Shown: piece after piece, positions 1 through 15,426 of the stretch
How positions within the stretch are numbered: position 1 is the first letter of the stretch
Layout of the letters: each line of letters begins with the position of its first letter
DNA from: a virus
Taxonomy: Duplodnaviria; Heunggongvirae; Uroviricota; Caudoviricetes
Direction: 5' to 3' (one strand)
Length of the DNA: 15,426 nucleotides
Virus record (IMG/VR): IMGVR_UViG_2651869755_000004
Position numbers and translations under genes: made by a program
Notes under the pieces: generated by a model
Told to the model about the DNA's origin: nothing
The model's input: only the letters and a program-made list of their open reading frames with translations
Databases searched by the model: none

Positions 1-176
1 AACTCATAACGGTATTTCACGTTAATCCCGTTCAGATTATCGCTGCCGGGAGCGTTCGTACGGGCATGAAGATACCCCGCGCTCAGTGTGGACTGATGTT
101 CAGACGCCCATGCAGGCGCACCGGATACGGACAGACAGATGGCTGCGGACAAAATGGCTGCACATAATTTACGCAT
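1..176 (-). CDS. lom: Lom outer-membrane protein (Ail/Lom family), N-terminal part only; the 3' end runs off the window
   Basis: Reverse-complement translation from ATG at 176..174 gives MRKLCAAILSAAICLSVSGAPAWASEHQSTLSAGYLHARTNAPGSDNLNGINVKYRYEF, a signal-peptide-like N-terminus matching lambda Lom from memory. GAGAGG Shine-Dalgarno sits about 7 nt upstream. Position 67 bp downstream of J matches lambda. Confidence 0.85.
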   Translation of the reverse strand, partial: MRKLCAAILSAAICLSVSGAPAWASEHQSTLSAGYLHARTNAPGSDNLNGINVKYRYE

Positions 177-200
177 AATTACCTCTCGCTTTTCTGCAAT

Positions 201-224
201 AAAAAAGGCGCCATTTCTGGCGCC
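201..224 (-). terminator. Intrinsic terminator-like hairpin between J and lom
   Basis: On the minus strand GGCGCC-AGAAAT-GGCGCC (6-bp GC stem, 6-nt loop) is followed directly by TTTTTTATT, beginning a few nt after the J stop. Confidence 0.55.
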
Positions 225-243
225 CGTATATGGGTTATAAAAT

Positions 244-3200
244 TCAGCTGATACTGATGCCTGCGGTGGCTTTCTTCATCACCACAACCAGCAAATCGCT
301 GATACTTGCTGTGGGATACCAGTTATTCACCAGCCATGCTGACACCGAAAACTCCAGCGTCATGTGGCCGCGACCAGCTGGCATATCAATAACACCACTG
401 TAAATCAGCGTATTATCCAGCGCGGTACGGTTATAAATTTCAGCACCGTTTTTCCGTACTATCAGGCGGCATGACGAATAAATATCGTTATTCTCCCGCT
501 CATGTTTAGCGCCGCTGAATGCCACCGCCGGAATAACAATTTGCCTGTCAAAAGGCTGATCGTCATAAATCCTGACGGTAATGGTCCCTGATGGCCACCG
601 CTCCGGTGCCCGGGAGTCCCGCGGAAAAGCCTTACCCACTGTTTTGACTATATCGCCTTCAATCTGGTTGGCTGACAGTTTCCCCTTAATCTGACAGTTC
701 TCATTAATTGTGACATTGTTGAGCGTCCCGGCGTTCGCATTCACACTGCCACTGATATCTGCATTTTTAGCGGTCAGTTTTCCGTCCGGTGTCAGGGAAA
801 ATGCCGGAGGATTACCGCCGCTGGTAATGGTGGGAGCCGTCAGGCGTTTCAGGAACACGTCGTTCATGAATATCTGATCGCCCTGACCAACAAACATCGG
901 CTTTGTGTTGCCATTCGCAGGATTAATCATCGCAATCCTGTCTGCCGCCAGCAGCACCTGACTCTGCATTCCTGCTGGCGTATTCTCAATACCGGCACCG
1001 ATACCCGCAATATAAAGGCGTCCGTCCTGCATCTGCTGCAGCTTCACAGCCCACATGCTGTTCAGATTATTATTTGTATCAACCTGAACCTTCTGTATCT
1101 GCTGGATTGCCGCACTCTGATTTTCCAGTTTTTTATTGACGGTCTGCGTGATTTCATTGCTGACATCCGTAATGGACGTCCTGATTTCAGCCAGGTCAGG
1201 CGCAAGCTGACCGTTATCAATCTGCGTCCACAACTCCTGAGCCAGATGGGTTTTCCCTATCTCTCCTTTGAAAAAATTCAGATAGCCGGATGCATCATCA
1301 CTCGGCTGGCCAACAGCCTCCACAAATGCCGATTTGCCAACGGTGTTCACACTGCGGATGTAAAAATAATAATCATGGCCCGGTTTGATATTGATACTGG
1401 CAGCTATCCAGTACAGCGCCGAGCCAAGATAGCGGGCTGCGGTTTCAACCTGCCTGATATCCGCAATCCGCTTTTCCGAGAACCAGAACTCAAACTGTAC
1501 CGTCGGGTCATACACCGCAAGACGCGGGACCGCCGTTATCTGAAAATAGCCCGGCGTCAGCTCAATCCGCGACGGTGCTGCCGGTGCGGCAATCCGGAAT
1601 GTGGTGGTGGCAGGTTCACCCTGCTGGCCATAGCTGTTTATCGCCCGCACCGTCAGGGTGTATTCCCCGAGCGGCAGGCCGCTGAAACGGTGCTCCGTGT
1701 CTGCGGTGATGGCGGTGGTCACCAGTCTGGCATCCGTTCCCTTACCACTGGTCAGGCGCAGACTGAAGCGCACACCCTTCACCACCCGCGGCGTGTCCCA
1801 TTTCGCCTGCGCCAGATACTGACCGTCAGCTGCGCTCACCTCCACCGTCAGGTGCTGCACTGCCGGTGGGATGACGCTGTTCAGGGAACCTGACTGCGGC
1901 TCAAAGCGGGCACCGTTATCCACGATGGCTTCTTTTTCCGGTACGTGCTGCACCGCCGTGATGGCAAAGGTGCCGTCCGTGTTTTCCCGGACGGAGACAC
2001 AGCGGAACAGGCGACGGCGCAGTGACGGCAGGGAGAGTCCCCACACCCCGTATGTCTCCACACCATCAGGCAGGGTACTGACCTGTATCCGGTCCGGCGC
2101 GGGGTGTGCGGTGATGTCCACACTCACCGGCTTACCGCTGCCGTTAATCAGGTTCACCGTGGCGGCACCGGTCTCCGGAAGTGTCACTTCACGGTCCAGC
2201 GTCAGGGTGCGGGTGGCAGCATCAATGGACAGGACACGTCCGCCGGTCAGGGTCCCGGCATAGTCGTTATCACAGATTTCAATGATGTCACCGGGTGTGT
2301 GCCGCAGCCCCTGAGACCCGAGCGTGAAATCCACCGTCTGCGTTTCCAGCAGTTCGGTCTTTATCACCCACAGTCCGGCACGGTGGGCCTGACCGCGGCT
2401 GGTACAGCCGAACGCGTCCATCTTCAGCAGGTTGCGTCCGTAGCGCAGTATGGCTTCCGGGTCTTCCACCAGTTCCGTGGAGGTCTGCCAGCCGTTCTGC
2501 GGGTCGGTGTAATTCACCTCCACCGCCGTGTGCCGGTCCTTCAGGGCACTGAAGCTGTAGCGGAACCCCACGCCGTTATCATCCACCACCACATCGCTGT
2601 TGGTGTACGGCCACACCACATCCGACGGACGGTCCTGAACGAACGTCAGCGTCTGGCCGTTCCATACCGGCATACAGCGCATCGCCGAGCAGAAATCACT
2701 GAGAACGTCCCACGCCTTACGCTGTTGTGCCAGGTACGCATTAAAGGTCATCCGCGGCTCGGTCCCCCCGAAACCATCCGGGACCGTCTGGTCGCAGTAC
2801 TGCCCGATGGCATACAGCGCCCACTTGTCCACATCCGCCGCCCCCAGACGTTTTCCCATGCCGTAGCGCGGGTGAGTCAGCATGTCCCACAGACACCAGG
2901 CCGGGTTGTTGCTGTATGCCGGTTTCAGGCTGCCGTCCCAGATACCACTGTACGTGCGTTTTTCCGGGTCATAGTTTGACGGCACCTGGATGATGCGACC
3001 GCGGATATGGTAGTTCACCGTCATCTGCTGGCCGCCGAACTGCTCCGCATCCACCTGCAGCCCCACAATGGCCGTGTTCGGGTAGCACTGTTTCACATCG
3101 ATGATTTCGGTGTATGACGACCACAGCGTCTTATTCTGCAGCTGGTCCGTGGTGCTGTCCGCCGTCTCCCTGACCATCCGGATGTTAAAGGGCCGGGGAG

Positions 3201-3717
3201 GCAGATTATCCAGAATCACCGAGGCCAGGAACTGCGAGGTGGTCTTGCCGTTAATGGTGACGTCCTTTTCTGTCACCCAGTTACCGTTACGCTGTAACTG
3301 AATCAGCAGGCGGACGGATGCCGGGTTACGGTCACCCTTTGAGGTGGTCTCCACCAGTGACTGCACCCCGAAGGTAACCCGCAGGCGGTCAATGTTCGCG
3401 GACGTAATGGTGCGCGTCACCGGTTTTGCCTTCGTCACTTCCACGCCCAGTCCGGTTTCAGCTCCGGAGGACTCAAAGCCTTCCGGTGGTGTCTGCTCCT
3501 GCTCCCCGGCACGCCAGACCGCGGTCACACCGTGTATCACGGGATTACCGTCCGTGTCCGTCAGCGGGGTTTTGTTCACCAGGATACTCTGCAGTCCCTT
3601 CACCGGGCCTTCTATCGGTCCCTCACCAATCGCATCAATCACACTCATCATCTGCGTGGATTTGAGATTATCCTTCGCCTCACGAGGCGTGTGTGCCTTA
3701 CCGCCACCTTTTCCCAT
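244..3717 (-). CDS. J: Tail tip / host specificity protein J (central tail fibre), 1157 aa
   Basis: ORF begins [22 protein letters not shown] and ends ...ATAGISIS, recognisably lambda gpJ along its whole length (lambda J is 1132 aa). GGGGAAGG ribosome-binding site lies about 5 nt upstream of the ATG at 3717. Confidence 0.97.
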
Positions 3718-3820
3718 ACAGCCTTCCCCTGAATAAATTAACCGCCACTTGCCATTCCGTACAGAAGTCGGATATCCTTCGCCCGAAAAGCATGAAACAC
3801 ATTTCTGCCATGCTAAAGAG

Positions 3821-3856
3821 AAACCCCGGTATCAGCAGATACCGGGGTTTTCTTTC
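3821..3856 (+). terminator. Intrinsic terminator-like hairpin in the I-J insert, possibly bidirectional
   Basis: Plus strand AAACCCCGGTATC-AGCA-GATACCGGGGTTT forms a 10-13 bp GC-rich stem with a 4-nt loop, followed by TTTTCTTTC. The minus-strand reading is followed by a weaker U-rich tract (TTTCTCTTT). Confidence 0.45.
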
Positions 3857-3922
3857 ATGCCCACCGATAATCCTGTTGGTTAAAACCGGTAATGGCATAA
3901 AAATTCTGAATATCTTCACATT

Positions 3923-3950
3923 TTCACAAACTGACTGTGGCGCGTATAAT
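3923..3950 (+). promoter_or_regulatory. Candidate sigma70 promoter on the strand opposite the tail genes
   Basis: -35 TTCACA (3923..3928), 16-bp spacer, perfect -10 TATAAT (3945..3950). An A/T-rich stretch lies upstream (3893..3913). Predicted transcription start near 3957. Confidence 0.4.
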
Positions 3951-3956
3951 TTCTCT

Positions 3957-4053
3957 GCGTTAATTTTTTTGTCGTGATATAAGAATAATTCCTTACACTT
4001 AATCTTCGTAACTCTCCCGCAGTTCCTGTCCGCGATCACTGCGGGATTTTTTT
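3957..4053 (+). ncRNA. Candidate small RNA of about 95 nt defined by the promoter and the downstream terminator; function unknown
   Basis: The interval between the predicted start and the terminator U-tract has no ORF with a ribosome-binding site on either strand. It is AT-rich and ends in a GC stem plus U7, the usual architecture of enterobacterial Hfq-type sRNAs. Prediction only. Confidence 0.3.
4016..4053 (+). terminator. Rho-independent terminator, plus-strand specific
   Basis: CCCGCAGT (4016..4023) pairs with ACTGCGGG (4038..4045), then A plus seven T (4046..4053). The minus-strand reading has no T-tract, so it is directional. It ends 8 bp before the I stop codon. Confidence 0.6.
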
Positions 4054-4060
4054 ATTCTTT

Positions 4061-4741
4061 TTACCCCTGCCGCCCGATAACCACGACCTTTCCGCCCCCG
4101 CCTTCATCACGGGTGCTGATGTCCTGGGATATACGGCGGGAGCCAACCAGCATTTCCCCGTAAGGCACCGGCATCGGGTTCCCCTGGGCAATCATGTTAT
4201 CCAGTGAGGAAAAGTACGTGTTCTGTCTGCCGTTATCCGTTGCGCGGTAATCCGGTGTTTTTGCCTTCGGGGCCAGCATCTGGGCCACACCGCCCAGAAT
4301 CATGCTGGCTCCAAGTGAAAACAGCATCGTGGTGGCAGAAAAACCACCGGCTGCCAGGGCTGAACCCCATAACGCCATTGATGCCCCGGCAGTGAAGAAA
4401 GAGCCCACGATGGCTGCCGCCCCCAGCACAATCTGCAGTCCACCCTTTCCGGCCCCGGCCAGTCGCGGCACAATGTGGATGACCGTTCCCTCACCCAGCT
4501 GTTCGTGAAGACGGGCGTACACCGCCTCCGGTGCCGTGTCATAACCGGCAATACGTATCTGGTACCAGCCTTCGTTCATCTGACGGCGAAAGCCCGGCAT
4601 CTGCATCGACAGGGCGCGAATGGCTTCCGCTGCCGTGTTCACATACAGGCTGAGGCGGCGGCCAAATCGTTGTAAATCCCCGTGAAGGCAGATGCGTGCC
4701 AGTGGCGGTGACGCCAGACTGAATGCGTTCGTCGTTGCCAT
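4061..4741 (-). CDS. I: Tail tip assembly protein I
   Basis: 226-aa ORF MATTNAFSLASPPLARICLHGDLQRFGRR...KVVVIGRQG matches lambda gpI from memory, including the Gly/Ala-rich hydrophobic central segment. Correct position between K and J. Confidence 0.95.
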   Translation of the reverse strand: MATTNAFSLASPPLARICLHGDLQRFGRRLSLYVNTAAEAIRALSMQMPGFRRQMNEGWYQIRIAGYDTAPEAVYARLHEQLGEGTVIHIVPRLAGAGKGGLQIVLGAAAIVGSFFTAGASMALWGSALAAGGFSATTMLFSLGASMILGGVAQMLAPKAKTPDYRATDNGRQNTYFSSLDNMIAQGNPMPVPYGEMLVGSRRISQDISTRDEGGGGKVVVIGRQG

Positions 4742-5382
4742 TTTTCGGAATACCTCTCCCGTTTACTCAGTTGTTCAGGCAGATGGTGAAGCAGCTCACC
4801 GTTGCCGCAGTAAATGGCGGCATGGTTCGGTACCGAAGCACCAAAGCAGCACAGCAGAATATCGCCCGCCTGTGCAGAGGACAGGGGCACCCGGTAAAAG
4901 CCGGTGACCGCCATATTGTCCAGGTAAAGGTTCTGACCGTTGCGCCACCAGTCATCCTCGCGATGAAAATCCGGCATCTCAGTCCCCGCCAGATGATAAG
5001 CATCCCGGAACAGCGTGTAACAGTCCGTCACCCCGTGCTCAAAGCGCCGTCCTGTCAGATGTGGCACACAGCGGAATTTGTGAATGTCACCCCGGCAGAC
5101 CAGCCACCAGGGCAGTGCGCTTTTTATCTGCAGCCGCCGGTCAGCCTCGCTCAGCCAGGGCAGCCCACCGGGATGACTGTGGACCAGTGCCACAATCTCC
5201 CCCTGCATCTCTGCCCGCAGCCAGTCTTCCGGTGCGATACGAAAATACGCCTCCGGCTCTGCAGAAATATTCACACAAGGGATATACCACTCCCCCTCCG
5301 GCGTGCTTATCACGAAGCCGCACGACTCCGCAGGCGCACACCGCCGGGCATGCGCCAGAATCGCTGATTCAGTCTGTGTCAT
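4639..5382 (-). CDS. K: Tail tip assembly protein K (N-terminal JAMM/MPN domain plus C-terminal NlpC/P60 domain)
   Basis: Start taken at the internal ATG 5382..5380 (MTQTESAILAHARRCAPAESCGF...), 10 nt after the L stop. JAMM motif HSHPGGLPWLSEAD (HxHx7Sx2D) is intact. NlpC/P60 Cys (DCYTLF) and His (VPNHAAIY, LLHH) are present. The reading frame overlaps the I start by 103 bp. Confidence 0.9.
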   Translation of the reverse strand: MTQTESAILAHARRCAPAESCGFVISTPEGEWYIPCVNISAEPEAYFRIAPEDWLRAEMQGEIVALVHSHPGGLPWLSEADRRLQIKSALPWWLVCRGDIHKFRCVPHLTGRRFEHGVTDCYTLFRDAYHLAGTEMPDFHREDDWWRNGQNLYLDNMAVTGFYRVPLSSAQAGDILLCCFGASVPNHAAIYCGNGELLHHLPEQLSKRERYSEKWQRRTHSVWRHRHWHASAFTGIYNDLAAASACM

Positions 5383-5392
5383 AAACCGGGAT

Positions 5393-6091
5393 TTACTGCG
5401 AAAGTTTATTAATGGAAAGGAAACCGCCAAAATTGCCGACATTCCTGCGCAGTTCACACCCGCGCATGCACTTGCTGCATCTGTCCTTACGGATATCCGT
5501 GGTGGGGTTGTCGAACTCATCCGCCACCGCAGGACCGTTATACCCGCATTCATCTCCCCGGTAATCCCACATACAGGTGTTCGCCAGCATGATGCGACCG
5601 GGAAACAGCGCCCCGTCCGTCTCGGTCGGTGTAGCCAGCACAAACGAGGCCGTCATGGCTGTCAGCTGCGACATCTGCTCCACCACCCAGCGGTCACTCA
5701 GCTCCTGCTCCGGGTCCGCCTCCGGATTGCCCGCAACGAAATTCACCGCATCCAGAAAACGGGCATACACCCGGCGGCGGACCACCGTGGCCCCCACCAG
5801 ACTCTGCAGGTCTTCCGCCATCCCGGTGACCAGACCAAACAGATTGGACACCGTCAGCGATGGTCTGGCACTGCTGCCCTTCCCGTTCATCTCAAAGCCA
5901 CTCCCCTCAATCGGGTACGCCTGATATTCACGCCCCTGCCAGGTCACCGGCTCCCCTTTTTCATTCAGCTCATTGCAGAAAAAATACCGCTCACCGCCCT
6001 GCACCGTCAGGTCGATTTCCCAGAGTACCACCCGCGGTGACTGCTCTGACTTAACCGACTCGTTCAGACTTTCTTCGCGAATATCCTGCAT
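5393..6091 (-). CDS. L: Tail tip protein L
   Basis: 232-aa ORF MQDIREESLNESVKSEQSPRVVLWEIDL...NVGNFGGFLSINKLSQ matches lambda gpL, including the C-terminal cysteine cluster (CMWDY, CGYNG, CSKC, MRGC). Confidence 0.95.
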   Translation of the reverse strand: MQDIREESLNESVKSEQSPRVVLWEIDLTVQGGERYFFCNELNEKGEPVTWQGREYQAYPIEGSGFEMNGKGSSARPSLTVSNLFGLVTGMAEDLQSLVGATVVRRRVYARFLDAVNFVAGNPEADPEQELSDRWVVEQMSQLTAMTASFVLATPTETDGALFPGRIMLANTCMWDYRGDECGYNGPAVADEFDNPTTDIRKDRCSKCMRGCELRRNVGNFGGFLSINKLSQ

Positions 6092-6420
6092 CAGTTCACC
6101 ACCTGCTTAAACTCCGCGCTGAACTCAACGCGCAACATCCCGACCCGCGCAGACCACCCGGCACAGGTCACCTTTATCTGCCGGTATGCATAGGGTGGCT
6201 TCCACAAAAATGCCTTCCAGCCACCGTGCTCTGCCAGGAACGCTTCCAGATGCCGGGCCTCCTCCCGGGTCACGGAAAGCGTCACCCTGTATGTTTTCAG
6301 GTCAGCATTCAGCCCTGCCGCCATACGCTGTGAGTACCCGTAACCAAAACGCACTTCACGCACCGATGGCTGCGAGTTCACCTCCATATCCGGCTTCACT
6401 TTCCAGCGAAAGGTTTTCAT
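6091..6420 (-). CDS. M: Tail tip protein M
   Basis: 109-aa ORF MKTFRWKVKPDMEVNSQPSVREVRFGYGYSQRMAAGLNADLKTYRVTLSV... matches lambda gpM. Overlapping start/stop coupling with H and L. Confidence 0.95.
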   Translation of the reverse strand: MKTFRWKVKPDMEVNSQPSVREVRFGYGYSQRMAAGLNADLKTYRVTLSVTREEARHLEAFLAEHGGWKAFLWKPPYAYRQIKVTCAGWSARVGMLRVEFSAEFKQVVN

Positions 6421-8990
6421 CCACCGCTCCCTGATAACATACCGCCATCACGCAACTGCAGCCGGAGTTCATCCTGTGCCCCCTTGCGGGCCATCTCATA
6501 CACCGCTTTCATCAGCTGCGGCCCTGCCCGCCCGTTGGGGCCGTCGTTCTGAATCACCACGTGATTGTTCTGATTAAAATTAATGCCTTCCGCCCGCCGC
6601 ATCTGCGCCGGACTTCCGGCACCGCCGACATAACCACCTTCCGCATAGCCCCGCATCAGGCGGTACAGATTGCCGACACCAATCCGGCTGGTCGCCTCCT
6701 TCGTGAAGACAAACTCCCCGCGATGAACAATCCCCGCAGGTTCATATTTACCCCCCGTCCCCGTAAATCCCCCGGTCGCGAAATGGAAGTTCGCCGCCGC
6801 AGCCTGAATGGCTGTACCGCCTGACGCGGATGCGCCGCCACCAACAGCCCCGCCAATGGCGCTGCCGATACTCCCGACTATCCCCACCATCGCCTGCTTC
6901 AGAAAAATCTCTGTCAGCATGGACAGCACAGAACGGGTGAAACCACGCCAGTTCTGTTCGCTGCCGGTCAGCATCGCTGCCATATTCTGTGCAATACCGT
7001 CAAAGGTCTGCGTGGCCGCGTTTTTAACCTGCGAAAAACTGTCCGTCGCACTTTCCGCCCACTCGCCCCAGCCGGACTTCATCCCGGCCATCCAGCTTCC
7101 ACGAAGCTGCTCCTCCGCAGACCAGGTGTTCTTCAGTGCAGATGTGGCCTTCGCCAGCGCAGCCGGATTATCACCGTACACCTCACGAAGGCGCTGCTCT
7201 TCCGACTCCCGCTGCGCCTGACGGTCGGTGAGTCCGCGGGCTTTTGCGCTGATTGCCGCCTGCTTCGCGCTCTGCTGCTGTTCAAACCGCGCCGCCTGCT
7301 GTGCCAGCTCATTCAGCCGTTTCTGGTGTTCAATCTTGTCGCCCAGCTCAGCCAGCTGGCGTTTGTACTCCAGCGTTTCTTTCTCATGGGCCAGCAGGGA
7401 TTTTTCCTGCTCAGATAACTGCCGTTTCGTGGCGGCCTCTTTCAGGACCACATACTGATTTTCCGCTTCCCATAAATCCCGGCGCTGCTGGCTGATTTTC
7501 TCATTCACACCGCTGTGTTTTTCCAGCGTCCTGAGCTCGGTTTCAAGCGCCAGCATGGCTGCATGCGCCCGGTCTTCCTGGCGCTCACCGGCAGACACCT
7601 TCACACCTGACGGCTTTTTCAGCGTCGATTCATAATCCTTTTTTGCCGACGCCATCAGCGTGTTGTAATCCGCCTGCAGGATTTTTCCGTCTTTCAGGGC
7701 CTTATTCAGCTCTTTCTGACGGGCGGTATATTTATCCAGCGGCGTCTGCAGGCGCTCATACGCCTTCTGCGCCTCTCCGGTATACTTCAGCTGTGACGCC
7801 TCACGCTCAGCCCGGTCCCTTGCCGCCAGTTCACCGGCTTTTTCCATATCCGACTGCAGCGTGGCCGCTGCCAGACCCAGACGGGCATTTTCCCGGTCAT
7901 CCCATGCCCCCTGAAGGTTCGCACGAAAAGAGGAGGTCTTTCCCCGGCGCTGGCTCCGGCTCTGGTACCACTGCCATTTTTTATCCGCCTCATCAAATGC
8001 CTTCTGCGCACTGGCGAGCATATCCGCTGAGGATTCAGGACGACCGATATCCAGAATGGCATCCCACATCGATTTGAATGCCTTCCCTGTTTTATCCGCC
8101 CAGGTCTCCAGTGTTCCCATGTTTTCTTTCAGGCGACGGGTCTGCTCATCAAAGCCTTTCGTGGCGATATCGTTCGCCGCCTGCAATGCCCCGGCCTCGT
8201 CTCCGGAACGCTGCAGCTGTGCAACATACGCAATCTGCTCTGCCGTCACGTTACGGAACTGGCGCGCCATCGCCATCAGTCCCGACGTCGGGTCAGTGGT
8301 CAGCTTCCCGAAGGCTTCAGCGACTTTATCCACCTCCACACCGGATGCAGACGCAAAACGCGCGACACTCTGGTTGATGGCATCAAACTGTTCACCACCA
8401 CGCACACCGGCATTCATCAGGGCTGCCAGTGACTCTCTCGCCTGGTTAAACGTCAGCCCTGCTGCCTGCCCGGCTCTTGAGAGAGTCAGCATACGATCGG
8501 CAGTCAGTCCGGACTGATTACCGGAAAGAACCAGGGTTTTATTAAACGCTGAAAGCGTGGAATCTCCCTGGTACCAGGCGTACACCAGCGCACCTGTCGC
8601 CACCGCCAGCGAGGTGACCCCGACCATCGGCAGGGTGATCGCACCGGCGAGCCCCCTGAACATGGGGATCATCCCGCCGAAGGAGTCCTTCACCTGACCG
8701 CCCTGTTGCAGCAGGATCAGCCAGGGATTCTGACCACCGGCAAGCTGCGTGGCGATATCCGTAAACTGTGCGGGCAGGGTTCGCATGGCCGCTTTATACT
8801 GCCCGACGGAAATCCCGGCTTTTTGTGCAGCCAGCGCCTGGCGGCTCAGGCCCTGTTCAACAGCACTGGCGGTTTTTCTGGCGTCGGTATCCAGACCTGA
8901 AAAATGACGCCTTACCCGGCTCATCTGCTCATCGAAACGGACAGCATCCAGACTCAGGTCAATAACAAGATCACCAACCGGCTGGGACAT
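6417..8990 (-). CDS. H: Tail tape measure protein H
   Basis: 857-aa ORF MSQPVGDLVIDLSLDAVRFDEQMSRVRRHFSG... with a coiled-coil-rich centre and Gly-rich C-terminal region, collinear with lambda gpH (853 aa). Confidence 0.95.
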   Translation of the reverse strand: MSQPVGDLVIDLSLDAVRFDEQMSRVRRHFSGLDTDARKTASAVEQGLSRQALAAQKAGISVGQYKAAMRTLPAQFTDIATQLAGGQNPWLILLQQGGQVKDSFGGMIPMFRGLAGAITLPMVGVTSLAVATGALVYAWYQGDSTLSAFNKTLVLSGNQSGLTADRMLTLSRAGQAAGLTFNQARESLAALMNAGVRGGEQFDAINQSVARFASASGVEVDKVAEAFGKLTTDPTSGLMAMARQFRNVTAEQIAYVAQLQRSGDEAGALQAANDIATKGFDEQTRRLKENMGTLETWADKTGKAFKSMWDAILDIGRPESSADMLASAQKAFDEADKKWQWYQSRSQRRGKTSSFRANLQGAWDDRENARLGLAAATLQSDMEKAGELAARDRAEREASQLKYTGEAQKAYERLQTPLDKYTARQKELNKALKDGKILQADYNTLMASAKKDYESTLKKPSGVKVSAGERQEDRAHAAMLALETELRTLEKHSGVNEKISQQRRDLWEAENQYVVLKEAATKRQLSEQEKSLLAHEKETLEYKRQLAELGDKIEHQKRLNELAQQAARFEQQQSAKQAAISAKARGLTDRQAQRESEEQRLREVYGDNPAALAKATSALKNTWSAEEQLRGSWMAGMKSGWGEWAESATDSFSQVKNAATQTFDGIAQNMAAMLTGSEQNWRGFTRSVLSMLTEIFLKQAMVGIVGSIGSAIGGAVGGGASASGGTAIQAAAANFHFATGGFTGTGGKYEPAGIVHRGEFVFTKEATSRIGVGNLYRLMRGYAEGGYVGGAGSPAQMRRAEGINFNQNNHVVIQNDGPNGRAGPQLMKAVYEMARKGAQDELRLQLRDGGMLSGSGG

Positions 8991-9842
8991 ATCTCACACC
9001 TCCCGGAATCCCCGCTGAAGCCATCATTAATGCGGCATCATCCACCATGACATCCGCCACATCCGCAGACGATAAAATATCGCGCCCTCCGTCCCCACCG
9101 AACCGGACGCCTCCGGCAAGTCCTGCCGCTTTCTGCATCAGCATTTTGTCCTCATCCGGCCTCTCCACCTGCTCTTCCTCATGCCGGGGGACAAGCAGAC
9201 TGAAATCAGAGGGATGCATATCCGGATCGCAAAAAAACAGGCTGAGTACAGCGTACGTCAGCCCGGAAAAATGCATATCCAGCTGGGTATCCTGAAAATA
9301 ATGCGTGCGGTAAAAACGGTGCCAGTCGGCATATTCGGTGGATGTCATCCCGGCAAGCATGGCGCGCCAGTCGGGTCTCCCCATCTCACGCGCCAGTCTG
9401 AGGGCAAAGTTCAGCTCGCCGTCAAAGACTTTCCCGCAGAAAAATCATCATCAGTCAGCGTGTTATTTTTCGCCACTTCAGTAATATCAGTATCCGGACG
9501 AACAGCTTCGATCATCCCGGACAGGCACAACACCACGTCTTCCGCCCGGGCAATGGCATCGGCAGGCCAGGTGGTGAGCACTTCCTGCTCTATCTTCATC
9601 ACGGCCTCATTCATTGACGGTGACTGCGTTTTCTGTGGATGGTTATGCCACAGGGACATCGCCACCAGAAACGCGCCGGTTCTGACGAGATCTTCCACGC
9701 TTACCTGCAGGTTGCCGCAGGATTCTGCCTGTTCTGCACGCCGTTTCAGGAGGGCAAGATGCTCGATACGCTGCAGCGCAGACAATTCGGAAAGCGTGAC
9801 AGACACACCGTTATATTCAAATTGTTCTGTTTTCAGAAACAT
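8971..9842 (-). CDS. GT: Tail assembly chaperone GT, made by programmed -1 ribosomal frameshift from G into the T frame
   Basis: The G frame carries the slippery heptamer G GGA AAG 21 nt before its stop. The -1 frame stays open from that site to 8971 and encodes ...MGRPDWRAMLAGMTSTEYADWHRFYRTHYF..., lambda gpT-like. Frames checked by coordinate arithmetic. Confidence 0.85.
9411..9842 (-). CDS. G: Tail assembly chaperone G (zero-frame product)
   Basis: 143-aa ORF MFLKTEQFEYNGVSVTLSELSALQRIEHLALLKRRAEQAE... matches lambda gpG and lies between V and H. Confidence 0.95.
   Translation of the reverse strand: MFLKTEQFEYNGVSVTLSELSALQRIEHLALLKRRAEQAESCGNLQVSVEDLVRTGAFLVAMSLWHNHPQKTQSPSMNEAVMKIEQEVLTTWPADAIARAEDVVLCLSGMIEAVRPDTDITEVAKNNTLTDDDFSAGKSLTAS
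9429..9435 (-). other. Programmed -1 frameshift slippery heptamer GGGAAAG (G/GT)
   Basis: Minus-strand GCG GGA AAG in the G frame (plus-strand CTTTCCC at 9429..9435). Same heptamer and position near the 3' end of G as in lambda. Confidence 0.85.
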
Positions 9843-9855
9843 GTATTACCTCCGT

Positions 9856-10608
9856 TTACCCTGCAGCGCCCGCTTCAGTAACGGTGACTTCAGCCACTGC
9901 GGCGAACTGACCATTTCCGCTCACCACAGGGATCTGCACCTTACCTGTCGCCACGCCGTTTACCGTAATTGTCATATCTTTCACACTAATGGTGGCTTTC
10001 GACGGATCGGCGGAAACCGCTCTGAACGTCTTGTCGGTTGCACTTTCCGGCTCAAAAGAAACCGTCAGGGTGGTTGTTTTCCCTTTTGCCACCGTACCGG
10101 ATGTCGGCGTCACCTTAATCGCACTGACCGGCGTAATTTTGCTGCGTTCTTCCGCTACAGAAGGTTTACCCACGTTAGTGACTTTCACCGTGCGGGTGAT
10201 CACTTCTTTCGCCGTCACGGCCTTACCGATACTGCTGACCCAGCCACGAAACACATCCACCGTGCCATTCGGAAAACGGATTTTATAGGCCCGGACATCG
10301 CCGCTTTCAAACCAGCCTATAAGCCCTTTCTGGCCTTCCTCTCCCGGTTTCCAGGCCAGCGTAAAACTGGTATCACCTGCAGATTTCTGCCCCTGCCCGG
10401 TCGCGGTCCAGTCCGCGTCTTCATCATCCAGGTAGTTATCATCGTAGGATTCTGCCGTCATCTCGCCCGGCGTCAGATCCTTCACCTTAGCCAGTCGCTG
10501 CCAGTCATCGTCTGACAACGGGTTTGCATAAGCATCACCCTTGCCGTTGTAAACCCACAGAGTGGTACCGGCACCTTTTACCGGCTCAAGGGGATTTGGT
10601 GTTGCCAT
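9856..10608 (-). CDS. V: Major tail tube protein V with C-terminal Ig-like domain
   Basis: 250-aa [60 protein letters not shown]... matches lambda gpV, including the C-terminal Ig-like segment (...[30 protein letters not shown]). Confidence 0.96.
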
Positions 10609-10615
10609 ATCGTCC

Positions 10616-11011
10616 TCACATCTCGTATGTAATGGAATAAGTCAGATCTGCAGAACTCCATAACGCCATATCGTCATCACGACGATACTCATAGCCCTGC
10701 GTAACCATCGTGGTAATCAGTCCTGCCAGTGCCGGGATCGCGGTCATCGCCGGGTAAATCCGGCTTTCCATCCACTGATCGAGCTCTGAATCCGGTACCT
10801 GTGCCGGTAAAAACACCTCAATATGCAGTGTGGCCCGCCAGGTATCTGCATCCAGCTCTTCACCGGTATACTCTGCATCCGTCAGATAAACCGCGATCGC
10901 AGGAAAATCCTCTTCGTCAAAAACAACGGGGCGACCATCAAACAGCGTCGCCCCGTGTTCATGCTGCTCGAGTGCATCCAGCACTGCGGCACGAATGTCA
11001 GTGTGTTTCAT
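10616..11011 (-). CDS. U: Tail terminator protein U
   Basis: 131-aa [46 protein letters not shown]... matches lambda gpU. Confidence 0.95.
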
Positions 11012-11541
11012 CGTTTTATCGCAATCCTCAGTTGTTGTTTCAGCGCGTATGCCAGTTCTTTAGGCAGGCGTTCACGCCGGATACGGTCAACATTCTCATC
11101 AAATGCCTGTTTCAGTGGGGCCGCCATCGGGATTTTCACCACATCAATGGGGTAACGGTTTTTCCCGGCCACACGCTGCATGACATGCCAGCGACCATTT
11201 TTTAATCGCTGAATAAATGCCCGCTGATACCGATGCTGACCGGCTTTAAGTATGCTGTTCGGGCGACGCCCCAGCATCCTGATCCCCAGCTTAATCACAG
11301 GGAGATCACCGCGGTTAACGATAATTCTGGCATTCGGATTTCTGACCGTCGCCCGTTTCAGTCTGGACCGTTCCTTAACCAGTTTCCGGCGAACCTTTGT
11401 CTCCCGGGCAACCTGTGATGAAGACTGATTAATCGCCGTTGTGGCCACGCGGTTAATGGCCATTGCTGAAGCCGCCGGAATGGCGTTTTTACGAACCCGG
11501 CTCAGATTGTCAATCGCCTGATCAAGCCCTTTTATCGCCAT
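11008..11541 (-). CDS. Z: Tail completion protein Z
   Basis: 177-aa ORF MAIKGLDQAIDNLSRVRKNAIPAASAMAINRVATTAINQSSSQVARETKVRRKLVKE...[41 protein letters not shown] matches lambda gpZ. 4-bp overlap with the U start. Confidence 0.93.
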   Translation of the reverse strand: MAIKGLDQAIDNLSRVRKNAIPAASAMAINRVATTAINQSSSQVARETKVRRKLVKERSRLKRATVRNPNARIIVNRGDLPVIKLGIRMLGRRPNSILKAGQHRYQRAFIQRLKNGRWHVMQRVAGKNRYPIDVVKIPMAAPLKQAFDENVDRIRRERLPKELAYALKQQLRIAIKR

Positions 11542-11556
11542 AATTTCACCCTGCGT

Positions 11557-11910
11557 TTATCGTCGCCGGTTAACTGCGGGTGGTTGACCACGGTTGAGCC
11601 AGAGATAACAGCTGCCCCCGTCATCCGGAGAAACACGATCCACCCAGAATATCTCACCATTAATGGTCAGCGTGTCACCACGCCGCACGGCACGAACCGT
11701 ATCCGTCCGCACAAATAATGACGGGCTGCTTCCTTCAATACGGACCCCGCCACCGGCAAACCCCAGCGACTCCGGATCGTCAAAAACCCCCTGAACTTCG
11801 CTGCCACACTGTGCCCCCGAGGTGAACTGCGCACAGAGCCCCATCACTTCAACGATCGTACTGTCTACCCCGGCGAGGGCAGCATCAAAGGCATTCTGAA
11901 AATCACGCAT
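11557..11910 (-). CDS. FII: Head-tail joining protein FII
   Basis: 117-aa ORF ending ...FWVDRVSPDDGGSCYLWLNRGQPPAVNRRR, a near match to the lambda gpFII C-terminus. Confidence 0.95.
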   Translation of the reverse strand: MRDFQNAFDAALAGVDSTIVEVMGLCAQFTSGAQCGSEVQGVFDDPESLGFAGGGVRIEGSSPSLFVRTDTVRAVRRGDTLTINGEIFWVDRVSPDDGGSCYLWLNRGQPPAVNRRR

Positions 11911-12286
11911 ATTCAGCCGTTCCGTGCTGTATCATGGCCGTTGCCAGTGATGATGGCACCAGAACACGCATACCCCGTAACGCCAGCTCAACGGGACGAC
12001 CTGTCTCCGGGCAATACCCCATTACTTGCAGGCACTTCCGTACCCGGACGGCTTTAACATCATCCGGAGCATCCGTGTTGTTCAACTGCTCACCATCGTC
12101 TGTGTGATTTTGATCAGCCCCGCTCTCATCAGAGTGCATAATGCCCTCCGGGGAAACAGCAAGCTCCTCTTCCCACTCAGACACACGTTGAGCAATATCC
12201 GCAGCACTCCCCGACATATCCGCCTCGCGCCCCAGCAGGCCAGCCAGTTGACGAAGACGATTCAGATTTTCTTCTTTTGTTGCCAT
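11903..12286 (-). CDS. FI: DNA-packaging / head completion protein FI
   Basis: Start placed at the internal ATG 12286..12284 (MATKEENLNRLRQLAGLLGRE...), which has an AGGAGG Shine-Dalgarno about 6 nt upstream. The longer ORF start at 12334 has no ribosome-binding site and would overlap the E stop. Acidic middle region typical of gpFI. Confidence 0.85.
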   Translation of the reverse strand: MATKEENLNRLRQLAGLLGREADMSGSAADIAQRVSEWEEELAVSPEGIMHSDESGADQNHTDDGEQLNNTDAPDDVKAVRVRKCLQVMGYCPETGRPVELALRGMRVLVPSSLATAMIQHGTAEYA

Positions 12287-12300
12287 CTCAGCCTCCTGTG

Positions 12301-12329
12301 AAAAAAGACACGGGGGCATTTCGCCCCCG
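12301..12329 (-). terminator. Hairpin with U-tract between E and FI (attenuator or mRNA-stabilising element)
   Basis: On the minus strand, 7-bp stem CGGGGGC/GCCCCCG with a 5-nt loop, followed by GTCTTTTTTCACAGGAGG, i.e. immediately after the E stop and ahead of the FI ribosome-binding site. Confidence 0.35.
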
Positions 12330-12337
12330 CTCACGGA

Positions 12338-13366
12338 TTATTTCACCTGTACCACCACAAACTCATCCGGATCCGGCAGCACCATCAGCGGAGCGGACTG
12401 CGTCATGGTGAATTCACAGGACGGATCGCCCACGGTCAGCCAGTGTTTCGGGTAACGGGAAGAAGCCACCACTCCTTCAGACAACGCCTGTGCATCCTTA
12501 ATGGCACCATAGCAACGAATCCCCTCTGCCGCCGTATTCCCCAGCACCAGCATGCCCTCCGGCAGATAACGTTTTTCGGTACCGTCCTCTGCCACATAAG
12601 ACGTTTTCGCCACCACAATGGCCAGATCGCCGTAATACCCCTTGAAGGACACCACTGCGCCCAGATCTTTCACTGCCGTTTCGAGTTGTGAATTTGAGCC
12701 GCGACGGGTATCCAGTTTTTCGCGGAACAGCTTAAAGCCATTCAGCAGACGCCAGACCGTACCGTCCATAATGGCGATATTCACAAGGCCGCTGGCCTGA
12801 TCGCAGTAGAGGTCAATATCATGCGTCGGATCAAACGTATCACGGTCCTGCTCAGACCATTTTTTACCGTCAGCCTGCTCAATGTTATTTCCTTCAGAGC
12901 GCCCGAAATCCACCTCGACAGTATCAAACTGATCCCCTTCCATGGTGTATTTGCCATACAGCACGGCATTCACCGCCTGCATTTCTTCCACCTGGACAAT
13001 GGCGTGCTCTTCCTGTTTGAGGTTATCGGTAATGATACGCAGACGACGGTAGGCCGGGTCGTTCAGCTGAGCCGGATCTTCACCAGGAAGGCGCTCAACC
13101 GCCTGCTGGTAATTAAATTCGTGTTTGGGCTTGACGTAGCCCGGACGTAACACGCGGGTTTCACCACCGCGATGGCGAAGCACTTTTCCTTCAACGATCG
13201 GGGAGACATAGGCCGCCACCGGCGTTTTTCCGGTAATTTTGTCCAGCATCACCTCTTCGGTGTGGAAATTCACCGTACGGCGGAAAAACAGCTCCAGAAA
13301 CAGCGCACGGAATTTCACTTTTTGTTCGGTATAACCGAGTAACTGGCGGGTCGTAAACAATCCCAT
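12338..13366 (-). CDS. E: Major capsid protein E
   Basis: 342-aa ORF with KFRALFLELFF..., SPIVEG, PGYVKPKHE, EKLDTRRGSNSQLETAVKDLG and MTQSAPLMVLPDPDEFV blocks matching lambda gpE. AAGGAA ribosome-binding site upstream. Confidence 0.97.
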   Translation of the reverse strand: MGLFTTRQLLGYTEQKVKFRALFLELFFRRTVNFHTEEVMLDKITGKTPVAAYVSPIVEGKVLRHRGGETRVLRPGYVKPKHEFNYQQAVERLPGEDPAQLNDPAYRRLRIITDNLKQEEHAIVQVEEMQAVNAVLYGKYTMEGDQFDTVEVDFGRSEGNNIEQADGKKWSEQDRDTFDPTHDIDLYCDQASGLVNIAIMDGTVWRLLNGFKLFREKLDTRRGSNSQLETAVKDLGAVVSFKGYYGDLAIVVAKTSYVAEDGTEKRYLPEGMLVLGNTAAEGIRCYGAIKDAQALSEGVVASSRYPKHWLTVGDPSCEFTMTQSAPLMVLPDPDEFVVVQVK

Positions 13367-13423
13367 AAATCAGTTCCTTTCATTCAGAAATCAGTCAGGC
13401 CGCCATGGTGGCCTGATAACGTG

Positions 13424-13770
13424 TTACGGCAGAGCCGCGTGACTCAGGGCTGTGCCGGCAAAGGCATTTGCCTTTTTGTGTTCATCCACACTGTCAGGCC
13501 AGCGGATTGCCTCCGTCGCAAAGGTCCCCGACTTGTAATAGGTCAGCACCGTCTCTGTGCCTTCAAGCGGCAGTACCAGTATGCCAACCGCACTACCGGC
13601 TTTCTGTCCATCCCAGACCACCAGTTTCCCGGTGGCTTCATCCAGCATCAGGGCGTCAGAGCCGGTGTTGCAGAAGAAATCCCGCTGCTGCCTGTGGCGG
13701 TATGAGCCGGATCATTACCGGCAAAAATACGTACTTCCGCACGCTGTTCAGTGATGGTTTTCGTCACCAT
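13424..13770 (-). pseudogene. D: Head decoration protein D, interrupted by an apparent 1-bp deletion
   Basis: ATG at 13770 (GAGG 9 nt upstream) encodes MVTKTITEQRAEVRIFAGNDPAHTATGSSGISSATPALTP, then TGA at 13650..13648. The gpD homology continues in the -1 frame as (A)LMLDEATGKLVVWDG...FAGTALSHAALP to 13424. Sequence reads ACG CCC TGA TGC TGG where ACG CCN CTG ATG CTG would keep the frame. Confidence 0.6.
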
Positions 13771-13806
13771 TTTGTTAAAACCTCATATTGATGGTCAGCA
13801 CTGACT

Positions 13807-14409
13807 TCATGGCATGGCCATGAGCATTTTCACGTCCGCATCACCGTCTGCTGACGTCTGTGACACGCCACCCCGCACCGCTGCCGGTGAATGATTCGCC
13901 ATGAAATGTTCAAACAAGGCGGTTGTGGATGCAGAGACCGGTTCGGCCTTACCTGATCCCGCAGCCAGCACAGCCCGGGCGTTCTCCACGGTCATTCCCG
14001 GGCAGGCCGCCAGTTTTTCAGCCTGCGCTTCTGCCCCTTTTGCCTCATCCAGGGCCATGATCTGATCACGAAGTGAGGGCCCGGCATTCGCCTGCGGTGA
14101 GGCAGCCAGGATCGGGCGGGCTTTTTCCACCGTCATCTCCGGCATCGCCGCCAGCGTTGCCGCCAGTTGTTCACGACCTTTCGCTTCTTCACACGCCATA
14201 ATGCGATCGGCTTCACTCTGCGCGGATGCCACCGGCTGCTGTGGTGCCGCCGCGGCCAGAATCGCCCGGGCCTGTTCAATGCTCATGCCCTGTTGTCCTG
14301 CCAGCATCGTGGCAAGCTGTTCACGTCCTTTCGCTTCCTGACACGTCAGGATCCCCATCACTCGCTGGTTCTCCTGCGCGGCAGCTTCCGTTGCAGTTAA
14401 TTGCGGCAT
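13807..14409 (-). CDS. Nu3: Scaffolding protein Nu3-like, nested in frame within the 3' part of C
   Basis: Internal ATG at 14409..14407 (MPQLTATEAAAQENQRVMGIL...) is preceded by a strong AGGAGG Shine-Dalgarno 6 nt upstream. Same nested C/Nu3 arrangement as lambda. Carries three tandem ~45-aa repeats. Confidence 0.6.
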   Translation of the reverse strand: MPQLTATEAAAQENQRVMGILTCQEAKGREQLATMLAGQQGMSIEQARAILAAAAPQQPVASAQSEADRIMACEEAKGREQLAATLAAMPEMTVEKARPILAASPQANAGPSLRDQIMALDEAKGAEAQAEKLAACPGMTVENARAVLAAGSGKAEPVSASTTALFEHFMANHSPAAVRGGVSQTSADGDADVKMLMAMP

Positions 14410-15210
14410 AGTGCCTCCTGTATCATGAGTGTTCAGCGCCGCAGCCATCACGCTGATGGCATCCGACGCATTGATTAATTCATCCGCCAGTCCGGCCTTA
14501 ATAGCGGACTGACCTTCAAAAACGGCAGCCTCTGTCCCCGTGACAGCTTCCACAGACAGCCCCGTATACATCGCCACTTTTTCGGCAAACATCCGGTGCG
14601 CCGCATCAACCCGCTGCTGCATGTCCTGACGCACCTCTGCCGGTAAGGCTTCAAACTGATTGCCATCCACCTTGTGCGCCCCGGCATAAATCAGCGTGAT
14701 ATCCACCCCGGCCTGCGCCAGATGACCGGCATAGCTGACATGGCTCATCATCACGCCAATGGAGCCGATACGGGATGTCTGGGTAACCAGCCGTCGGGAG
14801 CAGGCCGACGCCAGCAGCATGGCTGCAGAACAGGCCGTGTCATTGCACAGTGCCCAGACCGGCTTCTGCTGACGGAGGCGGTAAATCATGTCAGCGCAGT
14901 CAAACGCGCCGGCGGCCTGCCCGCCCGGACTGTCAATGTCCAGCAGTACGCCCCGCACCTGGCTATCTGCCATTGCCTGCTGAAGACAGGCGACAATGCC
15001 GTCATAGCCTGTCATTCCGGAAAATGGCCGCATACCGCCCAGCCGGTGCACCAGCGTGCCGGTCACCGGCAGTACAGCAATACCGTTCACCACCCGGTAA
15101 ACACGGGCCGGTCGTTTACCTCCGGCCATGTACTCGTCCGTTTCAGCCAGCATTCCGGGAGCATCAAGCTGTACCTGCGTAAGCGTAAACTGACCGCCGT
15201 ATGTAGCCAT
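13807..15210 (-). CDS. C: Head maturation protease C (S49/ClpP-like) with in-frame scaffold part; 5' end appears truncated
   Basis: 467-aa ORF with protease core ...YRVVNGIAVLPVTGTL...GVLLDIDSPGG...VWALCNDTACSAAMLLASA...SIGVMMSH..., as in lambda gpC. Only about 35 residues precede the conserved core versus about 85 in lambda. No ribosome-binding site at the apparent start; the frame is closed by TAA at 15229..15231. Confidence 0.85.
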   Translation of the reverse strand: MATYGGQFTLTQVQLDAPGMLAETDEYMAGGKRPARVYRVVNGIAVLPVTGTLVHRLGGMRPFSGMTGYDGIVACLQQAMADSQVRGVLLDIDSPGGQAAGAFDCADMIYRLRQQKPVWALCNDTACSAAMLLASACSRRLVTQTSRIGSIGVMMSHVSYAGHLAQAGVDITLIYAGAHKVDGNQFEALPAEVRQDMQQRVDAAHRMFAEKVAMYTGLSVEAVTGTEAAVFEGQSAIKAGLADELINASDAISVMAAALNTHDTGGTMPQLTATEAAAQENQRVMGILTCQEAKGREQLATMLAGQQGMSIEQARAILAAAAPQQPVASAQSEADRIMACEEAKGREQLAATLAAMPEMTVEKARPILAASPQANAGPSLRDQIMALDEAKGAEAQAEKLAACPGMTVENARAVLAAGSGKAEPVSASTTALFEHFMANHSPAAVRGGVSQTSADGDADVKMLMAMP

Positions 15211-15223
15211 CAGACGAGAATTG

Positions 15224-15426
15224 GTAACTTAGACGCCCATCTGATATAGACGGACATCTAAGTATGGAATTACAGGACTGGCGAAAAGAACCTCGTAAAA
15301 ACTATTCGAATGAATTCAAACTTCGTATGGTGGAACTGGCATCACAACCTGGAGCTTGTGTTGCACAGATTGCACGTGAAAATGGCGTCAATGATAATGT
15401 TATTTTCAAATGGCTCAGGCTCTGGC
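15224..15426 (+). mobile_element. Left end of an IS element (family unresolved, IS3- or IS66-like) abutting the truncated C gene
   Basis: The C reading frame is closed within 20 bp upstream of its apparent start, and a transposase ORF begins 54 bp away on the other strand. The candidate terminal sequence starts GTAACTTAGACGCCC at 15224. The exact boundary is not proven and the other end lies outside the window. Confidence 0.45.
15264..15426 (+). CDS. Insertion-sequence transposase OrfA-type helix-turn-helix protein, 5' part only (runs off the window)
   Basis: Plus-strand ATG at 15264 encodes MELQDWRKEPRKNYSNEFKLRMVELASQPGACVAQIARENGVNDNVIFKWLRLW. The EFK...V.L......VAQIARE.GVN.N.I.KW pattern is typical of the HTH_Tnp_1 fold of IS3-type OrfA proteins. 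Opposite orientation to all phage genes. Confidence 0.6.
   Translation, partial: MELQDWRKEPRKNYSNEFKLRMVELASQPGACVAQIARENGVNDNVIFKWLRLW

Follow-up and report, generated by a model that had tools for sequence, protein, structure and literature searches.

The junction of the tail genes I and J in the window (the whole 15,426-nucleotide stretch of phage DNA that was analysed) raises the question of what the DNA that separates the two genes is, and whether it has a function. The original prediction placed there a 343-bp AT-rich insert, where lambda was said to have none, and read it as a horizontally acquired, non-coding moron. ORF calls reproduce the extent of the gap exactly, and define the following features:

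244..3717, - strand: J-like ORF, tip attachment/host specificity protein J, 1157 aa, with its ATG at 3715-3717
3718..4060: non-coding I-J gap, 343 bp
3722-3729, - strand: J ribosome-binding site GGGGAAGG, 4 nt ahead of the J ATG
4061..4741, - strand: I-like ORF, tail assembly protein I, with its stop TAA at 4061-4063
3698-4039, - strand: gap ORF of 113 aa
3693-3977, + strand: gap ORF of 94 aa
3749-3883, + strand: gap ORF of 44 aa

The J-like ORF matches six GpJ Pfam domains (E 1e-30 to 1e-41), and the I-like ORF matches PF06805, Lambda_tail_I (E 6e-17). The gap is 100% identical to that of the E. coli reference strain ATCC 25922, in which RefSeq annotates I as a shorter, 193-aa version. Its GC content is 0.417, compared with 0.569 in J, 0.601 in I and about 0.563-0.565 in the window, and a windowed check places the GC minimum of the window at the gap, which is its lowest-GC 343-nt stretch; equally low stretches start only at the 15 positions 3716-3730. 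The AT-richness of the gap relative to its flanks, like the retention by J of its own ribosome-binding site, had therefore been described correctly. The premise concerning lambda was mistaken, since lambda I ends at 15444 and J starts at 15505, which leaves a 60-bp spacer between two genes that had been taken to be adjacent; of the supposed insert in an empty position there remains a net excess of about 283 bp over a spacer that lambda already possesses.

The gap consists of two independently assorting modules, A (3894-4060) and B (3718-3893). The independence of their assortment follows from the commonest combination of modules, in which the E2348-type allele of the small-RNA (sRNA) gene described below is paired with a window-type module B at 99-100% identity. 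The locus is best explained as an intergenic cassette of two modules, which lies within the tail operon of a lambda-like prophage of E. coli.

The probable small-RNA gene of module A

Module A is very probably, to judge from its sequence, a complete non-coding gene for an sRNA of the PasB/EcOnc22 family, which lies on the + strand, antisense to the tail operon. It is a divergent, unannotated allele of a known prophage sRNA, and not a new kind of element. The parts of the predicted gene are as follows:

3900..3950, + strand: sRNA promoter region, with an AT-rich conserved upstream block AAAATTCTGAATATCTTCACATTTT, the -35, a 16-nt spacer and the -10
3923-3928, + strand: -35 TTCACA of the sigma-70 promoter
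3945-3950, + strand: -10 TATAAT of the sigma-70 promoter
3957..4053, + strand: predicted primary sRNA transcript, 97 nt, its start placed from the -10
from 3957, + strand: 5' part of the predicted sRNA, a GCGUUA start followed by a U7 run at 3964-3970
3981-3989, + strand: A-rich ARN tract AAGAAUAAU in the sRNA body
3990-3994, + strand: UCCUU, directly 3' of the ARN tract
4001-4007, + strand: conserved core AAUCUUC, ahead of the terminator
4016..4053, + strand: intrinsic sRNA terminator, CCCGCAG (4016-4022) paired with CUGCGGG (4039-4045), then A and U7 (4047-4053)

The promoter matches 11 of the 12 sigma-70 consensus positions. The U run of the terminator stops 7 nt short of the I stop codon, and since there is no U run on the tail-sense strand, the terminator should be one-directional. 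The U run, the ARN tract and the terminator followed by U7 give the window allele the features expected in the sequence of an Hfq binder. When 11 alleles, none of them of the window type, were used to build a covariance model, the model matched 3957-4053 on the + strand over positions 1-96 of 96 (70.7 bits, E 1.9e-10); this is its only match within the whole window, and lambda and Enterobacter-type loci give zero matches to it. In a covariation test of the sRNA structure, the sole consensus helix was the invariant terminator, with 7 pairs and 0 compensatory changes.

PasB (E2348CN_0006), which is encoded in prophage PP6 of EPEC O127:H6 E2348/69, is an 83-nt, northern-validated and Hfq-dependent RNA that is strongly lowered in an hfq mutant; the published account gives it 37 RIL-seq interactions, which are said to include core-genome and virulence transcripts (Pearl Mizrahi et al. 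2021, PMC8550237; Zhu, Shabalina and Storz 2026, bioRxiv 10.64898/2026.05.13.724894). The I-J gap of E2348/69 is 240 bp long, and PasB (1466343..1466261) lies in it, oriented against I and J, with its 3' end 6 nt away from the I stop. PasB thus shares with the window sRNA both its slot, right after the I stop and before J, and its antisense orientation, and the two genes have near-identical promoter regions, identical terminator stems and U7 tails, and in common a GCGUUA start, a U run, an A-rich tract, an AUCUU core and a similar length. The promoter and the terminator align base for base, the counterpart of the annotated 83-nt RNA in the alignment is 3972-4053 of the window, and the PasB northern probe matches the - strand of the window at 4048-4029 in 20 of its 23 nt. 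The two alleles differ in that the window allele is only 72% identical to PasB over the annotated RNA, with a longest common word of 25 nt, an sRNA body that is about 33% different and a terminator loop that is 5 nt longer, and in that the adjoining spacer measures 74 bp in E2348/69 as against the 176 bp of module B. The start predicted at 3957 precedes by 15 nt the site that is homologous to the PasB 5' end as annotated, an offset which means either that the RNA is processed or that the published end is approximate.

The published criterion for PasB variants (blastn with the E2348/69 PasB, word size 28, query coverage >75%) does not recover the window allele: a word size of 28 gives no match, and a word size of 11 aligns 25 nt, or 30% of the query. 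This failure is a limit of the search settings and not of homology.

The second set of related RNAs comes from EHEC O157:H7 Sakai, in which EcOnc22, EcOnc23 and EcOnc24 were detected as Hfq-CRAC peaks in prophages Sp15, Sp14 and Sp11, and EcOnc22 was seen in a northern at about 85 nt and is destabilised without Hfq (Tree et al. 2014, PMC4104026, Table S2). They are placed antisense to the tail operon within the I-J gaps of these three prophages, each 240 bp long, by a mapping that depends on a coordinate shift of +128 to +146, inferred between Sakai genome versions and measured on AgvB; after the shift the EcOnc peak lands on the sRNA body, and EcOnc22-24 most probably map to the PasB-equivalent position in the gap. 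They resemble the window sRNA in being bound by Hfq and in having the same promoter layout, core and terminator, but they are only about 71% identical to the window gap and have AATAAT as their -10. Their targets were given as unknown in a 2021 review. EPEC PasB and EHEC EcOnc22-24 appear to be one family, a link not stated in the literature examined, where the PasB row is empty in a table of EHEC homologues. What is said here of the window RNA, of its ends and of its dependence on Hfq is extrapolated from these alleles, which are 72% (E2348/69) and about 71% (Sakai) identical to it.

AgvB and AsxR of EHEC prophages (RF02702, RF02703) are also morons encoding Hfq-binding sRNAs with their own promoter and terminator, and the members of that family combine a conserved 3' part with a variable pairing region, as do those of the window sRNA family. 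They are, however, 51-60 nt long and lie downstream of PR' at the Q/stx moron site, whereas the window sRNA lies in the tail operon. An identity of the window sRNA with AgvB or AsxR was rejected, because neither RF02702 nor RF02703 matches 3650-4130 at the gathering score or at E up to 10; as a control, RF02702 does detect AgvB in Sakai. A search of the whole window against Rfam gave no family at the gathering score, and only weak, hairpin-driven chance matches at E up to 10. PasB itself has no Rfam family.

The cargo slot and module B

A moron has been defined as extra DNA between genes of a phage operon that relatives lack and that carries a promoter and a terminator of its own (Juhala et al. 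2000, as quoted in PMC4104026). The extra DNA found here is of this kind, with a predicted promoter and terminator, and its GC content is 0.365, as against about 0.58 in the flanks. The sRNA module is missing from lambda and from Enterobacter, Pantoea and Rahnella relatives, as well as from a class of gaps of 86-90 bp, and is present as discrete alleles in E. coli prophages. In a scan of species-representative genomes, the close matches besides E. albertii were mislabelled or contaminated contigs, and distant relatives were without the sRNA module. Comparison with relatives also shows that the gap is not coding sequence of I or J that elsewhere forms part of those genes. The reading of the gap as a horizontally acquired, non-coding moron is hence supported for module A by its own expression signals, its homology to known sRNAs and its mosaic distribution; it does not extend to module B, which is a variable spacer at the place of the lambda hairpin.

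The I-J junction was identified as a recurrent cargo slot, which accepts the sRNA gene, sodC or a lipoprotein-like gene. The gene sodC (Cu,Zn superoxide dismutase; PF00080, E 4e-32) occupies the slot in some related prophages, whose I proteins show 97-100% identity. It has the same insertion point and antisense orientation as the window sRNA and likewise its own terminator, but it is protein-coding, and it replaces the sRNA promoter in the 851/852-bp class and adjoins an intact sRNA gene in the 903-bp class.

The predicted features of module B are structural:

3718..3814, - strand: J-proximal leader, with a second, small tail-sense hairpin and the J ribosome-binding site
AGCAUG 3789-3794 : CAUGCU 3809-3814, - strand: the small tail-sense hairpin, then UUUU
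3821..3850, both strands: GC-rich 13-bp hairpin AAACCCCGGUAUC / GAUACCGGGGUUU, loop 3834-3837, with U-rich runs UCUUUC (+) and CUCUUUAG (-)
3857..3898, - strand: stem-loop AUGCCAUUACCGGU...AUCGGUGGGCAU, from folds, between the sRNA promoter and the terminator hairpin

The region of the hairpin at 3821..3850 folds with a z of about -6.5 to -6.9 on either strand, and the hairpin would constitute a bidirectional terminator-like element. The stem-loop at 3857..3898 is conserved at 96-100% across all window-type gaps. The overall folding of the leader is unremarkable (z +0.9), and a weak promoter-like site at 3749-3778 on the + strand matches 9 of 12 consensus positions. A tail-sense hairpin with a U run is found at the same place in lambda, in the Enterobacter, Pantoea and Rahnella relatives and in the 234-259 bp class of gaps. 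In the lambda spacer (15445-15504) the GC hairpin and its U run lie shortly ahead of the J ribosome-binding site, at the position of the module B hairpin, but that spacer has no antisense gene and no sequence similarity to the window gap. A literature search for a terminator between lambda I and J found nothing relevant.

In the proposed role, the hairpin would probably halt RNA polymerase not modified by the antiterminator Q, in both directions, and so insulate J and the sRNA promoter in the prophage, while Q-modified late transcription passes. We advance this role of an insulating terminator tentatively, as one that has somewhat less than an even chance of being correct. The big hairpin is evidently dispensable, since a natural 295-bp class of gaps keeps only the 3718..3814 segment of module B, from which the hairpin is gone, and the sodC-bearing variants have no tail-sense terminator at all.

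It is unlikely that module B encodes a second, undescribed small RNA. The candidates are an RNA of about 70 nt on the + strand (about 3785-3856, from the site at 3749-3778) and one of about 84 nt on the - strand (about 3899-3816), each of them a stem-loop plus terminator. That on each strand the fold runs from a stem-loop through an A/U-rich linker to a terminator and its U run (z -6.9 and -6.5), and that module B is conserved at 96-100%, slightly above the flanking genes, is consistent with such RNAs, as is the 9/12 promoter-like site on the + strand; but promoter matches of this quality occur at chance level in shuffled sequence, and a promoter was not found on the - strand. In the 234-259 bp class, moreover, the hairpin is too near the PasB promoter for a separate transcript, there is no Rfam family at threshold, the hairpin is deleted in a natural variant, and sequence variation is too low to test the structure.

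Proposed action and diversity of the small RNA

The sRNA would be transcribed from its own sigma-70 promoter opposite the tail genes, hence independently of the late promoter, as a primary RNA of about 97 nt that is perhaps trimmed to about 82 nt. The predicted layout is typical for Hfq binding, with a 5' U run, an ARN tract, a single-stranded body carrying the AAUCUUC core, a terminator hairpin and U7. Prophage sRNAs rewire host gene expression in pathogenic E. coli, and few of them have been studied. In the lysogen, the most likely mode of action of the window sRNA is in trans, on mRNAs of host and prophage, which is how the E2348/69 copy behaves in RIL-seq; because the body of the window sRNA differs from those of the studied alleles, its targets probably differ as well.

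The sRNA, whose complementarity to the intercistronic I-J stretch of the late mRNA is complete, might instead act mainly in cis, by directing cleavage or decay of that mRNA and so setting or silencing J relative to I, or conversely by being sequestered by the abundant late mRNA upon induction. All alleles and loci examined have the gene antisense to the I-J spacer of the polycistronic mRNA, and its position and orientation vary less than the sequence of its body, both of which a cis role would explain. We nevertheless give this alternative a low probability, because the 37 RIL-seq partners of PasB in E2348/69, said to include core-genome and virulence transcripts, show trans interactions, and because the slot also accepts sodC or a lipoprotein-like gene, so that position alone need not mean a cis role. 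Nor was there significant pairing of the sRNA with the translation starts of the 17 late genes in the window, for which the best z against shuffles was -2.4, a value that loses significance after 17 tests. Cis and trans roles are not mutually exclusive.

A conservation profile of the sRNA locus was computed from 27 distinct alleles, drawn from 80+ loci. Mean identity is 93% in the upstream block and -35, 91% in the -10, 87% in the GCGUUA start region and 89% in the core; in the terminator it is 96% for the 3' arm and U run and 86% for the 5' arm segment, and the stem CCCGCAG/CUGCGGG is unchanged in 14 of 14 distinct alleles. The sRNA body, on the other hand, is only 58-66% identical across alleles, and its indels, of 1-7 nt, do not come in multiples of three. 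At the level of sequence, a profile of this kind marks a non-coding gene. The most divergent alleles (g14 type) do not retain the -35 hexamer at this register, so the conservation of the upstream block may in part reflect an element other than a -35.

The same profile bears on whether the sRNA gene of the window allele is a decaying relic, and the gap an AT-rich recombination scar in which only the hairpins work. The 28% divergence of the body from the validated PasB might be taken as a sign of decay, and the 851-bp sodC variants have indeed lost the promoter and kept the body; but in the window allele the promoter is near consensus (11/12), the terminator and U7 are intact, and conservation falls precisely on the promoter, start, core and terminator. 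The allele is also near-invariant (613 records at >=99% identity) and is present in 800 of 5,426 complete E. coli genomes (about 15%), in comparison with 956 of 5,426 for the studied PasB allele, and deposited phage sequences contain it as well (PhiR5_1 at 97.6%, Stx1a and Stx2c phages at 94.9%). Decay is accordingly a very improbable account. That the gap encodes a small protein has next to no probability, since the ORFs listed above, although they have the necessary lengths, open with GTG or TTG starts that lack ribosome-binding sites and cross hairpins, as had been foreseen, match nothing in Pfam or PHROG, are thrown out of frame by 1-nt indels that distinguish gaps identical in all other respects (342, 343 and 344 bp; variants g28 and g29), are replaced over whole segments by unrelated sequence in the 240-bp class and show no three-base pattern in inter-allele substitutions and indels, and no conserved protein was found in the gap.

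With the trans-acting sRNA as the preferred reading, the differences between alleles permit a more speculative suggestion. The RNA body diverges by 30-42% from one allele class to another, as against only 5-16% at four-fold degenerate sites in the neighbouring I and J genes, and identity remains at 86-96% in the promoter, -10, start region, core and terminator arms. It is possible, though we would not call it probable, that the I-J sRNA locus is a seed-swapping cassette, in which a fixed promoter and Hfq scaffold carry a fast-diversifying pairing region that gives each allele a different host regulon. If this were so, then the window allele, which matches the studied PasB allele in frequency (800 versus 956 genomes), would be a regulator not yet studied, with targets of its own, and module B could contribute a second small RNA. 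Natural alleles that combine a fixed scaffold with differing pairing regions would provide a handy system for the study of how sRNA target sets evolve.

A BLAST census with word size 28 underestimates the spread of the PasB family by a factor of about two, and two literatures, on EPEC PasB and on EHEC EcOnc22-24, are joined in what is apparently one family. For annotation the gain is a covariance model and a set of clear landmarks for the sRNA family; the window allele is unannotated in all of the RefSeq records among the matches listed. The exact matches listed come mostly from human isolates.

Composition and anatomy of the I-J gap

The interval between the tail genes I and J occupies 3718..4060 and, as the original prediction held, is a 343-bp non-coding stretch when delimited by ORF and Pfam placement. 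It is AT-richer than the flanking tail genes (GC 0.417, versus 0.569 in J and 0.601 in I), and a windowed GC scan of the whole window places its minimum there, about 3.5 sd under the mean of all 343-nt stretches. The gene J keeps its own ribosome-binding site, GGGGAAGG four bases 5' of the ATG. A protein-coding gap, and with it the possibility of a conserved product, can be rejected, since the ORFs in the gap have no family match and no ribosome-binding site, and single-base indels break the frames among near-identical copies. The one claim that proved wrong is that I and J are adjacent in lambda: I ends there at 15444 and J starts at 15505, which leaves a 60-bp spacer holding a hairpin and then a T run.

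Features of the gap and its flanks
244..3717, minus strand: J-like ORF, 1157 aa, six GpJ Pfam domains
3718-3893: module B, structured spacer
3789-3814: small hairpin
3821-3850: GC-rich hairpin of 13 bp, U-rich runs on both sides
3857-3898: stem-loop
3894-4060, plus strand: module A, putative sRNA gene
3923-3950, plus strand, antisense to the tail operon: predicted sigma-70 promoter (TTCACA, 16 nt, TATAAT), 11 of 12 positions matching consensus
4016-4045, plus strand: predicted intrinsic terminator CCCGCAG/CUGCGGG, U7 after the stem at 4047-4053
4061..4741, minus strand: I-like ORF, PF06805

The position of the -10 hexamer predicts a primary start at 3957. Since its opposite strand lacks a U run, the terminator should not stop tail-sense transcription. 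Two overlapping TTCACA hexamers occur at 3915-3928 (TTCACATTTTCACA), of which the second alone is in register with the -10. Across alleles the first, together with its AT-rich upstream block, is more conserved than the second; instead of a -35, it might be a site for a regulator or an UP element.

Membership of the PasB/EcOnc22-24 family

An Rfam search found nothing for the gap. The EHEC anti-sRNAs AgvB and AsxR were rejected as candidates because their genes lie downstream of PR'. In EPEC E2348/69, the sRNA PasB (83 nt) is encoded at 1466343..1466261 on the minus strand of prophage PP6, between E2348C_1436 and E2348C_1437 (PMC8550237). That prophage has its plus-strand I gene ending at 1466255 and J, on the same strand, starting at 1466496, which puts PasB antisense to the tail genes and immediately beyond the I stop. 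Alignment of the window with this locus extends across the terminator and a nearly identical promoter region, and the PasB northern probe AATCCCGCAGTGATCGCGGAGCT (PMC8550237) matches the window minus strand at 4048-4029; by homology, the annotated PasB would correspond to window 3972-4053(+). A covariance model constructed from 11 alleles, with the window-type sequences all left out, has a single full-length match in the window, at 3957-4053(+) (70.7 bits, E 1.9e-10), and no match in lambda or in the Enterobacter-type loci. PasB of EPEC is northern-validated, needs Hfq for stability, has 37 RIL-seq interactions, and reaches a higher level in the non-activating growth condition (PMC8550237).

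A second set of RNAs can probably be joined to this family. EcOnc22, EcOnc23 and EcOnc24, from prophages Sp15, Sp14 and Sp11 of EHEC Sakai, are given as homologous Hfq-bound RNAs, and EcOnc22 yields a northern band of about 85 nt that is destabilised without Hfq (Tree et al. 2014, Table S2, PMC4104026). In NC_002695.2 each of the three peaks lies within a 240-bp I-J gap and is antisense to the tail genes. The Table S2 coordinates refer to an older genome version and lie 128-146 nt below those of NC_002695.2, as gauged by the AgvB peak against the Rfam AgvB position. When this shift is applied, EcOnc22-24 coincide with PasB-like genes whose three Sakai copies (loci L095-L097) are mutually identical, and the body of a PasB-like RNA with the same promoter layout, core and terminator lies under the EcOnc22 peak. 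The equivalence of EcOnc22-24 and PasB is thus a well-supported inference which depends on the coordinate shift. It is seemingly not stated in the EPEC/EHEC sRNA literature examined: the EPEC paper lists no EHEC homologue for PasB (PMC8550237), and a 2021 review gives the EcOnc22-24 targets as unknown. In Sakai Sp10 (L098 528-720), an STnc100 match (RF02076, 145.8 bits) adjoins AgvB on the opposite strand, the two converging.

The gap is not a new kind of element; PasB/EcOnc22-24 is an Hfq-dependent prophage sRNA family. Judged by homology, it holds a divergent, common and unannotated allele of that family, presumably expressed, next to a structured spacer standing in for the I-J hairpin that lambda itself has. 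The interpretation of the gap as a non-coding moron stands, and the observation behind it was essentially right.

Allele divergence and prevalence

The alleles combine conserved signals with a variable body.

Mean pairwise identity by segment, 27 distinct alleles
Upstream block and -35: 93%
-10: 91%
Start region: 87%
AAUCUUC core: 89%
Terminator 5' arm segment: 86%
Terminator 3' arm and U run: 96%
sRNA body: 66%
sRNA linker: 58%
Terminator loop: 68%

Indels between alleles are 1-7 nt long and not multiples of three, and an A-rich tract of ARN-like triplets with a UCC motif is present in nearly all alleles. The terminator is the sole consensus helix, and because this helix never varies, covariation speaks neither for nor against a structure. 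No significant pairing was seen between the sRNA and the start regions of the window's late genes.

The body differs by 30-42% between allele classes, a figure somewhat inflated by alignment uncertainty in this A/U-rich, indel-rich sequence, while four-fold degenerate sites of the adjoining I and J differ by 5-16% and the nucleotide sequences of these genes are mostly 94-100% identical. Within one class the sRNA module is almost invariant. The body divergence suggests either a diversifying pairing region on a fixed scaffold or the exchange of old allelic cassettes.

The window allele is 72% identical to E2348/69 PasB, with a longest common word of 25 nt; blastn between the two gives no match at word size 28, and at word size 11 aligns 30% of the query. 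A 2026 census, in which PasB variants are said to differ by few nucleotides, searched at word size 28 and required a query coverage above 75% (bioRxiv 10.64898/2026.05.13.724894), and would therefore have missed the window allele. Of 5,426 complete E. coli genomes, 800 carry the window-type RNA and 956 the E2348-type. The 343-bp gap as a whole is present in 1,445 genomes at a coverage of at least 80%, with no feature annotated under it among the matches listed. Deposited phage records also carry the window allele (PhiR5_1, 97.6%; Stx1a and Stx2c phages, 94.9%).

The I-J junction and its spacer

Comparison of the junction with lambda and other relatives, drawn from 92 fetched loci that each encode a relative of the I protein, sorts the gaps into length classes.

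Distance from I stop to J start in fetched loci with both genes placeable, with E2348/69 and lambda added
60 bp, lambda: hairpin only
86-90 bp, Enterobacter, Pantoea, Rahnella: hairpin only
234-259 bp, E. coli prophages: sRNA module and tail-sense terminator
295 bp, E. coli prophages: sRNA module, big hairpin lost
336-344 bp, window type: sRNA module and module B
662-666 bp, Enterobacter wuhouensis, Pseudocitrobacter: sense ORF of phrog_8179
851-903 bp, E. coli prophages: antisense Cu,Zn superoxide dismutase gene, PF00080

With such varied contents the junction is a slot that has taken up cargo repeatedly, in keeping with the moron interpretation. Many alleles of the sRNA module exist, with 64-100% identity to that of the window, and module B combines freely with different ones, E2348-type sRNA with window module B being commonest. 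The sodC gene (PF00080, E 4e-32) is antisense in the slot of prophages with a nearly identical I gene (851-852 bp in L079, L012, L074, L052 and L049; 903 bp in L086). The 851-bp class keeps the sRNA body and terminator, but its sRNA promoter has given way to sodC and the sodC terminator; in the 903-bp form, sodC adjoins an intact sRNA gene.

In the distant relatives L009 (Enterobacter wuhouensis) and L006 (Pseudocitrobacter faecalis), the slot holds a tail-sense ORF of 181-185 aa which matches phrog_8179 (unknown function, E 7e-73) and has a lipoprotein-like signal, LLISAC; a terminator hairpin comes after the ORF, immediately ahead of J. I products 91-98% identical to the window's occur on short contigs labelled Streptomyces flavalbus, Parendozoicomonas haliclonae and a Clostridiales MAG, and an Enterobacter-type I gene on one labelled Geobacteraceae MAG; these contigs of species-representative genomes (L003, L005, L012, L008) probably reflect contamination or mis-binning.

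Both strands of the central part of module B fold much better than shuffled sequence (z -6.5 and -6.9), and the last 98 nt before J show no excess folding (z +0.9). A second small RNA within module B is conceivable, the one argument for it being this fold. A short way upstream of J, a tail-sense GC hairpin and a U run after it recur in four contexts of unrelated sequence, namely lambda, the Enterobacter/Pantoea/Rahnella class, the 234-259 bp class and the window class (L002, lambda 15445-15504; L007, L011, L013, L014; L001; L095 1042-1065; window 3821-3850). The scan tool calls the Sakai hairpin (234-259 bp class) a terminator, and that of the window has a U run on the plus strand as well. No description of a role for the pre-J hairpin was found in the literature. 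In lambda, Q renders late transcription terminator-resistant, so the module B hairpin would act only on unmodified polymerase, and we infer an insulating role for it. It is dispensable, because the 295-bp variant has lost the big hairpin and the sodC-bearing gaps have no tail-sense terminator hairpin.

The window is about 94% identical to the prophage of ATCC 25922 (L099) across head and tail genes, falling to 88% at the 3' end of J (window 1-954 versus L099 8065-9018); megablast gives no alignment over 955-1423, inside J, which has 1157 aa in the window versus 1230 aa in ATCC 25922. The I-J gap is 100% identical between the two, and such identity amid diverged flanks suggests that the gap is under stronger constraint or that mosaic exchange has occurred. 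Beyond the J stop, window 1-243 holds a tail-sense terminator (GGGCGCCAGAAATGGCGCC then T6) and, after it, the first part of a gene for a Lom/Ail-like outer-membrane protein (MRKLCAAILSAA...), the J-lom order being the classic lambda arrangement.

What the first reader, a model, noticed from the sequence alone, without database searches (positions are those of the whole stretch)
3915..4053. Promoter-to-terminator unit on the strand opposite the tail operon: candidate prophage small RNA
A near-consensus sigma70 promoter (TTCACA, 16 bp, TATAAT) with an upstream A/T tract is followed about 100 bp later by a strong directional intrinsic terminator (8-bp GC stem plus A and seven T). Nothing credibly coding lies between them. 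The 3' stem-loop with a U-tail is the usual architecture of Hfq-binding sRNAs. Transcription runs against the late operon, so it would not depend on late antitermination and could be made in the lysogen. Prophage sRNAs and sRNA sponges that rewire host regulation are known in pathogenic E. coli, but I cannot tell from sequence whether this is a described member or a new one.
Basis: partly seen in the sequence, partly recalled or inferred. Interest (0 to 1): 0.72.

Follow-up and report, generated by a model that had tools for sequence, protein, structure and literature searches.

The report
Divergent allele of prophage sRNA PasB
The promoter-to-terminator unit is real, but it is a variant of a prophage small RNA already described in pathogenic E. 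coli (PasB in EPEC, very probably EcOnc22-24 in EHEC), so it extends a known family rather than revealing a new kind of element.

Summary
A TTCACA-16-TATAAT promoter (3923-3950) is followed by a roughly 97-nt non-coding stretch. That stretch ends in a one-directional intrinsic terminator (stem 4015-4023/4038-4046, U7 4047-4053). The unit sits in the spacer between tail genes I and J, on the opposite strand. None of 300 shuffles reproduced such a unit.

It is not new in kind. PasB of EPEC E2348/69 was validated by Northern blot, is Hfq-dependent, and has 37 RIL-seq partners. It occupies the same spacer and strand, with a near-identical promoter and the same terminator. Its Northern probe matches 4029-4048. 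A covariance model built only from other alleles hits 3957-4053 at 62.8 bits (E 5e-11). EcOnc22/23/24 of EHEC Sakai (about 85 nt, Hfq-dependent) map to the same spacer.

This allele is 72-74% identical to PasB, and the differences lie mainly in the body. It would escape the published 2026 PasB survey. It is identical in CFT073, ATCC 25922 and about 630 complete E. coli records.

The most likely function is an Hfq-dependent base-pairing sRNA made in the lysogen. Its targets are unknown. Interest is low to moderate.

The parts
3897..3914 (+). A/T-rich tract upstream of the -35 (UP-element-like)
   Evidence: Read directly from the sequence. Mean conservation over 3897-3922 is 0.94 across 55 unique alleles.
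3923..3928 (+). -35 hexamer TTCACA
   Evidence: Present in 64 of 80 I-anchored loci. Identical in E2348/69 PasB.
3945..3950 (+). -10 hexamer TATAAT, 16-nt spacer from the -35
   Evidence: Variants seen elsewhere are only AATAAT and GATAAT, which keep A2 and T6.
3957..4053 (+). Predicted sRNA transcript (97 nt), PasB-family allele. If its 5' end corresponds to the coverage-based 5' end annotated for E2348/69 PasB, it would start near 3972 and be about 82 nt.
   Evidence: Covariance model R1, built without window-type alleles, matches 3957-4053 end to end at 62.8 bits, E 5e-11.
3957..3971 (+). Conserved 5' segment GCGUUAAUUUUUUUG (U-rich)
   Evidence: Mean conservation 0.94 across alleles. It forms the 5' arm of the weak consensus 5' hairpin.
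3981..3989 (+). (A-R-N)x3 run AAGAAUAAU, candidate contact for the distal face of Hfq
   Evidence: All 34 alleles tested have an (ARN)3-7 run around this position. In 30 of them the run ends directly before a UCC/UCU motif (UCCUU in most). Runs of five or more were matched by 0% of shuffles, runs of four by 0-1%, and runs of three by 2-8%.
3990..4008 (+). Candidate single-stranded seed region containing UCCUU (3990-3994) and the invariant AUCUU (4002-4006)
   Evidence: Per-column conservation. Unpaired in the RNAalifold consensus. Zhu et al. also place the proposed PasB seed just upstream of the terminator.
4015..4046 (+). Terminator hairpin: stem 4015-4023 with 4038-4046, 14-nt loop. The loop contains a second, alternative left arm, UCCGCG, at 4029-4034.
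   Evidence: The left arm is 95-100% conserved across alleles; the right arm was the search anchor, so its conservation is by construction. The PasB Northern probe is complementary to 4029-4048.
4047..4053 (+). U7 tail (transcript 3' end; binding site for the proximal face of Hfq)
   Evidence: Read from the sequence. The annotated 3' end of PasB falls at the last U of the homologous tract.
4061..4741 (-). Tail assembly gene I. RefSeq annotates 4061-4642 in an identical region. Its stop codon is 8 nt from the sRNA 3' end.
244..3717 (-). Tail tip / host specificity gene J. Its start codon lies 240 nt from the predicted sRNA 5' end.

Best explanation
This is a PasB-family small RNA gene. It is a self-contained insert, with its own sigma-70 promoter and its own intrinsic terminator, in the spacer between tail genes I and J of a lambdoid E. 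coli prophage. It is transcribed against the late operon.

Host RNA polymerase would make an RNA of about 82-97 nt in the lysogen, independently of late antitermination. Hfq would bind and stabilise it through the terminator hairpin plus U7 tail, and probably through an (ARN)3 run. The RNA would then pair with mRNAs in trans through the single-stranded stretch around 3990-4008 (UCCUU...AUCUU).

Shown here: the anatomy, the homology, the position and the conservation. Shown by others for other alleles: expression, dependence on Hfq, and many Hfq-mediated RNA partners. Inferred: that this allele behaves the same way, which residues form the seed, and that its diverged body gives it a partly different set of targets.
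For: Position. The unit is in the same place and orientation as PasB of E2348/69 (NC_011601.1, minus strand, 1466343..1466261, between I and J).

Sequence. The promoter region and terminator are nearly identical to the PasB locus. The PasB Northern probe matches 4029-4048 exactly, with 3 mismatches at its 5' edge. A covariance model built from PasB-type and Sakai-type alleles only finds 3957-4053 (+) at 62.8 bits, E 5e-11, with nothing else in the window below E 0.5.

Family experiments. PasB was confirmed by Northern blot and its stability depends on Hfq. Its log2 fold change in the wild-type versus delta-hfq comparison is -6.8 and -2.4 in the two growth conditions. In RIL-seq it has 37 partners, 30 of them in CDS or 5'UTR regions, and it is the second RNA in 99-100% of chimeras. 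EcOnc22/23/24 of EHEC Sakai (Hfq-CRAC peaks; Northern of about 85 nt; destabilised in delta-hfq) fall on the homologous RNA in the I-J spacers of Sp15 and Sp14, once the coordinate shift between genome versions is applied.

Selection. The promoter, the 5' end, the ARN run, the UCCUU and AUCUU motifs and the terminator are kept across 55 alleles, while the rest of the body is mosaic. The module is present in 80 of 80 I-anchored phage loci and in 1847 of 5426 complete E. coli genomes.
Against: - There are no expression or Hfq data for this allele or its hosts in the literature I could search.
- The transcript is only 72-74% identical to PasB, and the differences include the proposed seed.
- The terminator stem does not vary, so there is no covariation support for it. 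The 5' hairpin of this allele is weak (whole-RNA z = -2.1). The three compensatory pairs in the consensus come from essentially one contrast between two haplotypes.
- No PasB target has been validated by mutation, and no common target motif was reported for PasB.
- The annotated PasB 5' end (83 nt) lies about 15 nt downstream of the +1 predicted from the promoter.
- About 6 of 78 complete I-anchored loci have the promoter replaced by unrelated sequence, so the gene is dispensable for the phage.
Confidence: 0.85

Rival explanations
1. The RNA acts mainly in cis as an antisense RNA. It is fully complementary to the late tail-operon transcript between I and J. Its main role would then be to pair with that mRNA, causing RNase III cleavage or changing J expression. 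Alternatively, the abundant late mRNA would titrate the sRNA away after induction. Trans targets would be secondary.
For: The gene always sits on the strand opposite I and J, 8 nt from the I stop codon. It stays at this junction in every locus examined. Perfect complementarity to the late mRNA follows from the geometry.
Against: The sRNA ends 240 nt from the J start codon here, and about 140 nt away in E2348/69, so it does not cover J's ribosome-binding site. E2348/69 PasB has 37 trans partners on Hfq, 30 of them in CDS or 5'UTR regions, mostly from the core genome. The conserved ARN run and U-tail are features of trans-acting Hfq sRNAs. The two roles are not mutually exclusive.
Confidence: 0.15
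2. The RNA is a sponge (anti-sRNA) like AgvB and AsxR. It would act mainly by pairing with and inactivating a core-genome Hfq sRNA.
For: Prophage anti-sRNAs exist in EHEC. One RIL-seq chimera type links PasB to an RNA from the intergenic region next to pasA.
Against: The RIL-seq summary lists 0 sRNA partners among the 37 PasB partners. There is no match to Rfam AgvB or AsxR. The location differs (I-J spacer rather than the PR' insertion site) and so does the length (82-97 nt rather than 51-60 nt).
Confidence: 0.07
3. The unit is an inactive relic or a mere transcriptional insulator. The promoter and terminator would be leftovers that produce no functional RNA in this host.
For: Some relatives have lost the unit's integrity. 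One has an IS element inserted between the -35 and -10 (L033), and six have the promoter replaced. PasB lies inside prophages that are often defective.
Against: This allele has the full 11/12 promoter and an intact terminator. It is identical in about 630 complete E. coli records. The promoter and RNA motifs are better conserved than the neighbouring spacer sequence. Other alleles are abundantly expressed.
Confidence: 0.05
4. The unit is a small-protein gene or a type I toxin-antitoxin pair.
For: The ORF list contains a 113-aa ORF (3698..4039, minus strand) and a 94-aa ORF (3693..3977, plus strand) across the spacer. One phage record annotates a hypothetical protein there.
Against: The transcript has no ATG and no ORF longer than 2 codons from any start codon. 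Alleles differ by indels that are not multiples of three, both in the sRNA body and in the J-proximal spacer: 1-nt deletions and a 46-nt deletion. The short spacer class lacks about 100 nt of the supposed ORFs.
Confidence: 0.01

Closest known systems
PasB (pathogenicity-associated sRNA B) of EPEC O127:H6 E2348/69, prophage PP6 (Pearl Mizrahi et al. 2021, PMC8550237; Zhu, Shabalina & Storz 2026, doi 10.64898/2026.05.13.724894)
   Same: - Same I-J spacer and same strand relative to the tail genes.
- Near-identical promoter.
- Same 5' start, GCGUUA.
- An ARN run followed by UCCUU, and the AUCUU motif.
- Identical right terminator arm and U7 tail.
- Homology confirmed by the covariance model.
   Different: - 72-74% identity over the transcript, with most substitutions and indels between 3972 and 4030, including the proposed seed.
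- (ARN)3 here against (ARN)5 in PasB.
- A 5-nt insertion in the terminator loop.
- The longest exact run shared with the 83-nt PasB query is 25 nt. The 2026 survey used word size 28 and query coverage above 75%, so it would not have retrieved this allele.
- The J-proximal half of the spacer is about 100 nt longer and unrelated in sequence.
- Hosts of the identical allele include ExPEC-type strains such as CFT073 and CE10, rather than EPEC.
EcOnc22 / EcOnc23 / EcOnc24 of EHEC O157:H7 Sakai, prophages Sp15, Sp14 and Sp11 (Tree et al. 2014, PMC4104026, Table S2)
   Same: These are Hfq-CRAC peaks on the strand opposite the tail genes in the 240-nt I-J spacers. The Northern band is about 85 nt and is destabilised in delta-hfq. 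The Sakai spacer carries a homologous promoter, body and terminator.
   Different: The identification rests on converting NC_002695.1 coordinates to NC_002695.2. I estimated the shift at about 120-146 nt from two anchors: AgvB located by Rfam, and the EcOnc42 homologue located by BLAST. The equivalence is therefore very likely but not proven. The Sakai allele is about 74% identical to the window RNA and has a weaker -35 and an AATAAT -10. No published source I found links EcOnc22 to PasB.
AgvB / AsxR anti-sRNAs (EcOnc01/02; Rfam RF02702, RF02703)
   Same: Prophage-encoded, Hfq-bound short RNAs. Each has its own promoter and terminator and is inserted in a lambdoid prophage. Their expression and Hfq modules are conserved while the pairing region varies.
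   Different: They sit at the insertion site downstream of PR', not in the tail operon. They are 51-60 nt long. They act as sponges of GcvB and FnrS. There is no Rfam match here, and PasB has no sRNA partners in RIL-seq.
PasA / PasC / PasD and STnc100 (other prophage sRNAs of EPEC and EHEC)
   Same: Hfq-dependent prophage sRNAs found in the same studies.
   Different: They lie near the lysis genes, the sialate esterase gene and Q, not in the structural operon. They have no sequence relation to this RNA. PasB is distributed independently of them.

Membership tests
PasB sRNA family | Encoded in the spacer between tail assembly gene I and tail tip gene J of a lambdoid prophage, on the strand opposite those genes | tested here: met
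   Window: I at 4061-4741 (-), J at 244-3717 (-), unit at 3923-4053 (+). E2348/69: I ends at 1466255, J starts at 1466496, and PasB is at 1466343..1466261 on the other strand.
PasB sRNA family | Sequence and structure homology of the transcript to PasB | tested here: met
   Model R1 was built from 13 alleles that exclude the window type. It matches 3957-4053 (+) over its full length at 62.8 bits, E 5e-11. Pairwise identity is 72-74%. Mosaic intermediate alleles connect the two types.
PasB sRNA family | Own sigma-70 promoter homologous to that upstream of PasB | tested here: met
   Window 3897-3960 aligns almost without change to the E2348/69 locus, including TTCACA and TATAAT.
PasB sRNA family | Rho-independent terminator with a U7 tract forming the 3' end | tested here: met
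   TCCGCGATCACTGCGGGATTTTTTT is identical in both. RIL-seq records a longest U tract of 7 for PasB.
PasB sRNA family | Stable transcript of about 83 nt whose abundance depends on Hfq | not testable with these tools
   Shown for E2348/69 by Northern blot and by RNA-seq of a delta-hfq strain, and for EcOnc22 in Sakai. No data were found for this allele.
PasB sRNA family | Hfq-mediated pairing with many mRNAs, as the second RNA in RIL-seq chimeras | not testable with these tools
   E2348/69 PasB has 37 partners and is the second RNA in 99-100% of chimeras. There is no interactome for a carrier of this allele.
PasB as delimited operationally in the 2026 survey (blastn word size 28, query coverage >75%). 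This is a search threshold, not a biological definition. | An exact 28-nt word shared with the 83-nt E2348/69 PasB query | tested here: not met
   The longest shared exact run is 25 nt. The survey thresholds are given. The consequence is that this allele class is probably missing from the published distribution.
AgvB/AsxR anti-sRNAs | Match to Rfam RF02702 or RF02703; 51-60 nt; located downstream of PR' | tested here: not met
   No Rfam hit at the gathering threshold or at E<=10. The same tool did find AgvB in Sakai. Location and length also differ.
Hfq class II-like sRNA architecture (ARN run plus terminator U-tail) | An (A-R-N)n run of three or more repeats in an unpaired region, plus a 3' hairpin with a U-tail | tested here: met
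   AAGAAUAAU lies at 3981-3989. All 34 alleles have an (ARN)3-7 run around the same position. Actual binding to the distal face of Hfq cannot be tested here.
Type I toxin-antitoxin or small-protein gene | A conserved short ORF | tested here: not met
   No ATG and no ORF longer than 2 codons. Alleles carry frame-breaking indels.

The most novel reading that the evidence does not exclude
The I-J spacer sRNA may be a diversifying cassette. The promoter, 5' end, Hfq-binding modules and terminator would be held constant. The roughly 45-nt pairing body would be reshuffled by recombination among co-resident lambdoid prophages. Each allele class (E2348/69 PasB, Sakai EcOnc22, and this CFT073-type allele) would then control a different host regulon. 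On this reading the CFT073-type allele is an unrecognised, ExPEC-associated regulator that published PasB surveys have missed. It may also pair in cis with the late I-J mRNA on induction.
Probability: 0.3. Interest if true: 0.5.

Novelty: new member of a known kind. Interest (0 to 1): 0.27.

Why it matters
It settles the finding. The unit is real and its kind is already known, so it needs no new mechanism.

The useful additions are modest:
- The PasB family is wider and more variable than the 2026 survey's thresholds allow. I found matches in 1847 of 5426 complete E. coli genomes. One body type is identical in about 630 records that include CFT073, ATCC 25922 and CE10.
- PasB of EPEC and EcOnc22-24 of EHEC are very probably the same gene family. 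The held literature does not link them.
- Across alleles the expression and Hfq-binding parts stay constant while the pairing region is mosaic. That makes the locus a convenient natural experiment on how sRNA targets change.

Tried and rejected
- **Rfam.** No family matched the window at the gathering threshold, and 3650-4150 gave only sub-threshold chance hits at E<=10. The Sakai I-J spacers also gave nothing. This RNA therefore has no Rfam family.
- **AgvB/AsxR.** My first recollection was that these lie between I and J. That was wrong: they lie at the PR' insertion site.
- **C271 of UPEC UTI89 (Khandige 2015).** I considered it because the allele occurs in ExPEC. Its Northern probe is unrelated to this sequence.
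- **Literature search by sequence and for UPEC interactomes.** Nothing was found for this allele.
- **Local target scan.** I tested the unstructured body against 16 translation-initiation regions of the window. The best was gene L at z = -3.2 (0.8% of background windows). With 16 tests and loose duplexes this is not convincing.
- **Search for the module outside Escherichia.** A gapped pattern over GTDB representative genomes gave 26 hits, but only 5 are real homologues. Two are in E. albertii. Three are on short contigs labelled Streptomyces, Parendozoicomonas and a Clostridiales MAG, which are probably contamination. The remaining 21 are unrelated sequences, probably terminators that fit the pattern by chance.
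- **ORFs across the spacer.** Rejected because of frame-breaking indels.
- **My remembered v1 coordinates for stx1 in Sakai.** These implied a shift of 414 nt and were discarded in favour of the two sequence-based anchors.

Full report
**Setting.** The window is the late structural region of a lambdoid E. coli prophage, with all large genes on the minus strand. A 100% identical stretch in many complete E. coli chromosomes is annotated as tail assembly protein (gene I, window 4061-4642/4741) and tail tip protein J (ending at 3717). The finding lies in the 343-nt spacer between them (3718-4060), on the plus strand.

**Observation.**
- The -35 TTCACA (3923-3928), a 16-nt spacer and the -10 TATAAT (3945-3950) give an 11/12 match. 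This is the best promoter-like site in the window.
- An A/T tract lies upstream at 3897-3914.
- From the predicted +1 (G3957) there are 97 nt to the end of a U7 run (4047-4053).
- The U run follows a 9-bp stem, 4015-4023 with 4038-4046, whose core is CCCGCAG/CUGCGGG. The hairpin has dG -15.7 kcal/mol and z = -4.1.
- The loop holds a second, weaker left arm at 4029-4034, which is the stem the scan tool reported.
- On the other strand no U run follows the hairpin, so termination works in one direction only.
- The transcript has no ATG and no ORF longer than two codons.
- Only 18 of 300 dinucleotide shuffles had any promoter of at least 11/12. None had a promoter-terminator unit.
- One small correction: coordinate 3915 is an upstream repeat of TTCACA, not the hexamer that is correctly spaced from the -10.

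**Identity.** Rfam has no matching family. The literature does.
- Pearl Mizrahi et al. (2021) found five prophage sRNAs in EPEC E2348/69 by Hfq RIL-seq. One of them, PasB, is 83 nt, lies at NC_011601.1 (-) 1466343..1466261 in prophage PP6, and was probed with AATCCCGCAGTGATCGCGGAGCT.
- The reverse complement of that probe matches window 4026-4048. The last 20 nt match exactly, and no shuffle produced a match.
- In E2348/69 the coordinates fall between the tail assembly gene (ending at 1466255) and J (starting at 1466496), on the opposite strand. This is the same arrangement as here.
- Alignment of the two spacers shows the promoter region and the terminator almost unchanged. The RNA body is heavily substituted, and the J-proximal half of the spacer is unrelated.
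- As a formal homology test I built a covariance model from 13 alleles that exclude the window's body type. It matches 3957-4053 (+) from end to end at 62.8 bits, E 5e-11. The next best hit in the window has E 0.59.

**Experimental evidence for the family.**
- PasB was confirmed by Northern blot, with Hfq-dependent stability. It is more abundant in the non-activating growth condition.
- In the wild-type versus delta-hfq RNA-seq comparison its log2 fold change is -6.8 and -2.4 in the two conditions (comparison described).
- RIL-seq lists 37 unique partners: 30 in CDS or 5'UTR, 4 in 3'UTR or intergenic regions, and 0 sRNAs. There are 258 and 1,820 chimeric fragments in the two conditions. PasB is the second RNA in 100% and 98.7% of them, and its longest U tract is 7.
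- No target has been validated, and no common target motif was reported.

**Link to EHEC.** Tree et al. (2014) list three homologous orphan Hfq-CRAC peaks in Sakai prophages: EcOnc22 (Sp15), EcOnc23 (Sp14) and EcOnc24 (Sp11). EcOnc22 gives a Northern band of about 85 nt and is destabilised in delta-hfq.
- Their coordinates refer to NC_002695.1.
- In NC_002695.2 the I-J spacers of Sp15 and Sp14 are 2902691-2902930 and 2676622-2676861. Both hold a PasB-like promoter, body and terminator.
- Two anchors give a v1-to-v2 shift of about 120-146 nt. The Rfam AgvB hit lies at 1941920-1941981, against the v1 peak at 1941783-1941835. The EcOnc42 homologue lies at 2924155-2924336, against the v1 peak starting at 2924036.
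- With any shift in that range, the EcOnc22 peak (v1 2902714-2902774, +) falls on the PasB-like RNA (about 2902836-2902926).
- I therefore regard EcOnc22-24 as PasB-family alleles. This link is absent from the PasB paper's table and from the review listing EcOnc22. It is very likely but depends on the coordinate conversion.

**Variation in the family.**
- An exact-pattern scan of IMG/VR with the promoter gave 120 loci and 31 transcript alleles.
- A second set of 80 loci, chosen only by their I protein, all carry the terminator module. Of these, 64 have TTCACA-16-(T/A/G)ATAAT. Two are cut by contig ends. About six have the promoter replaced by unrelated sequence, with the breakpoint at the predicted +1. 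The rest have weaker variant promoters.
- Across 55 unique alleles, mean conservation is 0.89-0.94 for the upstream tract, the promoter hexamers and the first 15 transcribed nt. It is 0.62-0.80 for the body.
- Within the body, UCC (3990-3992) is 91-98% conserved and AUCUU (4002-4006) is invariant.
- The alleles are mosaics of a few body blocks.
- RNAalifold gives an A/U-rich 5' hairpin, a single-stranded middle and the terminator. The terminator does not vary, so it offers no covariation evidence. The three compensatory pairs in the 5' hairpin reflect essentially one contrast between two haplotypes.
- All 34 alleles examined have an (A-R-N)3-7 run around the same position, and in most it ends directly before UCCUU. 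Here it is AAGAAUAAU at 3981-3989. From established knowledge of Hfq (ARN motifs bind the distal face; the terminator U-tail binds the proximal face), this suggests a class II-like mode of binding. That is an inference.

**This allele.**
- It is 72-74% identical to E2348/69 PasB and to the Sakai Sp15 allele.
- The longest exact run it shares with the 83-nt PasB query is 25 nt. The 2026 distribution study used blastn with word size 28 and query coverage above 75%, so it would not have retrieved this allele.
- Window 3900-4060 is at least 99% identical in 633 complete E. coli records, including CFT073. Window 3700-4100 is 100% identical in ATCC 25922, CE10 and clone D i2, among others. The best match in a further 867 records is 80-90% identical, the band that holds the sampled O157:H7 records at 80.2%. 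In all, 1847 of 5426 genomes have some allele, with up to 9 copies per genome.
- Among GTDB representative genomes, the only convincing non-coli carrier is E. albertii.

**Mechanism.** The best-supported reading is an independently transcribed, Hfq-dependent, trans-pairing sRNA made in the lysogen. Its seed is probably in 3990-4008.
- The 5' end is uncertain. The promoter predicts 3957 (97 nt). The coverage-based PasB annotation corresponds to about 3972 (82 nt).
- Because the gene is antisense to the late transcript, a cis effect on the I-J mRNA after induction is possible and does not exclude the trans role. However, the RNA does not overlap J's ribosome-binding site.
- A sponge role is disfavoured by the absence of sRNA partners in RIL-seq.
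- A coding role is excluded.
- A scan for targets inside the window was not convincing.

**Verdict.** The element belongs to a described family (PasB, and very probably EcOnc22-24). This copy is a diverged allele that I could not find described and that published survey thresholds would miss. I rate it a new member of a known kind, of low to moderate interest.

Noticed in passing
window 3823-3855 (both strands); L002 1925-1950; L203 3243-3266: The J-proximal half of the I-J spacer holds a strong hairpin (13 bp here, dG -27 kcal/mol, z -4.3 to -6.8). On the tail-gene strand it is followed by a U-rich run, like an intrinsic terminator just upstream of J. In this window it also has a U tail on the sRNA strand. 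The short spacer class (E2348/69, Sakai) has an unrelated hairpin at the same place, with a compensatory C-G to T-A change between variants. Three loci have a 46-nt deletion that removes it. Its role is unknown.
   Followed up: partly
L033 (IMG/VR), about 30 nt after the promoter pattern: An IS element, judged from memory of its terminal sequence to be IS629/IS3-family-like, is inserted between the -35 and -10 of the sRNA promoter. This copy is presumably inactivated.
   Followed up: no
L157, L160, L180, L182, L187, L190: In these I-anchored loci the sRNA body and terminator are intact, but everything upstream of the predicted +1 is replaced by unrelated sequence. This marks a recombination breakpoint exactly at the transcription start.
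   Followed up: partly
L203 3337-3427 and L204 about 1268-1358 (Sakai Sp15 and Sp14): EcOnc22 and EcOnc23 of Tree et al. 2014 appear to be the EHEC alleles of PasB. The held literature does not make this connection. The Sakai alleles have AATAAT as the -10 and a degraded second TTCACA.
   Followed up: yes
L220 (Streptomyces flavalbus, 3.4-kb contig), L213 (Parendozoicomonas haliclonae, 460-nt contig), L222 (Clostridiales MAG): Short contigs filed under unrelated taxa carry this E. coli prophage spacer at 72-94% identity. They are probably contamination or mis-binning in those assemblies.
   Followed up: partly
window 206-225 (-): A strong intrinsic terminator (8-bp stem with 6 GC pairs, followed by TTTTTATT) lies immediately after the J stop codon at 244.
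   Followed up: no
L205 1338-1547 (-) and L207 428-620 (+): Rfam STnc100 hits lie directly beside the EcOnc42 homologue and AgvB in Sakai Sp15 and Sp10. This agrees with the preprint's remark that STnc100 marks the PR'-proximal sRNA region.
   Followed up: no
window 244-3717 versus L001 2326-6018: The J reading frame in the window is 1157 aa, while RefSeq annotates 1230 aa in strain SK1144, whose I-J spacer is identical. The distal end of J therefore differs between carriers of the same sRNA allele, which points to a mosaic host-range module.
   Followed up: no

What the first reader, a model, noticed from the sequence alone, without database searches (positions are those of the whole stretch)
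13640..13660. Head decoration gene D is frameshifted by a single missing base
gpD homology runs in one frame for 40 codons from the ATG at 13770, hits TGA at 13650..13648, and continues without a gap in the -1 frame for another 74 codons. The combined length of about 115 aa matches intact gpD (110 aa). The break falls at ACG CCC|TGA TGC TGG, exactly where T-P-L-M-L is expected, consistent with loss of one base in a C/G run. Either D is a pseudogene and the prophage cannot make stable heads, or this is a homopolymer sequencing error.
Basis: seen in the sequence. Interest (0 to 1): 0.5.

Follow-up and report, generated by a model that had tools for sequence, protein, structure and literature searches.

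The report
Broken head-decoration gene in decaying prophage
A small capsid-stabilising gene of a lambda-like prophage in a clinical E. coli strain has really lost one base and is a pseudogene, but an insertion sequence had already disabled the prophage's head genes, so this is ordinary prophage decay.

Summary
On the minus strand an ORF starts at ATG 13770 and stops at TGA 13650..13648 after 40 codons. The other 74 codons continue in another frame to 13424. The window differs from intact alleles in this 401-nt gene region by one missing C in a CCCC run (window 13651..13653).

Adding the base back gives a 115-aa protein that is 110/115 identical to the crystallised phage 21 SHP, the lambda gpD homologue.

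The window is a whole contig of E. coli JA37 (LJYC01000053.1), sequenced on Illumina MiSeq at 85x. This is the only indel in 15,178 aligned bases.

The upstream gene C (S49 head protease/scaffold) is cut at 15179 by an IS66-family element, ISEc23. That exact junction occurs in seven assemblies:
- Three have intact D.
- Three have the same deletion: JA37, a second distinct isolate, and a 39x SPAdes metagenome contig.
- One contig ends before D.

The deletion is therefore very probably a real, inherited allele and not a sequencing error. It most likely arose after the IS had already inactivated head assembly. No complete RefSeq E. coli genome carries it (0 of 1,209 copies), and there is no recoding signal.

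Verdict: an ordinary pseudogene of low interest.

The parts
13424..13770 (-). shp/D-type head decoration gene, now a pseudogene. It is 347 nt here and 348 nt in intact alleles.
   Evidence: The repaired 115-aa product scores 88.2 bits on Pfam HDPD and is 110/115 identical to phage 21 SHP, PDB 1TD3.
13648..13770 (-). N-terminal fragment ORF of 40 codons plus a premature TGA at 13650..13648.
   Evidence: It has no Pfam hit on its own.
13651..13653 (-). Site of the deletion. The coding-strand run is CCC here and CCCC in every intact allele examined.
   Evidence: Alignment A1. It is the only indel against L005, L006 and L004. It is the only difference from L031 over 2,058 nt.
13424..13648 (-). C-terminal fragment ORF of 74 codons. 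Its ATG overlaps the premature stop (UGAUG). It covers only positions 39-114 of the 116-position HDPD profile.
13781..13784 (-). GAGG Shine-Dalgarno-like motif 10 nt upstream of the ATG at 13770. It is unchanged from intact alleles.
   Evidence: The phage 21 record annotates the ribosome binding site at the equivalent place.
13807..15178 (-). 3' part of gene C (S49 family head protease/scaffold), separated from its first ~45 codons by an IS. The listed 467-aa ORF (13807..15210) takes its first 11 codons from IS sequence.
   Evidence: The intact homologue is 501 aa. The alignment to relatives ends at 15178.
15171..15178 (+). One copy of the 8-bp target-site duplication (GTACCTGC, which is GCAGGTAC on the coding strand).
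   Evidence: Both copies flank the complete IS in L028. The junction string is present in the window.
15179..15426 (+). End of an IS66-family element (ISEc23): a GTAAGCG terminus, then the first 54 codons of tnpA from ATG 15264. The contig ends inside the IS.
   Evidence: It is 100% identical to the ISEc23 copy annotated in E. coli N10. The full tnpA-tnpB-tnpC element sits at the same junction in L027 and L028.
12338..13366 (-). Major capsid protein gene E, 342 aa and intact. It is the binding partner of the decoration protein.
   Evidence: It is the same length as in annotated relatives, with Pfam Phage_cap_E on record.

Best explanation
The gene is the shp/D-type head decoration gene of a phage 21/lambda-like prophage in uropathogenic E. 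coli JA37. It has truly lost one C from a CCCC run, most simply by replication slippage. Translation now ends after codon 40, and the last two thirds of the beta-tulip domain lie in another frame.

The allele is heritable. It is shared by at least two other independently sequenced samples that carry the same prophage haplotype, marked by an ISEc23 insertion in the adjacent gene C.

Other carriers of that same IS junction still have an intact D. The most parsimonious order is therefore that the IS first knocked out the essential head protease/scaffold gene, and D, no longer under selection, was then lost by a neutral frameshift in one sub-lineage.

Shown: the deletion, its recurrence on the same haplotype, the IS insertion with its target duplication, and the sequencing platform. 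Inferred: the slippage mechanism, the order of events, and loss of function of the split protein.
For: 1. There is exactly one base of difference from intact alleles in 401 nt, and it is the sole indel in 15,178 aligned bases.
2. The source assembly is Illumina MiSeq 2x250 at 84.9x, built with the A5 pipeline (PMC4722275). The window has 228 homopolymer runs of 4 or more and 74 of 5 or more, and none of the others differs in length from relatives.
3. The 467-aa C::IS marker ORF finds seven assemblies with the identical junction. String and BLAST checks give this split:
- D deleted: the window; L030 (100% identical over 2,972 nt); L032 (SPAdes node at 39x coverage, 1 substitution).
- D intact: L027; L028; L031 (0 substitutions over 2,058 nt).
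- L033 ends before D.
4. L030 is a different strain from JA37. It has an IS3-family element at window-equivalent 12317, where JA37 reads through.
5. The IS is a simple insertion with an 8-bp duplication, GCAGGTAC.
6. All 15 other genes on the contig have the same lengths as in intact relatives.
7. The 74-aa fragment lacks profile positions 1-38 of HDPD. The N-terminal arm of beta-tulip decoration proteins is the main capsid-binding element (review PMC7602432).
Against: - No reads were available, so the base call in JA37 itself is not verified directly.
- The same deletion also turns up in noisy long-read assemblies whose neighbouring genes are full of frameshifts (L017, L019, L023, L024). This run can therefore also be miscalled by some platforms.
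- L009 carries the deletion with an uninterrupted gene C. The order 'IS first' therefore needs either a second independent deletion, a recombination event, or a chimeric metagenome contig.
- I could not establish the sequencing platforms of L030 and L032.
Confidence: 0.87

Rival explanations
1. This is a sequencing or assembly artefact. JA37 really has CCCC and an intact 115-aa gene, and the contig lost a base in the homopolymer.
For: - The break lies in a homopolymer.
- None of 1,209 copies in 5,426 complete RefSeq genomes has the deleted allele.
- Several error-rich long-read assemblies show the same miscall among dozens of others.
Against: - Illumina MiSeq at 84.9x is not prone to consensus indels in 4-base runs.
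- There are no other indels in 15,178 bases, despite 74 runs of 5 or more.
- The identical deletion occurs on the identical IS-marked haplotype in a distinct isolate (L030) and in a 39x SPAdes metagenome contig (L032). Three other carriers of that haplotype read CCCC.
Confidence: 0.06
2. The gene is still functional. Either a low level of -1 ribosomal frameshifting at CCC-UGA restores full-length SHP, or termination-reinitiation at the UGAUG overlap makes a 74-aa fragment that works alone or together with the 40-aa peptide.
For: - The stop and the next ATG overlap (UGAUG).
- A hairpin downstream folds better than shuffled sequences (z = -2.7).
Against: - There is no X XXY YYZ slippery heptamer in ORF1. 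A -1 slip of tRNA-Pro from CCC to GCC mispairs.
- The hairpin starts about 12 nt after the stop and is equally present in intact alleles, so it did not evolve for recoding.
- The arrangement is not conserved: 0 of 1,209 copies.
- The 74-aa fragment lacks a third of the domain, including the N-terminal arm.
- The prophage cannot use a decoration protein anyway, because gene C is disrupted.
Confidence: 0.03
3. The deletion is real, but the order is reversed. The D frameshift came first and was the original inactivating lesion. The IS landed in C later, and the D-intact carriers of the IS regained CCCC by gene conversion from another lambdoid prophage.
For: - L009 has the deletion with an empty IS target site. 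It shares the 13416 substitution with L032.
- E. coli genomes often hold several copies of this gene, up to 5 places per genome, which could act as donors.
Against: - Three of the six informative IS-junction carriers are D-intact. One of them, L031, has no other difference from the window in 2,058 nt, so a conversion tract would have to be invisible.
- L009 is a metagenome contig whose upstream part is only 97.8% identical to L028. It is therefore a different mosaic or a chimera, not the ancestor.
Confidence: 0.12

Closest known systems
Phage 21 SHP (shp gene; PDB 1TD0/1TD3/1TD4)
   Same: - The length is 115 aa once the missing base is restored, with 110/115 identical residues and E = 2.7e-69.
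- Nucleotide identity is 94.9%.
- It holds the same position between the S49 protease/scaffold gene and the major capsid gene.
   Different: Here the reading frame is broken after codon 40 by loss of one C. It sits in a chromosomal prophage and not in a viable phage.
Lambda gpD head decoration protein (Pfam PF02924 HDPD; PDB 1C5E, 7VII)
   Same: It belongs to the same family and beta-tulip fold, with E about 1e-29. According to the literature it has the same role: a trimer that stabilises the expanded capsid for full-length genome packaging (PMC7602432).
   Different: It is only a distant homologue. The literature gives about 49% identity between gpD and SHP, and gpD is 110 aa, not 115.
Homopolymer-indel pseudogenes in defective lambdoid prophages of E. 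coli
   Same: - A single-base loss in a short mononucleotide run.
- A neighbouring IS insertion in an essential morphogenesis gene.
- A further IS3-family insertion in a sister strain, L030.
- Another lineage has a different 1-nt deletion in a TTTTT run of the same gene, L010 and L016.
   Different: Nothing in kind. Only this particular allele, and its apparent restriction to one IS-marked sub-lineage, is specific.
Programmed -1 frameshift of the lambda tail chaperone G/GT
   Same: It is also a frame change inside a phage structural gene, and it is present in this very window (GGGAAAG at 9435..9429).
   Different: G/GT has a canonical slippery heptamer in the correct phase and is conserved in all relatives. 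The D break has no slippery site and is absent from 1,209 other copies.

Membership tests
gpD/SHP head decoration proteins (Pfam PF02924 HDPD) | Sequence match to the family profile above the curated cut-off | tested here: met
   The repaired 115-aa product scores 88.2 bits against a cut-off of 29.1. The 74-aa fragment alone scores 64.2 bits.
gpD/SHP head decoration proteins (Pfam PF02924 HDPD) | Close similarity to a member with a solved structure | tested here: met
   110/115 identical to SHP 1TD3 (E = 2.7e-69). Lambda gpD 1C5E and 7VII match at E about 1e-29.
gpD/SHP head decoration proteins (Pfam PF02924 HDPD) | Gene position between the head protease/scaffold gene (C/Nu3) and the major capsid gene (E) | tested here: met
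   The order on the minus strand is C (13807..15178), D (13424..13770), E (12338..13366). The same order is annotated in relatives and in phage 21.
gpD/SHP head decoration proteins (Pfam PF02924 HDPD) | One uninterrupted ORF encoding the whole domain, that is, a functional member | tested here: not met
   A premature TGA follows codon 40, and the rest is in another frame. It is a pseudogene of the family, not a working member.
gpD/SHP head decoration proteins (Pfam PF02924 HDPD) | Trimer formation and binding at capsid three-fold sites | not testable with these tools
   This needs protein expression and capsid-binding assays.
Genuine (not artefactual) frameshift pseudogene | The same lesion reproduced in independent sequencing of related genomes | tested here: met
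   L030 (a distinct isolate with an extra IS3 element) and L032 (a 39x metagenome node) share both the IS junction and the deletion. L009 also has the deletion.
Genuine (not artefactual) frameshift pseudogene | Read-level support in the source genome | not testable with these tools
   Only the platform and depth are known: MiSeq at 84.9x.
Programmed ribosomal frameshift / recoding site | Slippery sequence in the correct phase at the shift site | tested here: not met
   ORF1 has no in-phase X XXY YYZ heptamer. The site is ACG CCC UGA.
Programmed ribosomal frameshift / recoding site | Conservation of the two-frame arrangement among homologues | tested here: not met
   0 of 1,209 places in 5,426 complete genomes match the deleted allele exactly. 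All best hits have the extra base.
Programmed ribosomal frameshift / recoding site | Downstream stimulatory RNA structure at 5-9 nt spacing | tested here: inconclusive
   A hairpin exists (MFE -33.8 kcal/mol, z = -2.7). It begins about 12 nt after the stop and is identical in intact alleles.
IS66-family insertion sequence (ISEc23) | GTAAGCG terminal repeat, tnpA-tnpB-tnpC gene set and an 8-bp target-site duplication | tested here: met
   - The terminus lies at 15179, and tnpA starts at 15264.
- The window end is 100% identical to the annotated ISEc23 in N10.
- The full three-gene element and the GCAGGTAC duplication are seen at the same junction in L027 and L028.
- The window itself holds only 248 bp of the IS.

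The most novel reading that the evidence does not exclude
The split allele is not inert. It could be kept in a UPEC sub-lineage because the 74-aa C-terminal fragment, made by reinitiation at the UGAUG overlap, or rare -1 frameshift product, retains some activity. One example would be interfering with capsid stabilisation of superinfecting or co-resident lambdoid phages that use the same decoration protein. In that case recurrence of the same deletion on different prophage backgrounds (L009, L007) would reflect selection and not slippage or error.
Probability: 0.02. Interest if true: 0.35.

Novelty: already known. Interest (0 to 1): 0.08.

Why it matters
It matters little beyond annotation. The two short ORFs (40 and 74 aa) should be annotated as one shp/D pseudogene. 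The prophage should be scored as defective because of the IS in gene C, not because of D.

The case does show a useful method. A unique IS-junction ORF can be used to find sister assemblies and so separate real frameshifts from sequencing errors when reads are unavailable. It also gives a small dated example of stepwise prophage decay: an IS knock-out, then a neutral homopolymer frameshift, then a further IS in a sister strain.

Tried and rejected
1. Counting carriers of the 40-aa and 74-aa products. The protein look-ups report many contigs. Most database entries are 'partial' proteins at contig ends or scaffold gaps (L011-L015), so those counts are not counts of frameshifts.
2. Using megabase contigs that carry the deletion as support. 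L017, L019, L023 and L024 have dozens of other indels and fragmented neighbouring genes. I rejected them as evidence either way. Selecting by the 40-aa product enriches for noisy assemblies.
3. Recoding. There is no slippery heptamer and the arrangement is not conserved. The downstream hairpin is shared with intact alleles and poorly spaced.
4. Tracing L030, L031, L032, L027 and L028 to publications for platform and strain identity. Nothing was found.
5. Looking for the deleted allele in phage records and complete RefSeq genomes. There was none.

Full report
**Observation.**
- An ORF begins at ATG 13770, preceded by GAGG at 13784..13781. It runs 40 codons to TGA at 13650..13648.
- A 74-codon ORF (13648..13424) in another frame carries the rest of the homology. 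Its ATG overlaps the stop (UGAUG).
- Frame translations show no other way through the region.

**What is missing.**
A 401-nt query over the gene finds it in 1,865 of 5,426 complete E. coli genomes. The best matches are 402 nt long at 99.8% identity, which means a single gap.
- The alignment with E. coli VR50, BEN2908 and the phage 21 shp gene shows ACG CCC CTG ATG CTG in all three and ACG CCC TGA TGC TG in the window.
- The window is otherwise identical to VR50 and BEN2908. The lesion is therefore loss of one C from a CCCC run, and the remaining run is at window 13651..13653.
- Restoring the base gives a 115-aa protein identical to the annotated WP_000256823.1 'head decoration protein'.
- That protein scores 88.2 bits on Pfam HDPD (cut-off 29.1) and is 110/115 identical to the crystallised phage 21 SHP (PDB 1TD3, E = 2.7e-69).
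- Lambda gpD structures match at E about 1e-29. The proper reference is therefore shp (115 aa) and not lambda D (110 aa).

**Context.**
The whole window aligns to relatives from 1 to 15178 at up to 99.7% identity.
- Base-by-base comparison with the two closest complete genomes shows 48-49 substitutions, clustered in the tail genes, and exactly one indel, the D deletion.
- All other genes on the contig have the same lengths as their intact annotated counterparts.
- From 15179 the window is 100% identical to the end of an IS66-family element, ISEc23, as annotated in strain N10. It has the GTAAGCG terminus and tnpA starting at 15264.
- The IS splits gene C, the S49 family head protease/scaffold gene, which is 501 aa when intact. 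The listed 467-aa ORF borrows its first codons from the IS.
- In the complete genomes L027 and L028 the same junction shows the full tnpA-tnpB-tnpC element flanked by an 8-bp duplication, GCAGGTAC.
- The head module was therefore already inactivated independently of D.

**Source and platform.**
The protein look-up identifies the window as the entire contig LJYC01000053.1 of GCA_001306715.1. The announcement paper (PMC4722275) identifies it as E. coli JA37, a urosepsis blood isolate. It was sequenced on Illumina MiSeq 2x250 at 84.9x and assembled with A5.
- Consensus homopolymer deletions in 4-base runs are not a typical failure of this platform at that depth (my own knowledge of the platform).
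- The window has 228 runs of 4 or more bases and 74 of 5 or more, and none of the others differs in length from relatives.

**Independent recurrence.**
The 467-aa C::IS ORF is a unique marker of this insertion, so I used it to find sister assemblies. Seven assemblies share the junction. BLAST and exact-string checks give this split:
- D intact:
  - L027 (UGFX01, 5.0 Mb contig)
  - L028 (OZ038772.1)
  - L031 (NTOH01; 0 substitutions over 2,058 nt, so the extra C is the only difference)
- D deleted:
  - the window
  - L030 (JBBGMG01; 100% identical over 2,972 nt)
  - L032 (metagenome ERZ505755, SPAdes node at 39x; one substitution)
- L033 ends before D.

L030 is not JA37 sequenced again. Just past gene E, at window-equivalent 12317, it runs into an IS3-family element where the JA37 contig reads through. 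The deletion is therefore an inherited polymorphism within an IS-marked prophage lineage. Since the IS is common to D-intact and D-deleted members, the simplest history is IS insertion first and D frameshift second.

**Complications.**
- L009, a MEGAHIT metagenome contig, has the same deletion with an uninterrupted gene C. It shares the substitution at 13416 with L032.
- L009's upstream genes are only 97.8% identical to L028's. It is therefore a different mosaic, a recombinant, or a chimeric assembly.
- L009 leaves some room for recurrent slippage or for the reverse order of events.
- L007 has the deletion on a 95%-identical background, but with other broken genes.
- Many megabase contigs that carry the deletion (L017, L019, L023, L024) have dozens of other indels. 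They are error-rich long-read assemblies and carry no weight.
- Most database '40-aa' and '74-aa' proteins are contig-end partials.

**Rarity and recoding.**
A 71-nt query centred on the break can only reach 99% identity with an exact match. It finds 1,209 places in 918 complete genomes, and all of them have the extra base. The arrangement is therefore not conserved.
- ORF1 has no in-phase slippery heptamer.
- A -1 slip of tRNA-Pro from CCC to GCC would mispair (inference).
- The downstream hairpin (z = -2.7) is equally present in intact alleles and lies about 12 nt beyond the stop.
- By contrast, the window's true programmed frameshift site, GGGAAAG in the tail chaperone gene G, is present at 9435..9429 in the right phase.

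**Functional consequence.**
The 74-aa fragment covers only profile positions 39-114 of 116. In beta-tulip decoration proteins the N-terminal arm is the main capsid-binding element. gpD is needed to stabilise lambda capsids for the last 10-20% of the genome (PMC7602432).
- Loss of function is therefore very likely, though it is inferred and not shown.
- It has no further effect on a prophage whose gene C is already split.

**Verdict.**
This is a real single-base deletion that creates an shp/D pseudogene, embedded in ordinary stepwise prophage decay. Interest is low.

Noticed in passing
window 15171..15426: An IS66-family element (ISEc23) is inserted in the head protease/scaffold gene C, with the 8-bp target duplication GCAGGTAC. 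The contig ends inside the IS. The same junction occurs in seven assemblies, which makes it a clonal marker.
   Followed up: yes
window 9429..9435 (minus strand): The canonical G GGA AAG slippery heptamer lies near the end of tail assembly chaperone gene G (9842..9411), in the phase expected for the conserved lambda G/GT programmed -1 frameshift.
   Followed up: partly
L010 5628..5974 and L016 1670..2016: A different prophage lineage, about 95% identical, carries another single-base deletion in the same gene. It lies in a TTTTT run near codon 24 and gives 37 + 74 aa ORFs. This is a second example of a homopolymer frameshift in shp.
   Followed up: partly
L030 2973..3079 (window-equivalent 12317): The sister isolate that shares the IS junction and the D deletion has an additional IS3-family element just downstream of gene E. 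JA37 lacks it, so this is a further step of decay in that strain.
   Followed up: partly
window 13900..14400 (minus strand, C-terminal third of gene C): There are three tandem repeats of about 37 aa (…EAKGREQLA…ARxILAA…) in the scaffold-like part of the C protein. They correspond to the 'Tri box' repeats annotated as 'function unknown' in the phage 21 record M81255.
   Followed up: no
window 2566..3643 and 5837..6002: Substitutions relative to the closest genomes are tightly clustered in gene J and around genes L/K, while 6343..15178 is almost invariant. This pattern suggests short recombination tracts in the tail genes.
   Followed up: no
window 12290..12330 (minus strand): A G+C-rich inverted repeat (GGGGGCGAAATGCCCCC) followed by a T run lies between gene E and FI and looks like an intrinsic terminator. 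The IS3 element of L030 sits within it.
   Followed up: no

What the first reader, a model, noticed from the sequence alone, without database searches (positions are those of the whole stretch)
15211..15426. IS element abuts a 5'-truncated C gene; portal and terminase genes are not where lambda has them
In lambda, C is preceded by B, W, A and Nu1 and its start overlaps the end of B. Here the C frame closes about 20 bp upstream of its apparent start, the N-terminal region is roughly 45 aa shorter than lambda gpC, there is no ribosome-binding site, and an oppositely oriented HTH transposase ORF starts 54 bp away. The likeliest reading is an IS insertion into the 5' part of C, possibly with an adjacent deletion, which would inactivate head assembly. 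Together with the D frameshift this points to a decaying prophage whose tail genes remain intact.
Basis: partly seen in the sequence, partly recalled or inferred. Interest (0 to 1): 0.5.

Follow-up and report, generated by a model that had tools for sequence, protein, structure and literature searches.

The report
IS66-family element splits prophage protease gene
A common E. coli jumping gene (an ISEc23-like IS66-family insertion sequence) has landed 142 bases into the head-protease/scaffold gene of a phage-21-like prophage, and the draft contig stops inside it; this is an ordinary way for prophages to be disabled.

Summary

1. The IS starts at 15179 (GTAAGCG...), not 15211. The "apparent start" of C (ATG at 15210) and its first 10.7 codons (MATYGGQFTLT) are IS sequence. 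Gene-derived sequence ends at 15178.

2. There is no adjacent deletion in the relatives that can be checked. Two complete chromosomes carry the same junction. Both show a complete 2532-bp element (tnpA, tnpB, tnpC) flanked by an 8-bp duplication, GCAGGTAC. The first 142 nt of C, the portal, gpW, the large terminase and Nu1 follow directly beyond it. A draft genome identical to the window over 2972 bp, including the D frameshift, has the portal-side junction on another contig.

The window is contig LJYC01000053.1 of E. coli JA37, a urosepsis blood isolate assembled from 2x250 MiSeq reads. It ends 248 bp into the repeat.

The intact gene is phage 21 gene 5, which is 501 aa. Its first 45 residues are displaced, and no ribosome-binding site precedes the IS-borne ATG. 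The nested Nu3-like scaffold gene is intact.

Loss of protease function is inferred, not shown. The portal-side junction in JA37 itself was not seen.

This is an ordinary IS insertion in a prophage gene: low interest, already known in kind.

The parts
13807..15178 (-). 3' portion of the prohead protease/scaffold gene. It is the homologue of phage 21 gene 5 and lambda C, an S49 peptidase. It covers codons 46-501 plus the stop, and the first 134 unique nt are displaced to the far side of the IS.
   Evidence: 100% identical to intact S49 peptidase genes of many E. coli prophages up to 15178 and no further. 99.2% identical to phage 21 gene 5. Pfam Peptidase_S49 at 124.8 bits. Protein alignment.
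15171..15178 (.). One copy of the 8-bp target-site duplication. It reads GTACCTGC on the + strand and GCAGGTAC on the gene strand.
   Evidence: In L004 and L005 the same octamer flanks both ends of the 2532-bp IS. The uninterrupted gene has it once.
15179..15426 (+). Left end of an ISEc23-like IS66-family insertion sequence: the first 248 of 2532 bp. The contig ends inside it.
   Evidence: 100% identical to IS copies in L002, L003 and L005. RefSeq names the transposase of those copies 'IS66-like element ISEc23 family transposase'. The window is a 2x250-bp MiSeq draft contig.
15179..15202 (+). Left terminal inverted repeat (IRL), GTAAGCGTAAACTGACCGCCGTAT.
   Evidence: Pairs with the right end ATACGGTGCTCCGTTGACGCTTAC in full copies. 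With the flanking base this is 25 nt at 84% complementarity.
15264..15426 (+). First 54 codons of tnpA, the IS66 accessory protein with an HTH (141 aa in full copies).
   Evidence: Pfam HTH_Tnp_1 E=7.7e-12. The full-length copy scores 83 bits against NCBIfam IS66_ISRel24_TnpA, cut-off 74. RefSeq annotates it as tnpA.
13807..15210 (-). Chimeric ORF of 467 codons. The ATG and 10 2/3 codons (MATYGGQFTLT) come from IS sequence 15179-15210 and are fused in frame to gp5 residues 46-501. There is no Shine-Dalgarno motif upstream, and an in-frame TAG lies at 15229-15231.
   Evidence: The identical ORF is present in 8 contigs of other assemblies.
13807..14409 (-). Nested in-frame scaffold gene (Nu3 equivalent, 200 aa) with AGGAGG 5 nt upstream of its ATG. 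It is untouched by the insertion.
   Evidence: Sequence read. It has the same length and position as the annotated phage 21 scaffolding CDS 5309-5911 and its RBS.

Best explanation
An ISEc23-like IS66-family insertion sequence (2532 bp; tnpA, tnpB, tnpC; about 24-nt imperfect terminal repeats starting GTAAGCG) transposed into codon 48 of the prohead protease/scaffold gene of a phage-21-like lambdoid prophage. That gene is the homologue of phage 21 gene 5 and lambda C. The insertion duplicated 8 bp (GCAGGTAC). The IS genes point opposite to the phage late genes.

The gene is split in two.
- A 142-nt 5' piece stays attached to the portal gene on the far side of the IS and reads into the IS as a 61-codon ORF.
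- The 3' piece is in this window.

By accident the IS left end supplies an outward-reading ATG in frame with the 3' piece.

The portal, W, terminase and Nu1 genes are not missing. They sit 2.5 kb further on, beyond the IS. The short-read contig stops about one read length into this multi-copy repeat.

Shown:
- the IS identity, the exact boundary and the displaced 45 codons;
- the target duplication, and intact upstream head and packaging genes, in two complete sister chromosomes;
- the portal-side junction, with portal, gpW and the large terminase, in one near-identical draft.

Inferred:
- the same layout holds in strain JA37 itself;
- the full-length protease is no longer made, because the conserved N-terminal 45 residues and the native translation start are lost and no RBS precedes the new ATG. 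The prophage therefore cannot mature heads on its own;
- the nested scaffold gene, D/E and the tail genes can still be expressed from the Q-antiterminated late transcript.
For: **Boundary.** Megablast of 14800-15426 against 5426 complete E. coli genomes matches intact S49 peptidase genes only over 14800-15178. The stretch 15170-15426 matches tnpA ends of IS66-like elements. The four-way alignment puts the switch at CCTGC|GTAAGCG.

**Full IS copies.** These are 2532 bp with terminal inverted repeats and an 8-bp duplication.

**Sister genomes.** The exact chimeric protein occurs on 8 other contigs. These include chromosomes UGFX01000002.1 and OZ038772.1. Their gene order is Nu1 - A - W - portal - C 5' fragment - IS (tnpC 537, tnpB 116, tnpA 141 aa) - chimeric C - D - E - tail genes.

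**Flanks.** The flanks read ...ACAACAGCAGGTAC|GTAAGCG...CGCTTAC|GCAGGTACAGCTTG in both chromosomes. The IS there is 99.96% identical to an ISEc23-family copy, and its end is 100% identical to the window.

**IS proteins.** NCBIfam scores are IS66 transposase 452 bits (cut-off 180), IS66 TnpB 121 bits (cut-off 50) and IS66 TnpA 83 bits (cut-off 74).

**Similarity to the window.** The window is 99.75-99.79% identical to those chromosomes over 11.6 kb. It is 100% identical over 2972 bp to a contig of GCA_037636905.1. Another contig of that assembly carries terminase - W - portal - C 5' fragment - IS right end.

**Intact gene.** It is 501 aa, its start overlaps the portal gene by 11 nt, and it has an annotated RBS. 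Of gp5 residues 4-32, 23 of 29 are identical to lambda gpC.

**Role of C.** In lambda, C is the head protease that joins the portal and Nu3 in the initiator of head assembly (PMC3224144).

**Source.** The source strain and sequencing method come from PMC4722275.
Against: **JA37 itself.** The far junction was not observed in JA37. The window stops inside the IS, and the JA37 assembly was not among the contigs returned for the 61-aa 5' fragment.

**Other flanks.** Two short-read contigs (L026, L027) join the portal-side junction through the IS to unrelated flanks. This is either misassembly through a repeat or genuine IS-IS recombination in some samples. A later rearrangement in JA37 therefore cannot be excluded.

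**Protease function.** Loss of function is not demonstrated. The lost 45 residues lie outside the region that aligns with solved SppA structures, which is residues 77-290. The S49 domain of the chimeric ORF is complete. A weakly translated, truncated but active enzyme is therefore possible.

**Promoter.** No outward promoter was found, but the scan is a simple consensus test.
Confidence: 0.9

Rival explanations
1. The IS insertion was followed, in strain JA37 specifically, by an IS-mediated adjacent deletion, inversion or recombination with another ISEc23 copy. On this reading the portal and terminase genes are no longer next to the IS, or are lost.
For: The window ends inside the IS, so its far side is unseen. 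ISEc23-like ends occur at a median of 2 and up to 14 places per genome, which gives substrates for recombination. Contigs L026 and L027 link the portal-side junction through the IS to unrelated flanks. The JA37 assembly was not among the contigs found for the 5' fragment.
Against: Both complete chromosomes with this junction show a simple insertion with a matching 8-bp duplication. The draft genome that is identical to the window over 2972 bp, including the D frameshift, has the portal-side junction with intact portal, W and large terminase. L026 and L027 are short-read contigs spanning a 2.5-kb multi-copy repeat and L027 has 3x coverage, so misassembly is likely.
Confidence: 0.07
2. The chimeric ORF is expressed from the IS-borne ATG or an internal start and yields a working N-terminally truncated protease. 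On this reading the prophage is still able to make heads.
For: The fusion is in frame and the S49 domain is complete. The lost residues lie outside the SppA-like core seen in solved structures. Q-modified late transcription would be expected to read through the IS (established lambda biology, not tested here).
Against: No Shine-Dalgarno motif precedes the ATG and no promoter-like site was found. The displaced N-terminus holds a block, gp5 residues 4-32, that is 23/29 identical between phage 21 gp5 and lambda gpC. Conservation at that level argues for a needed function. A sub-lineage has since acquired a frameshift in D, as expected if head genes are no longer under selection.
Confidence: 0.07
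3. The junction is an assembly artefact: a chimeric contig end joining a phage gene to an unrelated repeat.
For: It lies at the very end of a short-read draft contig. No complete RefSeq E. coli genome, GTDB representative, IMG/VR contig or GenBank phage holds the junction.
Against: The identical junction is present in seven independent assemblies besides the window's own contig, including two chromosome-length records. The complementary junction with the matching 8-bp duplication is present in several more.
Confidence: 0.01
4. This phage type naturally has a short C gene, and the HTH ORF is a phage gene at this position.
For: None beyond the appearance of an ATG-initiated 467-codon ORF.
Against: Viable phage 21 (99.2% identical here) and prophages 100% identical up to 15178 have a 501-aa gene overlapping the portal gene. 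The HTH ORF is IS66 tnpA and is found on chromosomes and plasmids in unrelated contexts.
Confidence: 0.005

Closest known systems
ISEc23 (IS66 family insertion sequence of E. coli)
   Same: It has the same terminal repeat (GTAAGCG...). Its tnpA start is the same, 100% identical over the 248 bp present. In sister genomes the 2532-bp element is 99.96% identical to a copy whose transposase RefSeq names 'ISEc23 family'. It makes an 8-bp target duplication, as reported for IS66 (PMC6778807).
   Different: Nothing differs in the element itself. Only the insertion site is particular. ISfinder could not be queried, so the name rests on RefSeq's labelling.
Phage 21 gene 5 / lambda gene C with nested Nu3 (S49 prohead protease-scaffold)
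   Same: It sits at the same position in the late operon and has the same S49 domain. It has the same nested scaffold gene with its own RBS. It is 93% protein identity to phage 21 gp5 and 55% to lambda gpC.
   Different: Here the first 45 codons and the native start are separated from the rest by 2.5 kb of IS and replaced by 11 IS-encoded codons. Like phage 21, and unlike lambda, the scaffold part carries three copies of a motif of about 40 aa.
IS-disrupted morphogenesis and packaging genes in lambdoid prophages of E. coli O157 Sakai (for example nu1 of Sp4)
   Same: An IS insertion in a head or packaging gene of an otherwise largely complete lambdoid prophage. Such defects can be complemented by co-resident prophages (PMC2669165).
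   Different: The IS family, the target gene and the host lineage all differ (a urosepsis isolate). No experimental data exist for this prophage.

Membership tests
IS66 family (ISEc23-like) | Imperfect terminal inverted repeats of about 20-30 bp beginning 5'-GTAAGCG | tested here: met
   IRL lies at 15179-15202. In full copies it pairs with the right end (25 nt, 84%). The window holds only the left repeat. The family consensus is recalled from ISfinder, not checked here.
IS66 family (ISEc23-like) | 8-bp target-site duplication | tested here: met
   GCAGGTAC lies on both sides of the IS in L004 and L005. The window holds one copy at 15171-15178. The 8-bp figure for IS66 is in PMC6778807.
IS66 family (ISEc23-like) | Three genes: tnpA (HTH), tnpB and tnpC (DDE transposase) | tested here: met
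   In L005, tnpC scores 452 bits (cut-off 180), tnpB 121 bits (cut-off 50) and tnpA 83 bits (cut-off 74) against NCBIfam IS66 models. The window holds only tnpA codons 1-54 (Pfam HTH_Tnp_1).
IS66 family (ISEc23-like) | Ability to transpose | not testable with these tools
   All three ORFs are full length in L004 and L005, and the element is multi-copy in many genomes. This is compatible with activity but is not proof of it.
Lambda gpC / phage 21 gp5 prohead protease-scaffold | S49 (SppA-like) peptidase domain | tested here: met
   Pfam PF01343 at 124.8 bits against a cut-off of 24.9, residues 112-259 of the chimeric ORF. PDB SppA chains align to gp5 residues 77-290. Catalytic residues were not examined individually.
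Lambda gpC / phage 21 gp5 prohead protease-scaffold | Complete N-terminus, with the start overlapping the end of the portal gene | tested here: not met
   Residues 1-45 are absent from the window ORF. The intact genes overlap the portal gene by 11 nt (phage 21, L001) or 20 nt (lambda). The window therefore holds a disrupted allele of the family, not a functional member.
Lambda gpC / phage 21 gp5 prohead protease-scaffold | Nested in-frame scaffold gene (Nu3) sharing the C-terminus | tested here: met
   ATG at 14409 (-) preceded by AGGAGG, 200 codons, the same as the phage 21 CDS 5309-5911.

The most novel reading that the evidence does not exclude
The outward-reading ATG in the ISEc23 left end gives a translated, N-terminally remodelled protease that keeps some activity. 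Alternatively, this insertion is maintained by selection because it blocks virion production while leaving tail, scaffold and lysis genes usable by co-resident phages. Either would make it more than a neutral step in prophage decay. The insertion is shared by at least about a dozen samples and is older than the D frameshift.
Probability: 0.05. Interest if true: 0.3.

Novelty: already known. Interest (0 to 1): 0.1.

Why it matters
It matters little beyond correct annotation.

- **Apparent loss of genes.** The apparent loss of portal and terminase genes is a contig-end effect of a multi-copy IS.
- **Annotation.** The 467-aa 'S49 peptidase' called in several public assemblies is a chimeric, probably non-functional ORF. 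Its first 11 residues are IS-encoded.
- **Prophage biology.** It is one more example of IS-driven inactivation of a morphogenesis gene. The order of events can be read here: the IS insertion came first and the D frameshift later, in a lineage that includes a urosepsis isolate.

Tried and rejected
- **Exact 40-nt junction pattern.** There were no hits in GTDB representative genomes or IMG/VR.
- **Annotated collections.** No record in complete RefSeq E. coli genomes or GenBank phages spans the junction. The sister genomes had to be found by exact look-up of the chimeric protein.
- **The 61-aa 5' fragment.** The homology search returned only other truncated or partial N-terminal pieces. Its cluster representative P0016 led to contigs that merely end at nt 135-137 of the gene and hold no IS sequence, so this was a detour. 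The fragment itself was recovered by exact cluster look-up and located. JA37's own contig was not among the results.
- **Promoter and terminator scan of 14900-15426.** Nothing was found.
- **Literature.** Han et al. 2001 on IS66-family structure is not held in the library. The GTAA-type ends as a family trait therefore rest on my own knowledge.
- **Rejected readings.** These were a natural short C gene, an HTH ORF that is a phage gene, and an assembly chimera (see the rival explanations).

Full report
**What is in the sequence**

The window carries lambdoid head and tail genes on the minus strand. Its last large ORF, 13807..15210 (-), has 467 codons and encodes an S49 peptidase: Pfam PF01343 at 124.8 bits against a cut-off of 24.9.

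- The ORF starts at an ATG at 15208-15210.
- An in-frame TAG lies six codons upstream, at 15229-15231.
- No Shine-Dalgarno-like motif precedes the ATG.
- On the plus strand an ORF starts at 15264 and runs off the window. Its 54 codons match Pfam HTH_Tnp_1, E=7.7e-12.

**Where the boundary really is**

Megablast of 14800-15426 against 5426 complete E. coli genomes found thousands of matches. None spanned the query.

- Intact 'S49 family peptidase' genes match at 100% only over 14800-15178.
- The stretch 15170-15426 matches the tnpA end of IS66-like elements at 99-100%.
- An alignment of the window with an intact gene and two IS copies places the switch at ...GTACCTGC|GTAAGCGTAAACTG..., between 15178 and 15179.

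The 32 nt at 15179-15210 therefore belong to the IS left end. They include the ATG and the codons for MATYGGQFTL plus two bases of the next codon. The 'apparent start' of C is an accident of the IS sequence.

**The element**

Full copies in L002 and L003 are 2532 bp.

- They carry tnpA (141 aa), tnpB (116 aa) and a transposase that RefSeq labels 'IS66-like element ISEc23 family' (537 aa).
- They have imperfect terminal repeats, GTAAGCG...CGCTTAC.
- In L003 they have an 8-bp duplication.

The three proteins pass the NCBIfam IS66 cut-offs. An 8-bp duplication is the reported value for IS66 (PMC6778807).

**What lies beyond the window**

An exact look-up of the 467-aa chimeric protein identified the window as NCBI contig LJYC01000053.1 (15426 bp). 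It also found the same protein on other assemblies, including two chromosome-length records, UGFX01000002.1 (L004) and OZ038772.1 (L005).

In both records the gene order is Nu1 (182 aa), large terminase (642 aa, split in L004), gpW (68), portal (530), the IS (tnpC, tnpB, tnpA on the opposite strand), the chimeric ORF, D, E, FI and onward to the tail genes.

The flanks read ACAACAGCAGGTAC|GTAAGCG...CGCTTAC|GCAGGTACAGCTTG. The uninterrupted gene reads ACAACAGCAGGTACAGCTTG. This is a clean transposition with an 8-bp duplication (GCAGGTAC) and no loss of phage DNA.

- The IS in L005 is 99.96% identical to the L003 copy.
- Its end is identical to window 15179-15426.
- The window is 99.75-99.79% identical to these chromosomes over 11.6 kb.

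**The closest relative of the window**

L007, a contig of GCA_037636905.1, is 100% identical to the window over 2972 bp. It shares the window's D frameshift. Another contig of the same assembly (L025) carries the large terminase, gpW, the portal, the 61-codon C 5' fragment and the IS right end.

This is the best available proxy for the window's own strain. JA37's own portal-side contig was not recovered.

Two short-read contigs (L026, L027) connect the portal-side junction through the IS to unrelated DNA. Misassembly through a 2.5-kb multi-copy repeat is the likelier cause. It leaves a small probability of IS-mediated rearrangement in individual strains.

**Source**

LJYC00000000 is E. coli JA37, a blood-culture isolate from a urosepsis patient. 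It was sequenced with 2x250-bp MiSeq reads and assembled with A5 (PMC4722275). The contig extends 248 bp into the IS, which is about one read length. That is what a repeat-induced contig end looks like.

**The gene that was hit**

The gene is 99.2% identical in DNA to phage 21 gene 5.

- In the annotated phage 21 genome this is 'capsid protease/scaffolding protein', 501 aa, with an RBS. Its start overlaps the portal gene by 11 nt. A nested 200-aa scaffolding CDS has its own RBS.
- Lambda has the same layout, with C at 4418-5737 and nu3 at 5132-5737.

The alignment shows that the window ORF equals gp5 residues 46-501 preceded by 11 IS-encoded residues. The displaced part includes a block, gp5 residues 4-32, that is 23/29 identical to lambda gpC. 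Solved SppA structures align only with residues 77-290. The lost segment is therefore an N-terminal extension outside the catalytic core, and its function is unknown.

The nested scaffold gene in the window (ATG 14409, AGGAGG upstream) is intact.

**Consequence (inferred)**

In lambda the C protease assembles with the portal and Nu3 into the initiator of head assembly (PMC3224144). That review cites Medina et al. 2010 for gpC as the viral protease.

The chimeric ORF has lost its native start, its RBS and 45 conserved residues. No promoter-like or RBS-like signal was found for it. The full-length protease is most likely not made, and the prophage could not mature heads unaided.

Lambdoid late transcription is Q-antiterminated (established knowledge). 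Downstream scaffold, capsid and tail genes may therefore still be expressed, and the defect could be complemented by co-resident prophages. That has been shown for IS-disrupted and otherwise defective prophages of O157 Sakai (PMC2669165).

**Order of decay**

The D frameshift is the loss of one C from a CCCC run (window GGG at 13651-13653).

- It is present in the window, L007 and L009.
- It is absent from L004, L005 and L008, which all carry the IS.

The IS insertion therefore came first and the D frameshift arose later in a sub-lineage. This fits relaxed selection on head genes.

**Verdict**

The finding is real and is correctly interpreted as an IS insertion in the 5' part of C.

- The boundary is 32 nt further left than stated.
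- The start codon is IS-derived.
- The portal and terminase genes are displaced by 2.5 kb rather than deleted. This is shown in sister genomes and inferred for JA37.

It is a routine event involving a known IS and a known gene. Its interest is low and its value is mainly for annotation.

Noticed in passing
window 13651-13653 (D homologue, minus strand, about 13424-13770): The head-decoration gene D is frameshifted by loss of one C from a CCCC run (GACGCCCCTG becomes GACGCCCTG). The same lesion is in two other assemblies (L007, L009). It is absent from three other IS-carrying relatives (L004, L005, L008), so it is probably real and younger than the IS insertion.
   Followed up: partly
L013-L022 (contig ends at nt 135-137 of the intact C homologue): Contigs in 65 blocks of the collection end at nt 135-137 of this gene, 5-7 nt before the IS insertion point. 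They hold no IS sequence. This may be a mosaic boundary between co-resident lambdoid prophages that breaks assemblies. It is unexplained.
   Followed up: partly
L026 2728 onward; L027 2805 onward: Two short-read contigs carry the portal-side C/IS junction but leave the IS left end into unrelated DNA instead of the C 3' part. This is either misassembly through the repeat or IS-IS recombination in those samples.
   Followed up: no
window 13850-14400 (minus strand; C-terminal scaffold part of the C homologue): The scaffold domain holds three tandem copies of a motif of about 40 aa (IMxCxEAKGxEQLAxxLAxxPGMTVExARxILAA). Lambda gpC/Nu3 has one. Phage 21 gp5 has the same three, so this is a feature of the phage 21 type and not a local anomaly.
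   Followed up: partly
P0001-P0053, P0002-P0033 sequences: Public E. coli assemblies hold many different short ORFs that begin with the same C N-terminus and then go out of frame or stop (55, 74, 82 and 103 aa). One 103-aa form has 155 member sequences. This gene is therefore disrupted independently and often in prophages.
   Followed up: no
L004 3662-5573 and 16222-18853: In the UGFX01000002.1 chromosome the large terminase and the tape-measure gene are each split into two ORFs. They are intact in L005 and, for the tape measure, in the window. This is either further decay in that strain or indel errors of the assembly.
   Followed up: no
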